Origin: an uncultured Acidimicrobiales bacterium
GTDB taxonomy: Bacteria; Actinomycetota; Geothermincolia; Fen-727; Anoxymicrobiaceae
Reading direction: 5' to 3'
NCBI GenBank assembly: GCA_964512645.1
Contig: CAZEJS010000010.1
Location: 7,022 to 71,021 of the forward strand
Length of the DNA stretch: 64,000 nt
Shown here: positions 1-64,000 of the stretch, one piece after another
Layout: every line of letters begins with the position of its first letter
Numbering within the stretch: position 1 is the first letter of the stretch
Made by a program: the position numbers and the translations under genes
The notes under the pieces: model-generated
Told to the model about the DNA's origin: nothing
Databases searched by the model: none
What the model saw: only the letters and a program-made list of their open reading frames with translations

Positions 1-1140
1 GAGGAAGGTTTCCTGTCCGGAGAAGTCGAGCGGCAGGCATTCTTCGCCGCAGACGAAGCCGACGTGATCATCATGTTGGCGGACGTCAAGACCGGTGTTA
101 CGGAGGACGACCTCTGGCTGGGGCGCAGGCTCAAGCGGTTGAGGAAAGAGGTCGTACTGGTCGTCAACAAGGTTGACAACGCCGAGCTCGAATATGAAGC
201 CACGGCTTTCTACGAGCTGGGGCTCGGCCGGCCGGTTACGGTCTCCGCGCAGCACGGGCTGGGAGTGGGTGACCTGCTCGACCGGGTCGTGGAGCTCCTG
301 CCCGAGGGCGACGCCGAGCCGGAGACGGCCGAGGTGGCCGTCGCGGTAGTGGGGCGCCCGAACGTCGGGAAGTCGTCCATCCTGAACCGCCTCTCCGGCG
401 AGCAGAGGGCGCTTGTCCACGACGAACCCCACACGACCAGGGATACTATCGATACCGTTGTCGAAAGCGGCGGAAGACCGTACCGGCTCCTGGACACGGC
501 CGGCATACGCAAGAAGAGGAGCGGGATGACCGACCTCGAGTACTATTCGTCGGTGAGGACCTTCAGGGCCATCGAGGATTCGGACGTCGTCCTGCTGGTG
601 ATAGACGCCGCCGAAGGTCCCAGCGAGCACGATCAGCGGATCGCCGGGAAGATCGAGGCGCGCGGTCGGGCCTGCGTGATACTCCTGAATAAATGGGACG
701 CAATAGAGGAACGGCACGAAGCCAGGGAAGTGATGGAATCGATAGGCTATAAGTTCCGGTACGCCACACACCTCCCTCTTCTGCGCGTGTCAGCCCTCAC
801 AGGCCGGGGGATGGACAAGGTGCTTCCGCTGGTCGACACGGTTTACGACGAGTGGAACAAGAGGGTGCCGACGCCGGCGCTCAATGATTTCCTCGCCCTG
901 GCGAAGGAAAAGGCCGCGCCTCCCAGGAAAGGCTCCAGGCAGTTGAAACTGTACTACGCGACGCAGGCCGGAACGGCACCACCGACGGTCGTGATATTCG
1001 TGAACGACGCCGGCCTTGTAAAGGCGGATTACCGGAAGTTCCTGGCCAGGCAGCTCAGGGAGGAATACGGGTTCTGGGGCAGCCCACTGCGGGTGCACTT
1101 CAAGACGGCAGGCAGGGACCACCGGGCAGGGCGGGCGTGA
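1..1140 (+). CDS. der: GTPase Der (EngA), 3' portion; the 5' end lies upstream of the window
   Basis: The frame is open from nt 1. The second GTP-binding domain has the P-loop GRPNVGKSS, DTAG and NKWD motifs, followed by a KH-like C-terminal domain. Confidence 0.9.
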   Translation, partial: EEGFLSGEVERQAFFAADEADVIIMLADVKTGVTEDDLWLGRRLKRLRKEVVLVVNKVDNAELEYEATAFYELGLGRPVTVSAQHGLGVGDLLDRVVELLPEGDAEPETAEVAVAVVGRPNVGKSSILNRLSGEQRALVHDEPHTTRDTIDTVVESGGRPYRLLDTAGIRKKRSGMTDLEYYSSVRTFRAIEDSDVVLLVIDAAEGPSEHDQRIAGKIEARGRACVILLNKWDAIEERHEAREVMESIGYKFRYATHLPLLRVSALTGRGMDKVLPLVDTVYDEWNKRVPTPALNDFLALAKEKAAPPRKGSRQLKLYYATQAGTAPPTVVIFVNDAGLVKADYRKFLARQLREEYGFWGSPLRVHFKTAGRDHRAGRA

Positions 1141-1154
1141 GCGGGGGGGCTTTT

Positions 1155-1190
1155 GCGGCCGTCGGAGTATGGCCCGGCGAAGCTTTTTTT
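1155..1190 (+). terminator. Possible intrinsic terminator after der
   Basis: Imperfect GC hairpin (GCGGCCG...GGCCCGGCGAAGC) followed by TTTTTTT at 1184-1190. Confidence 0.35.
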
Positions 1191-1266
1191 CCCATCTTCA
1201 AAGGTCGGAACGCACCGGCGGTAGAAAAAAAAGGCTGAAAGGGGCTCGAGAAAGGGGGTGTGGTTC

Positions 1267-1545
1267 GTGACCAAGAAAGAGCTTGCGGACGAAGTGGCGG
1301 AGAAGGTGAACATCTCCAAGAAGGATGCCGCGGCGGCTGTGGACGCGATGCTGGACGGCATCACCAAGGCGCTCAAGAAGGGCCAGAAAGTTCAGCTCGT
1401 CGGCTTCGGCACCTTCGAGGTGCGCAAGAGGAAGGCCCGCACGGGGATCAACCCGCAGTCCAAGGAGAAGATCAAGATCGCTGCGAGCAAGGCTCCCGCA
1501 TTCAGGCCGGGCAAGGCGCTGAAGGACACCATCGCGAAGAAGTAG
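1267..1545 (+). CDS. hup: DNA-binding protein HU
   Basis: Translation VTKKELAD...GFGTFEVRKRKARTGINPQS..FRPGKALK is a classic HU/IHF fold sequence. GTG start at 1267 is preceded by AAAGGGGG; the ORF track begins at the in-frame GTG 1258. Confidence 0.9.
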   Translation: MTKKELADEVAEKVNISKKDAAAAVDAMLDGITKALKKGQKVQLVGFGTFEVRKRKARTGINPQSKEKIKIAASKAPAFRPGKALKDTIAKK

Positions 1546-1568
1546 TCTGTTCCGAAGAAGCATTTGCG

Positions 1569-1592
1569 CAAAGCCCCCGGCAGGGGGCTTTG
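1569..1592 (+). terminator. Hairpin downstream of hup, likely intrinsic terminator
   Basis: CAAAGCCCCC-GGCA-GGGGGCTTTG forms a 10-bp perfect stem, but the downstream U-tract is weak. Confidence 0.5.
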
Positions 1593-1604
1593 TCGTACCT
1601 TCGA

Positions 1605-1633
1605 TTGCCCGCCGCGACACGCGTTGCTAGAAT
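1605..1633 (+). promoter_or_regulatory. Sigma70-type promoter for tRNA-Pro
   Basis: -35 TTGCCC (1605-1610), 17-nt spacer, -10 TAGAAT (1628-1633), about 16 nt upstream of the tRNA 5' end. Confidence 0.55.
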
Positions 1634-1649
1634 ATCTGTTGTCTCGCGT

Positions 1650-1727
1650 CGGGACGTGGCGCAGTCAGGTTAGCGCACTGGTCTGGGGGACCAGGGGTCG
1701 CCGGTTCAAATCCGGCCGTCCCGACCA
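1650..1727 (+). tRNA. tRNA-Pro (anticodon GGG) with encoded CCA
   Basis: Manual cloverleaf: acceptor CGGGACG/CGTCCCG; D-stem GCGC/GCGC; anticodon stem CTGGT/ACCAG with loop CTGGGGG (U33, GGG, G37); T-stem GCCGG/CCGGC with loop TTCAAAT; discriminator A, then CCA. Confidence 0.85.
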
Positions 1728-1872
1728 TCGAGCCGGGAAGTCCTGCTCGGCAAACCTGCTTCTTTTCCTTCGCGATGATGCGGACGCCCGCCGCACGCGC
1801 ACGCGCGCCGCCCGGGAGGCATCCGGCGCCGCGCAGAACACCTTCCTGATAGGACTCCAGGAACTGGCCATC

Positions 1873-1881
1873 TGTTATAAT
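1873..1881 (+). promoter_or_regulatory. Extended -10 element (TGTTATAAT), candidate pgsA promoter
   Basis: Perfect TGnTATAAT about 140 nt upstream of the pgsA start; the -35 is weak. Confidence 0.35.
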
Positions 1882-2019
1882 TCATGCACTCGGCGCGGAG
1901 TTCGGGGAAAAGGCGGGCCGGCTCCGAAGAGGCTGAATCCGAGATACCGCGCGGCCGCGGCGAAAGAGGCCTGTGCGGCGAACCAAGAGCGCCGTGAACG
2001 CGTTCGTGATGGGAGAGAA

Positions 2020-2667
2020 ATGTCCAACCTTGCAAACGTGGTAACGATGCTCAGGGTGCTGGTTACTCCGTTCTTCGTCGTTTTCATGGTACTTTCGAAC
2101 GCCCGCCCCGGTTGTCGCTGGGTCGCCCTTGTCCTGTTCCTTTTCGGGGCCTTCACGGATTTCGCCGACGGGCAGATCGCCAGGAGGACCGGGACCGTGT
2201 CCCGGCTGGGCGTAACCCTGGACCCGCTCGCGGACAGGGTGTTCATCGGCGCGACGCTGATAACACTTTACGCCCTGAGGATTGTCCCGCTTCTCTTCCT
2301 CGCGGTTGTGCTGGGTCGCGACGTCCTGATGGCCGCCGGATACCCTTTCATCGGAAAGATAGACCCCTCGAGGGTCGCGGTGCACTGGTCCGGCAAGGTA
2401 GCTACCGCCGTTCTTTTCGTGTCCCTCGCACTGTTGGTGATGTCGACGCCCCTGATGTTCGGGCCGAACTCCTACGGGTTCGCCGGAAGCCGTCTCGGCT
2501 TCTCGGGGTATCCGTTCGCGCACCCGTCCACCATTCAGTTCTGGGGGCTCTGGCTGTTCGCTGTGGGGATGTTCTGGTCCGTGTACTCCGGAGTCCTGTA
2601 CGTCAGGAGGGCGCTGGAAGCGGTCAAAGAGGAGGCGGCCGAGTCCGTTGACGGGTCGGCGGCCTGA
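2020..2667 (+). CDS. pgsA: CDP-diacylglycerol--glycerol-3-phosphate 3-phosphatidyltransferase (CDP-alcohol phosphatidyltransferase family)
   Basis: Motif DFADGQIAR...G...D.LAD; multi-TM hydrophobic profile; SD GGGAGAG before ATG 2020. The track ORF 1564.. spuriously spans the tRNA. Confidence 0.85.
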   Translation: MSNLANVVTMLRVLVTPFFVVFMVLSNARPGCRWVALVLFLFGAFTDFADGQIARRTGTVSRLGVTLDPLADRVFIGATLITLYALRIVPLLFLAVVLGRDVLMAAGYPFIGKIDPSRVAVHWSGKVATAVLFVSLALLVMSTPLMFGPNSYGFAGSRLGFSGYPFAHPSTIQFWGLWLFAVGMFWSVYSGVLYVRRALEAVKEEAAESVDGSAA

Positions 2668-2683
2668 GCGGGAGAGGGTGACG

Positions 2684-5209
2684 ATGTCCGGTAACTCGCC
2701 CGACGACGTACAGGTCGTTCTCATGGCGGGCGGGCAGGGCACGAGGCTCCGCCCGCTGACGAGCAACCAGCCGAAACCGATGATATCCGTCGCCAACAAG
2801 CCGCTGATGGAGCATATCATCGAACTCCTCAAGCGCCACGGGCACACCGGAATCGTGGTCACTCTCCAGTTCCTGCCGACGCTCATCTCAAACTACTTCG
2901 GTGACGGCGAGGCCTTCGGTGTCCAGATGAGTTACGTTACCGAGGAGAGCCCGCTGGGCACAGCCGGAAGCGTCAGGAACGCCAGGAGCCTCATCGACCG
3001 CACCTTCATCGTCGTCAGCGGGGACGCGCTCACCGACATAGACCTCACTTCGGCACTGGAGTTCCACCGCAAGTCCGGGGCGATGGTGACGATTGTGCTG
3101 AAGAAGGCTCCCAACCCGCTGGAGTTCGGACTTGTCATCACCGACGAGGAGGGGAGGATAGACAGGTTCCTCGAGAAGCCGGGCTGGGGCGAGGTCTTCT
3201 CCGATACAATCAACACCGGTATCTACATAATAGAGCCGGCGGTCCTGAACCTGATTCCCGACGACCGCCCGTTCGATTTCAGCAAGGACCTCTTCCCCGA
3301 GATGCTGGCCAGCGGCTTCCCCCTGTTCGGTTACGTCGCCGATGGTTACTGGACCGACGTCGGCAACCTCGAGCAGTACCTGACCGCGCACAGGGACATA
3401 CTCGACGGCCTGGTGCGGATCGAAGTACCCGGGCACCGGCTGGAAAACAGCATCTGGGTGGGTGACGGCGTGGAGATAGACGATTCCGTCGCGCTCTCCG
3501 GCCCTCTGCTCATAGGGAACCACGTCAAAATAGAGGCCGGGAGCAAGATAAGAGAGTACTCGGTCCTCGGTAACAACGTCGTTGTCAAGAGAGACAACTT
3601 CCTCCACCGTTCCGTGGTGATGGACAACACATATATCGGCCCCGCATGCCACATACGGGGCAGCGTCATCGGCAGGAACTGCGACATCAAGTCGGGTGTG
3701 CGCATAGACGAGGGTTCGGTGCTGGGTGACGACTGCCTGGTCGGGGACAACGCCATGATCAACCAGGGGGTGCTCGTATTCCCGTTCAAGACCGTCGACT
3801 CCGGGGCTACGGTCAACTCCAGCATTATCTGGGAATCCCGGGGAATGCGGTCGCTGTTCGGAAAACGCGGGGTGTCGGGTCTTATCAACGTTGACATCAC
3901 CCCGGAGAAGGCTGTGCGGCTGGGCATGGCCTACGGCTCCACGCTCCCGGTCAACGCCCAGGTCGTCACCAGCCGTGACGGGACCCGCTCGGCGCGCATC
4001 ATCAAGAGGGCGTTCATGGCAGGGCTGAACGCGACCGGAGTTCACTGCAGGGACCTCGAGGTCGGGGCCGTGCCGGTGAACAGATTCACCGTGGACAGCC
4101 ATAACGACCAGGGGGGCGTCGATACGCGCACGAGCGAGCGCGACCCCCAGTGGATAGACATCAACTTCTTCGATGAAAGCGGCGCCGACCTCGACATCAA
4201 CGCCAGGCGCAACATCGAGCGCGTATACTCGCGCAACGACTTCAGAAGGGCGTTCCTCGACGAACTGGGCGAGATATATTACCCGGCCAGGGCGAGGGAA
4301 GCGTACGTTCGAGCGGTCGAGGAAAGGGTTGATTGCGCCCGCATACAGGAAAGGGCCTTCAAGGTCGTCTTCGACTACGCTTACGGGGCGGCGTCTCTCA
4401 TCATGCCCGGGATCCTCGGCAAGTTCGGATGCGAGGTCATAAGCCTGAACGCCTACACCGACGAAAAGCGGTTGATAACCTCGCGACCGGGGAGGGAAGA
4501 GGTGTTGAAGAGGCTCGGGGAGGTTGTGGTCTCTTTCAACGCGGACATTGGACTTCTCTTTGATAACGGTGCCGAGAGACTGGCGCTGGTCACCGAGAAC
4601 GGCGAAGTCCTCTCCGGAAGCGATCTGCTGGTGACCATGGTCGGCCTGGTGGCCCGCGTGTCCGGAGGCTCGGGCACGATCGCGGTCCCGCTGAACCAGC
4701 CGCACATCATAGATGATATCGCCGCGGGTGCCGGGCTGGACGTCGTACGTACACGCCTCGACAGGTCCAGCATCATGGCGGCCTCACGAGAACCCGGGGT
4801 CATTTTTGCGGGAAGCGGCGACGGCGGTTGCATCTTCCCCGAGTTCATGCCCGTGTACGACGCCATGATGGCATTCGCCAAGCTCAGCGAGATGCTCTCA
4901 CTTACCGGAGAGACCCTTTCGGGTATGAAGGATGCCCTGCCCTCATATTGCCTGATGCGCCGGGAGGTCCTTACCTCCTGGGAGAACAAAGGCACGGTTA
5001 TGCGTCTGCTCCTTGAGAAGCACCAGGGCGCCGGCGTCGATTCCACCGACGGCATCAAGGTCTCCTGGGACGGAGGCGCGCGCTGGGTGCTGGTCGTCCC
5101 CGATCCCGAGGAGCCCGTGCTGCACCTGTACGCCGAGGGGGACGGGGAAACCGACGCCAGGGCCATCCTCGACCGGTACGAAGAAGAGATCAAGGCAGAG
5201 CCTTCCTGA
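2684..5209 (+). CDS. Bifunctional sugar-1-phosphate nucleotidyltransferase (GDP-mannose/NDP-sugar pyrophosphorylase-like, N-terminal) fused to an alpha-D-phosphohexomutase domain (C-terminal)
   Basis: N-terminus has the nucleotidyltransferase signature LMAGGQGTRLRPLT and left-handed beta-helix hexapeptide repeats. The C-terminal domain has FGKRGVSG...DSHND (a variant of TASHNP) and PGM/PMM domains II-IV. SD GGGAGAGGG before ATG 2684. Confidence 0.8.
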   Translation: MSGNSPDDVQVVLMAGGQGTRLRPLTSNQPKPMISVANKPLMEHIIELLKRHGHTGIVVTLQFLPTLISNYFGDGEAFGVQMSYVTEESPLGTAGSVRNARSLIDRTFIVVSGDALTDIDLTSALEFHRKSGAMVTIVLKKAPNPLEFGLVITDEEGRIDRFLEKPGWGEVFSDTINTGIYIIEPAVLNLIPDDRPFDFSKDLFPEMLASGFPLFGYVADGYWTDVGNLEQYLTAHRDILDGLVRIEVPGHRLENSIWVGDGVEIDDSVALSGPLLIGNHVKIEAGSKIREYSVLGNNVVVKRDNFLHRSVVMDNTYIGPACHIRGSVIGRNCDIKSGVRIDEGSVLGDDCLVGDNAMINQGVLVFPFKTVDSGATVNSSIIWESRGMRSLFGKRGVSGLINVDITPEKAVRLGMAYGSTLPVNAQVVTSRDGTRSARIIKRAFMAGLNATGVHCRDLEVGAVPVNRFTVDSHNDQGGVDTRTSERDPQWIDINFFDESGADLDINARRNIERVYSRNDFRRAFLDELGEIYYPARAREAYVRAVEERVDCARIQERAFKVVFDYAYGAASLIMPGILGKFGCEVISLNAYTDEKRLITSRPGREEVLKRLGEVVVSFNADIGLLFDNGAERLALVTENGEVLSGSDLLVTMVGLVARVSGGSGTIAVPLNQPHIIDDIAAGAGLDVVRTRLDRSSIMAASREPGVIFAGSGDGGCIFPEFMPVYDAMMAFAKLSEMLSLTGETLSGMKDALPSYCLMRREVLTSWENKGTVMRLLLEKHQGAGVDSTDGIKVSWDGGARWVLVVPDPEEPVLHLYAEGDGETDARAILDRYEEEIKAEPS

Positions 5210-5292
5210 TCCACGGCGGCCCGCCGGACCCCCCTTAGAAAGGCGCCAGCCCGAGTGCTATACTTTTTCAACGGCTTGCTTTACCCCGAGGA

Positions 5293-6717
5293 GTGGTTGT
5301 GGTGAATGAGATTGCTTTTGGCACCGATGGCTGGCGTTCCACGGTCGACACCGATTTCAACGAAGAGAACGTGAGGATCGTTACTCAGGCCATCTGCAAC
5401 TACCTCTACGAGAAAGAGCTCGCGCAGAAAGGCTGCGTAGTCGCCTACGATACCAGGACGCACTCCGAGGGGTTCTCCGAGATCGTCGCCGACGTGCTTG
5501 TGCGCAACGGCATCGCGGCCTTGAGGATGGAAACGTTCTGCCCTACGCCGCAGGCGGCTTTCGCCGTCAAGCAAGTGGGCGCCGCCGGAGCCATAATGCT
5601 GACCGCGAGCCACAACCCCCCCGCGTATAACGGCATCAAGTTCATACCGCACTATGCCGGACCCGCAACTCCCGACATCACCGACGATATCGAATGGGAG
5701 ATCGGCACTCTCAGGGAGGAAGGAACGACGGAGCCCCCCGTGGAGCGCACCATCGGCCCCTTGAAGAAACTCGACGTCAGCAACGAATACATCAAGCACC
5801 TGCTTACTCTCGTCGAACGATCCGTCATCGAACGCTCGAAGGTCAAGGTGCTGTTCGACCCGATGTACGGGTCGGGACAGAACGTGTTCATGCGAGCGCT
5901 CGCGCACATGGACACTTTTGTCGTGCCCCTCCACTGCTACCTCGACCCGGATTTCGGAGGCCTGCTTCCGGAGCCGACGGAGGCCAACCTCGAGGAGTGC
6001 AAGAAGGCCGTGCTGGACAACCGCACGGACGTCGGCGTGGCGCTGGACGGCGACGCGGACCGTTTCGGCGTTGTCGATTCCCGGGGGGAGTACCTCAGCC
6101 CCAACAAGGCGCTGACACTCATCCTCTGGTACCTCCTGACTTACAAGCCGACAGGGGGGGCGGTAGCCCGTTCTCTGGCGACAACACATATGCTCGATAC
6201 GATAGCCGAGCACAACGGCTGCCGCGTGCTGGAAACCCCCGTGGGGTTCAAGTACATCGGCGAACTGATGCGCGAAAAGATGATCATCCTCGGCGCGGAG
6301 GAGAGCGGCGGCATGAGCGTGGCGGGACACATACCGGAGAAAGACGGGCTGGTGGCGGGACTGATACTCATCGAGATAGCGGCGCGTTTCAAGAAGCCCT
6401 TCTCCGAACTTCTGGACAACATCTACCGGGAGCTGGGCCCCTGTTACGACGAGCGCATCGATATCGAGATCGGAGAAGGCAAGAAGATGGAGCTCATGGA
6501 GACTCTCCGCGACGGCCCCCCGCGCAGGATCGGGGACGAAGACGTCGTAAAGGTTGACTTGAGGGACGGGGTCAAAGTCGTTACCGGGGAAGACTCCTGG
6601 ATACTTGTGCGGGCTTCCGGCACTGAACCCATGGTAAGGGTCTACGTGGAAGCTCGAACGCGCGAGGCTTTCGACAAGGTCAGGAAAACAGCGCTCAAGC
6701 TGGTCAAGGTGAAATGA
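5293..6717 (+). CDS. Phosphoglucomutase/phosphomannomutase (alpha-D-phosphohexomutase)
   Basis: FGTDGWRS and canonical TASHNPPAYNGIKF motifs; GEESGG sugar-binding loop. The start could be any of the GTG codons at 5293, 5299 or 5302. Confidence 0.85.
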   Translation: MVVVNEIAFGTDGWRSTVDTDFNEENVRIVTQAICNYLYEKELAQKGCVVAYDTRTHSEGFSEIVADVLVRNGIAALRMETFCPTPQAAFAVKQVGAAGAIMLTASHNPPAYNGIKFIPHYAGPATPDITDDIEWEIGTLREEGTTEPPVERTIGPLKKLDVSNEYIKHLLTLVERSVIERSKVKVLFDPMYGSGQNVFMRALAHMDTFVVPLHCYLDPDFGGLLPEPTEANLEECKKAVLDNRTDVGVALDGDADRFGVVDSRGEYLSPNKALTLILWYLLTYKPTGGAVARSLATTHMLDTIAEHNGCRVLETPVGFKYIGELMREKMIILGAEESGGMSVAGHIPEKDGLVAGLILIEIAARFKKPFSELLDNIYRELGPCYDERIDIEIGEGKKMELMETLRDGPPRRIGDEDVVKVDLRDGVKVVTGEDSWILVRASGTEPMVRVYVEARTREAFDKVRKTALKLVKVK

Positions 6718-6739
6718 CCCGTCACGAGGAGGGTCCCGG

Positions 6740-7582
6740 ATGGGAAGCCTGAAGCTCTGCTGCGTGGCGCCTCACCCCCCCATACTGGTCCCCGAGGTCG
6801 GGGGGCCCGAGGCCGAAAAGGTCAGCGCCACAGCGCGGGCCCTGCACTCCCTGGCCGACGAGATAGAGGCGCTCGATTTGGACACCGTCGTAATCATGTC
6901 CCCCCACAGTCCCGTGTACGCTGAAGCGTTTGCCGTGAAAGGCGTACCGTCGCTCGGCGGTTCACTCCGGCAGTTCGGCGCGCCGCAGGTTCGCTACGAC
7001 TCCGAGACGGACCTCGAGTTGGCCGGTTCCCTGGTCGAAGCGGCCGCCTCGATGGACGTCCGCTGCGAGATGGTTGGGACGCGCGGATACCGTCATCCGG
7101 ACGTGTCCGATCTGGACCACGGCGTGCTGGTTCCCATGCATTTCCTGGCCCGAAAGAGGTACCCGCTGGTGTGCATATCTCTTTCGATGCTGGATTACCG
7201 CTCCCACTACAAGCTGGGCGTCGCCCTGCGCCGTGCCGTTGAAGAGAGCGGCCGGAACTGCCTATTCGTGGCTTCCGGCGACATGTCCCACCGGCTGCTG
7301 CCGGGCGCCCCGGCAGGCTACGATCCCCTTGGGGCCGATTTCGACGCCGAGATTGTCGAGATACTGTCGAGCGGAGAATTCCGCGGGCTTTTCGAGCTGG
7401 ACGACAGGCTGGTGGACAGGGCGGGTGAGTGCGGCCTCCGGCCGGTCTTCACTCTCGCCGGCGCCGTTGACGGCTACGCCAGGTCCAGCGGCGTGCTTTC
7501 GTACGAAGGGCCGTTCGGGGTAGGTTATCTTGTTGCCAGGGTCAAGCCGGGGGCGCGGGACGCGTCTCTTTCTATCCTTTGA
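6740..7582 (+). CDS. LigB-family (class III extradiol dioxygenase / DODA-YgiD / Memo-like) protein
   Basis: Colinear with YgiD/LigB: APHPP(ILVP), SPHSP, DHGVLVPMHF, VASGDMSHRL. A 4-bp overlap with the downstream AMMECR1 gene. Confidence 0.75.
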   Translation: MGSLKLCCVAPHPPILVPEVGGPEAEKVSATARALHSLADEIEALDLDTVVIMSPHSPVYAEAFAVKGVPSLGGSLRQFGAPQVRYDSETDLELAGSLVEAAASMDVRCEMVGTRGYRHPDVSDLDHGVLVPMHFLARKRYPLVCISLSMLDYRSHYKLGVALRRAVEESGRNCLFVASGDMSHRLLPGAPAGYDPLGADFDAEIVEILSSGEFRGLFELDDRLVDRAGECGLRPVFTLAGAVDGYARSSGVLSYEGPFGVGYLVARVKPGARDASLSIL

Positions 7583-8124
7583 TGAAGGTGGCGGAAAACA
7601 TGGGCGTGGAAAAGGAACCGGCAAGCCCTCACGCCAGGCTGGCACGGAAAGTCGTCGAGGCCTTCGTCAGAGGGGAGGACCCCGCCGGCACGGGCGACCT
7701 CCCCGAGGAGCTCCGAGGGCGCGCCGGTGTTTTCGTCTGCCTCAAGTCCGGCGGTGTGCTGCGGGGGTGCATCGGCACGATAAGTCCCTGTACGCCTTCG
7801 ATCGCCGAGGAGATCAGGGCCAACGCGATATCCAGCGCTTCCAGGGATTTCCGGTTCCCCCCCGTAACCGAGAGCGAACTCGAGGGCCTTTCCTATTCCG
7901 TTGACGTGCTCGGAGAGCCGGAGGACATCCCGGACATCAGCTTCCTCGACCCGTCCCGGTACGGGGTGATCGTGAGATCGGGTTCGCGCACCGGGCTCCT
8001 GCTGCCCGACCTGGAGGGCGTCGACACCCCGGAGGAACAGGTGCGCATCGCTATGCTGAAGGCCGGCATCAGGCATGGAGAGCCCCTCAGGCTGCAGCGG
8101 TTCAAAGTCACCCGCCACGAGTGA
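7579..8124 (+). CDS. AMMECR1 domain protein (AmmeMemoRadiSam system protein A-like)
   Basis: About 180 aa with the AMMECR1 core (CLKSGGVLRGCIGT..SP, GLLLP motif). Confidence 0.8.
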   Translation: MMKVAENMGVEKEPASPHARLARKVVEAFVRGEDPAGTGDLPEELRGRAGVFVCLKSGGVLRGCIGTISPCTPSIAEEIRANAISSASRDFRFPPVTESELEGLSYSVDVLGEPEDIPDISFLDPSRYGVIVRSGSRTGLLLPDLEGVDTPEEQVRIAMLKAGIRHGEPLRLQRFKVTRHE

Positions 8125-8134
8125 GGGATCCCGC

Positions 8135-9121
8135 TTGCAGAGAAAGAGAGAGACTCCCGTCGAGCCCCTGACCCCCATCGCCGCGATCGTCGGACCTACG
8201 GCCGTGGGAAAGACCGCGGTGGCGGTGGAAGTGTGCCGCGAAATCGGAGGCGATGTCATATCCGCCGACGCCATGCAGGTGTACAGGGGAATGGACATTG
8301 GAACCGCGAAACCGTCGGCCCTGGAGCGCCGGGCGGTTTCCTTTCACCTGATCGACGTGGCCGGTGTCAACGAGGCATTCTCGGTGGCCCGCTACAAGGA
8401 ACTCGCCGACCTCGCCGTTTCCGCCGTTGCCGCCCGTGGCCGCCTGCCGGTCCTGAGCGGGGGTTCGGGCCTCTACTACCGGGCGGTCGTGGACGACCTC
8501 GATTTCGCGAACACCGGCGGGGACGAGCGCCGGCGCGCCGTGGCCGAGGTGGAGTTCGGCGACATGGACGACCTCGAGCTTCATGCCCTGCTGTCCGACC
8601 TCGACCCCGGGTCCGCCGAGGCCATACCCCCGGCAAACCGCAGGCGCGTACTGCGTGCCCTTGAAGTCGCCAGGCGGGGAGAGAGGCTGATGTCCGAGAG
8701 GCAGCGCGCCTGGCGGGAGTTCACGTCTCCGTACAAGCTCGCCGTCGCGGGACTGGAAATGGACCGTCCCGCGCTTTACAGGCGAATCGACGAGCGCGTC
8801 GACCGGATGATCGAAGCCGGATTGCTGGCGGAGGTGGAGGCCCTGCGCGACAGGGGGTTACGAAGAGGCTCCACCGCCGGCGAGGCTCTCGCTTACAAAC
8901 AGCTCCTCGAGCACCTGGACGGGGAAAAATCCCTCGAGGAGGCCGTCGACGAGATCAAGCGGCGCACCCGCAACTACGCCAAGAGGCAGATGACATGGTT
9001 CCGGTCGGACCCCAGGGTGCGCTGGTTCGAGGTCGGAGGAGGCGCAGGGGACTCCGGAGACGCGATCGAAAGAACTGCCACGGCCGTACTTGAATATTTC
9101 CGGGATTATCTGGAGAATTGA
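8135..9121 (+). CDS. miaA: tRNA dimethylallyltransferase
   Basis: P-loop GPTAVGKTAVAV, DAMQVYRGMDIGTAKP. Likely TTG start at 8135, after the AMMECR1 stop with SD GAGGGA; the ORF track starts at 8075. Confidence 0.85.
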   Translation: MQRKRETPVEPLTPIAAIVGPTAVGKTAVAVEVCREIGGDVISADAMQVYRGMDIGTAKPSALERRAVSFHLIDVAGVNEAFSVARYKELADLAVSAVAARGRLPVLSGGSGLYYRAVVDDLDFANTGGDERRRAVAEVEFGDMDDLELHALLSDLDPGSAEAIPPANRRRVLRALEVARRGERLMSERQRAWREFTSPYKLAVAGLEMDRPALYRRIDERVDRMIEAGLLAEVEALRDRGLRRGSTAGEALAYKQLLEHLDGEKSLEEAVDEIKRRTRNYAKRQMTWFRSDPRVRWFEVGGGAGDSGDAIERTATAVLEYFRDYLEN

Positions 9122-9954
9122 CCCCGATGGAGTTCTCCAAGTACGAAGCAACCGCCAACGACTTCATTATGCTCGACCGCACCTCGGGGGGGCCCGGAAC
9201 CGTGCCGGCGCTGGCAATGGCGCTGTGCGACAGGAGAAGGGGCGTTGGAGCGGACGGGGTGATCGAGGTGCTGCCCTCCGGCCGCTGTGACCTGAGGATG
9301 CGCATCCTGAACGCTGACGGCTCGGAAGCCGGCATGTGCGGCAACGGGATAAGGGCGCTGTTCCTGTTCGCGCTGGACAGAGGGATCGCGACCGGCGACC
9401 ATATCACCGTCGAAACGCCCGCCGGCGACAGGCTCGTCAGGCGTCACCCGGGACCGGGGGGGGATGATTTCTCCGTGGAGATGGGAGCTCCCCGCTGGCT
9501 GCGCCGAGACGTGCCGATGACCGGGCGGCCGGACGAAGAAGCGATCGGAGTCGAACTTACCGTCGACGGGCGCTCTTTCGAGGTCACCTGCGTATCGATG
9601 GGGAACCCCCATTGCGTGCTGTTCGTCCAGGACCTCCCCTCCTGTGATGTCGGGCGTCTCGGGCCGGCAATTGAGGTTCACGAGGCGTTCCCCGAGCGAA
9701 CAAACGTGGAGTTCGCGCGTGTAGGCCCCGGTGATGAGGTCCACCTCAGGGTGTGGGAGCGCGGGGTAGGTGAGACCATGGCGTGCGGGACCGGCGCCTG
9801 CGCGTCGGTCGTGGCGGCGTCCCTGGGTGGCCTCACCGGCGGAAACGCCCTGGTCAGGGTTCCCGGGGGAACCCTTGAGGTGCAATGGGACGACCGGGGC
9901 GTGGTCCTCACCGGTGGAGCGCGCCATGTTTTCGACGGAAAGACGGTGGGGTAG
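9118..9954 (+). CDS. dapF: Diaminopimelate epimerase
   Basis: KYEATANDFIM..., catalytic CGNG and GACAS(V) cysteine motifs; 278 aa. Confidence 0.9.
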   Translation: MTPMEFSKYEATANDFIMLDRTSGGPGTVPALAMALCDRRRGVGADGVIEVLPSGRCDLRMRILNADGSEAGMCGNGIRALFLFALDRGIATGDHITVETPAGDRLVRRHPGPGGDDFSVEMGAPRWLRRDVPMTGRPDEEAIGVELTVDGRSFEVTCVSMGNPHCVLFVQDLPSCDVGRLGPAIEVHEAFPERTNVEFARVGPGDEVHLRVWERGVGETMACGTGACASVVAASLGGLTGGNALVRVPGGTLEVQWDDRGVVLTGGARHVFDGKTVG

Positions 9955-11121
9955 ATGGAACTGTCCGAAAGGCTGAAGGCCATTCCGCCTTACCTGTTCG
10001 CTGAGATCGACCGCAGGATCGCGGAGAAAAAGGCGCAGGGCGTCGACGTGATAAGTTTCGGCGTCGGGGATCCGGACGTGCCTACGCCCGGCACTGTCGT
10101 TGACAGGCTGTGCGCGGAGGCCCGGAAACCGGAGAACCACAGGTATCCGGACTACTTCGGCCTCCTTGAGTACCGTGAAGCCTGCGCCGTATGGCTCCGC
10201 CGCAGGTTCGGCGTCGAGATGGACCCGGAAACGGAGATCCTGCCGGTGATGGGCTCCAAGGAGGGTATCGCCCACCTGGCCCTGGCCGTGCTGGACCCGG
10301 GCGCGCTGGCCTTCGTCCCCGAACCGGGTTACCCGGTGTACGAGATGGGCGCTTTGCTGGCCGGCGCCCGGCCGTATTTTCTTCCGCTCAGCGCCGACAT
10401 GGGTTTCCTGCCGGACTTCGAGGCGATCCCCGGCGAGGCGCTTTCCCGCGGGCGCCTGCTCTGGCTCAACTACCCCAACAACCCCACGGGCGCGGTGGCG
10501 GACCGGGAGTTTTTCGAGGGCGCGGTCGAGTTCTGCAGGCGACACGACCTCTTGCTCGCGCACGACAACGCTTACTCGGAGATAACCTACGACGGTTACG
10601 TGGCCCCGAGCGCCCTCGAAGCGAACGGGGCCGCCGATGTCTGCATAGAGTTCCATTCCCTGTCGAAGACGTTCAACATGAGCGGCTGGCGCATCGGGTT
10701 TGTGTGCGGGAACGCCGCGGCCATAAAGGCTCTGGGCACGGTAAAGACAAACATCGACTCCGGCGTGTTCAATCCTGTGCAGCTCGCGGCGGTCGAAGCG
10801 CTCGAGCGGTGCGCGGAAGATGTCGCGGTGATGGTCGAGACGTACGCAAGGCGGCGCGACCTGCTCATCGGGGGCCTGGGGCGCCTTGGATGGGACGCAA
10901 CGCCCCCCAGGGGCGCCATATACATCTGGCTGCCGGTACCGGAAGGTTATGACTCCGTATCGTTCTCGACACACGTACTGGACCGCGCCGGGGTCTTTTT
11001 CACTCCGGGCAACGCCTACGGGCCGTCCGGTGAAGGATACGTCAGGCTGTCTCTCACCGTGCCCGACGAGCGCATAGCCAGCGCCGTTGAGCGCCTCGAG
11101 GGAGTCTTCCGGGTTGCTTGA
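9955..11121 (+). CDS. dapL: LL-diaminopimelate aminotransferase (DapL-type PLP aminotransferase, class I/II)
   Basis: 388-aa aminotransferase with FHSLSKTFNMSGWRIGF (PLP lysine) and YPNNPTGA; starts immediately after dapF. Confidence 0.75.
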   Translation: MELSERLKAIPPYLFAEIDRRIAEKKAQGVDVISFGVGDPDVPTPGTVVDRLCAEARKPENHRYPDYFGLLEYREACAVWLRRRFGVEMDPETEILPVMGSKEGIAHLALAVLDPGALAFVPEPGYPVYEMGALLAGARPYFLPLSADMGFLPDFEAIPGEALSRGRLLWLNYPNNPTGAVADREFFEGAVEFCRRHDLLLAHDNAYSEITYDGYVAPSALEANGAADVCIEFHSLSKTFNMSGWRIGFVCGNAAAIKALGTVKTNIDSGVFNPVQLAAVEALERCAEDVAVMVETYARRRDLLIGGLGRLGWDATPPRGAIYIWLPVPEGYDSVSFSTHVLDRAGVFFTPGNAYGPSGEGYVRLSLTVPDERIASAVERLEGVFRVA

Positions 11122-12397
11122 GAAACAGGGAACCACCGGTGAGCCCTGGACCGCCGTCCTTGTCTCGGTTCAACCGCCTGGCGTCACCGACGAGGAGGCG
11201 GGCGAATTCCTCGAAGAGCTGGCCGCACTCGCCAGCACCGCAGGCGCAAACGCGACCTCCTCCGTGCTCCAGCGGAGGAGCACGCCGGACCCCGCGACGC
11301 TCCTGGGAAGCGGCAAGGCCAGGGAGGTCGCCGGGGAGGTCGAGGCCAGCGGCGCGTCGCTCGTCATCTTCGACAACGAGCTGTCAATCGGACAGCAGGA
11401 CAGGCTGGCCGAGCTCCTTGGCGCCCGTGTCGTAGACCGCACCGCGCTCATCCTGGAAATATTCGCCCAGCACGCGCACACTGCCGAAGGCAGGGTCCAG
11501 GTGGAGCTCGCGCAGTACTCCTATCTCCTCCCGCGCATCAGGGGATACGGGATGGAGCTGTCGAGAATGGGGGGAGGCATCGGCACCAGGCGGGGACCGG
11601 GCGAGACCAAGCTGGAGGTCGACCGACGGCGTATCCGGAAGCGGATACACCGCCTCGAGGCCGAACTGGAAAGGTTGGAGGCGGTAAGACGGACGCAGCG
11701 CAAACGGCGCGTAAAGGCGGGGCTGCCGTCGGTGTGCCTCGTCGGGTACACCAACAGCGGGAAGTCCTCCCTGCTCAACCGTCTTACGGGAGCCGGCGTG
11801 CCCGTCGAGGACCAGCTCTTCAGCACTCTCGACTCGACGACCAGGAGAATGGCCCTCCCTGGGGGCCTGACCGCGCTGCTCTCCGATACGGTCGGTTTCA
11901 TACGGAAGCTGCCTCACGAGCTGGTGGCCGCTTTTCGCTCGACTCTAGAGGTGGTAAGGGACTCGGACCTCCTGCTCCACGTCATCGACCCGACAAGGAG
12001 CGGGACGATGGAGGCCAGGACCAGGTCCGTAGAAGCGGTCCTGTCGGAACTCGGGGCGGAAGAACTCCCCGTGATAGAGGTGATAAACAAGGTCGATACC
12101 CTGGACCCCGCTGCCCGCCAGTCGCTGGAGTCGTCCCGTCCCGCCGCCCTGCAGGTTTCGGCAAGGACGGGGGAGGGGCTGAGTGTCCTCCTCGGTGAGA
12201 TCGCCACCGCCCTGTCCGCGGGACCGTGCGTAACCGTCCGTGTGCCGGTGGAGCGCGGCGACGTAATCTCCAGGTTGCACAGGGAAGGGACGGTGCTTTC
12301 GAGCGAGGTAGACGGCGAGTCCATGGTGATCACCGCGCGGCTGCCCGCCGATCGCCGTTCTGCGTTCTCGCCGTACCTGGCAGGAGATGGCAGGTAA
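11087..12397 (+). CDS. hflX: GTPase HflX
   Basis: N-terminal HflX domain (ERAVLV-like, coiled coil) and G-domain GYTNSGKSSLLNRL, DTVGF, NKVD. The start is uncertain (TTG 11087 or TTG 11114) and overlaps the dapL 3' end. Confidence 0.85.
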   Translation: MSASRESSGLLEKQGTTGEPWTAVLVSVQPPGVTDEEAGEFLEELAALASTAGANATSSVLQRRSTPDPATLLGSGKAREVAGEVEASGASLVIFDNELSIGQQDRLAELLGARVVDRTALILEIFAQHAHTAEGRVQVELAQYSYLLPRIRGYGMELSRMGGGIGTRRGPGETKLEVDRRRIRKRIHRLEAELERLEAVRRTQRKRRVKAGLPSVCLVGYTNSGKSSLLNRLTGAGVPVEDQLFSTLDSTTRRMALPGGLTALLSDTVGFIRKLPHELVAAFRSTLEVVRDSDLLLHVIDPTRSGTMEARTRSVEAVLSELGAEELPVIEVINKVDTLDPAARQSLESSRPAALQVSARTGEGLSVLLGEIATALSAGPCVTVRVPVERGDVISRLHREGTVLSSEVDGESMVITARLPADRRSAFSPYLAGDGR

Positions 12398-12693
12398 CCT
12401 ACTAGTATTTGCCAGAATCCTCGAAACCTCGACCTCAGACTGAGAAAATATTTTTTTCTGGACCTGCTCTCCAGTGCCGGGCTGCCGGCCCTGTTCTCCG
12501 ACCGGCTCCTGCCAGGTTCTGTCGATGTCCGGTCCAGTGATGACCGACCCCGGAGACGTCGCCATGGTGCGGATTGCGCGCTCTGACGCCGATTCTAAAC
12601 CACCCTCGACCCCGGGTTAAACCTTGAATCAAGCTTCATTTCGTGCCGCAACCCTGTAGCTCGTAACGAGAGAATTTTTTTCAAAAAACCGCC

Positions 12694-12745
12694 TTGACAC
12701 ACCCTATCTTGTGGGCAAAAATTGCCTCCAGCACTAGATGTGGGT
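12694..12745 (+). promoter_or_regulatory. Candidate nrdR/nrdD promoter (-35 TTGACA) with two putative NrdR boxes
   Basis: TTGACA at 12694-12699. ACAC..GTG imperfect palindromes ACACCCTATCTTGTGG (12697-12712) and GCACTAGATGTGGG (about 12730-12745) lie about 33 bp apart, roughly 80-130 nt upstream of nrdR. Confidence 0.35.
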
Positions 12746-12823
12746 TCCAGCCCGAAGTGGGATGCGGCGGCGGAAAACTCGTGAATGTCCGGGCCGTCGA
12801 GGGCCCGGAAGAAGGAAGCGTCG

Positions 12824-13294
12824 ATGAAGTGTCCGTTCTGCGGGAGTAGAAAAACGAAGGTCATAGACTCGAGATCGGTGGATGACGGCGCAGCTATCAG
12901 GCGCCGGCGCAGCTGCCCTTCATGCGGATCGAGGTTCACCACTTTCGAGCGGCGCGAAAGGGTGGACGTGGTTGTGCTCAAGCGCGACGGAGAGCGAGAA
13001 CCGTACAGCAGGGAGAAGGTCGCCACCGGGTTCTACAAGGCCCTTAGCAAGAGAGACGTCCCTGAGTCTGTCATCGAAAGCACCGTCGACGAGATAGAGG
13101 ACGAGCTCAAGCGTCGCCAGGACAAGGAAGTGGCGGCCTCCGAAATAGGTGACATGGTAATGGAGCGGCTCATGCGCATCGACGAGGTCGCCTACATGCG
13201 CTTCGCGTCGGTGTACAAGAACTTCGGAGACGTCAGCGAGTTCCGGAGGGAGCTGGGGCAGTTCATGCCCGAGGAGATGGACAGCAACGCCTGA
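12824..13294 (+). CDS. nrdR: Transcriptional repressor NrdR
   Basis: MKCPFCGS..., Zn-ribbon CPFC/CPSC, ATP-cone (VIKRDGEREPYSREKV); SD GAAGGAAG. Confidence 0.9.
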   Translation: MKCPFCGSRKTKVIDSRSVDDGAAIRRRRSCPSCGSRFTTFERRERVDVVVLKRDGEREPYSREKVATGFYKALSKRDVPESVIESTVDEIEDELKRRQDKEVAASEIGDMVMERLMRIDEVAYMRFASVYKNFGDVSEFRRELGQFMPEEMDSNA

Positions 13295-13310
13295 ACGGTG
13301 CGACGGCACG

Positions 13311-15509
13311 GTGACTCGAAAGGAGCGGGAAGTGACACCTCGGATCCAGGTTGTCAATAACGGGGGAGAGTTCAACTATGACCCTGCGGGCGATGCGACC
13401 GATATCGCCCTGCAGGTGAGCACGGTCTCTGCCGAGGAGATCAACCTCTGGGACAAGCAGAGGATCGTGGACTCCATCATCCTGGAAGCCCAGGCCTCGC
13501 CCGGCCTGGCCGCGGAGATCGCCGACGAGGTCGAGAAGACGCTGATCGCGTCCGGGCAGACGAGGGTGACGACGAGCCTGATCCGGGAGCTCGTGGACCT
13601 GCAATTGATGGAGCGCGGGCTTTCGCAGATGCTGGAGAAGCACACCAAGCTCGGCCTCCCGATGTTCGACGTGGAAAACATCATCACCCAGGCGAACAAG
13701 GAGAACTCCAACACCACCCACAACCCCGAGTCGATCAACCTGACTATCGCCGAGACCGTGCTCAAGCAGTACGCGCTGGAGCGGGTGTTCTCCGACGACG
13801 TCGCCCGTCTGCACTACGAAGGGGCCATACACCTGCACGACCTCGGGTTCGTGGTCCGTCCGTACTGCGGCGGACACAGCCTCGAATACGTGAAGAAGTA
13901 CGGACTGCGGCTGCCCAACATCACCAGCACGTCCGGGCCGGCGAAGCACGCCGACGTCCTGATAGGCCACATGGTCAAGATGGCTTCGACGCTGCAGTCC
14001 TATTACGCCGGAGCGATCGGCTGGGAAGCCGTCAACGTGTTCTTCGCGCCGTTCCTGGTGGGGATGCCCTACGAGAGGATCAAGCAGCTGGCCCAGATGC
14101 TGATCTTCGAGTTCAACCAGCTCGCCGGGGCCCGCGGCAGCCAGGTGGTGTTCACCGACTTCAACCTGTACTGGAACGTCCCCCGGCACCTCAGGGAAGC
14201 GCCCGCGGTCGGCCCGGGCGGGCTCGAGACGGGGAAGACTTACAAGGAGTACGAGCGCGAGGCGCAGCAGTTCCTCACCGCCCTGTTCGAGGTCTACATG
14301 GACGGCGACGCCATGGGCAAAACGTTCGTATTCCCCAAGCCGCTGCTGCACATCAACGACGATTTCTTCCGCACCGAGGGCTGGGAGGAGTTCCTCGACC
14401 TCGCCTGCGCGGTGGCGAGCCGGCAGGGCATAACCTACTTCGTTTTCGACCGGGGCGACGAGATCACGGTCTCGCAATGCTGCAGGCTGAAGCTCAAGCT
14501 GCAGGAGGTCGACCTTGCCGAGGCTATGACCCCGGAGAAGATGCGCTTCAGCGCCCTGCAGAACATTACCATCAACCTGCCGCGCATCGCCTACCGCGCA
14601 CACGGCAGCGACGAGATGCTTTTCAGCGAGCTCGAGAAGACCCTCGAGCTTGTTGCCAGGGCCCACCTCCAGAAGCACAAGTTCATTACCTCGCTGATGG
14701 AGCTGGGCAGGGACGGCCCGGTGTCGCTCCTCTGCATGGAGCACGACGGCGAGCCGTACCTCAAGCTGGACCGGCTGACATACCTCGCGGGGCTGCTGGG
14801 GCTCAACGAAATGGTCCAGCACCACGTGGGCAGCCAGCTTCACGAGTCGCCCGAGGCGCTGCGTTTTGGCCTCAAGGTGGTGGCCCACATGAACCTCGTC
14901 TGCGAGCGGCTCTCGGAGAAGATGGGGATCAACATGGTCCTGGAGGAATCCCCGGCCGAGTCCAGCGGATACAGGCTGGCCAAGTTGGACATGAAGTACT
15001 ACCCGGAACAGGCGGGAAAGGTCGTCAAGGGGCAGATCGATACCGGCCGCTATTACTACACCAACTCGATCCACCTGGCTACCGACGCCCCGATCGACTA
15101 CGTGGAAAGGGTGCAGAAGCAGAGCCTCTTCCACCCCCTGATCAAGGCGGGAGCCATCATCCACATCTGGCTGGGTGAGCACGAACCTCCGGCGGCGTCG
15201 ATAAGGAAGTTCGTCGAAAAGGTCTTCTGGGACACAAACGCCGCCCAGGTGGCCTTCAGCCCCGAGTTCACCGTTTGCAACGCCTGCAGCAGGACCAGCA
15301 GGGGGCTCTCCGCGGAGTGTCCGAAGTGCGGTTCGGAAGACACTTACGGAATCACCAGGATCGTCGGCTACTACTCGAAGGTCTCGACATGGAACAAGGG
15401 AAAACTGGGAGAGCTCGAGGAGAGGAGCAGGACTCCGCTCGGGGGAGGGGGCAGGAATGCTACTGAAGGTGTTCGTCAAAGACAACTGTCCGAACTGTCC
15501 AGCGGCTAA
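13311..15509 (+). CDS. nrdD: Anaerobic ribonucleoside-triphosphate reductase (class III RNR)
   Basis: 732 aa; C-terminal Zn-ribbon CNACSRTSRGLSAECPKCG followed by the glycyl-radical motif TRIVGYYS; 16 nt downstream of nrdR. Confidence 0.9.
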   Translation: MTRKEREVTPRIQVVNNGGEFNYDPAGDATDIALQVSTVSAEEINLWDKQRIVDSIILEAQASPGLAAEIADEVEKTLIASGQTRVTTSLIRELVDLQLMERGLSQMLEKHTKLGLPMFDVENIITQANKENSNTTHNPESINLTIAETVLKQYALERVFSDDVARLHYEGAIHLHDLGFVVRPYCGGHSLEYVKKYGLRLPNITSTSGPAKHADVLIGHMVKMASTLQSYYAGAIGWEAVNVFFAPFLVGMPYERIKQLAQMLIFEFNQLAGARGSQVVFTDFNLYWNVPRHLREAPAVGPGGLETGKTYKEYEREAQQFLTALFEVYMDGDAMGKTFVFPKPLLHINDDFFRTEGWEEFLDLACAVASRQGITYFVFDRGDEITVSQCCRLKLKLQEVDLAEAMTPEKMRFSALQNITINLPRIAYRAHGSDEMLFSELEKTLELVARAHLQKHKFITSLMELGRDGPVSLLCMEHDGEPYLKLDRLTYLAGLLGLNEMVQHHVGSQLHESPEALRFGLKVVAHMNLVCERLSEKMGINMVLEESPAESSGYRLAKLDMKYYPEQAGKVVKGQIDTGRYYYTNSIHLATDAPIDYVERVQKQSLFHPLIKAGAIIHIWLGEHEPPAASIRKFVEKVFWDTNAAQVAFSPEFTVCNACSRTSRGLSAECPKCGSEDTYGITRIVGYYSKVSTWNKGKLGELEERSRTPLGGGGRNATEGVRQRQLSELSSG

Positions 15510-15699
15510 AGAAGTCGCGAACCAGTTCCCGTTCAGCAGGCTGTTCGACATGGACAAGGCGGAGGGCCTTGCGGAGGCGGCGTTCCACAGCGTGCTCTGC
15601 ACCCCGTCGATGGTTCTCGTCGACGACACGGAAAACGTCATTCACTCCTGGCGCTGCCACGTCCCGCGGCCCACGGAGATCGCCAACTACGCGGCTTGA
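15457..15699 (+). CDS. Glutaredoxin/NrdH-like small redoxin (CxxC)
   Basis: 80 aa, MLLKVFVKDNCPNCP... thioredoxin-fold N-terminus; overlaps the nrdD 3' end by 53 nt in another frame. Confidence 0.5.
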   Translation: MLLKVFVKDNCPNCPAAKEVANQFPFSRLFDMDKAEGLAEAAFHSVLCTPSMVLVDDTENVIHSWRCHVPRPTEIANYAA

Positions 15700-15757
15700 G
15701 GACGGCAGTACACTGTCCTTCACCGTCCGGTTCAGGAAGCTCGACCCCGGGGCGGGG

Positions 15758-16150
15758 ATGCCCCTGTACGCGCACGAGGGCGACGCCGGTTGTGACCTGA
15801 CGAGCATGGAGGAAGCCACTCTCGCCCCCGGCGAGCGCGCGGTTGTAGGGACCGGGGTCGCGGTGGCGATCCCCGAGGGGTACGCCGGGTTCGTGCAGCC
15901 GCGAAGCGGGCTCGCCGCGCGTTGCGGGATTGGGATCGTCAACACCCCGGGCCTCATCGATTCGCATTACCGGGGTGAGATCAAAGTCATCCTGGTCAAC
16001 CTCGATCCCCGGGAGGATTTCACGGTCAACAGGGGGGACAAGATCTGCCAGCTCGTCTTTCAGAAAGTCGAGAGGGCGACCTTCCTGGAAGTCGAGGACC
16101 TCGACGAAACAGTCAGGGGCGACGGGGGGTTCGGTTCCACGGGCCTCTAG
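15758..16150 (+). CDS. dut: dUTP diphosphatase
   Basis: MPLYAHEGDAGCDL, RSGLA, GLIDSHYRGEI motifs. The conserved N-terminal strand (FTVRFRKLDPGAG) lies upstream in frame with no ATG/GTG/TTG (see findings). Confidence 0.85.
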   Translation: MPLYAHEGDAGCDLTSMEEATLAPGERAVVGTGVAVAIPEGYAGFVQPRSGLAARCGIGIVNTPGLIDSHYRGEIKVILVNLDPREDFTVNRGDKICQLVFQKVERATFLEVEDLDETVRGDGGFGSTGL

Positions 16151-16197
16151 ACAGCCCCCGCGACACCGGTTCGGGCAACCAACTGCTAGAATCTTGC

Positions 16198-16845
16198 ATG
16201 GTGACGGCATTGGACATCGACGAGAGCCGAAGAGGCGAGAACCCGTTCGAGGAGCCGGCGCGCAAGCTCCGGGGGATGGACCCCGAGGAAGTGGCCGCCC
16301 GGACCGGCGGGCGGTTCCGCGCCGGACCGGACGGGACCGGCGAAGTTGTGGTGCCGGTGCTTTCCTGGACGGTGAAGGTCGCGTTTCCGGCGGTCGATGT
16401 TACGGCCGACCCCAGGGTTGACTCGTTCACTTTCAAACTGCTCACGCTCCTCTACCTCTCGAACAGCGACGGGCTGGCTCCCACCGGCGAATGGATCGCC
16501 TACCGGGAACTGGCCGGCGGTCGCTTCTACGAGCCGGTTGTGCGCAGAAGCGTGGAAGACCCGCTTGCGCGGCGCTTTGGCCTGGACGCCGGAACGTTTC
16601 TCGCGGCCTGCGCGGCTGCCGGCGGGAGACAGGAGCCGTTGGGCGACGCCTCCTGTTCCTTCGACCTTTTCCCGCTGGTGAGGGCGGCCTTCCTCCTGTG
16701 GCGGGCGGACGAGGAGTTCGAAGCCCGTGTGCAGGTGCTGTTCGACTCCGGGGCCACCCACCATCTCAACGCGTTCGACCTGCGGATGGGGGCGGCGGAG
16801 ATAGCGTCGCTTCTTCTCAAGTGGAGGGCCGGTGAAAGCAGTTGA
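16198..16845 (+). CDS. Conserved hypothetical protein, translationally coupled to queC
   Basis: 215-aa ORF with coding-like composition; ATGA overlap with the queC start; no recognisable catalytic motifs. Confidence 0.55.
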   Translation: MVTALDIDESRRGENPFEEPARKLRGMDPEEVAARTGGRFRAGPDGTGEVVVPVLSWTVKVAFPAVDVTADPRVDSFTFKLLTLLYLSNSDGLAPTGEWIAYRELAGGRFYEPVVRRSVEDPLARRFGLDAGTFLAACAAAGGRQEPLGDASCSFDLFPLVRAAFLLWRADEEFEARVQVLFDSGATHHLNAFDLRMGAAEIASLLLKWRAGESS

Positions 16846-17498
16846 GCGGCGCTCTCGTCCTGCTTTCGGGCGGCATGGACTCGGCCGTGTGCCTGTACGA
16901 AGCGATCGAGGCGCACGGCACCGTTGCCGTAGAGTGTCTTTTTTTCGACTGGGGCCAGCTCGCGGTCGAGCAGGAGCGCCGCTGCTGCTCCGCCCTCTGC
17001 AGGGCAGCGGGGGTCGCCCCGCAGATCGAGGTCGAACTTCACTTCCCGTACCGCGGTCCGCTCACCGACGAGTCGCTGGGCATGCCCAGAGGCAGGACAC
17101 CGTCACAGATCAGCGGGGGAGGGGTGGAGGCGACGTTCTTCCCCGGCAGAAACCTGGTAATGCTCGCAAGCGCGTTCGGGATCGCCGCCGCCCGGGGCAT
17201 CGAGCGCATCTATTTCGGGGCCACCGCCCAGGACGGCTCCGGGTACCCCGACTGCCGCGCCGAATTCCTCCGGGCGATGGAAGATGCGTGTTCCGCGGGT
17301 GTCGGCCGTGAGATCGAGCTCGTGACCCCTCTTCTGGGAATGTCCAAGGCTCGAGTGGCGCTCAGGGGTGAGGAGCTTGGGGTCCCCTGGGACCTGACCT
17401 TCTCCTGCTACGCGCCGCGCGGCGGTGAACCGTGCGGCACCTGCGACTCCTGCGTACTCAGGGGGAACGCTCTTCATCGGGACGGTCAATCTCCGTAA
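16842..17498 (+). CDS. queC: 7-cyano-7-deazaguanine synthase
   Basis: SGGMDS PP-loop, C-terminal Zn-binding CxxC..C (GEPCGTCDSCVLR). Confidence 0.9.
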   Translation: MSGALVLLSGGMDSAVCLYEAIEAHGTVAVECLFFDWGQLAVEQERRCCSALCRAAGVAPQIEVELHFPYRGPLTDESLGMPRGRTPSQISGGGVEATFFPGRNLVMLASAFGIAAARGIERIYFGATAQDGSGYPDCRAEFLRAMEDACSAGVGREIELVTPLLGMSKARVALRGEELGVPWDLTFSCYAPRGGEPCGTCDSCVLRGNALHRDGQSP

Positions 17499-19200
17499 CC
17501 GCCTCGCCCGCCGGATTGGCGGTGTCAACCGCGGGAGAGGTGTCGCCCTGTTCCCCCTCTTCCGCGCCTTCAGGCTCTTCGTCCCAGTCCGGCAGTATCC
17601 TCGGCATGCTGACGTCCAGCCTGATCGAACGCTTGATGTAGCCGCTGAAGACGAGCGGTATCGAGAAAATCACCAGTACGGCCACAGCCAGCAGGATCCA
17701 ACTGCGGCCGGATCCTTTCGTCCTGCGCGGGGCCGCGCTCCCCACCACGCCCCCTTCCCCGAAGACGTCCGTGCTCGACCACTCGGACGCCTGGAGAACC
17801 TGTCCGCCGGTGACCCGGCCGGAGAAGAACCTGTCCCAGCTCTTTCCGGTGCCGTTCTCCAGGACCTCGCTCACGTCAACCTGGGTGTAACGCTTGCCCT
17901 TCATGCCGTCGAACCGGTCCGCCATCCTGCCCAGAAACCATTCCATGTCCTTGGCGCCTCCGGCTGTCTGGCTGCGCAGGCGCACCGCGAGGGATGCCAG
18001 GACGCATGCCCCCTTGGTAGCCAGCAGGTCGGCGGCGGCGGGGTCAGATTCCGCGTCTTGCAGGCTGACGGTAAGCGCCAGAGGATCCGTCAGGTACTCG
18101 GAATAGACCCGGGAGAAATCTGCGTAGGCGTCGTTGGCGTCGAGGAGCCCGGTCTTGCCCGCGACCCGGTAGGCGTAGAACCATGGCAATCCCCGTTCGA
18201 GCCATTCGGCTCCGCCCCCGGGCTTCGCCGCGAGGGAAAGGCCGTTCCAGAGGCCGAGCCAGCCCCTGGCCGCCGCGGAGGCGGCGCTCCCTTTGATGTC
18301 GGATTCTGCGGTGGAGAGAAGGAAGGAGTCCCTCAGTGCCAGCGACCCCGACCGGCCCGGCCCGGCGTCCGGCACGCGGACTACCAGCACGGAAGCCGCT
18401 TCCTGGTCGGGCCTGGCTCCCAGGACCTTCACCACCTCGTCTCGAAGCCTGGAAAGGCCTTCTGCGAAGGACCGCCGCTGCTTCGAACTCAACCCGCTGA
18501 ATCCCGCTGTGATCCTCGGACCCCTGCCCCTCAGTTCGACAACGTCCATCTTGCCCCAGGCGATGAAGTTGGAGAGAAGCTCGCCCGTCGTTCCCACGGC
18601 GTACTTTCCCTTCTCGCCGCTCCAGGGGGCAAGTACGGCTTCCCCGGGGGCGCAATCGACTTCAACCGAATAACCACCCTCGAAGTAGTCCCCGGAGGCA
18701 TCCTGGGGCGCCAGGAGCACGTCTGAGGCGCTGAAAACCTTCAGGTGCCTGTCGGTTATGGCACGGGGAGGAACGGCGCTTCCAGCGACGCCTCCGCGCT
18801 CCCAGTAGTACTCGGGGTCGCCGGGGGCGAAACGGACCCGGTATTCCACCTCTACCGCGCCATCGCCCCTGGAGATGAGCTCCCAACCGTTCGCCGGTCC
18901 CTCGAGGGGCTTGACCTCGTATCCAGGGTCGGCCGGCCCGGTGAGTTCGAGCGCCGGTGGAGGCCCCGAAAATGGCGGCTCCGAGGTTGCGTCCAAGGGC
19001 TTGAGAACGGCTTTCTGGCCCGCTTTCATATTGAAGGTCAACCTGACGTCCACCGCCGTCCGATCCGCAGCGTCGGACCTCAAGGTGTACTTCACCGCTG
19101 CTTTCGAGGCGGCGCGTGCGGCAGTGGGGGAGGGGACGGCGACCAGCGCGGCGAACAGGGCCGCGAACAGCCATACGGATATGTTCCGGGCAGCTTTCAT
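17458..19200 (-). CDS. Secreted protein with cleavable signal peptide and C-terminal membrane anchor plus acidic tail; function unknown
   Basis: Probable start MKAARNISVWLFAALFAALVAVPSPTAARA (ATG 19200, SD AAGGAG). C-terminal TM WILLAVAVLVIFSIPLVFSGYI is followed by a D/E-rich tail. Lies 64 nt downstream of the FtsX-like permease. Confidence 0.7.
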   Translation of the reverse strand: MKAARNISVWLFAALFAALVAVPSPTAARAASKAAVKYTLRSDAADRTAVDVRLTFNMKAGQKAVLKPLDATSEPPFSGPPPALELTGPADPGYEVKPLEGPANGWELISRGDGAVEVEYRVRFAPGDPEYYWERGGVAGSAVPPRAITDRHLKVFSASDVLLAPQDASGDYFEGGYSVEVDCAPGEAVLAPWSGEKGKYAVGTTGELLSNFIAWGKMDVVELRGRGPRITAGFSGLSSKQRRSFAEGLSRLRDEVVKVLGARPDQEAASVLVVRVPDAGPGRSGSLALRDSFLLSTAESDIKGSAASAAARGWLGLWNGLSLAAKPGGGAEWLERGLPWFYAYRVAGKTGLLDANDAYADFSRVYSEYLTDPLALTVSLQDAESDPAAADLLATKGACVLASLAVRLRSQTAGGAKDMEWFLGRMADRFDGMKGKRYTQVDVSEVLENGTGKSWDRFFSGRVTGGQVLQASEWSSTDVFGEGGVVGSAAPRRTKGSGRSWILLAVAVLVIFSIPLVFSGYIKRSIRLDVSMPRILPDWDEEPEGAEEGEQGDTSPAVDTANPAGEAVTEIDRPDEERSP

Positions 19201-19264
19201 CGAAAAAGCGGACTCCTTGTTTTCAACCGAGTATAACAGAACGAACCGCCAGGCAACCGGTCCT

Positions 19265-21655
19265 CTAACCCCCGCGCTCCTTGGTGGCCTCGGCAAGCTC
19301 CACGCGCTTGACGTAGCGCAGGGCCGGAAGCTGGCAGAGCAGCAGGATGACTATGATTCCCACGCTCACGGCGACATAGCTGCTCGGATCGACGATGAGC
19401 GAGAGGGTCATGAAATCCGATTGCTGAAGGCTCATGGCGTACCTGCCCACCGCTACGCCCAGAAGGATTCCCGGTACGATGGCCAGGAGCCCGAAGATGA
19501 GGTTTTCGACCGTGGTCATCGCTGAGATCTTCCAGGATTCCGTGCCGATCGTCCTGATGGTGGCGATTTCACGCTCCCGCTCGAGGATATTGATGGTTAT
19601 GGTGTTGAAAGTAAGGGTAAACGCCATAAGGAGCGCGAAGACCAGCATGACGTACACGATGATGTACATAAGACCCATGTACTGGTCCACCTCCCGCTTG
19701 ATCTCCTTCAGGTCGATTATGGCCGCGAGCCCGGAGATCTTCTGGAGTCCCCGCCGGACCTGGTCCTGCTTGCCGGGAAACGCCTTCACGTAGAAGCTGC
19801 CCCTGGCTATGGTCCCGTATGCAAGCAGCTCCTGGGCTTCCGGCCGGCTGACGTAGAGGATGTTCCCCAGGGGCTCCTCGATGAACGGACCGACTGTGAA
19901 CGCCTTCTCGCGCCAGGCCGTCTTCAGGGTAACCCGCTGCCCCTCCTGGATCCCTTTTTTCAGGTGGTAGTACTGGTTGAGCAGGACGTGCCCGCCCGCG
20001 AGCTCCACCGGCTTCCGTTCCGGGGTATAGAACCTGCGCATCCGGGTGTCCGGCTGCACCCCCATCATGACGGTGTCGTTGGACCCGCCGTCCCAGGAGA
20101 GCTTGACGTTGTAACCTGTCGTGGGCTCGACGCTCGAGACCCCATCGACGCGCTCTATGCGGTTGATCACCGCGACGTCCCTGTCGCCGAGGAAGATCGC
20201 GACCATGTCGAACCTGTTGTTGAGGGAGAAGCCCCGGTTCATAGCGTCGCTCGAGGTGTCGAGCACGGCGAGGAACACCAGGACTATCATCACCGAGAAG
20301 ATCAGCCCGAGGAGGGTGAAGGCGGTGCGCCTCCTGTTCCTGAACATGTTCCTCAGGGGCACCTTCAGGAACATCGGCAGCCCCTTGAGGGGCGGCAGTA
20401 CCCGCTCGAGAAGGGGCTGCTTGAAGACCGTCTCCAGGGTCTCGCCCCGCATCGCTTTCGAAGGGTCGAGGCGGGCCGACCTGGCGGCGGGCACTATCCC
20501 GGCGAACGCGCAGAACGCCAGGGAGAGCATCCCTCCCTGGAGCAGCACCAGCCAGTAGGTCCTGGTCTTGACCAGGGGGAATCCGAGCGTTCTGGCGTAC
20601 ATGGTGGTGATGAAGTACGACAGGCCGAACCCTGCGGCCATTCCCACCACCGCCCCGATGAGGCCGATGATCAGCGCGAAGGAGAGGTAGTGCCCGAGGA
20701 TGTCGCGCCTGCGGTATCCCATCGCTCTCATGACACCGATGAACGGCCTCTGGGTGTAAACGAGCCTGCTCAGCAGGATGTAGATGCTGAAGCACGCTAT
20801 GCCAAGGAAGAGGAGAGGGAAGAAGAGGGCGAAGCTCCGCATGCCCTCCAGGTCCATCTTCAACATGTTGTTGCCGTTGTGCTGGTCCCTGGTCACGACC
20901 TCCTTGATCCCGGTGTTCTTCATGACCTCTTCGGCACTGGCGACCGTATCGTCCACCCTCGAGTAGTCGGCGACTTTGAAGAGGACCTGGTTGTAGAGGT
21001 TCGGAAGGTTGGCCATCCACCTCGCGTCCTCCGTCGGCACCCAGAAGATGGCCATGGTGGAGGCGGAAAGCATCGGGCTGAAGTCGCCTTTGTCTCCCGC
21101 CAGGACCAGGTACTCCGGGTTACCGGCTACGCCGATCACCTTGATGGGGATCCTCGACCCCTGGCGCAGGTAGTAGAGGTAGTCCCCTGGCTTGATCCCG
21201 TAGAAATCGGCGAAGTGAGACTCGGCGATGCAGACCCTGGATTCGCCCTTCTTGAAGAAGCGTCCCTTTTTTACCAGCAGGTCGTCCACCTGGGGCTGTT
21301 CCGGTGGGATACCGAGGGTCCTGCCCATCAGCTTCTTGCCGCTCGCGAGCTCGACGGATACGTCCGTCTTCACCCGGGGCGTGAGCATGGTTACGCCTCT
21401 GATCTTCCGTAGCTTCTCGACGACGTACCGCGGAACCTGCTCCGCCCTCACCGAGAAGTCGGCGAAGTTGAGCCTTTCGTAGGTGTATTCGTACGAAGCC
21501 TGGAGGTTCCGGTACGACATCGACGAAGCGATGAATATCATCACGCCGATCATCACCACCAGCGTGATCGCTACGAACCTCACCTTAGCGCCAAGAATCT
21601 CCCGTATCAGCTTGATGCGCATCGAGTTCATCTCGGGCATCTTCAAACTGCTCAT
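19265..21655 (-). CDS. FtsX-family ABC-transporter permease with duplicated permease modules (YbbP/MacB-like, type VII)
   Basis: 796 aa; two repeats, each with an N-terminal TM, a roughly 200-aa extracytoplasmic domain and a 3-4 TM FtsX domain; no ABC ATPase gene nearby. Confidence 0.85.
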   Translation of the reverse strand: MSSLKMPEMNSMRIKLIREILGAKVRFVAITLVVMIGVMIFIASSMSYRNLQASYEYTYERLNFADFSVRAEQVPRYVVEKLRKIRGVTMLTPRVKTDVSVELASGKKLMGRTLGIPPEQPQVDDLLVKKGRFFKKGESRVCIAESHFADFYGIKPGDYLYYLRQGSRIPIKVIGVAGNPEYLVLAGDKGDFSPMLSASTMAIFWVPTEDARWMANLPNLYNQVLFKVADYSRVDDTVASAEEVMKNTGIKEVVTRDQHNGNNMLKMDLEGMRSFALFFPLLFLGIACFSIYILLSRLVYTQRPFIGVMRAMGYRRRDILGHYLSFALIIGLIGAVVGMAAGFGLSYFITTMYARTLGFPLVKTRTYWLVLLQGGMLSLAFCAFAGIVPAARSARLDPSKAMRGETLETVFKQPLLERVLPPLKGLPMFLKVPLRNMFRNRRRTAFTLLGLIFSVMIVLVFLAVLDTSSDAMNRGFSLNNRFDMVAIFLGDRDVAVINRIERVDGVSSVEPTTGYNVKLSWDGGSNDTVMMGVQPDTRMRRFYTPERKPVELAGGHVLLNQYYHLKKGIQEGQRVTLKTAWREKAFTVGPFIEEPLGNILYVSRPEAQELLAYGTIARGSFYVKAFPGKQDQVRRGLQKISGLAAIIDLKEIKREVDQYMGLMYIIVYVMLVFALLMAFTLTFNTITINILEREREIATIRTIGTESWKISAMTTVENLIFGLLAIVPGILLGVAVGRYAMSLQQSDFMTLSLIVDPSSYVAVSVGIIVILLLCQLPALRYVKRVELAEATKERGG

Positions 21656-21856
21656 CCCTTCTCGTGGCCCCGGTTTTTCGGGGCTTTCTTACACAGCATG
21701 CTCTCCTGGACGGTCCGCGTTCCCGGCGCGTTTCAGGCTCGCGCAGCGCAAACGCGTCCGCCGAGGCGCCAGGCGCAAAATACGACCTGAGCTCCGACTG
21801 GTGAAATGATAACCAATATGAGCAAAGAATGCCTCAAACGTGGAAGGCACAACGCC

Positions 21857-21887
21857 CCGCCGGGTCACCGGTGTGACCTCCCGGCGG
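21857..21887. repeat. 31-nt GC-rich perfect hairpin/palindrome
   Basis: CCGCCGGGTCAC-CGGT-GTGACC(T)CCCGGCGG: about 13 bp of stem with a tetraloop and no trailing U-tract. Confidence 0.6.
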
Positions 21888-21926
21888 TCGCTTCCCTGTG
21901 GATGGAACCTCTATCGCGAATGTCCC

Positions 21927-21940
21927 ATAATATATATTAT
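21927..21940. repeat. 14-bp perfect AT palindrome ATAATATATATTAT inside an AT-rich island
   Basis: Self-complementary, embedded in cccATAATATATATTATgtaaacttatt within an otherwise GC-rich 650-bp intergenic region. Confidence 0.6.
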
Positions 21941-22312
21941 GTAAACTTATTGCGAACCACCCTTTTCCCCGCCCCGCAATCCCTCGTCTCGCACCTCTCC
22001 TCCCTGCTCGTGCAACCGGGTTACGTCTTGCGGGACGGCGACCGTCCTGTGTTAACTGTCAACAGGTGCAATCGGCTGAGGTGTTCCACCGCCTGGCGGC
22101 TCGTCGCCCCGGGCCCGGCGGGGCCTCTCCCCCGTCGTACCTGCCGCGGGCACTCCCCCGAGACAGGTCACCCGCCTTTTCCGGCGCGCAATTCCGGCGA
22201 CTCGGGTGACGGATGCCTTGCGCAATGTTCGCGCCGGCTACACCGGCCAGGGAAAGCAAGCGCGTATCGCGCGCGTTCTGGCGGCATCATTCCGGCTGTA
22301 GAGGCGAGGAGA

Positions 22313-22870
22313 TCAGGACCTGCGGGACAGGGCCTCCCGGAGCATTTCCGTGTAACGCTCGTTCAGGAAGTAGCCCATGTCCTGCTCGAACTCGAAGAGG
22401 TTCTCGCGGCGGTAATCCTCTGAGGCCTTTCTGCGCATGTTCAGCATGGCGACCGTCAGGCTGTGTATCTCGAACTCCACGTCGCTCAAGGAGCGGTCGA
22501 TCTCGTCGATGAACTCCTGGATCATCATTCCCCGGCCTTTCTCCAGGAGCACCTTGAGCGCGGTCATCTCGATCTCTCCTAGTTCTCCGATGTACCGGTC
22601 GAGTTCTTCCTGAGTCCATGTGTCCGGTTGCGGCACCATGACTATCCAAGTCTCGGTGGCGTCAATTCCTTCGACACCCCGTACGGTGGAGAGGATGGTG
22701 TCCTGGAGCGTCTCCAGATCGGGCCCGTGCATCACCGCTACCACGTCGTAATGACCGGACACGCCCTCGGCGGAGAGCACCTGCGGCATCTGGGACAGCG
22801 TCCGCATCACCACGTCAAGGTTTCCCGCGCTGACTGTTATAAATACGTATGCCTTCTTCTTCACGTCCAC
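22313..22870 (-). CDS. Lrp/AsnC ligand-binding (RAM) domain protein with an unknown C-terminal extension
   Basis: N-terminal 80 aa (AYVFITV..G.LD.V...L..MPQVLSAEGVSGHYDVVAVMHGPDLETLQDTILSTVRGVEGIDATET) match a stand-alone RAM domain; the C-terminal roughly 100 aa are novel; no N-terminal HTH. Confidence 0.7.
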   Translation of the reverse strand: MDVKKKAYVFITVSAGNLDVVMRTLSQMPQVLSAEGVSGHYDVVAVMHGPDLETLQDTILSTVRGVEGIDATETWIVMVPQPDTWTQEELDRYIGELGEIEMTALKVLLEKGRGMMIQEFIDEIDRSLSDVEFEIHSLTVAMLNMRRKASEDYRRENLFEFEQDMGYFLNERYTEMLREALSRRS

Positions 22871-22882
22871 TCCCCTCGCGTT

Positions 22883-24490
22883 CTACAGGTTCGCCACGTC
22901 CACTCTTTCGATCAGTTCGTCCCTGAGGACCCTCTTCAGGACCTTGAGCGTCATTCCGTACGGCATCTCTCTCCGGACTTCGACGTAGCGGGGCGCCTTG
23001 TATGCGGCTATATTCTCCCGGCACCACTCGAGGAGTTCCCCGGAGTCGAGGTCCTTCCCTGCCACGGGGGTGCAGACAGCGGCGACGACCTCCACCTTGG
23101 TGGGGTGCGGTATCCCGACCACCGCGACCTCGTCCACCAGCGGGTGTGTCCGGATCTCCTCCTCCACTTCCCTGGAAAAAACGGAGTAGCCGCCGGCCTT
23201 CACCACGTCCTTGGTGCGGTCCACGAAGTAGAGCAGGCCGAACCTGCCCCTGCGAGCCACGTCACCGGTGTGGAACCAGCCCCCCCTGAAGGCCTCCTCG
23301 TTTCTCTCCGAATCGTCCCAGTATCCCTTGGTGATGTTGGGGCCCCTGACCACGAGTTCGCCCGCCTCTCCCCTGGCGACAGGCCTGCACTCCTCGTCCC
23401 ATATCCGGGTGCGCACCGGGAACACGGGGATTCCCACGCAGCCGTGCTCGAACGACACCCGTTTCGTCGAAAGCTTCAGTGCTGTTATCGGGCTGGTCTC
23501 CACCTGCCCGTAACCCTCGAAGAACATCCCTCCGAACCCCATGAACTTGCGTATCTGCTCCACGGGCATCGCGTCGGCGCCCGACGCCCAGAGCCTCATG
23601 GAAGAAAGGTCGTACTCCTCGGCCCCGCTGTGCAGCAGTATGGAGTACATCGCGGGCACGCCGACGAACACCGTCACCCCTCGCTCCTGGATCAGCTCCA
23701 GGACCTTCACCGGGTGGAAGTATTTCATGAAATATCCGCGGGTGCCCAGCATGAAGCACAAGAGCGCCACGCAGAACCCCATGAGGTGGGCGCCGGGAAG
23801 CGCGGAGAGCCCGAGGTCGCGCTCGGAGACGGGGAGCACCCCTGCAGTGATCCTCTGTGTGGTGATGAGGTTCCGGCCGGTCATCATCGCGCCCTTGGGA
23901 TACCCGGTCGTCCCTGACGTGTAGAATATCGCCACCGTGGAGTTGGGATGGACGGAGCGCGGCTCCAGCGACGGCGAGGCGGAGTCCAGCATCTCGTCCA
24001 GGCTGTAGAAGCCTTCCGGCAGGTCCTCGCGGGGCCCGGCCATTACCCAGGTCTCGATGCATTCGATGGCGGACCGTTCCTTGATGTTGACATCGAACAC
24101 GTCCCTGTCCGTGACGAGGACCCTTGCGCCGCAGTTGGTTGCAATATACCTGATCTCCGAGCCCTTCAGCATGTAGTTGAGAGGCACCGCGATCGCCCCG
24201 ATCTTGAAGCAGGCATAGCACAGCAGGAGCAGTTCCAGGCGGTTGCCCATGGCGAAGACAACCCTGTCGCCCCGCTTCACCCCGATGTCCAGCAGGCAGT
24301 TAGCCAGCCGGTTAACGAAATGGAGCGCATCGGCGTAGCTGAGCTCGTCCTCGGGCATGAAGCGATAGTCGAGCGGCTCGTCCAGATAAGCCATCGTGCG
24401 GTCGCCGTAGACCGCCGCCGCCTTGTCCCAGAGGTTGGCCATCGACAGCTTCGGGTCCAGGATCAGCTTGAACTTCGTGAGGTACGACAT
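22883..24490 (-). CDS. fadD: Long-chain fatty-acid--CoA ligase / acyl-CoA synthetase (AMP-binding)
   Basis: YTSGTTGYPKG AMP-binding motif, GYGQVE, and the hinge/A10 region; probable start MSYLTKF (ATG 24490). Confidence 0.85.
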   Translation of the reverse strand: MSYLTKFKLILDPKLSMANLWDKAAAVYGDRTMAYLDEPLDYRFMPEDELSYADALHFVNRLANCLLDIGVKRGDRVVFAMGNRLELLLLCYACFKIGAIAVPLNYMLKGSEIRYIATNCGARVLVTDRDVFDVNIKERSAIECIETWVMAGPREDLPEGFYSLDEMLDSASPSLEPRSVHPNSTVAIFYTSGTTGYPKGAMMTGRNLITTQRITAGVLPVSERDLGLSALPGAHLMGFCVALLCFMLGTRGYFMKYFHPVKVLELIQERGVTVFVGVPAMYSILLHSGAEEYDLSSMRLWASGADAMPVEQIRKFMGFGGMFFEGYGQVETSPITALKLSTKRVSFEHGCVGIPVFPVRTRIWDEECRPVARGEAGELVVRGPNITKGYWDDSERNEEAFRGGWFHTGDVARRGRFGLLYFVDRTKDVVKAGGYSVFSREVEEEIRTHPLVDEVAVVGIPHPTKVEVVAAVCTPVAGKDLDSGELLEWCRENIAAYKAPRYVEVRREMPYGMTLKVLKRVLRDELIERVDVANL

Positions 24491-24658
24491 GTCATCCGCC
24501 TTCCCTTTGCGCCCACCACCGCTTGCTCCAGAGTATACTACGTCTGCAGGGCCCGCGGGCACCGTCGCGGTTGCGGCAAACGCCCGCTTCTGCAGAAATT
24601 TAACCGCGCAGGCCGGGGCGCCTGGGAACAGGAATCGCCGAGCCGGGGAAGGAGCGAG

Positions 24659-25162
24659 ATGTCCGGGATCCGCCCGCAGGAGGAGATGGAAGCTGGTGCG
24701 GGGTCAAGGCGGCTTTCCATTGGACTGCTGGTCATATCGGGACTGGGATTGGTGTTCGGTGCCGGCCTGATAATCTCCGGCAGCATGCTGACCTGGCGCT
24801 CCGACCGGGTGCTGGGCCTTTACAGCCGTTCCGGCTGGGTTTTCGACAACATCCTGGCGGGCGACGGCAAGGTCACGATGGCGCTGGGGGCGCTCATGGC
24901 CGCAGGTATAGTGCTCGGGTTTCTTCTCAGGAACAAGTGGGCATTCGCCGTAGCGCTGGCGGCGGACCTGGCGGTCATGGCCCTGGCTGTCTACGAGCTC
25001 GTATTCCTGGTTACCAGGCCGGGCATCGTGGGGCCGGGGAACGGCCTGTATATGGTCCTGGGGGGAACAGTCGCCGGCGGGCTCTGCGCCCTGGGAGCTT
25101 ACCTCATGATGGCCGAGACCCCGCGAGGCGAGGAAGGCGTTAACGCTCAGCCGGCCCAGTAG
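24659..25162 (+). CDS. Small integral membrane protein (4 predicted TM), hypothetical
   Basis: ATG 24659 with SD GGAAGGAG; hydrophobic segments LLVISGLGLVFGAGLII, MALGALMAAGIVLGFLL, AFAVALAADLAVMALAV and YMVLGGTVAGGLCALGAYLMM. Confidence 0.55.
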   Translation: MSGIRPQEEMEAGAGSRRLSIGLLVISGLGLVFGAGLIISGSMLTWRSDRVLGLYSRSGWVFDNILAGDGKVTMALGALMAAGIVLGFLLRNKWAFAVALAADLAVMALAVYELVFLVTRPGIVGPGNGLYMVLGGTVAGGLCALGAYLMMAETPRGEEGVNAQPAQ

Positions 25163-26529
25163 GAGCCCGCTTCCTTAACGCGCCCGGCGCCAGGAATCGC
25201 CCCTGCCCACCTTTCCAGCGCCCCGGGCGCATCCAGGGGCGGATACCTTTTATAATGCCGGTAGGTCCTGGAAGCCCGCAGGCCCGACGAGGCAAGGCCG
25301 AACAGCTTCCCGGGGGGCACGTACCCGGCGCGCAACTTCCGCGCCACCCAGACCGGGCCGAGCGCCGGCAGCTCGGGAACCAGCCCGCTGTAGACGTCGG
25401 CGGGTCCCACCAGCCCCTTGGAGATCATCATGTCGAGGTCCTCGACGGTAAGCCCTGCGGTATGCTGTCTGATCACGTCGTAGTAAGCCAGCAGGGCTCC
25501 CCTTCCGCTCTGAAACGCGTGGCAGTAACCCCACAGCGAAGGCCTGTCGGCGTTACCGGTCTCGATGGCCCTGAGAACCGATACGGACGCGAGGTCGGCC
25601 GCTATCAGCGCCGACGCGGTGCCCGACCCGTGAGCGGGAACCACCTGGCACGCCGCGTCCCCCAGGCACACCAGGCCGGGGGCGACGAATGTGTTCAGCG
25701 GCCTCCTGATCGGTATGGGCCCCCCGTCGCCAAACACCTTCTCCCCTATGAAGGAGTGCTTCTCGAGGACCGACGCGAAGCGATCCTCGGGGGTCGGCCC
25801 GCTGCCGGGCTTGGTCCCTATCAGGATGTCAATGAAACCTCTTTCGAGGTCGAGGAAAAAAGTCTCCACCGAATAGACGCCCTGCGAGCCCACCCTGTCG
25901 TACCTGGTTCCGTCCCAGATGTACCTCTTCTTCATCGATGCCCCGGCCTCACCAGGGTCGATCCGGCGGGTTTCCCTGCGCGCCAGGACTACGTCCTCCG
26001 CGTGAAGGCGCTCCGATACCCTCCAGTCGGACGGGGTGCCCGACCGCACCGTGCCGGCAATCCCGGTGCAGTCCGCGACTACCAGCGCGTGCAGCGTGTC
26101 GCGTCCTTCCGGCCCCTTCACACGGACCCCGCACACACGCCCGTCCTCCACTATCGGTCCTTCAACCTTCGTACCGCAACGCAGCGACGCGCCGCATTCC
26201 TGTGCCCATGCCGCGAGCTTTCTGACGTACGGCCCGTTGCGCACCGGGACCATCGGAACCGGGGGGAGATCCACGGCGCAACGCCTGTCCGAGGTGACAA
26301 TGGCGGTGGTGCCCGGCTCGACGAACAGCTCTGTGCCCTCCGGGGCGGGCACGCCCGCAAGCCCGAACGTGTCCCTCCCCACGTCGACCACCCAGTCCCT
26401 GTCCAGCCCCGGCTCCCGTTTCCTCTCCAGCAGAAGGACGCGGGCCCCGCCTTTCGCCGCCTTCGCGGCCAGAACGCAACCCGCGGGCCCGGCCCCCGCA
26501 ACCACCAGGTCGAATGTGCTTTCCATCAA
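25147..26529 (-). CDS. FAD-dependent oxidoreductase, geranylgeranyl-reductase family
   Basis: N-terminal FAD Rossmann fold FDLVVAGAGPAGCVLAAKAAKGGARVLLLERK, GD..G motif; about 460 aa as in GGR/ChlP-like enzymes. Confidence 0.8.
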   Translation of the reverse strand: MMESTFDLVVAGAGPAGCVLAAKAAKGGARVLLLERKREPGLDRDWVVDVGRDTFGLAGVPAPEGTELFVEPGTTAIVTSDRRCAVDLPPVPMVPVRNGPYVRKLAAWAQECGASLRCGTKVEGPIVEDGRVCGVRVKGPEGRDTLHALVVADCTGIAGTVRSGTPSDWRVSERLHAEDVVLARRETRRIDPGEAGASMKKRYIWDGTRYDRVGSQGVYSVETFFLDLERGFIDILIGTKPGSGPTPEDRFASVLEKHSFIGEKVFGDGGPIPIRRPLNTFVAPGLVCLGDAACQVVPAHGSGTASALIAADLASVSVLRAIETGNADRPSLWGYCHAFQSGRGALLAYYDVIRQHTAGLTVEDLDMMISKGLVGPADVYSGLVPELPALGPVWVARKLRAGYVPPGKLFGLASSGLRASRTYRHYKRYPPLDAPGALERWAGAIPGAGRVKEAGSYWAG

Positions 26530-27257
26530 GGTTCCCCCTTGCGTCTCTCCTCCAGAAGCGCGGCTACACGCTCTCTGGCCCCTGAGCGTATCACCTCTCC
26601 ATGGCCCGGAAGAAGCACATCGAAGTCGAGAGGGAGGACAAACCGGCGGATGCCCTCGTATGCCAGCTCGACATCCGGCGTGAACCGGGGCGGCGGGCCA
26701 TCCAGGATTTCGTCTTCGTTCCTGATCGTATCCCCGGTGAACAGCGCGCCGGTATCCTCGTGGTAGAGGGCGATGCTTCCATCCGTGTGCCCCGGCAGGT
26801 GGATCACCCGCAGGCCCCCGAGTGCGTCCAGGGTCTCCCCGCCTCGCACCCTCACGTCGACGTGCACGTACTCGTACGGGTAGAGCGGCCTCAGCGCCTT
26901 GTAGTATACAGCTCTCAACAGGTCCAGCTTGAACATCGTGTAAGGCTTCTTGCCTTCGATGACGTCAGCGTCGTCAGGGTGCGCGGCCACCAGCGAACCG
27001 AAAGCTTCCTTGATCCTGGCCATCGACCCCATGTGGTCCAGGTGGCAGTGTGTGGCCACCATCAGCCCGGGCCCGCGCGGGTCCAGGGAGGCGCAGGCGC
27101 GCTTGACCATCCCCGCGTCCAGCGGGAAGCCGGAATCCACCAGAACGAGCCCGTCCCCGGCCAGGAAATAGATGTTGGAACCCCATGTCCTGCGCGCGCT
27201 GTAGATTCCCGGGGCGACCTCGTCCAGCGCTTCGTCGCGTCTCCGCGGGAACAGCAT
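26526..27257 (-). CDS. MBL-fold metallo-hydrolase
   Basis: THCHLDHMG (HxHxDH) motif; downstream His/Asp ligands; a 4-bp overlap with the reductase gene. Confidence 0.8.
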   Translation of the reverse strand: MLFPRRRDEALDEVAPGIYSARRTWGSNIYFLAGDGLVLVDSGFPLDAGMVKRACASLDPRGPGLMVATHCHLDHMGSMARIKEAFGSLVAAHPDDADVIEGKKPYTMFKLDLLRAVYYKALRPLYPYEYVHVDVRVRGGETLDALGGLRVIHLPGHTDGSIALYHEDTGALFTGDTIRNEDEILDGPPPRFTPDVELAYEGIRRFVLPLDFDVLLPGHGEVIRSGARERVAALLEERRKGEP

Positions 27258-27263
27258 CGGCGC

Positions 27264-28265
27264 CTAAGACCCCGGCACGACTATTTCGCAATCGACCCAC
27301 CGGACCCCCTTCAGGCCGACCGCTTCGGCCGCGCCCCTGGAGAGGTCGACCATCCGGTTGTCGGCCGATGGCCCCCTGTCGTTGACCTTCACGATGACGC
27401 TGCGCCCCAGGAAGGTAACCCTGAGATAGGTCCCCATCGGAAGGGTCCGGTGCGCACAGGTGAACGCGTACTGGTCGAAGGCTTCGCCGCTCGCCGTGGC
27501 CTTGCCCTGGGACTCGCCCCCGTACCAGCCGGCGTAGCCGCTGAAGATCTGCCCGGTCCTCACGAACCCTTTCTCGTCGGGCTTCGAGAAGATCCGGCCG
27601 GGTTCGAAGACCCTCGGGGCGGGAGTGTAGGTACCGGGAAGCTGCATAGCGATGAGCGAGGCGCTCACCTCTGCGAGCTCGTTCTTCTTGTTATCGAGCT
27701 CGGCCTGTATCGCGATGGTATCGGCTGTTTCGTGCAGGGCCGCCTGCTCCCTCTTGTACTCCTGCAGGCGTGTCTGGACCTCATGCAACCGCGATTTCTT
27801 CTCTCTCAGCCCTTCGAAAGCCTTGCTCTCGCTGGCGGCTATATTGAGCATGCGCTCGGACCAGACAAGGAAGTCGGTCACGTTGTCGCTTTCGAGGAGT
27901 CTCACCAGGGGGTCGGCGCGGCCGGCTACGTACAGGGCCCGGAACCTCCCGTTCAGGATCCGGCGCGCCGTTCGCACCGCCGCTTCGACGGCGTCTATCT
28001 CCATGTAGCACTCGAGTATCCGGCGCTCAACCTCGACAAGCCTCCGCGCTATCGACACCGAGTCCTGCTGTGAGGTTGCGAGCCTCGCCTCCAGAGAGGC
28101 GATCTCTTTCTCCAGAGTGCGCGCCCTCTCCTCCGCCGACATGAGGCTGTCCTGCACGACCTGTGCGAGGCAGGGCGATAGAAGGCCGGACGCGAGCGCC
28201 GCTACCAGCGCCGCGGCCAGCGCCGCGGCCGTGGCTCTTCTCGCGAAAGGTCGGACCTCGGGCAT
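27264..28265 (-). CDS. RlpA-like lytic transglycosylase (double-psi beta-barrel) with signal peptide and long coiled coil
   Basis: Signal peptide, coiled-coil middle region, C-terminal GWYGGESQGKATASGEAFDQYAFTCAHRTLPMGTYLRVT..GRSVIVKVNDRGP...VDLS RlpA DPBB signature. Confidence 0.8.
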   Translation of the reverse strand: MPEVRPFARRATAAALAAALVAALASGLLSPCLAQVVQDSLMSAEERARTLEKEIASLEARLATSQQDSVSIARRLVEVERRILECYMEIDAVEAAVRTARRILNGRFRALYVAGRADPLVRLLESDNVTDFLVWSERMLNIAASESKAFEGLREKKSRLHEVQTRLQEYKREQAALHETADTIAIQAELDNKKNELAEVSASLIAMQLPGTYTPAPRVFEPGRIFSKPDEKGFVRTGQIFSGYAGWYGGESQGKATASGEAFDQYAFTCAHRTLPMGTYLRVTFLGRSVIVKVNDRGPSADNRMVDLSRGAAEAVGLKGVRWVDCEIVVPGS

Positions 28266-28353
28266 TCTGCTCCCACTCCTTCGATACGGCCCTGTCTAAG
28301 GAAACATGTAATAAGATACCACATCTGATAATGATAATCAATTATAGTTGACA

Positions 28354-28389
28354 ATGATTGTTATGTTGCTAATGTTGCTGGTGTTGTAT
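28354..28389. repeat. Four tandem 9-bp repeats (ATGATTGTT/ATGTTGCTA/ATGTTGCTG/GTGTTGTAT) in the AT-rich promoter region of the RlpA-MBL-reductase operon
   Basis: Direct reading; an adjacent TATAAT (minus strand) lies about 80 nt upstream of the RlpA start; the region is strongly AT-rich in a GC-rich genome. Confidence 0.55.
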
Positions 28390-28407
28390 TTCAGCCCGGG
28401 TACGGAC

Positions 28408-29487
28408 TCAGCGCCTGCTCTGTGACACACGCCGGAGACCTTCGACCTGCTCGGGGGCTCCGGAGACGATGAGGATGTCACCCGCGTCGAGGACCGTATC
28501 GCCCCTCGGGTTTACCAGGAAGTCCCTCTTGGGCCTCTTGAGCCCGAGTATTCCCACGCCTTTCAGGTCCCCCACCAGGACATCCCTGATGGCCCGGCCG
28601 ATAACTGCGGCGCCAGGCTCGACGGAAATGTCCTCCAGGGTGAGTTCAACCAGCTCGCCGTGCGTTACAACGTCGAGGAAGTCGCAGACAAGCGGCTTGA
28701 GCAGCAGGGCGGCCATCCTCCTCCCTCCTACGTTGTGGGGAGAGATCGCGCGATCGGCGCCCGCGCGATATAGCTTCGATTCCGTGTCGTCGGAGTTGCA
28801 CCTGCCGACGATGAACATGTCGGGCCTTATCATTCTCGCGGTCATCGTAACGAAGAGGTTGTCGGCATCGGAGCTCAGTCCGGTCACCAGCCCGGCCGCG
28901 CGCTCGACTCCGGCTTTTCTCAGCATTCCCTCTTCGCTCGCGTCACCGGTGATGACTATGAATCCTTCGCCGCCGGCGCTCTCCGAGACCGCGGGGTCTT
29001 TCTCGATGACCACGACCGAAGTGCCCCTGGCCTGGCACTCCATCGCTATCTGCCGCCCAACGCGGCCGTAACCGCAGATAATGTAATGTCCGGTTATGTC
29101 GTGCAGCTCTTTCAAGGCCCTTCTCCTCCCCATGATGTCGAGGATCCTTCCCTCGATAAGCAGCTCGACGACGCTGGTCGTCACGTAGACCACGGTGGCT
29201 ACGCCCGCAATAATGATGATCATGGTGAATATCTGTCCAGCGCGAGACGGGAGGACGACCTCCCGGTACCCGACCGTGGCCACCGTGATCACGGTCATGT
29301 AAAGCGCCTCCCAGAAGTTGAGGCGCTCGATTATCATGTACCCGACAGTTCCAACCGTGATGAGTCCGAGGAAGATGAGCAACGCCGTCCTCAGGTGCCA
29401 GTATGGGCTTCTCCTGCTCCGCAAATCACACCCCTCGAAGGACTTCCAGGTACTGAAGCTTCGGTCTGCCCGGGCCGGCCGATCCAC
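28408..29487 (-). CDS. RCK-domain (TrkA-N/TrkA-C) two-TM cation channel, MthK-like, with a non-canonical selectivity filter TVGYRE
   Basis: TM1, pore helix FWEALYMTVITVATVGYRE (codons verified: GGG-TAC-CGG-GAG), TM2, then Rossmann YIICGYGRVGRQIA and a C-terminal TrkA-C domain. Confidence 0.8.
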   Translation of the reverse strand: MDRPARADRSFSTWKSFEGCDLRSRRSPYWHLRTALLIFLGLITVGTVGYMIIERLNFWEALYMTVITVATVGYREVVLPSRAGQIFTMIIIIAGVATVVYVTTSVVELLIEGRILDIMGRRRALKELHDITGHYIICGYGRVGRQIAMECQARGTSVVVIEKDPAVSESAGGEGFIVITGDASEEGMLRKAGVERAAGLVTGLSSDADNLFVTMTARMIRPDMFIVGRCNSDDTESKLYRAGADRAISPHNVGGRRMAALLLKPLVCDFLDVVTHGELVELTLEDISVEPGAAVIGRAIRDVLVGDLKGVGILGLKRPKRDFLVNPRGDTVLDAGDILIVSGAPEQVEGLRRVSQSRR

Positions 29488-29511
29488 GAACGAGGTGCGC
29501 GGGAGCGCCCC

Positions 29512-29982
29512 TCAGAGGAAATCCTGCGGCTCGACGTGGTCGAGAAAATCGCGGAAACGCTGGATTTCGTCCTCGTCGGCGGTCTCCATGACGATGCTGG
29601 CCTCGTCGAGCACTCCCTCGTTCGCGTAAATCGGCACATCCATGCGAACGGCCAGCGCTATCGCGTCGGACGGCCTGGCGCTTATCACGTGCTTGCCGCC
29701 GTCGGCGATCATTGTTATTTCGGCAAAGAAAGTCCCGTCTACGAGGTCGTTGATGAGCACCCTTTCCACGCCGACGTCCAGGTCGTCGAGGACGTTCTTG
29801 AAGAGGTCGTGCGTCATCGGCCTCGCCGTCTCGACTCCCTGTACGGCGAAGGCGATCGCCGTCGCCTCGAACGCACCAATCCATATCGGGAGGAAGCGGT
29901 CGCCCTCGTTCTCCTGGAGCAGGACTATCGGCTGATTCGTCGGCAGTTCCACGCGCACGCCCACGATGTTCATCTTGATCAT
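29512..29982 (-). CDS. Bifunctional nuclease family protein (DUF151/BFN)
   Basis: MIKMNIVGVRVELPTNQPIVLL..RFLPIWIGAFEATAIA matches the BFN family; start at ATG 29982, or at 29973; 24 nt upstream of the channel gene. Confidence 0.8.
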   Translation of the reverse strand: MIKMNIVGVRVELPTNQPIVLLQENEGDRFLPIWIGAFEATAIAFAVQGVETARPMTHDLFKNVLDDLDVGVERVLINDLVDGTFFAEITMIADGGKHVISARPSDAIALAVRMDVPIYANEGVLDEASIVMETADEDEIQRFRDFLDHVEPQDFL

Positions 29983-30108
29983 CTGCCTCACCGACTCCTT
30001 TATACTCCAACGCCATACCCCGGTCAAACAACGCCGGAAAGGCGGCTGCGGGGGCTCCGTCCCGCCTCAACGCAAGACCCTTCAGACCGCGCGGAGACGC
30101 CGGACGAC

Positions 30109-31512
30109 TCAGAAAATGCGAAACGGCGCGGAGATGATCCTGCCCATCCAGCAGGCACTGTACCAGAAGAACGCCCAGATCGCTCCGGGGAGATTGGAAC
30201 CGGACTGCGCACGAGCCGCAACGGCCTCGACGCCGGCGAAAGCCGAGTTGTCGAGGGTCACGGTTATCGTGCCCAGCTTCTGGCCGGCTCTGACCGGCGA
30301 GCCCGCGCTCCGCTGGACGGCGGTCGCAACCTTGAACACATCGCCGGACCCCACGAAAGTCAGAGAAGCCAGGTCCCCGCCGGACACCACGCCGACCGAG
30401 CGCCTCGGGAAGGAGCTCACCCTGCACCGCCCGAGTTTCTGGCCCTTGCCGGAGAAAACCAGGCGGGCGGTGTTGCCGAAGCCGTAGTTGAACAGCGCCG
30501 AGACGTCGTCGGCTCTGTGCGAGCTGTTCAGAACCACCGCGATCAGGCCTTTGCCGTCACGCTTGGCTGATGCCGCAAGGCACATGCCGGCCTTTCCCGT
30601 GTAGCCGGTCTTGATCCCGTCGGCGCCTTGGTAGCGGGCCAGGATCTCGTTGTGTCCCACGGCGACCCGGTCCCAGGGCTGTCCTGGCGTGGGAATGGAG
30701 TATTTCGGCGTGGATACGATTCTCGCCAGCACCGGGTCCCGCATGACCGCCCGGCCTATCAGTGCGAGGTCGTAGGCGCTCGAGTAGTGATCTCCCTGGT
30801 CCAGGCCGTGAGGGTTGGTGAAGTGGGAGTCCCTGGCACCGATATCCGCAGCCATCTTGTTCATGAGACCGGCGAACGCATCCGGAGACCCTCCGGCGTG
30901 CTGTGCCAGAGCGAATGCCGCGTCGTTGGCGGACTGGATGAGCATGACGTTCAACAATTGCTCGACGGTGAGGGTCTCCCCGGCAATCAGGTTGATGGAC
31001 TCCTCTCCGACCTGGACGGCCTCCGGGGTGATCTCCACCCGCTCCTTGAGGCCGCACCTGGCCCTGACCACCAGGGCGGTCATCATCTTGGTTGTGCTCG
31101 CCATCGGCAGCCTGGAATGGGCGTTTTTATCGTAAAGCACCCTGCCGCTGTCAAGGTCGGTAAGCACCGCCGCATCCGCCCAGACCCCCGGCGCGGCGTC
31201 TTTCGTGCCCGGTGGTGCCTTATATTCCTTCAGCGTCTCGGCAACAGTCGGTCCGGCGTTCGCGTCGGCGAGGGCAAGCAGGCAGGACACGAAGAAGAGA
31301 AAAACCAGCAACGCCAGCACACCGACGGCAGCGGCCCTTGTCTTCTTGACCCCGGATACCCGCACCCGCGCGTCAGGTCGCCCTCGCTCTCCCGGCCCTT
31401 CGGGGCGCGCGCGAACGGGCGCCGCCGTTCGGGGCGTGTCCGCCTTCGAACGTCGAACCGGCTTACGCCTCGACCTCCTGTTGAGGTAATCCTCGGTATA
31501 GACTCTCTTCAT
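30109..31512 (-). CDS. dac: D-alanyl-D-alanine carboxypeptidase (serine-type, PBP5/DacB-like) with an N-terminal membrane anchor
   Basis: TM segment followed by SxxK (ASTTK), SGN-like and KTG motifs. The start is ambiguous: ATG 31512 or the upstream GTG 31593. Confidence 0.8.
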   Translation of the reverse strand: MKRVYTEDYLNRRSRRKPVRRSKADTPRTAAPVRARPEGPGERGRPDARVRVSGVKKTRAAAVGVLALLVFLFFVSCLLALADANAGPTVAETLKEYKAPPGTKDAAPGVWADAAVLTDLDSGRVLYDKNAHSRLPMASTTKMMTALVVRARCGLKERVEITPEAVQVGEESINLIAGETLTVEQLLNVMLIQSANDAAFALAQHAGGSPDAFAGLMNKMAADIGARDSHFTNPHGLDQGDHYSSAYDLALIGRAVMRDPVLARIVSTPKYSIPTPGQPWDRVAVGHNEILARYQGADGIKTGYTGKAGMCLAASAKRDGKGLIAVVLNSSHRADDVSALFNYGFGNTARLVFSGKGQKLGRCRVSSFPRRSVGVVSGGDLASLTFVGSGDVFKVATAVQRSAGSPVRAGQKLGTITVTLDNSAFAGVEAVAARAQSGSNLPGAIWAFFWYSACWMGRIISAPFRIF

Positions 31513-31672
31513 ACGCTCGCAGTGCGCTCTTCCAACACAAAAAGCCACGCACGATACCGCCGTCTGTCCATGCCATAGCGGGCCGGACAGCACATTTGAC
31601 CGATATCACCGCGGCCAGGTTCCACCAGAGTATATCCCAGCGCGAAACGGCCAACAACACGGGTGTTCTTGC

Positions 31673-32263
31673 TCAACGCGTGTGCCGCCCCTCGATCACC
31701 ACGGCCCCCTCTTCCACCCTCTGCACCGCCGCCCAGGGAATGACCTCCGAGTCGTGTCTGCTCCCGTGCTTTCTCCTCAATCCGTCGATGTAGCTCCTGA
31801 GCCCGGTACTGGCGATCAACATCCCGCGGCTCACCTCCAGTCCGGCGATATCAAGCGATCCGCCCGAGCACGCCAGGACGACGTCGTCGACCCTCTGTAT
31901 CTTCATCCCGTAAGTGTCGACCATCTGCTTGTCCAGGATGTCACGCCTTACGAGCCACTTGCCGGACGCGCTCCGCACCGGGAGCCGGGGGTGAGCGCAG
32001 GAGAGCGTGATCAGCTCCGCGCCGGTGTCCTCGCGCGCCACCTCCCCCCAGGGCAACAGAACCACGATGTCCTCCGCTCGCCGGGCCAGTTCTATCACTC
32101 CCACCCTGTCGGTCCACAGCAGGTGCACGGCAAGGTAACCGATGCGGGGGGCATCACGCGGGTCGAGCGCGAGGTCCTGCAGGTGTCCCACGTGTCTGCC
32201 CTCGCAGTCCTCGACCCTGACCTTCAGCAGTTCCCTGATCCGGAGCTGTTCACCCTCTACCAT
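31673..32263 (-). CDS. PRC-barrel domain protein, stand-alone paralogue of the MgtE N-terminal extension
   Basis: 196 aa; it aligns with residues of about 10-170 of the adjacent MgtE (RVEDCEGRHVGHLQDLAL vs RIEDEPGVRIGRVSDVVV; LVRRDILDKQMVDTYGMKIQRVDDVVLA vs LYRDLLDKQIVDMDGYRIVRVGDIRIA). SD AAAGGAG; overlaps the mntH stop. Confidence 0.75.
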   Translation of the reverse strand: MVEGEQLRIRELLKVRVEDCEGRHVGHLQDLALDPRDAPRIGYLAVHLLWTDRVGVIELARRAEDIVVLLPWGEVAREDTGAELITLSCAHPRLPVRSASGKWLVRRDILDKQMVDTYGMKIQRVDDVVLACSGGSLDIAGLEVSRGMLIASTGLRSYIDGLRRKHGSRHDSEVIPWAAVQRVEEGAVVIEGRHTR

Positions 32264-32280
32264 TGCGCCCGGCTCCTTTC

Positions 32281-33546
32281 TCACCTGCCGACAATCCGCA
32301 AGCTCGACAGGACCAGCCACAGGTCGAGCCCGTACAGGACCGCGACCGCGACCCACGCCACGACGTTGTAGGCACCGCCGTTGACGTGGTCTCCCATTAC
32401 GTCCCTGTCCCTTATGATCTTCAGCATGCAGGTCAGGACCACCGGGAGGAGCAGCCCGTTGATGGCCTGCGATGCCAGCATCACTGTTATGAGGGGAACC
32501 TTCGGCACAAGCACCACCGCCGCACCGCCGGCTATGAACACGGTGTACACGGTGTAGAAATTCGGCGCCTCCGAGATGGTCCGGTCGATACCGTACTCCC
32601 AGCCGAACGCCTCGCAGACGGTGTACGCGGTGGTCAACGGGAGTATGCAGGCGGCGAAGAGGGAGGCGAACAGAAGACCGAAAGCGAACAGGCTGGAAGC
32701 GTAGCGTCCGGCCACCGGCGCCAGCGCACGCGCCGCCTGGTCGGCCGAGGTGATGCTGGTCGCCCCCACCCCGGGCTTGTTGAAGAACGCCGCGGCGCAG
32801 CAGACGACTATCGCGCCAGCCGTTATCGTGAGAAAGACCGCCCCCATCGCGGTGTCGACCCGCTCGTAGGCGAGGTCGGACGCCTTCAAACCCTTGTCCA
32901 CCACCGATGACTGCTGGTAGAACTGCCCCCACGGGGCTATGGTCGTTCCCACTATGGTTATGACCATCAGGATATAAGCAGCGTCGAGCTGCCCGCCCGG
33001 CACGAAAGCGCCCCTTGCCACCTGGCCCCACTCGGGCTTCGCCAGTATCGCGGACACGATGTAAGCGATGTAGACGACGCTGACGAGCAGGAAGACCTTC
33101 TCTACGCGCTTGTAGCTGCCTTTGAGCACCAGGAACCAGACCAGCGCAGCCGACACCGGCACCGCTATCCAGCCGGGCACCCCGAAGACGTGCGCGCTCG
33201 CGGAGATGCCCGCGAAGTTGGAAACGGTGTTGGCGAAGTTGGCCAGTATCATCGCCAGCATTATCAAAGCGGTCAACCTGAAAGAGAACTCTTCTCTTAT
33301 CAGGGCGGCGAGCCCCTTGCCGGTGACGACACCCATCCTCGCGTTCATCTCCTGGACCATGAACAGGAGTATCCCCGCCGGTATCAGAACCCAGAGTATC
33401 TGGTAGCCGTAACGCGCGCCGGCGACGGAGTAGGTGGCGATGCCCCCTGCGTCATTATCGGCGACCATGACGATAATCCCCGGCCCGAGCACCGAGAGCA
33501 GCATGAGCATCTTCTGTTTGTTCATCGCGCCCGCGAGCCGGCTCAC
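32281..33546 (-). CDS. mntH: NRAMP-family divalent metal (Mn2+/Fe2+) transporter
   Basis: GPGIIVMVADNDAGGIATYS...QEMNARMGVVTG motifs; 11 TM profile. Confidence 0.85.
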   Translation of the reverse strand: MSRLAGAMNKQKMLMLLSVLGPGIIVMVADNDAGGIATYSVAGARYGYQILWVLIPAGILLFMVQEMNARMGVVTGKGLAALIREEFSFRLTALIMLAMILANFANTVSNFAGISASAHVFGVPGWIAVPVSAALVWFLVLKGSYKRVEKVFLLVSVVYIAYIVSAILAKPEWGQVARGAFVPGGQLDAAYILMVITIVGTTIAPWGQFYQQSSVVDKGLKASDLAYERVDTAMGAVFLTITAGAIVVCCAAAFFNKPGVGATSITSADQAARALAPVAGRYASSLFAFGLLFASLFAACILPLTTAYTVCEAFGWEYGIDRTISEAPNFYTVYTVFIAGGAAVVLVPKVPLITVMLASQAINGLLLPVVLTCMLKIIRDRDVMGDHVNGGAYNVVAWVAVAVLYGLDLWLVLSSLRIVGR

Positions 33547-33567
33547 CTAATACCGCCCTTCATCGCC

Positions 33568-35370
33568 CTACAGCCAAGCCCCGGCCACCAGCAACCCGAC
33601 AGCCAGAAAGACCACAAGGGACGCTGCCATCACCGAGACACTCACGAGCCTCGCGGGGCCGACGACGGGCCTTGGCCCGGCCCTGCCGAGGATCACCGGT
33701 ACGCCGAAGCCCAGAAGTCCGGCCACGGAAATAGCCGCAAAGAGGGCCAGTGCCCCCGCCAGGGCCTGCCTGCCGATGTCCACCCAGACCAGTGCGGCCG
33801 CGAACCCCAGCGCGCTGACCAGCGCAGCCGCCGCGAAGGTCAGCAGGTACTCCCGGGCAAGCATCCTGGCTATCGCTCCCGGCGCCAGGCGGGACCCACG
33901 CACGTCCCGGACCGCCGCAGCCATGGACCACACGCTCACATCGTGTATCGCCCTCAGCGCGAGCGGCAGGAAATAGACTATCGCCAGCGCCAGCAGGAAC
34001 TCATTCTGGAACGCGTAGAAGAGGGCCATGGCGACGAGGCCGCCCAGAAAGGTCAACATGGTCGCGGCCCACCTGCGGATGTCGAGGGCGTTTCGCACCG
34101 GGGTCCCTTCCTCCTCGAAAGGCACCCCCGAGAGCTGAGCGAAATCCTCCCCCATCTCTTCACGCATCACGTCGATCGCGTCGTCGACCGTCACGATACC
34201 CTTCAATACGTGGTCCTCGTCTACGACGGGCACGGCGAGGAGGTTGTATCGCGTGAGCCGGTTTGCCACGCTCTCCTGGTCTTCGAGCGTCTCCGCCGTA
34301 ATCACGTCCCTCATCATCAGGCTCCCGACGTCCGCGCCGGGACTTGCCCGCAGAAGGTCCCTCAGCGAGAGCACTCCCGACAGGTGCCCTTCGCCGTCGA
34401 CGACGTATACGTAGTAGATGGTCTCGGCTTCGGAACCGACACGCCGAAGGTATTCGATGGTCTCCCCGGCTTTCATGGTCACCGGCACGGCGACGAACTC
34501 CGTGGTCATCCTGCCGCCCGCCGTTTCAGGATCGTAGCCGAGCAGTTCGGATACGATCGAAGACTCATCGATGCCCATGAGTGCCAGAAGGGTCTGGGCC
34601 TTGTCCCTCGGGAGCGAACCCAGGATGTCCGCCGCCTCGTCCGGGGGCATTATCTCCAGCAACTCGGAAAGTCTCTCGTCTTCCAGCGCATCCGCCACGT
34701 CCGAGCGGATGCCGGGCAGAATCCTGGAAAGCACCTCCGCCGCCTTCGCCTCCTCCACCAGAGTGAGGACCTTGTACCGCTGGTCTTCGGGAAGTTGCTC
34801 GATGATGTCAGCCAGGTCGGACGGGTGTACCTCCAGGAACTCCCGGTACGGCACACGGAGCCGGACGTCGTACGGCATAGGACCCATGGGCGAGACGAGG
34901 TTCCAGGGCACGATGCGGTCTTTGAAGACGGTGGCGTTCAAGCGCTTCAGCCGACCGGTCAGCGGCTGCAGGCCAAGCCGTCGGAGCAGCGCCAGCGCTC
35001 CCACGTCGGCGCCGATCACGCGCAGCTCCGGGCCGGACCTGGCGATACGGATGTCGCCGACCCTCACGATCCTGTATCCGTCCATGTCGACTATCTGCTT
35101 GTCCAGCAGGTCTCGGTACAGGAATATGTCGCCGCTCTCGGCGGTGGCTCCATACGGCGGCCTCTCCGCCACTACCCGGTCGGGCTCGACCCTGCTCACC
35201 GCGGACACGGGGAGAAAGAAAGTGCCGCCGCCCTTGTGGGCCCTGGCCATGAAACCTTTTACCCTGGGAAACCTGGCCTCACTCTCGACGACGACATCCG
35301 ACACCCTACCGATGCGCACCCCAGGTTCGTCTTCGATTCTCCTGCCCATCATCGCGCTCAGATACGGCAT
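33568..35370 (-). CDS. mgtE: Magnesium transporter MgtE with an N-terminal PRC-barrel extension
   Basis: MgtE N-domain, CBS pair, C-terminal 5-TM domain, plus about 150 extra N-terminal residues that resemble PRC-barrel domains. Confidence 0.85.
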   Translation of the reverse strand: MPYLSAMMGRRIEDEPGVRIGRVSDVVVESEARFPRVKGFMARAHKGGGTFFLPVSAVSRVEPDRVVAERPPYGATAESGDIFLYRDLLDKQIVDMDGYRIVRVGDIRIARSGPELRVIGADVGALALLRRLGLQPLTGRLKRLNATVFKDRIVPWNLVSPMGPMPYDVRLRVPYREFLEVHPSDLADIIEQLPEDQRYKVLTLVEEAKAAEVLSRILPGIRSDVADALEDERLSELLEIMPPDEAADILGSLPRDKAQTLLALMGIDESSIVSELLGYDPETAGGRMTTEFVAVPVTMKAGETIEYLRRVGSEAETIYYVYVVDGEGHLSGVLSLRDLLRASPGADVGSLMMRDVITAETLEDQESVANRLTRYNLLAVPVVDEDHVLKGIVTVDDAIDVMREEMGEDFAQLSGVPFEEEGTPVRNALDIRRWAATMLTFLGGLVAMALFYAFQNEFLLALAIVYFLPLALRAIHDVSVWSMAAAVRDVRGSRLAPGAIARMLAREYLLTFAAAALVSALGFAAALVWVDIGRQALAGALALFAAISVAGLLGFGVPVILGRAGPRPVVGPARLVSVSVMAASLVVFLAVGLLVAGAWL

Positions 35371-35394
35371 TGGAAGCTCCCGTCAGAAGGCGAC

Positions 35395-35416
35395 AAAAAA
35401 GCCCTCGGAAGAGGGC
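35395..35416 (-). terminator. Intrinsic-terminator hairpin inside the mgtE 5' leader (candidate riboswitch/attenuator expression platform)
   Basis: Minus strand reads GCCCTC-TTCC-GAGGGC-TTTTTT, about 20 nt upstream of the mgtE SD GGGAG/ATG. A candidate -10 TATAAT (plus 35584-35589) lies about 200 nt upstream. Confidence 0.55.
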
Positions 35417-35632
35417 GTCTCGATCACCCGTCCCCGATAGAATCAGCTCAAGGCACGCTCCCCTCCGCGTGATACCGCACGGACCGGAGCAGAGCCCTGT
35501 CAGGTATTGGTTTCTCGGGTCTGTCGCTTTCCATCATCTCAATCCCGCGCCCGCCCCCACCAGGGGAGCACGTCATTTCAACGATTATACAACAAGCCGG
35601 GCGGTGTTTCGGTGGTCGGCGCGAACGGGGTG

Positions 35633-36532
35633 TCATTCGAGGAACATCTGCTGGCCGGTTTCAGGCGAGCCGGGCGCCTCCTGCCCGGAATCCGGCCCTG
35701 CGCGCCTCTCGGCGGAGACTGCCCCTCCCTCGCCGCCTTCCGCCGGCGCACCGGCAGGAGCCTCGCCGCCTTCGCTCACCGTATCCATGTCCGCGTCCTC
35801 CCCGCTCTCCTCCTCGAGGATGTCCAGGCCGGCCGGACGCGGTAGATACCGGGACAGCGCCTCCCTCAGCAGAGCCCCGGTAAACATCTGGGACAGCGAC
35901 ATCAGGTTCTCGAGGTCCTTTATGGCGGCCCTCTTGGTGTTGGGGTCTTTGTGCTGCAAGTGCGGCCGGATGATCTGCTCGATGAACGAAGCCTCTCGTC
36001 CGACGAACTGCGTGTACATCCTCAAGTGCCTGGGCTCTACCCCGTAACGAAAGAACTCCTTGGCGAGGTTGAGTATCTTCATCTCCGACGGAGGGAAGTA
36101 CTTGCCTTCAGGGCCTTCATGCACGGCCACGATGCCGTATTCGACGAGCTCCTTCACCGTCTCCGCGGAAAGTCCGAGCTTTGCGGGAGCAAGGTCCAGC
36201 GACACCGGGACGGCCCCTGCCAGAGACGGTTCGGCGCCCTGTCCGGACATGACAGCAAGTTCGCCCGCGACCGCCTTTCCGCTACGGAGGTCCTGTATCT
36301 TCCGTTTGATAACCGAGAGCGGAAGATACTCCTCACGTTGAAGTCGAAGTATATAGCTGAGTTGCTTGATGTTCGCGCGAGAGTACTTGCGGTATCCGCT
36401 CTGGGTGCGCTCGGGATTGATCAGACCCTCTTTTTCGAGGAAACGAATCTTGCTTATGGTTATGTCCGGGAACTCCTTCTTCAGCAACTCCTGGACTTCG
36501 CCGATGCCGTATTTCTTTTCCTCTGAAGCCAT
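35633..36532 (-). CDS. MerR-family transcriptional regulator with a long C-terminal domain (Rv1828-like)
   Basis: N-terminal MerR HTH (YGIGEVQELL...ISKIRFLEKEGLI..R...GYRKYS), C-terminal effector region and an acidic tail. Confidence 0.8.
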   Translation of the reverse strand: MASEEKKYGIGEVQELLKKEFPDITISKIRFLEKEGLINPERTQSGYRKYSRANIKQLSYILRLQREEYLPLSVIKRKIQDLRSGKAVAGELAVMSGQGAEPSLAGAVPVSLDLAPAKLGLSAETVKELVEYGIVAVHEGPEGKYFPPSEMKILNLAKEFFRYGVEPRHLRMYTQFVGREASFIEQIIRPHLQHKDPNTKRAAIKDLENLMSLSQMFTGALLREALSRYLPRPAGLDILEEESGEDADMDTVSEGGEAPAGAPAEGGEGGAVSAERRAGPDSGQEAPGSPETGQQMFLE

Positions 36533-36579
36533 TGTTAAACCTCATGAGAAGTCTGAACATAAAGTCAAACCTTAATTGC

Positions 36580-36610
36580 TAATATGCTCAATTCCGGGTG
36601 TGAATGTCAA
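36580..36610 (-). promoter_or_regulatory. Candidate promoter of the MerR gene with a perfect -35 TTGACA and an over-long spacer
   Basis: Minus strand TTGACA (plus 36605-36610), then a 19-20-nt spacer before ATATTA/TATTAG; an elongated spacer is typical of MerR-type promoters. Confidence 0.3.
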
Positions 36611-36620
36611 CACCTGCGGC

Positions 36621-37088
36621 TCATTTGCAGAAAAATATGAGCCGGAACTTCCCTATCTGGATCTCGTCTCCGCTGGAGAGATCCGATTCCTCAACCCTCA
36701 ACTTGTTGACATAGGTGCCGTTGAGGCTGCCCATGTCCTGGATCCTGAAACGTTCCCCGTCCTTACGGATCTCCGCGTGCCTCCTCGACACGGTGATGTC
36801 ATCGAGGAAGACGTCGCTCTCGGGATGCCTTCCGGCTGTTGTAACGTCTTTGGTGAGAACGAAGCGGGTTCCCGCGTTCGGCCCCCTCTTGACGACCAGC
36901 ATCGAAGCACCCGGCAGCAGCTCGTCTTCCGGAACGGCTATCTCCGCTTCGTGCTCGACCTCGGCCTCAACAGGGGTCAGCGTTATGGTGGTGTCCCCGT
37001 CCGGACTCGCCCCCAGGTAGGCGCCGCACTGGCTGCAATAGGTGCTGTCCTCCGGGTTGTTTCTGCCGCACGCGGGGCAAAACATCAC
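36621..37088 (-). CDS. FHA-domain protein with an N-terminal zinc ribbon (GarA/OdhI-like)
   Basis: CPACG...CSQCG Zn-ribbon, then FHA core (GR....D..L.D..VSRRHAEI...G..F.I.D.GSLNGTYVN). Confidence 0.85.
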   Translation of the reverse strand: MMFCPACGRNNPEDSTYCSQCGAYLGASPDGDTTITLTPVEAEVEHEAEIAVPEDELLPGASMLVVKRGPNAGTRFVLTKDVTTAGRHPESDVFLDDITVSRRHAEIRKDGERFRIQDMGSLNGTYVNKLRVEESDLSSGDEIQIGKFRLIFFCK

Positions 37089-37241
37089 TCACTCCGTTTC
37101 TGCCGGCGGCCAGCGGGTGCCGGCTCGCCTTGCGGGATCATGACCGCTATCTCCCGTATCTCCTCCGGCACAAACCCCATGTCCTTGATCAGGCCCAGAA
37201 CGGCCCCCCTCTGCTTCGAGGACAGCTCGCCCAGATCGACG

Positions 37242-37517
37242 CTAACCTTGATCCGGAGTTCGCTCTCCCGCGCTTGTTCCTGTTCGCTCAACGGGCCCGC
37301 CTTCCCGCCGCAGCTCGAATTCGCGCCGCTGTTGTTCCCGCCGCTTGAACTTCTCCAGGAGTTTCTCTCTGCTTTTCTTCGACGCTTCGGATTTCTCCCC
37401 GAAAGTGATGGAATGCTGCTCCCCGATGCCGTGCGCGTGGTGTTCCCCGGGGGTCTTGATTCCCTCTTCGGTGGTCGATCTCACGTTCCGCTCAACGTCT
37501 TTGTCGCTCATCGTCAT
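37242..37517 (-). CDS. Small charged protein (about 91 aa), hypothetical, possibly frameshifted into the downstream 68-aa ORF
   Basis: MTMSDKDVERNV...KLLEKFKRREQQRREFELRR; GC3 about 77% outside the overlap. The 3' end overlaps in another frame the TTG-initiated ORF 37085-37291, which is ATGA-coupled to the FHA gene. Confidence 0.35.
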   Translation of the reverse strand: MTMSDKDVERNVRSTTEEGIKTPGEHHAHGIGEQHSITFGEKSEASKKSREKLLEKFKRREQQRREFELRREGGPVERTGTSAGERTPDQG

Positions 37518-38292
37518 CACCCGCCGAGTTCCTCTGGCCAATGATATCACAAACATGACCTTCGTTATTTCCCCGCCCGGCGCACGGCGCGCCGTGCCTG
37601 GCTGCGCAGAGGAGGCCGGCCTCACGGCATTCGCCGGAGTCGAGGCTGCCTTCCTCGAGAACGAGCCCGTGTGCCGCGGCGAAACCCCGCTTGAAAGCCT
37701 CGGCGGCCCGTGAGAAATCCACCGGGCGCCCAACAACCTCCTCCAGGTTAACCGGGGGGTCCGCGAGTGGGGCAACGCCCCCTGTCGCGTACGGGACGAC
37801 CGTGGCCGCGTGTCTTTCCAGGAACACGGTACCGTGCTGAAGCACGGCACCCCCGGTGACTCTCTGGGCGCTCCCGCAGATCTTACGGCCATGCCACTCG
37901 ATGTCTACGCCGAACTCCCGGTCGAAACACCAGCCGTCCGGCGACCTCGATCCCCTGTGGCGGCTGGTGCACGCGTCAATGCCCAGCAACCGGAGCGCTT
38001 CGATTACCCCTTCCGCGACGAAAGAGAAGCACTCGTCCCTGACATTGCCGTAAAAAGCGTCCAGAGGGCTGGTGTAACAGTAAGTGATGTCGCCGGAATG
38101 CAGGATGGCTCCCCCGCCGGTCGGCCTCCTGACCACGTCTATCCCTGCCAGCTCGCAGGAAGCGGCGTCAACGACGAGCCCGATCTCCTGCGACCTCCCC
38201 AGCGTGACGCAGGCCGGCTCGAACGAGTAGACCCGCAGGGTCCTGAGGCCCGTCGCGCTCGCGCGCCGGGCCAGCACCTCGTCGAGCGCCAT
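37492..38292 (-). CDS. Lipoate-protein ligase / octanoyltransferase family protein (BPL_LplA_LipB domain)
   Basis: RRPTGGGAILH motif and the catalytic-lysine region (HGRKICGSAQR); start taken at MALDEVL (ATG 38292), because the track ORF extension overlaps pncB. Confidence 0.75.
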   Translation of the reverse strand: MALDEVLARRASATGLRTLRVYSFEPACVTLGRSQEIGLVVDAASCELAGIDVVRRPTGGGAILHSGDITYCYTSPLDAFYGNVRDECFSFVAEGVIEALRLLGIDACTSRHRGSRSPDGWCFDREFGVDIEWHGRKICGSAQRVTGGAVLQHGTVFLERHAATVVPYATGGVAPLADPPVNLEEVVGRPVDFSRAAEAFKRGFAAAHGLVLEEGSLDSGECREAGLLCAARHGAPCAGRGNNEGHVCDIIGQRNSAGDDDERQRR

Positions 38293-38354
38293 ATGACAGG
38301 CGCCACGTCTTGCGACGTCCTGGACGAACCGGCAGTTACCCGCGTGTCCCGATG

Positions 38355-39533
38355 TCACCAGAGCACTGCGCCCTTCAACGACTCCAGGACTCTCGACCGC
38401 AAATCTCGAGGACTCGGGGTTCCCCCAAGGAGCTTTCCCTGCCGAAACACCGGCTTGAGCATCGGTTCCGTCGGACCACCGCACTCCGGGCAGGAGACCT
38501 CTCCCCGTGAAGCCGGCGCCAGGGTCCGGCAGCCATCGGAAGTGCACCGCCAGAGCTGCTTGAGCGCCGACTCCTTCCCTCTCTTTGCCAGCGGCTCCCC
38601 GTCGATTTCGACAATATCCATGGCGAAATTTACAACCGGGGAGTTGCTGATGTGTGTGCCTACACCGTAGGCGTCCGCAACGCGGTTGTATTCCAGGATC
38701 TTCTTCTCGTCCAGGTCCCCGGAGACGAACAGCTTGAGGTGCGACAGGCCCCTGAGGTCCAGCTCCCATCGCACCTCTTCAATTATTTTCTGGAAGTCCC
38801 CGCGCCTCGAGCCCGGAGTATCCAGCCGCACGGCATAGAGCCTGTCCCCCAGCACTTCCGCGGCGAAAAGAGCGCCGAACTTCTCGTCCTGGAAAGTGTC
38901 GATGAGCGCCACCCGCGGGACGTCCCCGGGCATGGCTTCGTCGAACATCTCGAAAGCCAGGCGCTCGTCGCGGGCACACAATATCAGAGAATGCGACATG
39001 GTGCCGGATGGTTTCTCTCCTATCCGCTGGGCGCTCTCGACCACCGCGACTCCGTCGCACCCGCCGATGAAGGCGTTCCTTTCGATCATCGGCGCAATGG
39101 CGGGGTGCATCCGCCGCGCCCCGAAGCTTATGACGGCCCTCTCTCCCGCGGCTACCTTGCACCTGGCGGCGCTCGTGGCTATGCCCGACGCCTGACAGAC
39201 AAGCCCGAGAATCGCCGTCTCGAACACGCCGAAATCGAGATATCTGCCGGTGACCGAGAAGACCGGCTCGCCGGGGCCGAAGATCTCGCCTTCATTCATC
39301 GCGCTTACCTCGACGGGGAGTCCCTCGAGCAGCTCGAGCACCTCTTCCAGGCCGGAGAAGACAGCCCAGGGCCATCCATCGGGCAGGCTGCCGGTGCGCA
39401 CCTCCATCGACACCAGCGGGTTTATGCCGCGTTTCGCAAGGGATTCCGTGACCCGCTCGAAGTAAACGTCGGTGACCTTTCCTTGCTTGATGCGATCGTC
39501 AGACGCCACCAGAAATCCCATCCCGTCCTCCAT
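38355..39533 (-). CDS. pncB: Nicotinate phosphoribosyltransferase (archaeal/Thermus-type) with a C-terminal zinc ribbon
   Basis: NAPRTase family motifs (DTF..., GDLDE), C-terminal CPECGG. Confidence 0.85.
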   Translation of the reverse strand: MEDGMGFLVASDDRIKQGKVTDVYFERVTESLAKRGINPLVSMEVRTGSLPDGWPWAVFSGLEEVLELLEGLPVEVSAMNEGEIFGPGEPVFSVTGRYLDFGVFETAILGLVCQASGIATSAARCKVAAGERAVISFGARRMHPAIAPMIERNAFIGGCDGVAVVESAQRIGEKPSGTMSHSLILCARDERLAFEMFDEAMPGDVPRVALIDTFQDEKFGALFAAEVLGDRLYAVRLDTPGSRRGDFQKIIEEVRWELDLRGLSHLKLFVSGDLDEKKILEYNRVADAYGVGTHISNSPVVNFAMDIVEIDGEPLAKRGKESALKQLWRCTSDGCRTLAPASRGEVSCPECGGPTEPMLKPVFRQGKLLGGTPSPRDLRSRVLESLKGAVLW

Positions 39534-39550
39534 TCAACGCACCTGCCGCT

Positions 39551-40084
39551 TCAGACCACTCTGGCACCAAACACACGCTGCAGCTGATCGAGAGCCCAGT
39601 TGCCGTCCTCTTCGTCAAGCCCTTTCACGGCGCTCCTGGGGACCGTCACATCGTAACCTCTCATCAGCGCTTCGATCGCGGATACCATGACGCAGATATT
39701 AGTCACCGTCCCGGTAATCACCACGCGCCTGATGCCCAGTTTCTTGGCAAGCAGGTCGTCCAACCCGGTCTTGTACCACGCCGAATACCTGGTTTTCTCC
39801 AGGACGTGATCGCTCTCCGAGGGAGCGAGTTCCTCGACGACCTCCGAGCCCCATGACCCCGCCACAGCGTGTTCGCCCCACCGGGAGAACTCGTCGTCGC
39901 CGGGCGCGTGGGCGTCGTTGACGAAAATGACAGGGGCACCGACTTCGTGGGCCTCGCGGATTAGCGCCGCGACCTCCTTGACGGTATCCTCAATCCCGGG
40001 GACGTACAGTTTCCCCTCAGGCTTGACGAAATCGTTGATCATGTCGGCTATGATCAGCGCGCTTCCACTGTCAAGAATCGCCAT
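39551..40084 (-). CDS. pncA: Nicotinamidase / isochorismatase-family hydrolase
   Basis: ALIIADMINDF, catalytic Cys in VTGTVTNICV; ATG 40084 preceded by a perfect SD AAGGAGG. Confidence 0.85.
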   Translation of the reverse strand: MAILDSGSALIIADMINDFVKPEGKLYVPGIEDTVKEVAALIREAHEVGAPVIFVNDAHAPGDDEFSRWGEHAVAGSWGSEVVEELAPSESDHVLEKTRYSAWYKTGLDDLLAKKLGIRRVVITGTVTNICVMVSAIEALMRGYDVTVPRSAVKGLDEEDGNWALDQLQRVFGARVV

Positions 40085-40124
40085 GTTGCCGTCCTCCTTC
40101 ACGCTCCTGGTGTCTCTGGGGATT

Positions 40125-41441
40125 TCACCGGACCACTGCGCCCCGGAGTGAATGCCCCCCCGCAGCCAAGACGTCTACCTCGAATACACTGTCGGTCGGA
40201 ACAGCGCCTTCTATCAGGATCACCCTGTTCCCCCTGGTGCGTGCGCTGGTCAATCCGCCCCTCCTGGCTTCTCCGGTGGCAACGACTTCGACGCGTCTGC
40301 CGACAACCTTCTGCAGCGACCTGGCGGTTATCCGTTCCTGTTCGTGCAGCAGACGACCCAACCTCTCGCGTTTCAGGGTCCCCGAAATCTGCCCCTGGAG
40401 TTCGTGCGCAGGCGTCCCACGCCGGACCGAGTACAGAAACGTGTAGGCGGCATCGAACCGAACATCCCTGACCAGATCCATCGTGGCCTCGAAATCGTCA
40501 TCTGATTCGCCGGGGAAGCCGACGATGATATCGGTGGTTAGTACGATGCCGGGTACGCTGCGCCTCACGCGCTCGACCAGCGCCATGTACTCCTCGCGGG
40601 TATAGCCTCGATTCATCGCGTCCAACACGGCGTTCGACCCCGACTGCACCGGCAGGTGCAGGTACTCGCATATCCGGGGCTCGCAGGCCATCGTTTTCAG
40701 CAGCTTGTCGCTGAGATCCGCAGGATGAGAAGTCTCGAACTTGATCCTCTGCACGCCCCCGACGCCGGCTACGGCATGGAGAAGCGAAGCAAAATCAGTT
40801 CCGATGTCTTTCCCGTACGCGTTGACGTTCTGCCCGAGGAGCGCCACCTCCGCAACCCCCCGGTTGGTGAGTTCGCGTACGTCCTCCAGAATCTCCTCCT
40901 CCCGCCTGCTCCTGTGCGGCCCTCTCACCGCGGGGATCACGCAGTAAGCGCACCTGTTGTCGCACCCGTGGCTCACCGGCACCCATCCCCAGGCCCGCGG
41001 CTCCCTGTCGAACGGGCACTCGTCAACCAGGGCACTCCCCGGGTCACCCACCTGGCAAACGCGCCCAGACCGGGAGGCCTCCAGAAGAGAAGGAAGGCGC
41101 TGGAGCTCCTCGATGCCGAACACCAGGTCGACCCCGGGCGCGCGGGTGAGTATGTCCAGGCCGTGCATCTGAGCCATGCATCCGGTTACGGCGATGGTTC
41201 GTGCCGGAGACCCCCTGCCGGAAATCGAGGCGATCTTGCCCCACGCCCTGTCCTCGGCGCTCTGCCGCACGCAGCATGTGTTGAAGACGACGAGGTCGGC
41301 GGTGCCCGGTGTATCGGAACGTCGGTATCCCGCGTTCAAGAGGGTACCGGCGATATGTTCAGAATCGTGAGAGTTCATCTGACAGCCGTATGTCCACACA
41401 TGGAACCCTGGCCGGTCGGAAGAGGGTGGCGTGGACATCAT
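40125..41441 (-). CDS. miaB: tRNA-2-methylthio-N6-dimethylallyladenosine synthase (radical SAM methylthiotransferase)
   Basis: N-terminal MTTase Cys triad (YGCQMN..., NTCCVR), radical SAM CAYCVIP, C-terminal TRAM domain. Confidence 0.9.
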   Translation of the reverse strand: MMSTPPSSDRPGFHVWTYGCQMNSHDSEHIAGTLLNAGYRRSDTPGTADLVVFNTCCVRQSAEDRAWGKIASISGRGSPARTIAVTGCMAQMHGLDILTRAPGVDLVFGIEELQRLPSLLEASRSGRVCQVGDPGSALVDECPFDREPRAWGWVPVSHGCDNRCAYCVIPAVRGPHRSRREEEILEDVRELTNRGVAEVALLGQNVNAYGKDIGTDFASLLHAVAGVGGVQRIKFETSHPADLSDKLLKTMACEPRICEYLHLPVQSGSNAVLDAMNRGYTREEYMALVERVRRSVPGIVLTTDIIVGFPGESDDDFEATMDLVRDVRFDAAYTFLYSVRRGTPAHELQGQISGTLKRERLGRLLHEQERITARSLQKVVGRRVEVVATGEARRGGLTSARTRGNRVILIEGAVPTDSVFEVDVLAAGGHSLRGAVVR

Positions 41442-41908
41442 GCCCCGCGGAATACGTCCCTGAACATACGTCTTTTGACAGCGAAGGTCAGGGCCGTCAC
41501 CGCTGTCGTGACAAAACCGAGTTTCGCCATCGGCGATTTGATCGCCTTCTCCACGGCGTCTGACGCTTCGCTCATCTTTCCGATGAGAACCGCTGTGTCT
41601 CCGGTGATGATCTCGACGTTCTCGAGTTCCCTGTTCACTCCATCGAGGGTAAGCTGGGCTTTTTTGAGAAGGGTCACGGCCTGTGGGCGGGTCTCGGCGA
41701 CCACGAAGGCTACCTCCTCCAGGGTCCTGCGCAATCTCAACAGGACGGGTATGAGCAACAGCACCACTATCACAACGGCTGCCGCTCCAACGACCTGGAG
41801 CACCTTCAGCGCCAATCTCTCTCCTCTCCGGCGTAACGCTTCAATACATTCTAGTGCATACTCCGCGAACCACAAACCGGCGCCCGGCGCCAGAGGGTGG
41901 GGCTCCAT
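41438..41908 (-). CDS. DUF948-like small membrane protein
   Basis: Single N-terminal TM (VVGAAAVVIVVLLLIPVLL) and a coiled C-terminal domain; 4-bp overlap with the miaB start; the start codon is uncertain. Confidence 0.55.
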   Translation of the reverse strand: MEPHPLAPGAGLWFAEYALECIEALRRRGERLALKVLQVVGAAAVVIVVLLLIPVLLRLRRTLEEVAFVVAETRPQAVTLLKKAQLTLDGVNRELENVEIITGDTAVLIGKMSEASDAVEKAIKSPMAKLGFVTTAVTALTFAVKRRMFRDVFRGA

Positions 41909-41965
41909 TCCTCCCGTCGTCTCGGTGGCGATGTCGCCCGGCGCGCCCGCCCGGAACGTTCCGGC

Positions 41966-42889
41966 TCAGAGCCAGCCGACAAAGGGGTACGCGTCGATCT
42001 TCCAGGCGTCGCCCTCCCTCACCAGCCGCACCTCTTCAATCCGGGGGTCGCCGTTCTCCACGTAAGCGATAACCTTGACGTTAGCGGTGTCCGGGTCGGA
42101 GAAGTCGATCTGCGCCGCGCTGACATAGTAGCCGACCGGCTTGTTGCTTCCCCAGGCGTCGTTCCAGCCCTGCATGAGCTTCTCTTTGGTGATCTTGAAG
42201 TAATCAAAACCTGTGTGCAGCCTGCTCGAGAGCATCGACCACACGGTATCGAGGTCGTGCCGGTGGATATCCGCGTCCATGAAAGCCTCGACGGTATCGT
42301 GCACGACTCTCGCGGCGGCCTCCGCGGCGGGATCCATGTGCCGGAAGGCGGACTGCAGCGTACTTCCGCCCTGGTAGAGATCGCCCGGCAATTTCACGCT
42401 CAACCACGGAGCCGAGCCCGTGAAGGAGGTCACCGCTTCCTGGGCACGGCTCGCAAGGCTTTCCAGGGCCGCCCGGCCATCGGCCACCGCCCGGTCGTCG
42501 CCCGCCGAAAGCTCTCCGAGAACGGTGGCGTATCTTCCGACGCTGTCCAGCGCCAGCCGCTCCCTCTCCGCCACCTCCCTGTACTTCCCTGGAACACGCG
42601 TCTTCTCCAGGGAGTTCGACACCTTCGCGACACCGGCGGCCAGCGCGCCGGCGCCTTCTTCCACCGCATCGAGATCCCCCGGGTTCGCCACCCTGGTCAT
42701 TGCGTCGACCAGCGTGTTCATCCGGCCCGCGATTCCCTTCCAGTCGGCGGAAACACGCTCCCTGAAAGCTCTTTCGGCCCGGCTTCTGGAGGCTGCGCAC
42801 CACCACGCCAGCCCGCCAGCGACACACCCCAGGACAAGCAGGGCCAGCAGGGCGACCACGGTGATGCGCCGCCAGCCCCAGCGCCTCAA
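41966..42889 (-). CDS. Membrane-anchored hypothetical protein (307 aa)
   Basis: N-terminal TM (ITVVALLALLVLGCVAGGLAWW) plus a soluble domain; 4-bp overlap with the upstream GHKL gene. Confidence 0.6.
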   Translation of the reverse strand: MRRWGWRRITVVALLALLVLGCVAGGLAWWCAASRSRAERAFRERVSADWKGIAGRMNTLVDAMTRVANPGDLDAVEEGAGALAAGVAKVSNSLEKTRVPGKYREVAERERLALDSVGRYATVLGELSAGDDRAVADGRAALESLASRAQEAVTSFTGSAPWLSVKLPGDLYQGGSTLQSAFRHMDPAAEAAARVVHDTVEAFMDADIHRHDLDTVWSMLSSRLHTGFDYFKITKEKLMQGWNDAWGSNKPVGYYVSAAQIDFSDPDTANVKVIAYVENGDPRIEEVRLVREGDAWKIDAYPFVGWL

Positions 42890-44040
42890 TCCACCTCACC
42901 GTCCTCGTCGGTCACGTAGCAGGACACTATGAGCTTGCCCCGGGAGCGCCTGACGCGGGGCGGGGCGGCACCGCGTAGGTAATACCTGCCGACAACCCCT
43001 TCGACCACCTTCGCGCATCCCTCCCCGATCCGGGCCAGGTCATCCCCGGAAAGCTTCCTCAGCGGACTTCTGATTCTGACCGCCTTCTTCGTGTCATGGC
43101 TTTGCACCTTTCCGGCTTTTCCTTCGGCGGCGGTGAACAACCTCGCCTGGGTCATGACCGTATCGAGAATGGTTATCTCGTCGTTGAGAATGCGGTACGA
43201 ATTTCGCTCCGAGACCGCCAGTCCCAGAAGCCTTCGCGAAGCCTCAGCGAGCGCCCTGGCTTCTTCGATGCCACATAACTCACTCCATGGAACCCGCTTC
43301 TCACCGGCGCCGATAAAACGCGCCGTGGCCAGCACCTCGGAGTAAGACCCCAGGTAGAATTCCATCTCGGGGTGATCGACTGACATCTCCAGGAGTACCC
43401 GCGCGACGTTGTGAGGCCCGGACCCAACCTCGGGCTCTTCATCGGTTCCAACGATGCAGGGCAGAGTCGCCTGGTCGGACCTCTCGCCCAGCTTCTTGGT
43501 GTCCACGCTCACCTGCATGACCGTACCCACCCCTGGCTCCGAGAACGCAACGTTAGCGGACATGCACCTGGATTTAATGGAAAACAGGGCCATCCCCCGG
43601 CCGTGGACCCCGTACCTGTCTTCATCGAAGTCCCGGCTCTTGGAGGTCACGCGCGGCTCGAAGATCGCCTGGTGCATCTCTCCGGGGATTCCGCACCCGT
43701 CGTCCATGACCGATATCCTCCTGTACCGGCCCTGCTCTTTCTGGAATGCGACCATGACACGCCTCGCCCCGGCGTCTCTGGAGTTGCGCACGAGCTCGGT
43801 CACTACATTCTCGACGGAGCGGATATCGTGCTGGGCCTGCCTTCGTTCCGCTTCCGCCACCTTGAGACGGACAAACCCGTGCGGGAGGTTCTCCTCGATT
43901 CGCAACCGCGCCGCGTCTGTCACTTGCGATACGAACCTGACGACGTCGCCCGCGAGCGAATCGCCCGAAGTATCGGTAGAGTCCACGCTCCCAGCCTGGA
44001 GGTCGCGCCTTCCGGCACGGCCCGGGCGGGCGCCGGTCAC
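42886..44040 (-). CDS. GHKL-superfamily (histidine kinase-like) ATPase domain protein, orphan (no DHp/receiver)
   Basis: N-box [11 protein letters not shown]1 DDGCGIP, G2 GVHGRGMAL; 4-bp overlap with the rny stop. Confidence 0.7.
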
Positions 44041-45569
44041 TTGGCGTACTCCACTACGCGCGTCTCACGAATCACGGTGATCTTGATCTGGCCGGGATAG
44101 TCGAGCTGGTCCTCGACCTCCTTCGCGACGTCCCTCGCCAGTGTCGCACTCTGCAGATCGTCAACGGAATCCGACTGGACAACAATGCGTATTTCTCTGC
44201 CGGCCTGCATCGCGTAGGCTTTTTCCACGCCTTCGAAGGAGTCCGCAAGCGTTTCGAGCTTCTCCAGCCTCTTGATGTAACTCTCCAGGGTCTCGCGCCG
44301 GGCGCCCGGCCTCGCCGCGGAAATGGCGTCGGCGGCCTGCACCAGGACACCTTCTATGGTCTTGACCTCGACTTCACCGTGGTGAGCCTCCACCGCATGC
44401 GTCACCGTATTGCTCTCCCCAAGGCGCTTGGTCAGCTCGGCGCCGATTAGCGCGTGTGAGCCTTCCACTTCGTGGTCTATCGCCTTTCCGATGTCATGCA
44501 AGAGCCCGGCCCGCTTGGGCAACTTCGGGTCGAGGCCCAGTTCCGCCGCCATGATGCCCGAAAGGTGCGCAACCTCGAGCGAGTGCATGAGGACGTTCTG
44601 CCCGTAGGAAGTCCTGAACTTCAACCTGCCGAGAGCCCTCACCAGCTCTTTATTGAGGTTGTGGATGCCGACCTCGAACGCCGCCTCTTCCCCGGCCTCG
44701 CGTATCTCGTTCTCGACCTCCGCCTTGGACTTCTCGTACATCTCCTCTATTCGTGCGGGCTGGATTCTTCCGTCGCCGATCAGCTTCTCCAGGGTTAGTC
44801 TCGCTATCTCCCTGCGGACGGGGTCAAAGCTCGAGAGGATCACCGCCTCGGGCGTGTCGTCGATAATAAGGTTGATGCCGGTGAGGTTCTCGAAGGTACG
44901 GATATTCCTCCCCTCGCGGCCGATTATCCTTCCCTTCATCTCGTCGCCCGGAAGCGGCACCACGGAGACAGTGGTTTCCGCGACGTGCTCAGAGGCGCAT
45001 CTCTGGATAGCCAGTGAAACGATCTTCCTTGCCCGCTTCTCCGCTTCCTCGCGTGCGCGCGACTCCTCCTCTTTGATGTAAACCGCGCTCTCGCGTTTCA
45101 CCTCTTCACTGATGTTTTCCAGGAGGTAATCCTTGGCTTCCTGAGTGGTCATCCTCGCCACCTTCTCGAGCAGTTTCTTCTGCTCCGCGGCGGCCTTCAT
45201 CAGCTTGGATTCCTGTCCCTTGAGGTGCTCTTCCCACGAAGCAATACGCTTGTCGCGCTTCTCCGCCTCCGCCTCCTTGGTCTCGAGCAGTTCCTCCCTT
45301 TGCGAGAGACGTCGCTCCTGTCTCTGCAGGTCGCTCCTGCGACTCTTGACCTCCCTGTCAGCCTCCGCCTTCATCGACAGGACTTCGTCCTTTGCCTCAA
45401 CCTGAGCTTCACGCTTCAGGTTCTCGACCTCTCTCCGTGCGTCTTCAACAAGCTTCTTTGCCTGGTTCTCCGCGGTTGATATGCGTGCTTCGGCAAGATA
45501 CTTCCTGCCCAGAAAACCCCCGATCAGCCCTATTGCGACGGCCGCCAGGCCGACTATTATGTAAATAAT
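44037..45569 (-). CDS. rny: Ribonuclease Y
   Basis: KH domain, HD domain (HS.EVA...HDIGK). The first ATG is 45374, but the in-frame upstream sequence encodes the conserved N-terminal TM anchor [32 protein letters not shown] with no canonical start (see findings). Confidence 0.85.
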
Positions 45570-45754
45570 GGCGATTACCCCCTTCTTCTATGTAAACACG
45601 CCGAGCAAACGCCCGGCGCTGTACAGACAAGTATGTCGGCCCGAGTGCGGTGCAGTGCTACCCGCCAGACCGATGATGGATTCCGCCCGATCCTGCCTAG
45701 GAAAACCCCATATATCTCAATACTCGACGTTCCAGCGCAATGAATGCCCTATTT

Positions 45755-46267
45755 TCATTCTAATTCGGCGCCAGTTTCAGTGTCAACTTGCTCGGCGTTC
45801 GCGCACGCCCCGCCGGCATCCTCAACAGAGTAACCGCGGCGGAGAAGATACGCGAAAGTCTTCTCCCTCGCTTTTGCGGCACCTATCGTGCCACTGAGGG
45901 CGGAATAGCGCCGCACGGCGGCTGCTCGTGCCCGTTCCCGCTCCTCCTCGTGGTCGAGAGACTCCATCAGGCATTCCACCAGTTCCCTGTCCAGTCGCTT
46001 TTTCAGAAGCTCGGAACGGATCCGGAACGACCCCAGTCCTTTTCTCACCAGTTCTTCGACGAAAGTCCTGCCGAATTCACGATCGTCCAGCAGGCCTGCC
46101 CGTGCCAGACGCCCGAGGACCAGCTCGGTGGTCTCCTGCCCGTATCCCCATTTCCGCAACCTGTCTCTGGTCTCCCCGGTGCTCCTGGCCCTGTATTCAA
46201 TGAAGCGGATCGCTTTCCTGTACGCTTCTTCGTCGATGCCCTGCATCAGCGGCGCCAGGGGGCTCAA
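45755..46267 (-). CDS. recX: Regulatory protein RecX
   Basis: RecX three-helix repeats (YALRLL...-like); 4-bp overlap with the recA stop. Confidence 0.8.
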
Positions 46268-47361
46268 GCGGGGTCCTTCGCCTTCGCGGACCCTTTCGCC
46301 TTCTTCTCCACGGGGACCACTTCCACCGACGCCAACGCCCCGTCCTCGGCACTTCCCGCGGCGACCGGCGCCAGTCCCGCTTCCTCGCGTATCCGGTTTT
46401 CGACGCGTTCGGAGATGTCGCTGTGTTCGGCCAGAAAGGACTTGGCGTTCTCGCGCCCCTGCCCCAGCTGGTCCTCTTCGTACATGTACCAGGCGCCGCT
46501 CTTCTTGATGACGCCGTGAGTGACCCCCAGGTCGAGTATATCGCCCTCGCGCGATACGCCCAGGCCGTACATGATATCGAATTCCGCGTTCTTGAACGGT
46601 GGAGCCACCTTGTTCTTGACCACCCGCGCGCGCACTCGGTTTCCAACGATGTCCGTGCCCTTCTTGATAGTGTCGATCTTTCTCAGGTCCAGCCTCACCG
46701 AGGAGTAGAACTTGAGCGCCCGTCCTCCGGGTGTAACCTCCGGGTTTCCGAACATTACACCTATCTTCTCCCTCAACTGATTGATGAAGATCGCGATCGT
46801 ATTGGACCTGTTTATGGCGTTGGACAGCTTCCGCAACGCCTGGGACATGAGCCGGGCCTGGAGGCCGACATGAGAGTCACCTATATCACCCTCTATCTCG
46901 GCCCTGGGCACGAGTGCGGCGACCGAGTCGATCACGACCACGTCCACCGCGGCGCTCCTCACCAGAAGCTCTGTTATCTCCAGCGCCTGTTCGCCGGTGT
47001 CTGGCTGGCTTATTAGCAGTTCGTCGATGTTCACCCCGAGGGCTCGCGAGTAGGCCGGGTCGAGCGCGTTCTCCGCGTCAATGAAAGCTCCGACGCCCCC
47101 CATCTTCTGCGCTTCTGCGACTATCTGCAGGGCGACCGTCGTCTTTCCGCTTGATTCCGGCCCGAATATTTCTATCACCCTGCCCCGGGGAAGGCCCCCC
47201 ACGCCGAGTGCGATATCCAGTGCCAGAGAACCGGTCGGTACAACCTCGACGGCCATCCTGTCGGCTTCGGCGCCAAGTTTCATGATGGAGCCCCGACCGA
47301 ACTGGCGCTCTATCTGCATGAGCGCCATCTCGAGTGATTTGTCCTTTTCCAATCTTCTCAC
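46264..47361 (-). CDS. recA: Recombinase RecA
   Basis: GPESSGKTT Walker [13 protein letters not shown]1/L2 loops. Confidence 0.95.
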
Positions 47362-47951
47362 CTCTTGTCAGTTCGGGCGGACTCATTGCCCACGCTATGG
47401 ATTACGGAATACTCGGATCCCTCGCTCGACAGAGTGCTCCGATAGAGGACCAGCCGGTCCACCTTCATCTCCAGCCAGTCCCGTGCGTACCGCTCAACGA
47501 TTCTCCCGGGAATCTTCACCGGCTTCCGAGCGCGGGCGACGGTGATGTGGGGAGTGTAACTCCTGCCCTCACGATTCAGACCGCAGGCCGCAGCGCCCTT
47601 GTCGAGCACATCGTACACTTTCTTCACACGGCCCGAGTCGTCGCACGCACCCACATATACGACTCTAGCAGACGACGGTGACGGAAATCCGCTCACTCCT
47701 CCGACCCTCAAAACGAAGGGCAGGTGCCTGGACGCTTTTTCCATCCATCGTGAATACTGATCGATCCTCTCCATGGAAAAAGGCCCGAGGAACCTGAGGG
47801 TCACGTGGAGATTGTCCGGGGGGACCCACCTTACACCGGCTAAGTCGTCGCTCATCTGCCCGACCACTTCTCGGACGAAGTCTCTGGTCCTGTCACTGAG
47901 TTCTATAGCGGTGAAAAGTCTCGGGTCGCGACGGCGCTGCTCGCTTCGCAT
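47358..47951 (-). CDS. thpR: RNA 2',3'-cyclic phosphodiesterase (2H phosphoesterase, ThpR/LigT)
   Basis: Two H-x-T-x motifs ([14 protein letters not shown]); 4-bp overlap with recA. Confidence 0.8.
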
Positions 47952-47989
47952 GAGACCAGTCTAACACCCCCCGGGTAGCAATACAAGCA

Positions 47990-48229
47990 TCATTTCTCCT
48001 CCTCGAGGCGAAACAGCTTGTCCCTGGACGAACCGCCGGACACCAGCTCCAGCGCGGACCGGCAGACGCCCAGGTGCCTGCTGAGCGCTTTCACGACCGC
48101 GGCGTTCGCTCTTCCCTTCTCCGGCGCGCATGTCACGTGCACCTTATAGGTGTCGTCCCCCAGTTCTTCGACCCTGGTGTTCGCGGAGCGTGGGCAGGCC
48201 CTCACCTTCAATATCCGGCCTTCACCCAA
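47990..48229 (-). CDS. DUF167/YggU-family small protein
   Basis: 79 aa, LKVRA.P.A..N...E.....KV.V.A.P..G.AN.A..K.L matches the DUF167 consensus. Confidence 0.65.
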   Translation of the reverse strand: MGEGRILKVRACPRSANTRVEELGDDTYKVHVTCAPEKGRANAAVVKALSRHLGVCRSALELVSGGSSRDKLFRLEEEK

Positions 48230-48309
48230 TGGAGTTCACCACCGGTGCGGCCGTAACGCGAAGGAGCGCCCTCCACGGGGCGCCCCTTCGAGATTCAGGA
48301 TCAATTGTT

Positions 48310-49395
48310 TCATTCCCAGAAGAAATGGCCATCGCGCTTGTCCTTGCGACCCCTGCGCCGTTTCTCGCGGTCGTCGCCTTCCTCTTCGACGTCGAACTCC
48401 CCGAAAACCGACTCGTCCGCCGCGCCCATCGCCAGAACCTCGTCAACGAGGTCTCTGCTGGGCGGCGGCGCAACCTTGTCCTCGGGGCCGCGGGGTTCCT
48501 GCACGGCCCTCTCTGGCGGCTTCACAGGAGGCGCAACCTCCCTCATCTCGCGAGCCGCAGGAGCCCTCTGGAGAGCATCGTCCTCCGGGGGAACCCGAGG
48601 ACCTTCCTTCCCGGAGGCGTTCTCGGGCGGTGCCACAGCGGCAGGTGGAGGTGGAGCCACGGCAGGCTCGGGCCTGTCCGGCGGGGCGGAAGGCTCTTCC
48701 CGGGGCGCGGCGGCAACGGTCGGAGGCGCGGCCGTCTCAGCGCGGGCAGGGGCCGGAGACGGCTGGTCAGCCAGGAGCGCCTCCAGCGTCCTCGCTTCCC
48801 GGGGAGCATCCTGGGGCTTCTTCTCGGGGCGCGCCGCCGGGGCGTCCGACCCGGTGGCGAAACCGGGAGGTTCCGACGTCGGTTGCTCGAACTTCACTCC
48901 GTCGGTCTCCTCCCGGGATTCCCAGTCGGCGACCTTCGCCAGTTGCGCTTCGGATATCTCGCGAATGCTGTCCAGATACCTTTTCTTGATCTCCTGGAGC
49001 GAAGCGATGGCGCGCTCAGCCTTCTGACGGTCGTTCTGAGCCGCAAGGAGCATCTGTCTGGCCTGCTCCTGCGCGCTCCGCATCATCGAATCCGACTCCT
49101 CCTGCGCTTTGGACAGCATCGCCTCCGACTCCTGCCGGGCCTGCTCCTTCACCGCCTCGGCGGATTTGCTGGCGGCCAGCAGCGCGCTCTGCAGAGACGT
49201 CTGCATCTCTTCGAACTCGGACAGCCGCTTCTTCATGTGCTCCATCTGCTGACGCAGTTCCGCGCTCTCCTGGCCGAGCCTCTCGAATTCATCGGCGACG
49301 AGATCGAGGAAAGCGTCAACTTCTTCCTCGTTATAACCTCCGAACCGTGCCGACTTGAACTCTTTGTGGTGGATGTCCGTGGGAGTCATCGCCAT
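48310..49395 (-). CDS. divIVA: DivIVA-domain cell-division/polarity protein with a Pro/Ala-rich C-terminus
   Basis: N-terminal DivIVA motif (TPTDIHHKEFKSARFGGYNEEEVDAFLD), coiled coils. Confidence 0.8.
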   Translation of the reverse strand: MAMTPTDIHHKEFKSARFGGYNEEEVDAFLDLVADEFERLGQESAELRQQMEHMKKRLSEFEEMQTSLQSALLAASKSAEAVKEQARQESEAMLSKAQEESDSMMRSAQEQARQMLLAAQNDRQKAERAIASLQEIKKRYLDSIREISEAQLAKVADWESREETDGVKFEQPTSEPPGFATGSDAPAARPEKKPQDAPREARTLEALLADQPSPAPARAETAAPPTVAAAPREEPSAPPDRPEPAVAPPPPAAVAPPENASGKEGPRVPPEDDALQRAPAAREMREVAPPVKPPERAVQEPRGPEDKVAPPPSRDLVDEVLAMGAADESVFGEFDVEEEGDDREKRRRGRKDKRDGHFFWE

Positions 49396-49423
49396 CTGAG
49401 ATTACCTCCGTTCGGTTTCAGGT

Positions 49424-50281
49424 TCAGTCTGCGAGCTCGGCGGCCCTGCGCCTGGCCGCGTCCACGGCTCCGGCGATCATTTCCGAGAAACCGCCTGAAT
49501 CCATCCGCTCGAGCGCAGCCAGGGTGGTGCCCCCCGGTGAGGAAACCGCCCTCCTCAACGCCCCCGGGTCGCTTCCGGTCTCTTTGACCGTCTTTGCTGC
49601 GCCCCACAGCGTCTCCCTGGCCAGCAGGCCCGCTGTCTCCGCCGGCATCCCGAGTTCGACGGCGGCCTTCTCGAGCGCTTCGGTCAAGTAGAAGAAGTAC
49701 GCGGGTCCGCTGCCGCTCACGGCGGTGACCAGGTCCATCAAGCTCTCTTCGACCTCGACGGCCTCGCCGATCGCCGAAAGCATCTCTCTGGCGGTCCCGG
49801 TGTCGCATTCCCCGGTACCGCTTGACACCGTGAAGCCGGAGGCCGCCGCCCGGACCATTGCGCCCATGTTGGGCATCACTCTAACGATACACGGTTCCGG
49901 ACCGACGGCTCTCCTGATGTTATCGACGGTCAACCCGGCGGCGATCGACATGAGCACCTGCGCCGGGCCGATACGGCCCTTCATCTCGGCCAGAACACCC
50001 GCGGAGTCCTGCGGCTTGACGGCGAGCACGACGGTCGACGCTTCCGACGCCAGCTCGGCGATGCTCTCAACGACCGTCACGCCCTTCTCACGCTCGAGAA
50101 GCCGTGCCCTGCCGAGGTCCTTGTCTACCACCCCGACGTCGTTGCTCTTCAGTACGCCCGAATCTATCCACGCGGCCACCATGGCCCTGCCCATGTTACC
50201 CGCGCCGACCAGACCAACACTGTACAAACCAACCACCTGTCCACTCAGAACTGGTTGAAGAAGCCCTTCTCCCTCATCCAC
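49424..50281 (-). CDS. proC: Pyrroline-5-carboxylate reductase
   Basis: GLVGAGNMG Rossmann, PNMGAMV, C-terminal ProC dimerisation domain. Confidence 0.85.
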   Translation of the reverse strand: MDEGEGLLQPVLSGQVVGLYSVGLVGAGNMGRAMVAAWIDSGVLKSNDVGVVDKDLGRARLLEREKGVTVVESIAELASEASTVVLAVKPQDSAGVLAEMKGRIGPAQVLMSIAAGLTVDNIRRAVGPEPCIVRVMPNMGAMVRAAASGFTVSSGTGECDTGTAREMLSAIGEAVEVEESLMDLVTAVSGSGPAYFFYLTEALEKAAVELGMPAETAGLLARETLWGAAKTVKETGSDPGALRRAVSSPGGTTLAALERMDSGGFSEMIAGAVDAARRRAAELAD

Positions 50282-50682
50282 TTGCGGTCCTCCGCCGAAA
50301 CCTCGATGTTTGCCGGCGTCAGCAGGAACACCATCTCCGCGACCCGCTGTATGCCGCCGTCGAGGCCATAGGTGAGACCGCTCACGAAGTCAATGAGTCG
50401 CTTCGCCAGATCGCGGTCGATGCTCTGGAGGTTGACGATGACGGGGGTGTCGTTCTTGAACTTCGCCCCAATCTGCTCCGCGTCGTTGAAGCTCTTGGGC
50501 TCGACGACGTGTACTCTCGAAGTGGTCTCGGGCACGGGCTGAAGTATCCTCTCGGAGCTTCGCCTGCGCGGGACCCTGTCCGAGATTTCCTCCACCGCTT
50601 CTTCACGAGCCCGCATCTCGCCAAACTCGTCAGGCTCCTTGAGCCCCAGCCATTCAGCCACCCTGCCCCAGAAACCGGGCAT
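50245..50682 (-). CDS. sepF: Cell division protein SepF
   Basis: C-terminal SepF domain (VIVNLQSIDRDLAKRLIDFVSG..YGL.G..Q.V...VFLLTP). Confidence 0.85.
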   Translation of the reverse strand: MPGFWGRVAEWLGLKEPDEFGEMRAREEAVEEISDRVPRRRSSERILQPVPETTSRVHVVEPKSFNDAEQIGAKFKNDTPVIVNLQSIDRDLAKRLIDFVSGLTYGLDGGIQRVAEMVFLLTPANIEVSAEDRKWMREKGFFNQF

Positions 50683-50720
50683 CTATCCGACCTCCTTGCC
50701 GGTGCGTCCGATGGCCCGCG

Positions 50721-51419
50721 TCAGGTGAACAGCGCGGTTCCGATACGCACGATTGTAGACCCTTCCTCCACGGCCACCTCGAAGTCGTTCGTCATTCCCA
50801 TCGAGAGCTCACGGAGCGTAAAACGCTCGATATCCTCCTCGCACCGGAGCCCCAGTTCCCTCAACTCCCTGAAAACCCACCTGACCCTCTCCGGGTCATC
50901 GTCCATCGGCGCAATTGTCGACAACCCGACCACTGCCAGCCCGGGCATGGCCCCTGCTTCAGAAACCAGCCAGGGGAGCGCCCCGGGGGAAACCCCCGAT
51001 TTCGAATCCTCCCCTGATACGTTGACCTGTATGAGGACGTCCTGGACGAAGCCACCCGCGCCGGCCCTGCGATCAATCTCGCCCGCAAGCCTCAGGCTGT
51101 CTACGGAGTGGATCAGGCGCACCAGCCCGGCGACCTTCCGGACCTTGTTGGTCTGAAGGTGGCCGATAAAATGCACCTCCGCACGGCCTCTGAGCCATTC
51201 CTCCTTCTCCAGCAGCTCCTGGACCCTGTTCTCTCCCACCAGGGACACCCCGGCCTCCACGACCGCCTCGACCTGAGCCCGGTCCCTGTTCTTGGTGGCC
51301 GCCAGCAACCGCACCCCGTCGGGATCACGCCCGACCCTGGATGCGCTTTCCCTTATCCGTCGGCGAACCTCATCCACGTTCTCTTTTATGCGGTTCAGAT
51401 TATTTTTCGCTTGAATCAC
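50721..51419 (-). CDS. yggS: YggS-family pyridoxal-phosphate homeostasis protein
   Basis: PLP-lysine context (LLAATKNRD), HFIGHLQTNK, MGMTNDF. Confidence 0.85.
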   Translation of the reverse strand: MIQAKNNLNRIKENVDEVRRRIRESASRVGRDPDGVRLLAATKNRDRAQVEAVVEAGVSLVGENRVQELLEKEEWLRGRAEVHFIGHLQTNKVRKVAGLVRLIHSVDSLRLAGEIDRRAGAGGFVQDVLIQVNVSGEDSKSGVSPGALPWLVSEAGAMPGLAVVGLSTIAPMDDDPERVRWVFRELRELGLRCEEDIERFTLRELSMGMTNDFEVAVEEGSTIVRIGTALFT

Positions 51420-51455
51420 AGGCTATTCCTTGTGGGGACCGACCCCCGGTGGCGG

Positions 51456-51758
51456 TCAATCAACGCCGTGCAGAACTTCAAATCCGTTCAGAGCGGACGG
51501 TTCGGTCCACTCCACTTCAACCGTGGCGACCCGCGCGGCGGACGGTCCGGTGCCGCACCACTCGATCGCCGACTCGACTTCCCGGCGTCCACCTTCGAAC
51601 AACGCCTCCACGGAACCGTCGGGCAGGTTGCGCACCCATCCCTTCAGTCCGAGCCGGAGAGCCGCCTTTCGAGTCTCCGCCCTGAAGAAAACACCCTGGA
51701 CACGTCCAATCACGCGCACCCGGGCTGCAACCCGCTCATCCACCCGATCCACCCCCAT
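51456..51758 (-). CDS. acyP: Acylphosphatase
   Basis: VIGRVQGVFFR...GLKGWVRNL motifs; 100 aa. Confidence 0.75.
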   Translation of the reverse strand: MGVDRVDERVAARVRVIGRVQGVFFRAETRKAALRLGLKGWVRNLPDGSVEALFEGGRREVESAIEWCGTGPSAARVATVEVEWTEPSALNGFEVLHGVD

Positions 51759-52548
51759 GGATAATCGCGAGCGCCGCCTGGCGTCCGCACGGAGATCCGC
51801 GCCTGTGCGAGAAATAACCGGTTGAGCACGCGGTGCAAGTGTCGGATCGGTAAACGTTCTCGGGCCATATCCCGGACGCTTCCAGATCGAGGCCGACGGC
51901 AGCCCCGAGGTCCAGGCACGTCCGGATGCCGTCTGTCGTCAAGACCCGGCGTCCGAACCTCCGGGCGAACGCGTCGGCCACCTCACCTCCTACCTCGAAG
52001 CAGCACGGCCCGATATGCGGACCCAGCAGGGCCAGGAGCTCCCGCCGTTCCTCCGTCCTCTCCCGCAACATCCTGGCGACGCTGCCGGCAATGCCCGCAA
52101 GCGCACCGCGCCAGCCGGCATGGACAACCGCAACCGCCGGACGTCCCGGATCGATTACCACCAGCGGCACGCAGTCCGCGGTGAGCACGCCGACAGCCAG
52201 GCGCCCCGTCGCGGTGAAGAGCGCGTCGGTGTCCGGCATGGCCGTGTCGTGCCCGAAGGCGCCGCGGCCCGCGTCTGAGGCGCCTACCTCCCGGACGCCA
52301 GCGCCGTGTACCTGCCGGGGCAGCACCCAACTCCGCAGGGGCAGCCCCAGCTCCCCGGCGACGAGCCGCCTGTTCGCCGTCACCGCCTCAGGCCGGTCTC
52401 CAACCGAGAAAGAGAGGTTGAGCGAATCGAAGGGCTCATCGCTGACGCCGCCGTGCCTTCCCGTGAAGGCGACCTTCACGCCGCACTCGCGCTCCAGGCG
52501 TGGGAACGCGAGCACCTCCAGCGTTCCAGAGCGCACTGTTTCCAGCAT
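51736..52548 (-). CDS. pgeF: Peptidoglycan editing factor PgeF (YfiH/DUF152 laccase-domain protein)
   Basis: Conserved His/Cys motifs of the YfiH family (LTADCVP, AVVHAGWRG, GPHIGPCCFEV). Confidence 0.8.
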   Translation of the reverse strand: MLETVRSGTLEVLAFPRLERECGVKVAFTGRHGGVSDEPFDSLNLSFSVGDRPEAVTANRRLVAGELGLPLRSWVLPRQVHGAGVREVGASDAGRGAFGHDTAMPDTDALFTATGRLAVGVLTADCVPLVVIDPGRPAVAVVHAGWRGALAGIAGSVARMLRERTEERRELLALLGPHIGPCCFEVGGEVADAFARRFGRRVLTTDGIRTCLDLGAAVGLDLEASGIWPENVYRSDTCTACSTGYFSHRRGSPCGRQAALAIIHGGGSGG

Positions 52549-53835
52549 CTATCCCGAACCGCCAGCCCCGGGAGCGGGCTCGGTGGTACTCAGCAGCACT
52601 TTCACCACCCTGTTGTTCCTCACCAGCTCCACCTTGATGGCTACGCCGTTGTAATCGAACGACTCTCCCTTGACCGGCACGTGCCCGAGGACCTTGAACA
52701 CCAGACCCCCTACGGTATCGATGTCCTCCTCCTTGGGCATCGAGATTTGCAGGACCTCGTTGAGATCGTCTATGCTGATCCGGGCGTCAACCCTGTACCT
52801 GCCCTCTGCGAGCTTCTCCACGAGGTCGATCTCCATGTCGAACTCGTCGAATATCTCCCCGACCAACTCTTCCAGCAGGTCCTCGATTGTGACCAGTCCT
52901 ACCACGGTGCCGTACTCGTCGACGATCAGGGCCATGTGCACTTTTCGGCTCCTGAACTCCCGCAGCATGTCGCTCAAGACCTTTGTCTCCGGTACCACGA
53001 ACGCCTCACGGGCGATACCGCCGACTTCTCTGGTCAGGTTTCCCTCCTGCAGGTAGAGCATCAGGTCCTTGGCGTAAAGAACTCCTCTGATGTTGTCCAG
53101 CTCCCCGGAATAGACGGGGATGCGGGAGAATCCGCGCTCGATGGTCAGAACCAGGGCGTCCTTGACGGTTGCGTCCGCCTCGAGCGTCACCATGTCGGGC
53201 CTGGGAACCATTACCTCCCTGACCATCGTGTCGGAGAATTCGAACACGGAGTGGATCATGTCCTTCTCCTCGACCTCGATGACGTCGTGCTCCTCCGCCG
53301 CGGTGACCATCGCCTTGATCTCGCCCTCGTCACGGACAAGGACCTCAGAAGGCGGCGGGCCGCGCCTCAGGACTCTCAGCACCCCTCTCGCCACAAGCTC
53401 GAAGAGTACGGCCAGCGGGTGTAGAAGCCAGCTCATGAAACCAATCGGCCTCGTCACCGCCAGCGCGTAACGCTCGGAGTCGTGGCTGGCGGCGGCCTTC
53501 GGCACCAGTTCTCCGAAGACAAACATGAATATGGTGAGCACCACGGTGCCAGCCACCACCCCAATTCCCGCGTTATGGGTGAGCCTGGTCGTCAGCCAGG
53601 TCGTCAGCGACGCAGAAGTGAGCTGCACCACGAGCACCATCAGAAGAAGCGGGGGCAGAAAGTAATCGGGGTTCTCGATGAGTTTCTCGAGCTTCCTGGC
53701 CCTGGCAACGTCTTTCTCGACAAGGTACTTCACCCTTATCCTGCTGACACTCATGAGCGCGGTCTCTGAAGCCGCAAGGTACGCGGCGAAAAGTATCAAC
53801 AGGACAAGACCGATCAATCCGAGGGTGATGGTCAT
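52549..53835 (-). CDS. CNNM/CorC-type transporter (DUF21 + CBS pair + CorC_HlyC), hemolysin-family
   Basis: N-terminal 4-TM DUF21, two CBS domains, C-terminal transporter-associated domain. Confidence 0.85.
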   Translation of the reverse strand: MTITLGLIGLVLLILFAAYLAASETALMSVSRIRVKYLVEKDVARARKLEKLIENPDYFLPPLLLMVLVVQLTSASLTTWLTTRLTHNAGIGVVAGTVVLTIFMFVFGELVPKAAASHDSERYALAVTRPIGFMSWLLHPLAVLFELVARGVLRVLRRGPPPSEVLVRDEGEIKAMVTAAEEHDVIEVEEKDMIHSVFEFSDTMVREVMVPRPDMVTLEADATVKDALVLTIERGFSRIPVYSGELDNIRGVLYAKDLMLYLQEGNLTREVGGIAREAFVVPETKVLSDMLREFRSRKVHMALIVDEYGTVVGLVTIEDLLEELVGEIFDEFDMEIDLVEKLAEGRYRVDARISIDDLNEVLQISMPKEEDIDTVGGLVFKVLGHVPVKGESFDYNGVAIKVELVRNNRVVKVLLSTTEPAPGAGGSG

Positions 53836-54311
53836 GGGTAGTCTCCCGCCTCCGTTCCGGTCATGGCGCCACCGGTAAGCCTGATCTCCGCTGCGCGCAT
53901 CTTGCGCGACCCCTCGCTGTCGTCGTGGCGGTACCCGAGGAGATGGAGAAGGCCGTGGGCGGCGAGCATCTCGAGCTCCCGGTCCAGTGCTTCTCCCCGT
54001 CCGAGCGCCTGCCTGCCGGCCGCCTCGATGTCAATAACGATATCGCCCAGCGCCTCCTCCCCTTGGGATCCCAGCAGGTTCAACTCGCCGGGCTCCAGCT
54101 GTGGAAAAGAGAGGACGTCCGTCGGCTCGTCGATCCCGCGGTACTCGGAGTTCAGCCGGCGCATGCCGGAGTCGTCGGTCACCAGGACGCTCAACTCGAC
54201 CGCAATGTCAGGAAGCAATTCGCGCGTCATCCTCCGTAGAGCGCGCTCAAGTCGCCCCCGCAACCGCCTTGTCGTCACCGCCCGCGGGTCTGTCTTTACC
54301 CTTACGCCCAT
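53832..54311 (-). CDS. ybeY: rRNA maturation endoribonuclease YbeY
   Basis: HGLLHLLGYRHDD zinc motif. Confidence 0.85.
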   Translation of the reverse strand: MGVRVKTDPRAVTTRRLRGRLERALRRMTRELLPDIAVELSVLVTDDSGMRRLNSEYRGIDEPTDVLSFPQLEPGELNLLGSQGEEALGDIVIDIEAAGRQALGRGEALDRELEMLAAHGLLHLLGYRHDDSEGSRKMRAAEIRLTGGAMTGTEAGDYP

Positions 54312-56406
54312 TCTTACGCTCCGCTCGTGAATCCGGGTAGTCCACGCGTGGGTGGTACGACCCGATGAGCATCCGCTCGAATATCGCCTTGATCTTGTTC
54401 AGTTCCTCGAAGGTCAGCGGGCACTCGTCCAGCTGGCCGTCTTCGAGCTTGTCGTCGACTACTTTCTCCACCATCTGCTGGATCGACACCGCTGTAGGGT
54501 TCTCCAGCGTTCTCGCCGTGGCCTCTACCGCGTCGGCCAGCATTACGATCCCGGCGGTCCTCCTCCGCGGCTTCGTGTAATGGTACCTGAACCTTTCGAT
54601 GTCCACCGGCTTTCCGCCTTCGAGCGCCGCCTGGTAGAAGTACCTCACAACGCTGGTGCCGTGGTGCTCCCTGACGATCTCCACGAGGTCGGGTGGAAAG
54701 TGGTGTTTCTCCAGCATTTCCACCCCGTCTCTCACGTGAGAGGTGATGATGAGCAGGCTCAGGTTCGGGCTGAGCCCCCCGTGGGGGTTCTCCCCGGGCT
54801 GCTGGTTCTCCACGAAATACTGCGGCTTGGCGATCTTTCCTATATCGTGGTAGTAGGCGGCCACCCTCGCAAGCATCGGGTCGCTGCCGATCTCACGGGC
54901 GGCCGCCTCGGCGAGGTTCGCCACCATGACGCTGTGGGAGTATGTGCCCGGCGCCTTGAGCGTGAGCAGCTTCATCAGCTCCTGGTCCGGCGCCGCCAGC
55001 TCCAGCAGCCAGGTATTGGTGGTGACCCGGAACGTCGTCTCCAGGAACGGCAGTGATCCCAGGGCGACTATCGTGCACACCGCCCCGTTGAGAAACCCTA
55101 TGCCGGTATTCAACAGGATGTCGGTACCGCCCTGGGTAAGAGCGGTCGCGCCGAACGCTACTCCCGCGGTCCAGAACGAAGTGTAGAGCCCGACCCTCCG
55201 CAGCTCGTGTCGGGTCGACGTGCGCGATGCGTACAGCGACGGGAAGATTCCGCCGAGGATGGTCAGCAGCATGATCGAGAAATCACCCTTGGTCACGACG
55301 CCGGCGATCAGCCCGCACAGCGCAACCGAGACCAGGGCTGTTCCGCTGTCGAACAGCACCGCGACGATAATGGCGATTGCGGCCGAGGGCATGAGATACC
55401 CCCAGAACGAAGACCAGCTCCTCGACGCGAAAGTCAGCAGGTTGGCGAAGATCGCAAACGCGGTGATCGACGACCCGAGGAGCAGCAGCAGGCCCGGGCT
55501 GTCGTAGTACATCCTGCGGAACTTCGCCAGATACATCGCCATCGCGGCCATCAACAGCACCACCAGGACTGAGACGTAGAGCATGTTCAGCGGCGAGAAG
55601 CTCCACCCGGTGAAACCCAGGCTCTTCAGCAGGTCGTAGACCTCGGGTGTCACGACCGTGCCCCTGCGCACTATGATCTCGCCTTCCAGCCGGGTGGTAA
55701 CGACCGGCTTCACCGCTTTCCGGGCGGCCTGCCTGCGGCCTTCGGTCTCGGCCTGGTCGGCTATGAGGTTGGGCTTCATCGCCACAGCGGCGACCGACTG
55801 CGCGGCCTGCCGTATGTCGGGGTCGTCGGTCTGGCCGCTTATGCGGGCGCTCGCGGACTTCACCGCGGCCTCGACCTCACCGCCGTGGACACCGTGCTCC
55901 ATCTCCGCGACGACGGCGCTCGTTACCACCTGGCGTGCCGCGGCTCTCTGTTCTGGAGCAAGGGCGACGAGCTGCCCCAGGGCGCCGGCGTAGGCCTTGT
56001 CCTCGAGCTTCTCCTCCCCCAGGGTCGTGCGCTCCGCGTCGTCACCCGCGAGCGCCGTCACCTCGTCGGCGATGGCGAATACCCTGTCGATGGCCGCGAC
56101 AACGTTCCCGGCCACTTTCTCGTCGGTTACGTACACTTCACTGAGCGCCGCTGCGGCGGCGTCCTGCTGCTCCTGCGTCCTGCTCCTGTCGACGTACTGC
56201 ACGGTCGAAGGCGCGACGATGGTCCTGGGGCTGGCTTTTTCCGCCTCCACCTGATACCCGTACGGCGCGATCTCCGTGGTGATTATCAAAACGAGCATAA
56301 CGAAGATAGCAAGCGCCACGACCAGGCGCTTTCGCGCCAGCGAGACCCTGTCGGCGCGCTTTCTCAGCGACGCGATCAGGTCGAGGTATCTCTTTCTGTA
56401 GCTCAT
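54247..56406 (-). CDS. 7TM-receptor with intracellular HD hydrolase (PgpH/YqfF-like)
   Basis: Large extracellular N-domain, 7 TM, HD domain (HSVMVANLAE...YYHDIGK); start taken at MSYRKRYL (ATG 56406), 1 nt after the phoH stop. Confidence 0.8.
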   Translation of the reverse strand: MSYRKRYLDLIASLRKRADRVSLARKRLVVALAIFVMLVLIITTEIAPYGYQVEAEKASPRTIVAPSTVQYVDRSRTQEQQDAAAAALSEVYVTDEKVAGNVVAAIDRVFAIADEVTALAGDDAERTTLGEEKLEDKAYAGALGQLVALAPEQRAAARQVVTSAVVAEMEHGVHGGEVEAAVKSASARISGQTDDPDIRQAAQSVAAVAMKPNLIADQAETEGRRQAARKAVKPVVTTRLEGEIIVRRGTVVTPEVYDLLKSLGFTGWSFSPLNMLYVSVLVVLLMAAMAMYLAKFRRMYYDSPGLLLLLGSSITAFAIFANLLTFASRSWSSFWGYLMPSAAIAIIVAVLFDSGTALVSVALCGLIAGVVTKGDFSIMLLTILGGIFPSLYASRTSTRHELRRVGLYTSFWTAGVAFGATALTQGGTDILLNTGIGFLNGAVCTIVALGSLPFLETTFRVTTNTWLLELAAPDQELMKLLTLKAPGTYSHSVMVANLAEAAAREIGSDPMLARVAAYYHDIGKIAKPQYFVENQQPGENPHGGLSPNLSLLIITSHVRDGVEMLEKHHFPPDLVEIVREHHGTSVVRYFYQAALEGGKPVDIERFRYHYTKPRRRTAGIVMLADAVEATARTLENPTAVSIQQMVEKVVDDKLEDGQLDECPLTFEELNKIKAIFERMLIGSYHPRVDYPDSRAERKNGRKGKDRPAGGDDKAVAGAT

Positions 56407-56407
56407 G

Positions 56408-57391
56408 TCATCCGCCGGAAGGGCCCGGGTCCCCCTGCGACTCGTACTTCTTGTAAGCCTCGACAATCTGCTGGACGATCTTGTGCCGGACAACGTCACG
56501 CGCGTCGAGGTTCACGAACGAGACGCCGTCTATGTCCCGCAGTATCTCCCGAACGACCTTCAGGCCGGAGGAGACCTCCTTGGGAAGGTCCACCTGGGTG
56601 ACGTCCCCGGTTATGACCGCCCTGCTCCCGAAGCCCAGTCTGGTGAGAAACATCTTCATCTGCTCCGGGCTGGTGTTCTGGGCTTCGTCCAGGATGATGA
56701 AGGAATCGTTCAAGGTCCTTCCCCGCATGAACCCGAGGGGCGCCACTTCGATAATCCCCTGGTCCGTCATCCGGTGGAACTTCTCGGCCCCGAGCATCTC
56801 GTAGAGCGCATCGTAGAGGGGCCTCAGGTAAGGGTCGACCTTCTGGTACAGGTCCCCGGGCAGGAAACCGAGCCTCTCCCCCGCTTCGACCGCGGGCCTG
56901 GTCAGGATCAGCCTGTTGACTTTCCGGTCCAGGAGACACTGCACCGCGTACGCCAGCCCCAGGTAAGTCTTCCCCGTCCCCGCCGGTCCGATGCTGAACA
57001 CGATGGTGGAGGTACGCATCACCTCCACGTATTTCTTCTGGCCCAGGGTCTTCGGCCGGATTACCTTTCCCCTGGCCGTCAGCACAGCGTCGCGAAACAG
57101 GTCGGTGGGCTTCAGCTCCTCGCCGCGCCGGACCATGTCAATGGCAATCGACAGGTTCTCAGGGGTTATCACCAACCCGGCTTCGAGAAGCTCGACGAGC
57201 TCCTCGAAGAGGGTCGTACACAGCCCCGCTTCCGTGGCGTCACCGCTGATGTCGATCTCGTTGCCCCTGGCAAACACGCTGCAGGCGAAAGCCTCGGCAA
57301 CCACGTTGAGGAACCTGTCCTCCTGCCCGAGAAGCGCTACCATGGGCAGGTTGTGAGGGACCACCAGCTTGATTTCGGCATGTTCAGGCAC
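56408..57391 (-). CDS. phoH: PhoH-family ATPase
   Basis: Walker A GPAGTGKTYL, DEAQN. Confidence 0.9.
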   Translation of the reverse strand: MPEHAEIKLVVPHNLPMVALLGQEDRFLNVVAEAFACSVFARGNEIDISGDATEAGLCTTLFEELVELLEAGLVITPENLSIAIDMVRRGEELKPTDLFRDAVLTARGKVIRPKTLGQKKYVEVMRTSTIVFSIGPAGTGKTYLGLAYAVQCLLDRKVNRLILTRPAVEAGERLGFLPGDLYQKVDPYLRPLYDALYEMLGAEKFHRMTDQGIIEVAPLGFMRGRTLNDSFIILDEAQNTSPEQMKMFLTRLGFGSRAVITGDVTQVDLPKEVSSGLKVVREILRDIDGVSFVNLDARDVVRHKIVQQIVEAYKKYESQGDPGPSGG

Positions 57392-57451
57392 TGCAGGCTC
57401 TCCGCTCGGGGTCGAACCCGGCCGGCCTCATCTCTCGCCGGGCGCGGGAAA

Positions 57452-57898
57452 TCATTTCTGGAGGGCTTCGCGAACGAGCCGGTTCACCTTCTTCCCGTCC
57501 GCCTTTCCTTTCACCTTGGGCATGACCGCGCTCATTACCCGTCCGAGGTCCGAGGGCGCGGAGGCCCCCACTTCCCGTATGGTTTCCGCCACGACGCGCG
57601 CGACCTCGTCTTCGCCCATCTGCCGGGGAAGATACGCCTCGAGGACCTTCAACTCCTCGGTCTCCCTGTCCACCAGGTCCTGGCGTCCGCCGCGAGTGAA
57701 ACCCTCGATGGCCTCTTTTCTCTTCCTGGCCTCCCTGGCCGCGACCTGCAGCTCCTCCTCCTCGGTCAGCTCTTCTCGCTTGGCTATCCGCGCGTTCTTG
57801 AGCTCGGCAAGCAGCATCCTCAGCGTGGACAGCTTGAGCTTCTGCCCTTCTTTCAGCGCGTTCCTGCTGTCTTCCTCCACCTTCTCAACAAGGGTCAT
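57452..57898 (-). CDS. yqeY: GatB/YqeY-domain protein
   Basis: 148-aa acidic helical protein that matches the YqeY family. Confidence 0.75.
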   Translation of the reverse strand: MTLVEKVEEDSRNALKEGQKLKLSTLRMLLAELKNARIAKREELTEEEELQVAAREARKRKEAIEGFTRGGRQDLVDRETEELKVLEAYLPRQMGEDEVARVVAETIREVGASAPSDLGRVMSAVMPKVKGKADGKKVNRLVREALQK

Positions 57899-57917
57899 GC
57901 GATCACTCTCTCGTAAC

Positions 57918-58271
57918 TCATCCCGGCGGCCACCCCATGAACCGGCCCCCGAGCAGGTGAAAATGGAGGTGGTCCACGGCCTGGCCCGCCTCTTCCCCGA
58001 TGTTGGCCACCAGCCGGTACCCTCTCTGCGATATGCCCTCGCTGACTGCGATGTCTTTCACCAGGGAGAATATGTCCGAGAGTATCTCGCAGCTGTCCGG
58101 GGCCGCCACCATCTCGGCGATAGTGGGTATGTGTTCTCTGGGAACGATGAGCACGTGCACCGGGGCCTGCGGGCTGACGTCCCTGAATGCGACGGCACGG
58201 GGCCGTTCGTCCACCAGCTCGCTGCCGATCTCCTTGTTCACTATCCTGCAGAACAGGCAACTCTCGGCCAA
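57918..58271 (-). CDS. HIT-family (histidine triad) protein
   Basis: HVHFHLLGG histidine triad. Confidence 0.85.
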   Translation of the reverse strand: MAESCLFCRIVNKEIGSELVDERPRAVAFRDVSPQAPVHVLIVPREHIPTIAEMVAAPDSCEILSDIFSLVKDIAVSEGISQRGYRLVANIGEEAGQAVDHLHFHLLGGRFMGWPPG

Positions 58272-58289
58272 AACCTCTTCCTCCTGTGC

Positions 58290-59552
58290 CTACCGGTCCT
58301 CCCGCACGAGGCGCCCTTCCAGCCAATCCGGGCCCGCCTCCGTCACCTCTACGCGGACCTTCCTGCCCAGAAGCTCGCCGGACCCGGCGAACACCACGCC
58401 GGCGAAATTCCTCGAGCGCCCGAACATGGTTCCGGGCCTGGTACTCAAAGGGCCCTCCACCAGTACCTGGATTATACGACCAACAAATCCCTCGTGGAAC
58501 ATGGAGGCGCACCGGCGGCCGATCCGCCTGACCTCCGCGGCCCTCCCGTCTTTCACTTCCGGGGCGACGGTGTCTCCCATCTCGAAGGCGCGGGTGCCGG
58601 GCCGCGGGGAGTACTTGAAGACGTGAAGCCTGGAGAACGCGATCCTCTCGATCACCCCGAGCGTCTCCCGGTGATGCTCCTCCGTCTCTCCCGGGAAGCC
58701 GACCATGATGTCGCCGGAAACCGCCAGGTCTTCCACCGCGCCCCTCAGATCCGACACTGCGCGTTCGAACTCCCCCGCGGTGTAGCCGCGTCCCATCCGG
58801 GCAAGGACCTCGTCCGAGCCGCTCTGCACCGGCAGGTGCAGGTGTTCGCAGAGACGTCCGGTGTTCATCTGTTCGATCACCGTCTCATCTACATCACCGA
58901 ACTCGATAGAGCTCAACCTCAGCCAGGTGTCCCCACAGGCACGGGATACCTCCTCGACGAGGCGCCCCACCCCCTCCCCCGAGGAAGGCTCCCGGTAAGA
59001 GCCCAGGTCTATTCCGCACAGTATGATCTCCCCGGTTCCGCCCGCGCACAGGGCTTCCGCCTGTCTTGCGACTTCCCTGGAACACCGGCTGAACGGCCGG
59101 GGCCTCAAGTACGGGACGATGCAGTAGGCACAGAACCTGCTGCAACCGTCCTGCACCTTCAGCGGAACCCGCACCAGCTCCCCCGGGTCCACTTCTCGAA
59201 AAGGGACACCCTCACGTTCGTCACCCAGGGCCGCGCCTATCATCGAGGCTTTGGCAGCGTTCGGGAACAGTTCCATGACCCGCTTGCCGCTCCAGGCGGA
59301 CAGGTCGTAATCGACGCCGCAACCGGTGACCAGCACGCGCGCGCCCTCCAGGGCCGCCCTCCTGGCAGCTTTCCTCGACTTCCTCATGCCTTCCGCCGTC
59401 ACGGCGCATGTGTTGACCACCCACACGTCCGGCGTCTCCCCGCTGCCGGCCCTCTTCAATCCCCTGTCTCTCAAGTCGCTCTCGAGCTGCAGGGAATCGG
59501 CCCGGTTCACCCTGCAACCGAGCGTGGTGACGCGGTACGTCGCCTCAACCAT
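58290..59552 (-). CDS. mtaB: Radical SAM methylthiotransferase, MtaB-like (tRNA t6A37 methylthiotransferase)
   Basis: N-terminal MTTase cysteines, CAYCIVP radical SAM motif, TRAM C-terminus; context rsmE-mtaB as in the Bacillus yqeU-yqeV cluster. Confidence 0.7.
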   Translation of the reverse strand: MVEATYRVTTLGCRVNRADSLQLESDLRDRGLKRAGSGETPDVWVVNTCAVTAEGMRKSRKAARRAALEGARVLVTGCGVDYDLSAWSGKRVMELFPNAAKASMIGAALGDEREGVPFREVDPGELVRVPLKVQDGCSRFCAYCIVPYLRPRPFSRCSREVARQAEALCAGGTGEIILCGIDLGSYREPSSGEGVGRLVEEVSRACGDTWLRLSSIEFGDVDETVIEQMNTGRLCEHLHLPVQSGSDEVLARMGRGYTAGEFERAVSDLRGAVEDLAVSGDIMVGFPGETEEHHRETLGVIERIAFSRLHVFKYSPRPGTRAFEMGDTVAPEVKDGRAAEVRRIGRRCASMFHEGFVGRIIQVLVEGPLSTRPGTMFGRSRNFAGVVFAGSGELLGRKVRVEVTEAGPDWLEGRLVREDR

Positions 59553-60312
59553 CGTTCCCCCCGGCGCCGGGGGCCAGCAGCCCGTAGTGGTTCCTTGTGA
59601 TGGCCGCCGCGACGGGCCCGGCGCTGCGAGCCCTAAGGTTCAGCAGCCCCAGGCTCACTGTCCTGGCGCCCAACGACCGCAGTACGCTTATCTCCGCGGG
59701 GTCCAGCCCGCCCTCCGGACCGGCTATCAGGGCAACCGAAATCGGCGTAGCCGCGGCAGGCAAGGCTTCGGAGAGGGGCACCTCCTTCTCTTCTTCCCAC
59801 AGGACCAGCCTGCACGCGGTCTTGCCCAGCACAGACTCGTCCAGCTCCTCGACGGGGCTTCGCATCTCCAGCGGGTACGGCCTGCGCGACAGCCTCGAGC
59901 TCTCCCTTGCTATGGCGCTCCAGCGACCGATCCTGTTCTTTCCCCTGGTCAACGCCTCAAGGGGCGACCGCCTTCCGGCGTAGGGCACTATCCGCGAGAT
60001 ACCCACCTCGGCGGCGTACGAGACAAGCTCATCCATTGCGGCGTTCTTTCCCATTGCCTGGAAAAGCACGACCTGGGGACGCTCCGGGGCATGGTAGGCG
60101 TTCGAATGAAGGCTCACGGTCACCCGGTCCTGGAGGGACCCGGTGAGGCTCGTCGTGTAGACCGTTCCCATTGCGTCGCAGATTAGAACTGTGTCACCGA
60201 CCCTGGCGCGGAGCGACTTCACCAGGTGCCTCGCGTCGGCTCCCCGCAGGTGCGCGACCCCGCGGTCCAGGTCTATCAGTTCTGGTTCTACGTAGAAAAG
60301 AGGAAGTCCCAT
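59545..60312 (-). CDS. rsmE: 16S rRNA (uracil1498-N3)-methyltransferase
   Basis: PUA-like N-terminus and SPOUT C-terminal domain (VALIAGPEGG). Confidence 0.85.
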   Translation of the reverse strand: MGLPLFYVEPELIDLDRGVAHLRGADARHLVKSLRARVGDTVLICDAMGTVYTTSLTGSLQDRVTVSLHSNAYHAPERPQVVLFQAMGKNAAMDELVSYAAEVGISRIVPYAGRRSPLEALTRGKNRIGRWSAIARESSRLSRRPYPLEMRSPVEELDESVLGKTACRLVLWEEEKEVPLSEALPAAATPISVALIAGPEGGLDPAEISVLRSLGARTVSLGLLNLRARSAGPVAAAITRNHYGLLAPGAGGNDG

Positions 60313-60321
60313 CTCGGGCAG

Positions 60322-61440
60322 TCAGCTTGTTCGGGGCACCCGGCCGGGTTGCCTGCTGGCCTTCTCCTTCCGCGCGGTGCGATAGGCCTCCAGCACCTTT
60401 TTCTGCTCTGCGCTGAGCTTCCTGGGGACCGTGATGTCAATGGCCACGTAGAGATCTCCTCTCCTGCCGCCGTATCTCGGGGGAAGTCCCAGCCCTTTCG
60501 CCACTAGAGTATCTCCTGGCTGGGTGCCCGAGGGCACCTTGAGCTCGTGGGACCCTTCCACCGTCGGGACCTCAACGTGCGCGCCCAGCGCGGCGTCGAC
60601 CATGTCAACGGGCACCTTTGTGAACAACCTGGTACCGTCTCGTTCAAACCTCTGATCGCGCCGGACGTCAATAGCGACGTACAGATCACCACCCGGCCCT
60701 CCCCTGGCTCCCCCTTCGCCTTTGTCCCGGACTCTCAGCCGATCTCCACGCTCCACCCCGGGCGGAACCGACACCTGGATCCTCTCGGTGACCTGCCGTC
60801 GAGCCGCGCCGCGACATTCCTCACACGGCTCGAGTATCAGCTCGCCCTCCCCGCCGCACCTTGAGCAGGCCTGTGTCCGTATGAACGTCCCGAACATGCT
60901 CCGCTGCGACCTCCTGATCTCGCCGGTGCCCCCGCAGCCGTCACATCGCCCCATCTTGGTACCCGGGACCCTGCCGGACCCCCCACAGGCCTCACATGTG
61001 GCCATTCGCGTTATCTCCAGCTCCTTCTCGGTGCCGGTGAGGACGTCCTCGAGGCCCACCTCCATGACCACTTCCATGTCTCTTCCGCGCTCGCGCCCGC
61101 GGCGCTTCCCCCGCCGCCCGAATGGGGCGCCGAACCCTTCCCCGAAAAAGGCGTCGAACAGGTCGGATACGGAGGTGAAACCCTCGAAGCCGGTTCCGGC
61201 GCCACGCCTCAGCCCGTCCAGACCGAAAGCGTCGTACGCCCGTCGTCTCTCGGGGTCGGAAAGGATCTCGTAGGCGAAGGTGAGCTCCTTGAACTTGTGC
61301 TCTGAGTCGGGATCGGAGTGCGCGACATCAGGATGGCATTCCTTGGCCTTCGTGCGATAGGCGCTCTTTATCTCGTCGGAGCCCGCGGCGTTGGAAACGC
61401 CGAGTATTTCGTAAAGGTCCCTGTCGATGTCGTTATGCAT
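60322..61440 (-). CDS. dnaJ: Molecular chaperone DnaJ
   Basis: J-domain with HPD, G/F region, four CxxCxGxG zinc-finger repeats. Confidence 0.9.
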   Translation of the reverse strand: MHNDIDRDLYEILGVSNAAGSDEIKSAYRTKAKECHPDVAHSDPDSEHKFKELTFAYEILSDPERRRAYDAFGLDGLRRGAGTGFEGFTSVSDLFDAFFGEGFGAPFGRRGKRRGRERGRDMEVVMEVGLEDVLTGTEKELEITRMATCEACGGSGRVPGTKMGRCDGCGGTGEIRRSQRSMFGTFIRTQACSRCGGEGELILEPCEECRGAARRQVTERIQVSVPPGVERGDRLRVRDKGEGGARGGPGGDLYVAIDVRRDQRFERDGTRLFTKVPVDMVDAALGAHVEVPTVEGSHELKVPSGTQPGDTLVAKGLGLPPRYGGRRGDLYVAIDITVPRKLSAEQKKVLEAYRTARKEKASRQPGRVPRTS

Positions 61441-61467
61441 CAGATCCGTTTCCGCCTGGAGCCGGGC

Positions 61468-62505
61468 TCAATCCCTTGGTGTATACAGGGTGCGCCCGAG
61501 GTTGTCCGCCATGAACTGAACCATCCCGATCGTCCTCGCGTAGTCCATCGAAGTGGGACCTACGACCCCGAGAGACCCCAGCAGCCCGTCTCCTACCGGG
61601 TAGCTGGTGCCGACGAACGAGTACCGCTGAAGCTCCCTCAGCCTGTTCTCCTCCCCGATTCGCACCGTGAGCCTGCGCTCTCTGAGGAGGTCCTTGAGCA
61701 GGTCCAGTATGAAGTACTGTTTTTCCATCGCCTCGAGAAGCACCTGCGCCCATTGGGGCCCTTCGTTGCCCATCTCGCGGACTATGTTCGCGGTTCCCCC
61801 GATGAACACCCTCTCCTCTATCGACCCGAGGTAGTCTCTAACCGCCACGAGAACGTCGGCCAGCAACTTCTTGCCGGGGCCGCCGAACCTGGCCTTCCGC
61901 GCCACGGCCTCGCCGTCGATCCGGTCGAGAGACAGGCCGCACAACGCCCTGTTGGCGTAGGCGCATACGCGTGACATCGTATCAGCCGTCAATCGCACCG
62001 GCGCCCGCACGAGCTGCCGCCCGACCTGCCCCTTGGAGGTAATGACGATGACCATCGCCCTCTCATCGCTCAGCCTGACTATATCCACGTGCCTGACCGA
62101 ATCGGCGCGGCTGAACGGCGCGAAGACTATGGCCGTTGTATGGGTCAGACTGGAGAGCAGCAGCGACGCCTCGTGAAACAGCCCTTCGATCTCACGCGTT
62201 TGTGCGGCGAAAAGGGTTTCGATCGCCTCCGCGTCTCGTCCGACGGGTTTCTCCCCGCCAACCAGCACGTCGACGTAAAGCCTGTAGGCGATGTCGGTGG
62301 GCACCCTTCCGGCGGAGGTGTGCGGCTGTCGGAGGTAGCCCAGGTCCTCCAGCAGCGCAAGCTCGTGCCTTATGGTGGCGGTGCTCAAGCCCAGGTCGAG
62401 GGCGCGGGCGATGGAGTTCGAGCCGACCGGCTTGCCACTGAGTATGAAGCTCTGGACTACCGCCAGCAGTATCTTCTGCTTTCTCTCGTCCAGGATCGAG
62501 CTCAT
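61468..62505 (-). CDS. hrcA: Heat-inducible transcription repressor HrcA
   Basis: N-terminal winged HTH, HrcA C-terminal domain. Confidence 0.9.
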   Translation of the reverse strand: MSSILDERKQKILLAVVQSFILSGKPVGSNSIARALDLGLSTATIRHELALLEDLGYLRQPHTSAGRVPTDIAYRLYVDVLVGGEKPVGRDAEAIETLFAAQTREIEGLFHEASLLLSSLTHTTAIVFAPFSRADSVRHVDIVRLSDERAMVIVITSKGQVGRQLVRAPVRLTADTMSRVCAYANRALCGLSLDRIDGEAVARKARFGGPGKKLLADVLVAVRDYLGSIEERVFIGGTANIVREMGNEGPQWAQVLLEAMEKQYFILDLLKDLLRERRLTVRIGEENRLRELQRYSFVGTSYPVGDGLLGSLGVVGPTSMDYARTIGMVQFMADNLGRTLYTPRD

Positions 62506-62532
62506 TTCGCGTCTTCTCCTTCCCGCGGTGTA

Positions 62533-62562
62533 ATTCTAGCACTCGCGAAGGCAGACTGCTAA
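62533..62562 (-). promoter_or_regulatory. CIRCE operator overlapping the hrcA promoter
   Basis: CTAGCACTC-N9-GACTGCTAA (62536-62562) against the consensus TTAGCACTC-N9-GAGTGCTAA. On the minus strand -35 TTAGCA, 18-nt spacer, -10 TAGAAT overlap the inverted repeat. Confidence 0.85.
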
Positions 62563-62600
62563 ACGCGCATGCCGGCACATGCCGGCGATCCGCCCACGGT

Positions 62601-64000
62601 TCATGAACCACTCTCGTCGCTCTTGATCATTGCGACGAAAGCCTCCTGCGGGATCTCCACCCTGCCGATCATCTTCATCCTCTTCTTTCCGGCCTTCTGC
62701 TTCTCCCAGAGCTTGCGCTTTCGCGTGATGTCCCCTCCGTAGCACTTGGCGGTAACATCTTTCCTCCTCGCGGGCACGGTTTCCCGGGCGATCACCTTCC
62801 CGCCCACCTGAGCCTGTATCGCAAGCTCGAACTGCTGGCGGGGGATAACCGCCTTGAGACGCGCGGCAAGCTCCCTTCCCCTCGACTGGGCCCTGTCCCT
62901 GGGAACGATCATGCTGAAAGCGTCTACCACTTCGCCGTGCACCAGTATCTCGAGCTTCACAAGCGGGCCGCTTCTCCAGTCCCCCAGTTCGTAGTCCAGC
63001 GAGGCGTACCCGCGCGACCTCGACTTGAGCTGGTCGTAGAACCCCGAGACCATCTCCGCCAGGGGCATCTCGTAGCTCAGCTCTACCCTGTTGCTCGAAA
63101 GGTAGACCATGTCACGATACACGGCCCTCTTCCCCTGGCAGAGCTCCATCACCGGCCCGACCATGTCGTGCGGAGCGATCAGCAGCAGGTTCACGTAAGG
63201 CTCCAGCACCGCCGCGACCTCGTTGGCCGGGGGCATCTGTGACGGGTTCTTGACCGTCGTTTCGTTGCCGCTCTTGTCGGTCACGCGGTACACCACGTTG
63301 GGCGGCGTTATGATGAGGTCGAGACCGTACTCGCGCTCCAGGCGATCCCTCACGACCTCCATGTGAAGCAGGCCGAGGAACCCGCACCTGAACCCGAACC
63401 CCAGCGCCCGTGAGGTCTCGGGCTCGAAGGTGAAAGCCGAATCATTCAGGTTCAGTTTAGCAAGCGCCTCCCTGAGGGCCTGGTACTCGCTGTTGTCCAC
63501 GGGGAACAGCCCGGCGAACACCACCGGCTTCGGTTCGCGATACCCCGCAAGGGCCTCCCGGGCTCCGTCCGTCGCTGCCGTGAGCGTGTCTCCCACCGGG
63601 AGCCTGGACACATCCTTGATTCCCGTCGCCACGAAACCCACCTCTCCGGCCAGGAGCGCTTCCGCGGGAACCAGGTCCGGCGCGAGGTATCCCAGTGATT
63701 CCGCAGCCGCCCGGGTGCCCGCCTCGACCATCCTGATCTCGGCACCCGCGCGTAGTTCGCCGGAGACCACCCTGACGAAAGTGACCACGCCGCGGTACTG
63801 GTCATAGGTCGAGTCGAAGACCAGGGCTCTGAGCACGTTGTCCCCGCGATCAGACGGAGGGGGTACCCGTGCAACGACGGCCCTCAGTATCTCCGGCACT
63901 CCCTCCCCGGTCTTGGCCGAGCAGAACAGGACGTCCCCGGGTTCGACCCCCAGGATCTCCGTTACTTCATCCCTCACCCGCTCCGGCTCGGCCGATGGCA
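62601..64000 (-). CDS. lepA: Elongation factor 4 (LepA), C-terminal portion; the 5' end lies beyond the window
   Basis: LepA domain IV/V and the LepA-specific C-terminal domain; frame open to the window edge. Confidence 0.9.
   Translation of the reverse strand, partial: PSAEPERVRDEVTEILGVEPGDVLFCSAKTGEGVPEILRAVVARVPPPSDRGDNVLRALVFDSTYDQYRGVVTFVRVVSGELRAGAEIRMVEAGTRAAAESLGYLAPDLVPAEALLAGEVGFVATGIKDVSRLPVGDTLTAATDGAREALAGYREPKPVVFAGLFPVDNSEYQALREALAKLNLNDSAFTFEPETSRALGFGFRCGFLGLLHMEVVRDRLEREYGLDLIITPPNVVYRVTDKSGNETTVKNPSQMPPANEVAAVLEPYVNLLLIAPHDMVGPVMELCQGKRAVYRDMVYLSSNRVELSYEMPLAEMVSGFYDQLKSRSRGYASLDYELGDWRSGPLVKLEILVHGEVVDAFSMIVPRDRAQSRGRELAARLKAVIPRQQFELAIQAQVGGKVIARETVPARRKDVTAKCYGGDITRKRKLWEKQKAGKKRMKMIGRVEIPQEAFVAMIKSDESGS

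Follow-up and report, generated by a model that had tools for sequence, protein, structure and literature searches.

The two neighbouring genes described here encode the membrane component of a type VII ABC transporter and an extracytoplasmic partner, and the pair is uncharacterised. Both genes lie on the minus strand (17458-19200 and 19265-21655) of a 64-kb stretch of DNA, in the following called the window. The permease is a single-chain, duplicated type VII ABC membrane component of the MacB/LolCE/YbbP-like kind with 8 TM helices. The partner is a type-I membrane protein with an ectodomain of the M61 aminopeptidase fold. We assign a probability of roughly 55% to the reading that they form a conserved two-gene operon of a Geothermincolia-like actinobacterium for a type VII ABC system (MacB fold, mechanotransmission), with one gene for its membrane part and one for its extracytoplasmic part; in this system the ATPase would be supplied in trans and a pseudo-peptidase would be coupled to the permease. 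This is probably a new partner pairing in a known kind of envelope machine and not a new kind of machine. The pair is also undescribed, as had been supposed in the original prediction: in the literature we found no paper on it and none tying M61 proteins to FtsX-type permeases.

The gene pair and its permease

Both reading frames were found at the positions given in the original prediction and show the strong third-position GC bias expected for real genes (GC3 0.87 for the permease and 0.78 for the partner, window 63% GC). The mechanical reading frame of the partner extends to a TTG at 19296; the ATG at 19200, located 64 nt past the permease stop, is the biologically sensible start and yields a protein of 580 aa. 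A terminator scan of the 64-nt spacer between the two genes detected no terminator-like hairpin, and we infer that the genes are co-transcribed. The features of the permease and of the pair are:

19265..21655, minus strand: permease gene, 796 aa (Pfam, TM map, AF2 model, Foldseek)
20828..21520, minus strand: ectodomain 1, residues 46-276, a MacB-type periplasmic core domain (MacB_PCD over residues 31-243; mixed alpha/beta in the model; 62% mean identity in the clade)
20678..20770, minus strand: cytoplasmic TM2-TM3 loop, residues 296-326, SRLVYTQRPFIGVMRAMGYRRRDILGHYL, presumed coupling helix 1 (86% mean clade identity versus 62% for the ectodomain)
19664..20260, minus strand: ectodomain 2, residues 466-664 (second MacB_PCD stretch; model; 60% mean identity)
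19502..19606, minus strand: cytoplasmic TM6-TM7 loop, residues 684-718, NILEREREIATIRTIGTESWKIS, presumed coupling helix 2 (92% mean clade identity)
19201..19264, minus strand: intergenic spacer, 64 nt, with AAGGAG 12 nt before the partner ATG (read from the sequence)
17458..19200, minus strand: partner gene, 580 aa, encoding a signal peptide, an M61_N-like beta domain, an M61/M1-like catalytic-fold domain without a zinc site, a TM anchor and a cytoplasmic tail

The two FtsX/MacB-type modules with large extracytoplasmic domains, which had been proposed for the permease, were recovered by Pfam as two FtsX domains (PF02687, 1.4e-35, 122 bits versus a cut-off of 25.5) and two MacB_PCD domains (3.6e-16, 60.5 bits versus a cut-off of 27). 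The TM map shows 8 hydrophobic segments and ectodomains of 231 aa (46-276) and 199 aa (466-664). Using the AF2 model (pLDDT 83.7), Foldseek gave YbbP as the best full-length match (9ge6_A, E 4e-22, TM 0.66), accompanied by LolE/C, MacB, Spr0694-5, HrtB and BceB. The ectodomains match those of LolE and YknZ structurally, and the solved structures closest by sequence are LolE, MacB and LolC. With the 4-TM FtsX domain present twice and, in each module, a large ectodomain between the first two TM helices and a coupling helix in the cytoplasmic loop between the second and third, the protein can be counted as a true membrane component of the type VII ABC (mechanotransmission) kind.

In the model the coupling loops contain helices at 303-311 and 694-703. 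Loop 1 corresponds in position to the YbbP coupling helix, which sits between TM2 and TM3 (PMC12646458). Near-invariant columns are S296, R297, Q302, R303, G307, A311, G313 and Y323 in loop 1 (across the wider family) and N684, N689, E692, R693, E696, A698, T699, G704 and E717 in loop 2 (in 41 homologues, ATPase-linked ones included). Conservation in the clade is highest in the coupling loops, TM2, TM6 and the C-terminus, with identities of 0.84-0.97 versus 0.60-0.62 for the ectodomains.

A chromosomal dif site is located 265 nt upstream of the permease gene, and the window therefore spans the replication terminus. The site is an invariant 30-nt block, which is also kept in the permease-less locus L021. 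This block was considered as a shared promoter or operator and rejected, as more than 120 unrelated contigs (25-66% GC) proved to contain it in a metagenome scan and it fits the consensus of the XerCD dif site. A 792-aa ORF (13263-15641, minus strand) was rejected as a second permease, being the antisense shadow of nrdD. Rfam returned only one tRNA for the whole window, so that there is no riboswitch in the long leader. The gene at 27264-28265 has a PcsB-like architecture.

A membrane-anchored partner with an M61 fold

The downstream gene had been described as encoding a 580-aa exported protein with a C-terminal TM helix and an acidic tail, and this description was borne out. The signal peptide ends in AARA/AS, and the 60-aa tail carries 17 acidic versus 6 basic residues. 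The partner contains the following features:

19108..19200, minus strand: signal peptide, residues 1-31, MKAARNISVWLFAALFAALVAVPSPTAARA/AS, SPase I type, no lipobox cysteine, hydrophobic segment 7-25
18244..18276, minus strand: degenerate active-site helix, residues 309-319, AAARGWLGLWN where xAHExxHxWN is expected (alignments A2 and A3 versus A7)
18190..18204, minus strand: residues 333-337, WLERG where WFxEG is expected; R336 stands in place of the Glu that acts as third zinc ligand
17641..17697, minus strand: C-terminal TM anchor, residues 502-520 (Kyte-Doolittle 2.69; helix 500-525 in the model; K/R-rich flank on the C-terminal side)
17575..17640, minus strand: conserved juxtamembrane cytoplasmic motif, residues 521-542, YIKRSIRLDVSMPRILPDWDEE (alignments A1/A3)
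17461-17574, minus strand: non-conserved acidic tail following the juxtamembrane motif (sequence)

A direct Pfam scan of the partner reported no family at E<=1, the scores for PF05299 and PF17899 being below the gathering scores, and a PDB search with a sequence profile of the partner family yielded chance-level matches alone. The profile of the family pulls in proteins with Peptidase_M61_N, Peptidase_M61 and Peptidase_M1 domains, and hhalign aligned the family with M61 relatives over 418 columns (100%, E 1e-41). Fold searches with the model, which is of moderate confidence (pLDDT 66.8), retrieved aminopeptidases of the M61 fold (the family of glycyl aminopeptidase), for which 4FGM, 8J9D and 7XYO are solved examples. 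Both the M61_N beta domain and the thermolysin-like catalytic domain fold are present. The model is a globular M61-fold domain without a long coiled coil, and no LytM, CHAP or NlpC match was found in the fold search. The specific EnvC/PcsB analogy of the original prediction is not supported by these features.

In alignment A7, all active relatives have H, E, H and E at the zinc site. In the partner (A2 and A3 versus A7) the two histidines and the glutamate of HExxH are exchanged for R312, G316 and G313, respectively, with W318 and N319 retained; W333 and G337 are invariant in the partner family and position 336 is variable. The partner lacks HExxH and has a single histidine in its whole sequence, and none of the 33 family members (0/33) contains this motif. 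The original prediction had noted the lack of HExxH correctly and had seen no recognisable hydrolase motif in the effector; the protein is recognisable as a zinc-site-less homologue of M61 peptidases and, judged by its sequence, is catalytically dead. Since both histidines of the zinc site, its third ligand and the catalytic glutamate are all lost, the partner is predicted to bind and not to cleave.

The 22-residue juxtamembrane motif (YxKRSxKLDxxMPKILPD) is conserved to the same degree as the core fold. In A1/A3, Y521, R524, L528, P533 and P537 are invariant and D529 and M532 nearly so. The motif is retained at an overall identity as low as 24%, also in a relative without an adjacent permease.

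Conservation of the pairing and the source of energy

In every clade locus of at least 52% identity with enough sequence (about 20 loci, 6 GTDB species among them), the partner is encoded directly downstream of the permease on the same strand, with short spacers of 66-227 nt in the relatives. No ATPase was found near the pair in these loci (within about 10 kb where the contig allows). Within this clade the partner is a conserved neighbour, which the original prediction had left to be checked. A contig scan with the narrower alignment A4 also recovered paired loci; a scan with the single partner sequence gave no match. The adjacency is kept across identities of 52%-81% for the permease and 27%-55% for the partner. 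The pair stays intact while its neighbours vary: the window has neither the GNAT nor the pterin-binding gene, some loci lack QueC, and L012 carries an inserted HNH gene. A single permease copy per genome is present, at a fixed position beside dif. All partner-bearing loci come from one Geothermincolia-like lineage and have about 20 kb of synteny in common (NrdR/NrdD, DUF3786, QueC, AsnC-like, AMP-binding, DPBB), and for this reason the gene adjacency is not independent evidence.

That no ABC ATPase is encoded in the window was confirmed by a six-frame scan without paired Walker A and ABC signature motifs, by tblastn with the cognate MacB-type ATPase (no match at E<=1e-5) and by Pfam, which found no ABC_tran domain in the other long ORFs. 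In unrelated loci, this ATPase query picks up ABC ATPases at identities as low as 26%. The 32%-identical permease relative P0102 belongs to a standard TetR-ATPase-permease operon, in which its gene overlaps the ABC ATPase gene, and the coupling loops of the orphan permease resemble those of P0102. A homologue search with the P0102-linked ATPase returned only Acidimicrobiia-type relatives, none of them (0) on a contig shared with an orphan permease. Because the coupling loops are the best conserved regions and match those of the ATPase-linked relative, the likeliest energy source is an ATPase whose gene lies in another part of the genome, and this is most likely what the missing ATPase gene means, as far as can be told from sequence.

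In the arrangement we favour, the single permease chain would mimic the dimer of LolC/LolE or MacB, an ABC ATPase with its gene elsewhere in the genome would dock on the coupling loops in two copies, and ATP-driven movements of the ectodomains would act on or through the pseudo-peptidase, with which the permease would form a physical complex. The pseudo-peptidase may, without any catalysis, receive an envelope ligand of peptide-like or lipid-linked nature or be the platform on which it is handed over, comparable to TesA on YbbAP or LolA on LolCDE. Alternatively it might be an allosterically switched adaptor, as EnvC is on FtsEX.

It is possible, if rather unlikely, that the two genes are neighbours without functional coupling, the permease being an ordinary MacB-like exporter or extractor with an unlinked ATPase and the M61-like protein an independent surface protein in a syntenic, terminus-proximal block. 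The synteny of the whole region in the same loci is consistent with this, as are the cases in which the two genes occur separately. L021/L022 (GCA_028718945.1) carries the partner with its tail motif at the same position and no permease on the 13.5-kb contig; the 40%-identical permease of clade B has neither the partner nor an adjacent ATPase (one locus sampled); and a more distant, TM-anchored, HExxH-less relative of the partner comes after a PMT_2 glycosyltransferase instead of a permease. Furthermore, the fusions seen in long M61 relatives are to BlaR1-M56, ECF sigma or transglutaminase modules, with none (0) to an FtsX-type permease. The common strand, the short spacer with its ribosome binding site and without a terminator, the intact pair in about 20 loci with changing immediate neighbours and the persistence of the adjacency at such low identities argue for a coupling of the two proteins.

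The lack of an ATPase gene in the 64 kb and near the pair in the related loci, together with the equally orphan permease of clade B, might also point to a module working independently of an ATPase. The permease would then have turned into a passive scaffold or a relay of signals across the membrane, comparable to ADOP, whose model matched weakly (68 versus 622 bits), and the cytoplasmic motif of the partner, conserved like the core fold, would contact the former ATPase-docking face or another cytoplasmic factor. We regard this as unlikely. The coupling loops are canonical, common to the ATPase-linked relative and under the strongest constraint, which is most simply explained by continued ATPase docking, and L021, a locus without an adjacent permease, retains the tail motif. 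Actinobacteria offer well-known cases of unlinked, shared ATPases, such as MceG, which serves the Mce transporters (PMC9947336). A more specific form, which we consider highly improbable, is an ATP-independent sensor: a peptide of the envelope would be bound by the dead M61 ectodomain, and the signal would travel through the TM bundle of the permease and the cytoplasmic motif of the partner, the latter occupying or replacing the former ATPase-docking grooves. Mechanotransmission would then run in reverse.

The original prediction had compared the pair with FtsEX-PcsB/EnvC-type mechanotransmission systems. The type VII component stood up to analysis and the specific form did not. A strict controller of this type, i.e. 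an FtsX paralogue acting with a 580-aa peptidoglycan hydrolase or activator of such an enzyme, could be seen in the weak FtsX family matches (E 7e-11), in the dead metallopeptidase fold shared with EnvC and in the cell-wall genes nearby (S11 DD-carboxypeptidase and coiled-coil DPBB protein). The FtsX family models scored only 41.9, 40.7 and 15.8 bits on the permease versus cut-offs of 225, 250 and 255, the best match is YbbP, the Porter/Sabre ectodomains are of the MacB_PCD type and double the size of that of FtsX, and the partner lacks a long coiled coil and matches aminopeptidases rather than LytM, CHAP or NlpC proteins. There is no ftsE, and the true PcsB-like architecture of the region belongs to another gene (27264-28265). 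On account of the family scores, the ectodomain type, the partner fold and the lack of ftsE, strict membership is already largely refuted, and we judge it very unlikely.

The known partner classes of type VII ABC systems are adaptors, chaperones, hydrolase activators, kinases and, since 2025, lipid hydrolases. If our preferred reading of an ATPase-driven pair is true, a membrane-anchored pseudo-aminopeptidase would be a further class and, after EnvC, the second dead metallopeptidase fold recruited to a type VII machine. Lacking a local ATPase gene, the clade is moreover a compact test case: it could reveal if duplicated "orphan" FtsX permeases rely on a borrowed ATPase or do without, which is a question for ADOP, too. 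As the organisms are uncultured, the practical impact is limited until heterologous expression.

Comparison with known systems

To our knowledge, the ADOP proteins (TIGR03434), duplicated FtsX permeases of Acidobacteria, have never been found beside ATPase genes. The permease described here is likewise a duplicated FtsX-domain permease without a neighbouring ABC ATPase gene. The ADOP model reached 68.1 bits versus a cut-off of 622 and matched with its C-terminal part only. ADOP proteins occur in another phylum and form a large paralogous family, in contrast to the single copy with a fixed chromosomal position and a fixed downstream partner gene.

With FtsEX-EnvC/PcsB the pair has in common the ABC superfamily and the principle that a permease acts on a partner outside the cytoplasm. 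EnvC is a metallopeptidase fold without catalytic residues, a dead LytM protein on FtsEX. FtsX itself comprises one 4-TM module and a small Porter/X-lobe ectodomain, its gene lies beside ftsE, and it binds a coiled coil, none of which applies to the permease here. The partner differs from M61 peptidases in that HExxH and E are all replaced and in that it has no PDZ domain but a C-terminal TM anchor and a conserved cytoplasmic motif.

LolC/E and MacB have the same layout of 4 TM helices and a periplasmic core domain as each half of the permease, in which the two halves are fused in one chain. The top NCBIfam match is lolCE, yet TIGR02212 scored 81.8 versus 362 bits, and the scores for LolE (39.2 versus 439 bits) and LolC (28.3 versus 473 bits) are below the equivalog cut-offs as well. 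Neither a LolD/MacB ATPase nor a MacA-type adaptor is encoded in the 64 kb. We infer from the host, an actinobacterium (Bacillati), that the outer-membrane lipoprotein pathway is absent.

YbbAP-TesA of E. coli (PDB 9GE6-9GE8) combines a duplicated permease with a periplasmic hydrolase, and type VII systems are defined by their partners (PMC12646458). YbbP has 12% sequence identity to the permease described here, which scored 15.4 versus 999 bits on the NCBIfam YbbP equivalog, and possesses 10 TM helices (PMC12646458) compared to 8 and a cytoplasmic linker. A ybbA-like ATPase is encoded adjacent to YbbP and not here, and TesA is a soluble, active SGNH esterase, whereas the partner is a membrane-anchored, dead M61 fold. 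Both permeases are duplicated FtsX-fold proteins of about 800 aa in a single chain, with two MacB-like Porter/Sabre ectodomains and two coupling helices, and in both systems the protein that defines the function is an extracytoplasmic protein of a hydrolase fold encoded beside the transporter.

The permease and its M61-like partner

Codon-position GC (GC3 0.87 and 0.78; 63% GC in the window as a whole) identified both minus-strand ORFs of the original prediction as genuine genes:

19265-21655, minus strand: permease gene, upstream gene of the pair, 796 aa
17458-19200, minus strand: partner gene, 580 aa from the ATG at 19200

The partner ORF is readable from a TTG at 19296. Its signal peptide starts at the ATG at 19200, 64 nt past the permease stop and 12 nt past an AAGGAG, and the length of 580 aa given originally applies to this start.

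The permease is a MacB/YbbP-like protein, FtsX proper being excluded. As predicted it is a duplicated FtsX permease, with two FtsX and two MacB periplasmic core domains detected by Pfam. A hydropathy scan located eight TM helices (27-45, 277-295, 327-345, 370-388, 447-465, 665-683, 719-737 and 761-779), ectodomains of 231 and 199 residues and, between the halves, a cytoplasmic linker of 58 residues. The protein scored below every curated family model by a wide margin (lolCE 82 bits, cut-off 362; ADOP 68, cut-off 622; FtsX 42, cut-off 225; YbbP 15, cut-off 999). Its AF2 model is confident (pLDDT 83.7) and had E. coli YbbP as top full-length PDB match (9ge6_A, E 4e-22, TM 0.66), followed by LolE/LolC, MacB, Spr0694-5, HrtB and BceB; searching the PDB by sequence returned LolE, MacB and LolC. 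YbbP has 10 TM helices, whereas the window permease has 8, with the cytoplasmic linker in place of the TM5-6 hairpin. YbbAP-TesA (2025) is a type VII ABC transporter, the duplicated permease of which binds a single periplasmic hydrolase, TesA, and, via coupling helices, two YbbA ATPases; for this system it was stressed that the function of type VII systems is set by their partners (PMC12646458).

The partner has the layout of an exported, C-terminally anchored protein with an acidic tail, as anticipated: an SPase-I signal peptide and a TM helix (502-520) precede a tail of 60 residues, 17 of them acidic and 6 basic. Direct scans gave no Pfam or NCBIfam match and a word-indexed search only ten relatives, but an exhaustive profile search yielded 26 clusters at E<1e-30 and 251 at E<1e-3. 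The distant relatives bear Pfam Peptidase_M61_N, Peptidase_M61 and Peptidase_M1, and in a profile-profile comparison the partner-family alignment matched that of 16 distant relatives of M61 type with a probability of 100% (E 1.2e-41, 418 columns).

Active M61 relatives share an invariant H-E-x-x-H, a W-N after it and a W-F-x-E-G helix. At these positions the partner reads R312-G313-W-L-G316-L-W318-N319 and W333-L-E-R336-G337, and only one of its 580 residues is a histidine. HExxH, already noted as missing from the partner, occurs in none of 33 family members. As the active-site residues are replaced and the family lacks this motif, its members are predicted to be pseudo-peptidases. The scaffold round the former active site is retained (W318, N319, W333, G337, Y342, R345 and the SWDRFF motif). 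The PDZ domain of some M61 relatives is replaced by the TM anchor and, after it, a cytoplasmic motif of striking conservation, Y-[IV]-[KR]-R-[SA]-[IV]-[KR]-L-D-x-x-M-P-[KR]-I-L-P-D.

Fusions of M61_N and M61 occur in the distant M61 relatives P0195, P0210, P0226 and P0237; the modules joined to them are BlaR1-type M56 signal transducers, an ECF sigma factor carrying an Ig-like domain, and transglutaminase/CARDB. Such fusions suggest that M61 ectodomains repeatedly serve as sensor or binding modules.

Linkage of the pair beside the replication terminus

The related loci all share an invariant 28-nt element, which in the window occupies 21920-21947, 265 nt upstream of the permease (plus strand ATGTCCCATAATATATATTATGTAAACT). 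It is identical to B. subtilis dif at 24 of 28 positions and has the arm-spacer-arm layout of E. coli dif (sequences from PMC3025954), which marks it as the chromosomal dif, the dimer-resolution site. Since its core was found in >120 unrelated metagenome contigs, a role of this dif element as operator of the permease-partner operon was rejected. Coinciding with it are a change of sign in the GC skew (about 16-20 kb) and a switch of the genes from the plus to the minus strand (17.5 kb), which places the replication terminus within the window. Further features are:

1650-1724, plus strand: tRNA (Rfam, 64.8 bits)
21806-22423, plus strand: ORF of 205 aa, no family match
22313-22870, minus strand: AsnC-like gene, 185 aa, sole match the AsnC/Lrp ligand-binding (RAM) domain at residues 9-78

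The tRNA falls within an ORF called mechanically at 1564-2667 (CDP-alcohol phosphatidyltransferase), so this gene must actually begin downstream of the tRNA. The AsnC-like protein has no recognisable N-terminal helix-turn-helix, atypical for the AsnC/Lrp family. In every relative its gene adjoins one for an acyl/aryl-CoA ligase-like AMP-binding protein.

Permease homologues form three identity bands (52-94%, about 40% and about 32%), the first comprising MAGs named Candidatus Geothermincolia or Actinomycetota. The neighbourhood was conserved: wherever a locus of this band extends far enough downstream, the partner is next on the permease strand (L001-L005, L007, L008, L009, L012, L014-L019 from six GTDB species, L020 and seven further metagenome loci; identities 52-81% for the permease and 27-55% for the partner). 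All these loci come from a single lineage that retains about 20 kb of synteny, which limits the weight of the adjacency.

Gene content right by the terminus is fluid. By tblastn, the window lacks two genes that the relatives carry: one for a GNAT acetyltransferase, lying between dif and the AsnC-like gene (window 21656-22312 against L001 6489-7037), and, farther upstream, one for a pterin-binding (CdhD-like) protein (L001 3356-4165). L007, L012 and L021 lack QueC, L012 has an inserted HNH gene, and the complement of other small genes varies. Amid these variable neighbours the permease-partner pair stays intact.

GCA_028718945.1 (GC 42%) encodes a partner homologue of 27% identity with the tail motif intact (L021 5508-7130, L022 78-1700). 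It occupies the same position in the same synteny, directly after dif, and the permease is absent on the 13.5-kb contig, as though it had been cleanly lost or relocated in one lineage. The one 40%-band permease sampled (L010 9515-12367) has neither partner nor adjacent ATPase. Ahead of it lies a gene for a small DUF6941 protein, no M61-like partner follows, and this may represent a second orphan arrangement. A more distant TM-anchored, HExxH-less relative sits after a PMT_2 glycosyltransferase.

ATPase supply and possible function

That the 64-kb window encodes no ABC ATPase was borne out by three tests. A six-frame scan of the window found no Walker A motif accompanied by an ABC signature, and tblastn with a cognate ATPase gave no match there; as a positive control, the same query picked up ABC ATPases of unrelated loci at identities as low as 26%. 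The other long ORFs examined by Pfam are housekeeping genes (NrdR/NrdD, QueC, RecA, RNase Y, DivIVA, PhoH, MiaB-like, Nramp and MgtE among them). The examined flanks of the partner-linked permease loci contain no ABC ATPase either. P0102, the sole 32%-band relative sampled (L011), lies in a TetR - ABC ATPase - permease operon of textbook order, where the stop of the ATPase gene and the start of the permease gene overlap; the permease family therefore descends from conventional transporters.

Over 67 partner-linked sequences, permease conservation peaked in TM2 (0.97), the TM6-7 loop (0.92), TM6 (0.89), the TM2-3 loop (0.86) and the C-terminus (0.84), with 0.60-0.62 for the ectodomains. Among 41 homologues reaching down to 20% identity, invariant or near-invariant columns cluster in the TM2-3 loop (S296, R297, Q302, R303, G307, A311, G313, Y323) and the TM6-7 loop (N684, N689, E692, R693, E696, A698, T699, G704, E717), at the coupling-helix positions of YbbP. 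The simplest reading of these alignments is that an ATPase encoded elsewhere would still dock on the coupling loops.

We established an operon-like arrangement, devoid of a local ATPase, of a duplicated type VII permease, its coupling loops intact, and a type-I membrane pseudo-M61 protein. At a probability of about 0.55 we favour a composite in which permease and partner would form a complex, an unlinked ATPase in two copies would drive movements of the permease ectodomains, and the zinc-less M61 groove would bind, without cleavage, a peptide-like or lipid-linked envelope molecule. This molecule might be extracted and presented by the permease, as in YbbAP-TesA or LolCDE-LolA; alternatively the permease might switch its binding state, as in FtsEX-EnvC.

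Uncoupled neighbours, to which the single lineage, its long synteny, the partner without permease in L021/L022 and the permease without partner in L010 would point, are a possible but doubtful explanation, as the surroundings of the pair vary while the pair stays together. Despite the lack of a nearby ATPase gene, the conserved coupling loops make a truly ATPase-independent module improbable. Least probable of all is a strict FtsEX/PcsB-type controller of a wall hydrolase: the likeness to FtsEX-PcsB/EnvC proposed originally holds for the logic of a permease with an extracytoplasmic partner but not for FtsX proper (42 vs 225 bits).

Comparison with known systems

The real PcsB/EnvC-style architecture of the region is found in a gene separate from the partner:

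27264-28265, minus strand: PcsB-like gene, 333 aa, with signal peptide, long coiled coil and C-terminal RlpA-type DPBB (lytic transglycosylase) domain

It shares the strand of the permease gene, from which it lies 5.6 kb upstream, and its synteny is conserved. The CC_PcsB coiled-coil model (cut-off 27 bits) scored 30.8 bits for its L012 orthologue and 21.1 bits for that of L009. Its product could be a client of canonical FtsEX or of the window permease.

The literature searched yielded no report linking M61 proteins with FtsX-type permeases or describing the permease-partner pair. Type VII ABC permeases with an extracytoplasmic partner are known as a kind, and orphan duplicated FtsX permeases have already been described as ADOP; the pairing of such a permease with an M61-like partner would be new.

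Follow-up and report, generated by a model that had tools for sequence, protein, structure and literature searches.

The second glycine of the TxGYG filter signature is conserved to a textbook degree, and K+ selectivity is held to depend on it; in KcsA-type filters, this residue adopts a left-handed backbone conformation. Tetrameric channels with fewer than 4 contiguous filter sites (NaK, CNG-like) are non-selective. Each subunit of MthK (PDB 1LNQ, 6OLY) is composed of TM1, a pore helix, the filter TVGYGD, TM2, and one RCK domain with N and C lobes, which carries the Ca2+ ligands D184, E210, and E212 and has no GxGxxG motif. GsuK of Geobacter sulfurreducens (PDB 4GX5) has a 2-TM pore, 2 nucleotide-binding RCK domains per subunit, and the canonical filter TLGFGD; its activation by ADP/NAD+ is reported (PMC3510474).

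Natural filter changes have been described in several other systems. NaK/CNG-type filters (TVGDGN, TIGETP) give non-selective cation conduction (PMC4607889), and NirBac is reported as a K+-channel-like family with an altered filter and non-selective cation conduction (PMC9822992). KtrB and TrkH conserve only the first glycine in each P-loop, although KtrB is in practice selective for K+ (PMC6888753). Trypanosomatid GYX homologs have natural GY-X filters without the second glycine (PMC3283738). Our literature search for non-canonical filters in RCK channels returned precedents only (NirBac, NaKTs, KtrB, UNC-58, and protozoan GYX), the full-text search for the motifs TVGYRE, TVGFRE, VGYRE, VGFRE, and GYRE/GFRE gave nothing relevant, and no functional data on any TVG[YF]XE member were found in the literature searched.

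In the window, that is, the whole 64-kb stretch of DNA analyzed here, a BFN/DUF151 gene is followed by a channel gene, and both open reading frames (ORFs) lie on the minus strand. Pfam assigned Ion_trans_2, TrkA_N, and TrkA_C to the ORF at 28408-29487(-). The channel protein (28408-29424, minus strand, 338 residues from the probable start) matches MthK best over its full length (E 1e-32), whereas GsuK is its best-scoring PDB sequence (E 2e-34). Its Ion_trans_2 score (49.7 bits; cutoff 22.5) places the pore in the fold of the tetrameric P-loop K+ channel superfamily. The AlphaFold2 model shows TM1, a pore helix, a filter loop, and TM2 followed by a Rossmann fold, and its best PDB fold match is full-length MthK (E 3e-23). 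TM1 (residues 7-33 in the 338-residue numbering; 29326-29406, minus strand) is delimited by the model and the MthK alignment, the pore helix (residues 37-48; 29281-29316, minus strand), which holds the clade-invariant LYMT, by the secondary structure of the model, and the inner helix TM2 (residues 61-91; 29152-29244, minus strand) by the model. The MthK-like layout proposed in a preliminary description of this DNA is thus borne out by Pfam, the alignment, and the structure prediction. The model is a monomer that gives neither filter geometry nor side-chain placement, with a pLDDT of ~75 in the filter block.

The filter is formed by T50-V51-G52-Y53-R54-E55 (29260-29277, minus strand; from the sequence and the MthK alignment). 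The plus strand at 29260-29271 reads ctcccggtaccc, the reverse complement of which, from 29271 to 29260, is GGG TAC CGG GAG, with the Arg codon CGG at 29263-29265. In the alignment, TIATVGYGD of MthK lies opposite TVATVGYRE, and the Arg falls on the second glycine of GYG. The preliminary description had read the filter in the same way, and both the codons and the alignment confirm it. Of the canonical signature T-x-G-[Y/F]-G, only the second glycine is thus lost, to Arg54, in contrast to NaK, in which the Tyr is changed and the second glycine kept, and to NirBac, in which the whole P-loop is replaced. The trypanosomatid GYX channels are eukaryotic, have another architecture, and occur beside canonical paralogs, whereas no such paralog was seen in this window.

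The RCK region comprises a TrkA_N (KTN/RCK Rossmann) domain (28738-29085, minus strand; Pfam E 4e-32) and a TrkA_C (RCK C-lobe) domain (28429-28632, minus strand; Pfam E 2e-11). Unlike MthK, the window protein has an intact GxGxxG motif (GYGRVG, 29056-29073), and the acidic residue E141 closes β2, so that the nucleotide-binding KTN/RCK motif is complete. The 3 glycines of this motif are present in 260, 258, and 260 of 260 family sequences, and the Glu or Asp in 258. The MthK ligands D184, E210, and E212, by contrast, align with Gly, Arg, and Asn, and the corresponding family-wide columns hold Ala/Val/Thr, Arg (249/260), and Asn/Asp; a Ca2+-gated site of the MthK type is therefore lacking. Because the GxGxxG motif and the acidic residue are kept and the Ca2+ ligands are absent, the ligand of the RCK domain is likely to be a nucleotide. 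An internal Met equivalent to MthK M107 (the soluble RCK start) is present in the window protein and in only 112 of 260 family members.

The Arg filter is not an isolated oddity. The residue that follows G-[Y/F] is other than Gly in ~60% of the nearest family clusters, spread over many phyla, and the search for homologs with GYR filters that had been suggested found Arg in ~80 of the top 120 homolog clusters (43-94% identity). The 144 nearest 50%-identity cluster representatives carry Gly (54), Arg (36), Ser (15), Lys (9), Glu (8), Gln (7), Thr (5), or others. Over 260 sequences, the flanking columns are nearly constant (T 252, V 217, G 259, Y/F 254, and E 242), and X is variable. Fitch parsimony on a rough neighbor-joining tree (Kimura distances, no support values) gives a likewise rough count of at least 32 switches between Gly and non-Gly. 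Arg-type members occur in well over 10 phyla, including Actinomycetota, Thermodesulfobacteriota, Nitrospirota, Acidobacteriota, Gemmatimonadota, and Planctomycetota, and one cultured host is Thermodesulfobacterium thermophilum DSM 1276. Arg is the fixed state in the Geothermincolia clade of the window protein and the commonest non-Gly state family-wide. Channel proteins with 76-89% identity carry the source names Ca. Geothermincolia and Ca. Anoxymicrobium; in the genome-contig scan, no relative exceeded 48% identity among the matches listed.

We propose, with moderate confidence, that the protein is an MthK-like, nucleotide-gated pore that conducts cations and has an altered outer filter, and that its adjacency to BFN is a lineage-specific gene order. 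Four subunits would assemble into an MthK-like pore, and the ligand through which the cytoplasmic ring gates it would be a nucleotide such as NAD(H) or ATP/ADP, not Ca2+. KtrB and TrkH (SKT) are likewise gated by a KTN/RCK nucleotide-binding ring; however, in these proteins four fused repeats make up a monomer, which has an intramembrane gating loop, and the RCK is a separate subunit, whereas the window protein is expected to form a homotetramer, has its RCK covalently attached, and keeps T-V-G-Y otherwise intact. The inner carbonyl and hydroxyl cages would still be provided by T50, V51, G52, and Y53, while Arg54, in place of the Gly that caps the outer end of the canonical filter, would leave the outer mouth remodeled or charged. 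Such a pore would conduct monovalent cations, and from the position of Arg54 at the outer end of the filter its selectivity, conductance, or both would be expected to differ from those of a GYG channel, most likely through weaker K+/Na+ discrimination. Alternatively, 4 Arg residues at the pore entrance could block the passage of cations.

A channel that is still K+-selective is somewhat unlikely, although the family offers several points in its favor. In such a channel, the Arg side chain would lie off-axis (e.g., paired with Glu55 or with turret acids), the four-site backbone would be kept, and the position would tune conductance, rectification, or blocker sensitivity. The near-invariance of T-V-G-[Y/F] and of the Glu, while X varies, fits a solvent-exposed, geometry-tolerant site, and GYGE and GYRE channels are positional orthologs in sister lineages, which suggests a common physiological role. 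Position 64 also shows a weak trade-off in charge, being Arg or Lys in 47 of 54 Gly-type but 26 of 45 Arg/Lys-type representatives; beyond this trend, no compensating partner residue for the Arg was found. Since KtrB is selective with one Gly per P-loop (PMC6888753), loss of selectivity is an unsafe prediction. On the other hand, mutation of the second glycine in canonical channels is reported, in work cited by PMC3283738, to abolish selectivity or function, and the β-branched Thr, which is also seen at X, is hard to fit to the left-handed backbone conformation of Gly.

The other alternative for the pore is quite unlikely: an RCK sensor that does not conduct, as the preliminary description suggested, or a subunit with an obligate heteromeric or regulatory role, the pore being plugged or repelled by 4 guanidinium groups. 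Electrostatics disfavor 4 positive charges at a cation-pore mouth; for the trypanosomatid GYX homologs, a lack of function or of selectivity has been proposed (PMC3283738). However, purifying selection in the gene is strongest in the pore core: in the comparison with L001, a related locus with an 82%-identical channel, dN/dS (ω) is 0.048 in the TM1-filter-TM2 core and 0.075 in the RCK domain, and this stronger constraint on the pore speaks against a non-conducting sensor. In addition, T, V, G, and Y/F are near-invariant family-wide, no second channel gene was seen in the 64-kb window, and a second full-length channel lies nearby in only 1 of 80 related loci.

The BFN gene (29512-29982, minus strand, 156 residues; Pfam BFN_dom E 6e-42, assigned to the ORF at 29512-30027(-)) encodes a protein that the BFN domain spans in full (142 bits, profile positions 1-111 of 112) and that matches TM0160 in the PDB (E 1e-23). 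Like Rv1829/Cor of M. tuberculosis and TM0160 of T. maritima, it is a single-domain BFN_dom protein of ~160 residues. Orthologs of 156 residues are present in L001, L003, and L004, and the dN/dS against L001 is 0.091. As with Rv1827-Rv1828, the FHA and MerR neighbors of Rv1829, a GarA-like FHA/Zn-ribbon gene (36621-37088, minus strand) and a MerR gene (35633-36532, minus strand) lie upstream in the neighborhood, both members of the actinobacterial FHA-MerR-BFN cluster, and a MerR with Rv1828_C was found in L003 and L004. Unlike at the Cor locus, which is flanked by MerR/SoxR-like regulators (PMC3870250), genes for MgtE_N/CBS, Nramp, PRC, and S11 proteins separate MerR from BFN in the window, and the channel follows BFN. 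By domain match and gene neighborhood, the BFN gene is a Cor/Rv1829-type DUF151 gene of the actinobacterial FHA-MerR-BFN neighborhood. Recombinant Cor had no detectable DNase or RNase activity (PMC3870250), and "nuclease" is therefore a family label only.

The BFN gene adjoins the channel gene not only in L001 and L003, which have GYRE filters, but also in L004, L009, and L010, which have GYGE filters, within a common S11-BFN-channel block. In the window, this block includes a Peptidase_S11 D-Ala-D-Ala carboxypeptidase gene upstream (30109-31593, minus strand), and a DPBB_1 (RlpA-like) protein is encoded downstream (27264-28265, minus strand), in synteny shared with L001, L003, and L009. GC content is even across the region (0.58-0.69); only the spacer that lies downstream of the channel is AT-richer (GC 0.54-0.56), and a foreign island was rejected. 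Rfam gave no support in the window for a c-di-AMP (ydaO-type) riboswitch near the DPBB gene or the channel; one tRNA was the only Rfam match in the window, and a permissive threshold added nothing.

The distance between the two genes depends on the start codon of the channel. The preliminary description gave a gap of 24 nt, which assumes the upstream GTG at 29487 and a channel of 359 residues. Homologs have 338 residues, the ATG of L001 aligns exactly with the TTG at 29424 in the window, the L001 sequence upstream of its ATG is non-coding, and GAGGGG lies 6 nt before the TTG. The real start is probably this TTG; because the homologs and the L001 ATG place it there, the gap is most likely the 87-nt spacer at 29425-29511 (minus strand). 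No promoter or terminator match was found in this gap, and its folding is no better than that of shuffled sequences (z +1.15). In the equivalent gap, L001 has a terminator-like hairpin with a 10-bp stem and a T-run, and the gaps in L004 and L010 are 148-170 nt long with a conserved upstream block. Co-transcription of BFN and the channel is possible.

A functional two-gene module, be it a nuclease-regulated channel, a stress or defense cassette, or a coupled-expression operon, is very unlikely. The two genes share a strand and are separated by 87 nt, in which no terminator was found in the window, their adjacency is held at 47-82% channel identity even where the downstream genes differ, and L006 retains BFN on the same strand 3.3 kb upstream of the channel. 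Nevertheless, the adjacency is confined to loci of one class (Geothermincolia-type), where a longer collinear run of genes, MgtE-S11-(PRT)-BFN-channel, includes it; BFN was found within 4 kb of the channel in 0 of 78 other genome loci; and the L001 hairpin and the longer L004 and L010 gaps fall between the two genes. Cor-type BFN is moreover a widespread stand-alone actinobacterial gene (PMC3870250). Neither protein matched PADLOC models, and an anti-phage defense system was rejected. The pairing with a nuclease-family protein, previously considered unusual, thus loses its special character: the adjacency looks like an inherited, lineage-specific gene order that is independent of the Arg, and the genes do not look functionally linked.

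The preliminary description had named a sequencing error and a decaying pseudogene as scenarios that might overturn it; such an error (or one of assembly) or decay is excluded for practical purposes, with nothing found in its favor, by the recurrence of the Arg in ~80 independent clusters (ENA, JGI, NCBI, and Logan assemblies), the synonymous variation of its codon (CGG in the window and L001, AGG in L003), the dN/dS of 0.05-0.08 (0.077 for the whole channel gene against L001), and the full-length ORF with every domain intact. At the level of sequence, these comparisons establish that the channel gene is functional and vertically inherited, and that it belongs to a very large family of roughly 6,800 bacterial channels with 2 TM helices and a KTN/RCK domain.

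A strongly constrained MthK-like bacterial family thus replaces the second glycine in most of its members, most often by Arg. The automatic annotation "potassium channel protein" may claim more than is known of these proteins, and the BFN neighbor has no special meaning for annotation. If the proteins conduct, they offer a natural series on one scaffold (G, R, K, S, E, Q, T, and others) for the effects of the outer filter on selectivity, conductance, and rectification, and the syntenic GYGE and GYRE orthologs, together with the cultured T. thermophilum, make the family experimentally tractable. Tentatively, TVG[Y/F]-X-E proteins in which X is not Gly, and most commonly Arg, may represent a functionally distinct, uncharacterized class of nucleotide-gated bacterial cation channels found in well over 10 phyla, in which X would act as an evolutionary tuning knob. 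Permeation would then have changed back and forth between a K+-selective and a non-selective or rectifying mode at least about 30 times in the sample. If this is true, the positional orthologs with GYGE and GYRE filters in Geothermincolia would be a natural matched test pair.

The channel ORF (28408–29487, minus strand) matched the Pfam families Ion_trans_2 (E 3e-13), TrkA_N (E 4e-32), and TrkA_C (E 2e-11), and its protein aligned end to end with the RCK-gated K+ channel MthK (phmmer against the PDB, E 1e-32), with MthK TIATVGYGD opposite TVATVGYRE. The plus strand at 29260–29271 reads ctcccggtaccc, the reverse complement of which is GGG TAC CGG GAG. The filter codons in the preliminary description were thus read correctly, and the alignment with MthK that it called for places Arg54 (codon 29263–29265; numbering of the 338-residue protein) at the second glycine of GYG. 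An AlphaFold2 model built from 81 homologues (mean pLDDT 78) comprises TM1 (residues 7–33), a pore helix (residues 37–48), the filter loop, TM2 (residues 61–91), and a Rossmann domain; its top PDB fold matches were full-length MthK chains (E ~3e-23), followed by GsuK, another characterised RCK-gated K+ channel. The search for GYR filters proposed alongside revealed TVG[Y/F]RE in ~80 of the best 120 90%-identity clusters, which were drawn from ENA, JGI, NCBI, and Logan assemblies and range from 94% down to ~43% identity. Arg is encoded by CGG in the window and in the related locus L001, and by AGG in the related locus L003. The dN/dS value against L001 is 0.077 over the whole channel gene, with 0.048 in the TM1-filter-TM2 core and 0.075 in the RCK part. 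Both scenarios named as possible refutations, a sequencing error and a decaying pseudogene, are thereby excluded. The channel is an intact MthK-fold subunit under selection, in which T-V-G-Y is retained and the outer Gly is replaced by Arg.

When 1.84 billion 50%-identity representatives were searched exhaustively with HMMER, 6,800 proteins matched at E ≤ 1e-10. Among the 144 nearest full-length representatives, the Arg54 column (position X) is occupied by G (54), R (36), S (15), K (9), E (8), Q (7), T (5), A (3), H (2), and others; far from being an isolated case, Arg is the commonest non-Gly state. The neighbouring columns of a 260-sequence alignment are nearly uniform before X (T50, 252; V/I51, 253; G52, 259; Y/F53, 254) and after it (E55, 242). 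On a rough neighbour-joining tree, Fitch parsimony gave 75 state changes at X and at least 32 switches between Gly and non-Gly, compared with ~68 for shuffled labels; X is therefore clade-structured, yet has changed many times. In a survey of one genome per species, R-types among the matches listed came from well over ten phyla, including Actinomycetota, Thermodesulfobacteriota, Nitrospirota, Acidobacteriota, Gemmatimonadota, Planctomycetota, Zixibacteria, Fibrobacterota, and Bacillota, and one cultured host is Thermodesulfobacterium thermophilum DSM 1276. We found no description or test of the TVG[YF]XE group in the literature searched; a 2026 preprint about minimal sets of prokaryotic channels goes no further than to note full conservation of the first filter Gly among 2TM-RCK channels (10.64898/2026.03.26.714534). 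At residue 64 (window 29233–29235, the start of TM2), Arg or Lys is present in 47 of 54 Gly-type versus only 26 of 45 Arg/Lys-type representatives, a weak hint of a charge trade-off with X. The homologous protein P0075 (1.5-kb ENA contig; filter TVGFSE) is a mosaic, its RCK part being 90% identical to that of the homologue P0020 and its pore domain only 43%; either the pore module was swapped in nature or the contig is chimeric through assembly.

We propose that the subunits would form a homotetrameric pore that opens upon nucleotide binding to the RCK ring. The inner filter sites from T50, V51, and G52 would be kept. With a non-Gly residue in place of the filter-capping glycine, the outer end of the filter would be altered, and the pore would probably conduct cations, but with its selectivity or conductance changed. 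Such a conducting pore with altered properties is the reading that we consider probable. The non-selective filters of NaK, CNG-type, and NirBac channels (PMC4607889; PMC9822992) are a precedent for altered selectivity, and mutations of the second Gly reportedly abolish selectivity or function (cited in PMC3283738). An essentially normal K+ channel is possible but rather doubtful: KtrB, which has only one Gly per P-loop and thus is also short of the second Gly, is K+-selective in practice (PMC6888753), a counter-precedent to the non-selective filters. The precedents thus point in both directions, and the effect of single filter substitutions is hard to predict (PMC11513965). A non-conducting sensor is very improbable; the pore here is constrained at least as strongly as the RCK sensor.

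The glycines of the GxGxxG motif (GYGRVG in the channel) are conserved in 260, 258, and 260 of 260 family members, and the acidic residue at the end of β2 (E141) is E/D in 258 of 260. By contrast, the MthK Ca2+ ligands D184, E210, and E212 align with Gly, Arg, and Asn, leaving the channel without the Ca2+ site, and its best-scoring PDB sequence is GsuK, a channel that ADP and NAD+ activate (PMC3510474). From these features we infer that the RCK ligand is most probably a nucleotide. In Rubrobacter-type relatives with Thr or Lys at X, a separate soluble RCK (TrkA-like) gene lies upstream of the channel (L012, 3094–3819; L020, 1561–2292; L037, 13–663), within ~200 nt in L012 and L020 and at ~3.3 kb in L037, which suggests a two-component gating ring. 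In MthK, an internal start at M107 yields a soluble RCK. An in-frame ATG in the window (29131–29133; Met98) aligns with M107 and has GAGGGAAGG 12–21 nt upstream; Met occupies this position in only 112 of 260 family members.

The nearest homologue clusters are 338 residues long and cover 94% of the 359-residue ORF. The L001 channel (82% identical) begins with an ATG at the equivalent of window TTG 29424, the sequence upstream of this ATG is non-coding, and GAGGGG precedes the window TTG with a 6-nt spacer. The channel CDS is thus likely 28408–29424, which leaves 87 nt to the stop of the BFN ORF (29512–30027, minus strand; Pfam BFN_dom, E 6e-42). What the preliminary description observed was correct except for the start codon and the 24-nt gap. 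A consensus scan detected no promoter or terminator in the window spacer, whose RNA folding was no better than that of shuffled sequence (z +1.15), but L001 carries a terminator-like hairpin (5938–5970; 10-bp stem, then a T-run) between the two genes that is absent from the window; co-transcription is therefore only possible. In the GYGE-type Geothermincolia loci L004 and L010, the spacers are 148–170 nt long. These two loci share a conserved non-coding block of ~60 nt directly upstream of the channel start (L004, 5900–5985; L010, 3890–3975; TATGGATAGC...CGGAGT.CGATACTATTTGC...AACAAGGCGACC), which has no match in Rfam and might serve as a promoter or leader.

With 156 residues and a single DUF151 domain, the BFN protein is a relative of T. 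maritima TM0160 (E 1e-23); purifying selection acts on it (dN/dS 0.091). The same-strand genes upstream encode Peptidase_S11 and, at 31673–37088 (minus strand), a small PRC-barrel protein, Nramp, an MgtE_N/CBS/PRC protein, a regulator of the MerR family, and an FHA/Zn-ribbon (GarA-like) protein. The FHA-MerR-DUF151 set is the actinobacterial neighbourhood familiar from M. tuberculosis Rv1827–Rv1829, interrupted in the window by divalent-metal transport and cell-wall genes. Rv1829, the DUF151 member there, is Cor, a dimer that showed no DNase or RNase activity and whose gene is flanked by MerR/SoxR-like regulators (PMC3870250). The S11-(PRTase)-BFN-channel block recurs in L001 and L003 (82% and 66% channel identity, both GYRE) and in L004, L009, and L010 (46–48%, TIGYGE); the GYGE and GYRE channels are therefore positional orthologues, and whether BFN is adjacent does not depend on the Arg. 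BFN is absent from the distant R/H-type loci L005 and L008, lies 3.3 kb upstream of the channel in L006 of the same type, with five queuosine-pathway genes between, and occurs within 4 kb of the channel in none of 78 other genome loci from other phyla and families among the matches listed. Defence-system models matched neither the BFN nor the channel protein, and base composition revealed no island in the region. The pairing, which had been singled out as unusual, is not meaningful and is best read as gene order inherited within one class; the locus is typical of its lineage. Between the channel stop (28408) and the start of a DPBB_1/RlpA-like gene (28265) is an AT-rich spacer of ~100 nt (28290–28400; remainder of the genome, 60–69% GC), which is not conserved in L001 or L003, has no Rfam match, and is probably the promoter or leader of the DPBB gene. 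The sole Rfam gathering-level match in the window is a tRNA gene (1650–1724, plus strand).

A non-Gly residue at the second glycine of the filter thus recurs widely as an uncharacterised trait of a large channel family, and this family-level pattern is moderately interesting and open to direct testing.

Follow-up and report, generated by a model that had tools for sequence, protein, structure and literature searches.

A tandem PRC-barrel module accompanies NRMT-type transporters in a probable Mg2+-uptake operon of a Geothermincolia-like actinobacterium

Gene content of the locus

The window—the whole 64,000-nucleotide stretch of DNA analysed here—carries three tightly packed minus-strand genes, preceded by a conserved leader and encoding an MgtE-like protein, an NRAMP transporter and a small protein built of a tandem PRC-barrel module, which we call PRC2. 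The features are:

35373..35593, minus strand: conserved 5' leader, with a -10 box TATAAT (35589..35584), a uORF and an intrinsic terminator
35448..35537, minus strand: candidate leader peptide (uORF) MMESDRPEKPIPDRALLRSVRYHAEGSVP, 29 codons plus TGA
35395..35416, minus strand: intrinsic terminator from the terminator scan, hairpin GCCCTCTTCCGAGGGC then T6, 25 nt 5' of the MgtE-like ATG
35370..33568, minus strand: MgtE-like gene, 600 aa; PRC2, MgtE_N, two CBS domains and a divergent 5-TM domain (Pfam, NCBIfam, alignment to TtMgtE 2YVX)
34846..35370, minus strand: N-terminal PRC2 of the MgtE-like protein, residues 1-175 (Pfam PRC in two stretches; hhalign)
33571..34095, minus strand: membrane domain of the MgtE-like protein, residues ~426-600, 5 TM, with a remodelled pore
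33546..32281, minus strand: NRMT-type NRAMP gene, 421 aa, GTG start
32263..31673, minus strand: free-standing PRC2 gene (the small protein), 196 aa

The open reading frames and the sequence agree with the packing described in an earlier sequence-only reading of this DNA, including its 21-nt gap between the MgtE-like and NRAMP genes; the gap between the NRAMP and small-protein genes is 17 nt rather than the roughly 15 nt given there. The Shine-Dalgarno sequence of the small-protein gene, GAAAGGAG, starts immediately 3' of the NRAMP TGA, and a GTG at 32284, overlapping the NRAMP stop as GTGA, is the other possible start. In the intergenic regions of the operon, the scan recovered neither a terminator nor a promoter better than chance, and we infer a single transcript for the three genes.

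The NRAMP protein is an NRMT-type transporter

The 421-aa transporter, a strong Pfam Nramp match, had been read as an Mn/Fe importer, MntH. Its closest structural relative is instead EleNRMT of Eggerthella lenta (7QIA, E 3.5e-111; 48% identity in alignment A2), with MntH structures matching at ~1e-28, and both MntH models score far under their cutoffs (NF001923, 155.8 vs 430; TIGR01197, 86.6 vs 272.5). The substrate site follows the NRMT signature DxxG / TxxA/T (PMC8806188): helix 1 carries DxxG for DPGN, D32-A-G-G35 aligning with EleNRMT D55/G58, and helix 6 carries TxxA for AxxM, T201-T-I-A204 aligning with T224/A227, such that Gly35 and Ala204 stand where MntH has its metal-site Asn and Met (DPGN, AxxMPH). 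The helix-6b proton-path histidines are likewise replaced (W206 and Q211, aligning with EleNRMT W229 and N234), and the helix-10 Gln (Q360) is in place as in EleNRMT. One difference is that EleNRMT Glu133 corresponds to Asn110 in the window protein and to Asp in its close relatives. The site, the closeness to EleNRMT and the model scores rule out MntH; on these alignments the protein is a member of the NRMT (Mg2+) clade and the proposed fusion of Mg2+ with Mn2+/Fe2+ uptake in a single unit is not supported. Transport of Mg2+ is suggested by the signature and the identity to EleNRMT, and the substrate at this locus is not certain, since the NrmT of A. capsulatum behaved as an Mn2+ transporter (PMC4072509).

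The MgtE-like protein retains the cytosolic part of MgtE and has a remodelled pore

Pfam resolves the 600-aa protein into PRC in two stretches (residues ~6-160), MgtE_N at 182-282 (PF03448, E 1.8e-24) and two CBS domains (PF00571, two stretches), the cytosolic part matching 2YVY at E 2e-46. Residues 176-595, which take in the N domain, the tandem CBS and all five TM helices, align with Thermus thermophilus MgtE (2YVX/2ZY9; E 4e-51), whereas the PRC2 at the N-terminus is an addition and the pore motifs PX6GN and P(D/A)X4PX6D, as defined in PMC9276622, are lost. TM2 reads PLALRAIHD where MgtE has PX6GN (alignments and motif scan), and TM5 has lost P(D/A)X4PX6D (RPVVGPARLVSVSVM), a Met replacing the equivalent of the pore residue Asp432. 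Neither motif occurs in any of the 22 examined relatives that combine a fused PRC2 with TM helices; the TtMgtE positive control has both. PF01769 reaches only 10.7 bits on the membrane domain (cutoff 27.6), and TIGR00400 (mgtE) scores 233.7 against a cutoff of 232.75, a score carried by the cytosolic part; the mgtE call for this protein thus depends on 1 bit.

The earlier view of it as an Mg2+-uptake channel is not supported by a membrane domain devoid of both motifs. Rather than adding another Mg2+ channel, the protein is most likely a sensor or regulator. Some ion could still pass through the membrane domain, because the remodelled TM2 retains a conserved polar/acidic pair, P-x3-R-x2-[HDQE]-[DE].

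The small protein is a free-standing paralogue of the MgtE-like N-terminus

The sequence-only reading had proposed that the small protein is a paralogue of the N-terminal extension of MgtE, and the comparisons support it. BLASTP aligns the two at 33% identity over 90 aa (E 2e-10), rising locally to about 50% around LxRDxLDKQxVDxxGxxxxRVxD, and hhalign of profiles built from 28 free and 72 fused modules returns a probability of 99.9% and E 6.3e-37 over 173 aligned columns, spanning the modules end to end. Judged by these alignments, the homology runs along the entire 196-aa protein and takes in residues 1 to ~175 of its MgtE-like counterpart. That extension, with its PRC content, had been recognised as such, but at roughly 150 aa; it is longer, ~175 aa, and a tandem PRC barrel.

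Pfam HMM searches find PRC in both proteins. In the small one PRC is the sole family, at 28.7 bits (cutoff 21.2), placing it above the gathering threshold of PF05239; Pfam detects no CBS there, such that the former label 'PRC/CBS-like' reduces to PRC. The barrel fold is recovered in its AF2 model (pLDDT 91.8), which shows two beta-barrels, one from about residue 6 to 87 and the other from about 113 to 190, residues 146-166 forming a basic helical insert. The ORF is a real gene, as indicated by these barrels, by 59 homologues of ~195 aa each (40-99% identity), and by a dN/dS of 0.12-0.46, with dS saturated. Across the family D19, D52, D65, D108 and D126 are invariant, and E64, D116 and D127 nearly so.

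The best structural match of free PRC2 is the CdpB1/CdpB2 heterodimer (8QZO, 8ONW). This resemblance is structural only: the Cdp proteins are archaeal, form two separate chains of ~90 aa and work with SepF/FtsZ, whereas free PRC2 combines both barrels and a helical insert in a single chain, encoded in a bacterial transporter operon.

PRC2 adjoins NRMT across diverse loci

We surveyed 80 GTDB species-representative NRMT loci, those most similar to the window NRMT (at least 50% identity). A PRC2-bearing gene adjoins NRMT in 77 of the 80, the other three being cut by contig ends. The common form, found in 59 loci, is a soluble PRC2-MgtE_N-CBS protein of ~418 aa encoded directly upstream of NRMT. 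The arrangement of the window, with a TM-type MgtE-like gene upstream and free PRC2 downstream, occurs in 4/80, and in 13/80 free PRC2 is the sole partner (12 downstream only, one upstream only); contig ends cut the remaining four, PRC still being visible in one. The position and domains of the MgtE-like protein match the window in 63/80 loci.

Several operon types contain PRC2 in free as well as fused form (the window, L001, L003, L085, L086 and L090), L090 combining free PRC2, soluble PRC2-MgtE_N-CBS and NRMT. The adjacency of PRC2 and NRMT holds with all other neighbours changed and whichever of the two genes comes first (L002, L046 and L085-L090); in L002 the pair sits amid unrelated neighbours. 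No MgtE-like gene lies within 6-8 kb per side, or to the contig end, in the 13 sole-partner loci, L002 or L087. The small PRC protein is conserved beside the NRAMP gene in every related locus examined, even where the MgtE-like gene is missing, and a trans-acting subunit therefore stays its most plausible role. The annotated neighbourhoods examined contain no FtsZ/SepF, ribosomal or sporulation-machinery genes.

A uORF-terminator leader precedes the operon

Nine other copies of the leader were aligned (nhmmer E 1e-36 to 1e-55), each immediately 5' of the same operon. The leader matches no Rfam family even at E<=10, and the M-box covariance model (RF00380) finds nothing in it at the same threshold. 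Across the copies the uORF has an invariant ATG, a conserved N-terminus M-x-[ED]-[ST]-D-[KR]-[PS]-x-[KQ] with variable third codon positions, and a stop that always falls within an invariant GCCTTGAnnTGAT block (25-31 codons; the uORF of L095 was read by hand from the leader ATG rather than from an earlier AGATG). The terminator hairpin is invariant or compensated in all copies, and an alternative pairing of CGGGGACGGG with its 5' arm would serve as an antiterminator.

From these features, expression of the operon is probably set by attenuation through the short uORF and the intrinsic terminator. The leader may respond to Mg2+. In L086, a distantly related operon with the same three genes, an M-box (139 bits) occupies the leader position. 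MgtL, in the leader of the Salmonella Mg2+-transporter gene mgtA, is likewise a short uORF with an acidic, proline-containing N-terminus. Both leaders place a uORF before a termination decision; unlike that system, the window has an intrinsic terminator and an actinobacterial host.

Relation to known systems

The pairing of MgtE-like and nrmT genes, with M-boxes on such operons, has been reported (Shin et al. 2014, PLoS Genet; PMC4072509). The window shares with those operons an NRMT-clade gene directly downstream (here by 21 nt) of a homologue of the MgtE cytoplasmic part and, in some lineages including L086, the Mg2+ link through an M-box. It differs in its MgtE-like protein, which at 600 aa is full length and ends in a divergent 5-TM domain rather than being cytoplasmic-only, in its third gene, free PRC2, and in having the conserved uORF-terminator leader in place of an M-box. 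In the Eggerthella-type locus, a soluble 450-aa PRC-MgtE_N-CBS protein is encoded 3 nt upstream of NRMT, with no free PRC2. The sequence-only reading had held the whole arrangement to be undescribed: the gene pairing was already known, whereas PRC2 itself, its occurrence as a separate protein and the membrane-anchored variant apparently are new. The terms PRC and CBS domain each occur zero times in the text of PMC4072509, and the literature within reach of our search makes no mention of PRC2.

Proposed function and alternative explanations

Our preferred reading, to which we assign a probability of roughly 0.6, is a Mg2+-uptake operon built around NRMT, in which PRC2 is an NRMT-accompanying module and most likely a docking or regulatory subunit. 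NRMT would be the transporter, and the 600-aa protein a membrane-anchored version of the nrmT-associated accessory that keeps its Mg2+-sensing N and CBS domains. As PRC2 is the one element always found with NRMT—fused, free or both—we propose that it acts as a protein-protein adaptor docking on the cytoplasmic side of the transporter, the free form being a stand-alone subunit of the NRMT complex. A further possibility is barrel-to-barrel pairing between free PRC2 and the copy fused to the MgtE-like protein, whereby cytosolic Mg2+ occupancy would throttle transport; physical contact with NRMT and a regulatory role would follow from this scheme. Transport by NRMT alone counts against a partner: Ca_c0685 and Ca_c3329 each complement a Mg2+-transport mutant on their own, co-expressing the A. 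capsulatum MgtE-like gene changed nothing (PMC4072509), and EleNRMT was characterised purified and reconstituted, in a text that includes neither operon nor accessory protein (Ramanadane et al. 2022, PMC8806188).

Among the alternatives, free PRC2 might have the fused PRC2 as its sole oligomerisation partner, much as the paralogous barrels CdpB1 and CdpB2 join each other, tuning or scaffolding the sensor with no NRMT contact. The CdpB1/CdpB2 match, the hetero- and homotypic chains formed by PRC barrels and the co-occurrence of free and fused PRC2 in several operon types all suit this explanation, which the loci lacking an MgtE-like gene within the flanks retrieved (the 13, L002 and L087) nevertheless render rather unlikely, although such a gene may lie elsewhere in those genomes. 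That the operon joins two independent systems on one transcript, an MgtE channel for Mg2+ and an MntH importer for Mn2+/Fe2+, either or both of them gated by the small PRC protein, draws on the bare TIGR00400 hit, the strong Nramp match and the Mn2+ transport by the A. capsulatum relative; it is very improbable given an NRMT site devoid of the Met and the His pair, a transporter some 80 E-value orders of magnitude nearer EleNRMT than MntH with a MntH model score of 155.8 against 430, and a membrane domain stripped of both pore motifs and well short of the PF01769 cutoff.

Free PRC2 could also be a metal-binding buffer or chaperone, not a gate, passing Mg2+/Mn2+ on from NRMT, in keeping with the chaperone activity that Shin et al. 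considered for the MgtE-like fragment (PMC4072509). The many invariant acidic residues of the family fit such a role, but a chaperone is not obviously needed for millimolar free Mg2+. To our knowledge no PRC barrel binds metal, and we regard a buffer as improbable. Least credible, and highly improbable, is a general PRC factor (YlmC/YmxH-like in sporulation or division, or RimM-like at the ribosome) placed here by lineage-specific synteny: the adjacency to NRMT outlasts every other neighbour in both gene orders, the homology is specific, linking the small protein to the N-terminal part of the MgtE-like proteins that accompany NRMT (hhalign), and FtsZ/SepF and ribosomal genes are absent from the annotated neighbourhoods.

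Implications

Since PRC2, in some form, adjoins every complete NRMT gene surveyed, it is probably an undescribed partner of the NRMT family. A wider version, which we advance tentatively and at somewhat less than even odds, is that PRC2 is an obligatory, unrecognised NRMT partner across phyla, docking on the transporter and signalling cytosolic Mg2+ status when fused to MgtE_N-CBS, with Geothermincolia-like actinobacteria using a minimal form, NRMT with free PRC2, and a new leader-peptide attenuator in place of the M-box. Close relatives of EleNRMT carry the public names 'MntH', 'Mn transporter' and 'Mn2+/Fe2+ NRAMP', likely an annotation error, and the uORF-terminator leader is a candidate for a regulatory element, from a class that is uncultivated. 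If PRC2 docks on NRMT, it would add a role to those listed for PRC barrels in the CdpB paper (reaction centres, RimM, YlmC/YmxH, CdvA and CdpB). On the role of the MgtE-like gene beside nrmT, a question raised in 2014 (PMC4072509), the comparative picture points to PRC2 as the part that counts: no complete locus surveyed lacks it, and it is the sole remaining partner in 13 species-representative loci.

Composition of the operon

The unit analyzed here comprises three head-to-tail ORFs on the minus strand of the window:

35370..33568, minus strand: MgtE-like protein, 600 aa
33546..32281, minus strand: NRAMP protein, GTG start, 421 aa
32263..31673, minus strand: small protein, 196 aa

The intergenic gaps are 21 and 17 nt, which bears out the tight packing (about 21 and about 15 nt) described in the sequence-only reading, and the SD of the small-protein gene, GAAAGGAG, begins directly behind the NRAMP stop. 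A second possible start for this gene, the GTG at 32284, would overlap the NRAMP stop as GTGA and is the one from which some database homologues (203 aa) are called; the better SD precedes the ATG at 32263. Because a terminator scan found no terminator-like sites between the three genes, and promoter-like matches there were at chance level (1 found vs 0.7 expected), the genes are likely carried on one transcript.

The flanking genes (28408-31593 and 35633-37088) are syntenic with the related loci L001 and L003. They encode, upstream, a MerR/Rv1828-like regulator and an FHA protein and, downstream, a D-Ala-D-Ala carboxypeptidase, a BFN-domain protein and an Ion_trans_2/TrkA K+ channel. Nothing we found assigns them to the operon, and in other lineages none of them adjoins the transporter gene. 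Across the whole 64 kb, cumulative GC skew climbs to about 18 kb and then declines steadily to the window end, a turn that possibly marks a replication origin or terminus, or a switch in gene orientation. To go by the names of the closest hits, the DNA comes from an uncultivated actinobacterium close to Geothermincolia/Anoxymicrobiaceae.

The NRAMP protein is an NRMT

The closest solved structure to the window NRAMP is the NRAMP-related Mg2+ transporter (NRMT) of Eggerthella lenta, EleNRMT (PDB 7QIA; E 3.5e-111), with MntH structures at about 1e-28; on the MntH NCBIfam model it scores 155.8 against a cutoff of 430. Our alignment with related proteins places in it the NRMT site as defined earlier (PMC8806188), namely D32xxG35, T201xxA204 and Q360, with the helix-6b histidines replaced by W206 and Q211. 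On these matches it is an NRMT and not the MntH originally named; the proposed fusion of Mg2+ with Mn2+/Fe2+ uptake in one unit falls with that name. Any substrate assigned to the window protein is a prediction: EleNRMT carries both Mg2+ and Mn2+, and one NRMT-clade member acted as a Mn2+ transporter (PMC4072509). At the helix-3 acidic position near the metal site, the window protein has Asn (N110; 33217-33219), whereas EleNRMT has Glu133 and L001, L002 and L003 have Asp.

The MgtE-like protein has a remodelled membrane domain

Pfam resolves the 600-aa protein into PRC (two stretches), MgtE_N and two CBS domains, and its residues 176-595 align with Thermus thermophilus MgtE (TtMgtE), which indicates an MgtE-like fold. 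On PF01769 the isolated TM domain reaches 10.7 bits (cutoff 27.6), and the protein exceeds the TIGR00400 cutoff by one bit only. Of the two motifs that define MgtE/SLC41, PX6GN and P(D/A)X4PX6D (PMC9276622), the first is replaced in TM2 by PLALRAIHD and the second is lost, with Met at the position of pore Asp432. Both are absent from all 22 PRC2-fused, TM-bearing relatives examined (PRC2 being the tandem PRC-barrel module described below), and both are present in the TtMgtE control. Judged by its sequence, the protein has the MgtE_N and CBS domains and an MgtE-like fold, but is not a canonical MgtE channel.

33571-34095, minus strand: remodelled TM domain with the TM2 pattern (relatives L001, L003, L085, L086, P0103, P0112, P0113)

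Many PRC2-fused TM-type relatives share a substitute pattern in place of PX6GN, P-x3-[RL]-x2-[HDQE]-[DE] (for example, PLALRAIHD, PLIVRLSDD and PIILRIAEE). This common replacement suggests a membrane domain that was remodelled and is still constrained, rather than one that decayed.

The small protein is a free-standing PRC2 module

Pfam detects PRC alone in the small protein, so that of the "PRC/CBS-like" module first proposed only the PRC part holds. Pairwise BLASTP against the MgtE-like N-terminus gave 33% identity across 90 aa (E 2e-10), and a profile-profile comparison of 28 free with 72 fused modules (hhalign) gave a probability of 99.9% and E 6.3e-37 over 173 columns, covering nearly the entire small protein and the first 174 residues of the larger protein. 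The claimed homology is thus firmly upheld. On these alignments the small protein corresponds to the whole N-terminal extension of the MgtE-like protein, a tandem PRC barrel (PRC2) whose ~175 aa exceed the roughly 150 aa first estimated.

Two other origins for the small gene were considered. One was a decaying fragment. The protein's 59 homologues are of constant length (~195 aa, 40-99% identity) with many invariant residues in the family alignment, dN/dS is 0.12-0.46 with dS saturated, hence below 0.5, and the AF2 model is confident (pLDDT 91.8, pTM 0.86) and shows a pair of beta-barrels plus a helical insert. These observations rule out decay and establish a real gene. The other was recent duplication of the neighbor's N-terminus, which is excluded because free PRC2s from different lineages score higher against one another (70-119 bits) than each does against its own operon's fused module (about 60 bits).

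Among 1.8 billion representative proteins, 1064 PRC2 relatives were recovered at E <= 0.001, with lengths clustering near 190-240, 410-430 and 600 aa. NCBIfam lacks a model for free PRC2; the soluble accessory protein described below has no dedicated model either, its sole match being the generic mgtE model, below cutoff.

PRC2 accompanies NRMT across lineages

GTDB species representatives were scanned with an NRMT alignment, and the best 80 loci were kept and annotated with purpose-built profiles.

Gene neighborhoods of the best 80 NRMT loci
Soluble ~418-aa PRC2-MgtE_N-CBS protein directly upstream of NRMT: 59/80
Free PRC2 downstream only, MgtE-like gene absent from the fetched flanks: 12/80
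~600-aa TM-type protein upstream and free PRC2 downstream (window type): 4/80
Free PRC2 upstream only (Elusimicrobia): 1/80
Interrupted by contig ends: 4/80 (PRC still visible in one)

A PRC2-bearing neighbor is present at every complete locus among these 80. The conservation beside the transporter on which the sequence-only reading depended was found. The soluble-accessory loci span Chloroflexota, Desulfobacterota, Omnitrophota, Planctomycetota and others; the downstream-only loci are Actinomycetota without exception. Further arrangements came from more distant family members. The distant lineages at L085 and L086 retain the three-gene order, L002 and L087 hold NRMT and PRC2 amid unrelated neighbors, and L090 combines free PRC2, soluble PRC2-MgtE_N-CBS and NRMT. 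L102 has the TM-type protein and NRMT without free PRC2, as probably does L103, where the contig stops inside the Nramp gene. The Eggerthella-type NRMT, which shares 92% identity with the 7QIA construct, has a 450-aa PRC-MgtE_N-CBS protein (L100, 3645-4997) upstream across a 3-nt gap.

Two loci carry additional genes. In a Ktedonobacterales locus (L083, 2712-7230), two consecutive PRC2-MgtE-like genes precede NRMT, the first for a TM-bearing protein of 597 aa and the second for a soluble one of 420 aa, and at L029 (3194-7230) a second, more distant Nramp gene lies upstream of the accessory gene.

A candidate leader-peptide attenuator

All relatives with the Geothermincolia-type operon of the window (type A) conserve the 260 nt that precede the MgtE-like gene:

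35373-35593, minus strand: conserved operon leader with TATAAT box, uORF and intrinsic terminator
35589..35584, minus strand: TATAAT box
35537..35448, minus strand: uORF, 29 codons, invariant ATG
35416..35395, minus strand: terminator hairpin and T6, invariant, 25 nt ahead of the MgtE-like start codon

A pattern scan of metagenomes added seven copies, giving ten in all, and the same three-gene operon follows wherever the contig extends that far. The uORF varies from 25 to 31 codons, its stop always lying within the invariant GCCTTGAnnTGAT block, and the amino acids of its N-terminus, M-x-[ED]-[ST]-D-[KR]-[PS]-x-[KQ], are conserved with variable third codon positions. Right behind the stop lies a G-rich segment able to base-pair with the terminator's 5' arm.

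A riboswitch aptamer was weighed as an alternative reading of this conserved leader. Rfam scans of the window operon and leader (E<=1 and E<=10) returned no M-box or other riboswitch, and no Rfam family at all matched the leader; RNAalifold consensus structures were unstable between 6 and 10 sequences, and the single-sequence fold gave z = -1.25, and the aptamer was dropped. The codon-like variation instead favors the uORF, and the leader looks like a candidate leader-peptide attenuator, possibly Mg2+-responsive. It resembles MgtL of the Salmonella mgtA leader, a likeness we take as a lead only.

An nhmmer leader profile matched type-A Geothermincolia operons only and found nothing upstream of operons with NRMT and PRC2 alone (type B). 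Rfam scans of 13 type-B or other loci detected no riboswitch, and in another set of 13 loci an M-box was present at L086 alone. This bona fide M-box (L086:1701-1864; RF00380, 139 bits) occupies the position that corresponds to the window leader, immediately ahead of a distant copy of the PRC2-MgtE-like / NRMT / free PRC2 operon, thereby tying the three-gene arrangement to Mg2+.

Relation to known systems and proposed role of PRC2

Pairs of MgtE-like and nrmT genes were reported in 2014 with the partner's role left open, in a paper that mentions neither PRC nor CBS (PMC4072509). The window system is a variant of these known operons, so the arrangement is not wholly new. Our literature search found no paper on PRC-barrel together with MgtE, and PRC2 as universal partner, its free-standing form and the membrane-anchored MgtE-like protein without pore motifs appear undescribed; the leader is a candidate for a further new element. 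The original observation is sustained, and its interpretation supported in part.

The identities of the operon parts are, in our judgment, highly probable. The working model, to which we give a probability of about 0.5, builds on PRC2 as the constant companion of NRMT, with the MgtE_N-CBS sensor and TM anchor being optional, a pattern that points to an adaptor. Because NRMTs transport without partners (PMC4072509, PMC8806188), regulation is a better fit for PRC2 than catalysis. PRC2 would act as a protein-protein adaptor on the cytoplasmic face of NRMT and, in most phyla, would tether a sensor of the MgtE type for Mg2+ to the transporter; in the window operon, free PRC2 would form a separate subunit, which may in addition pair up with its fused counterpart in the membrane-anchored MgtE-like protein.
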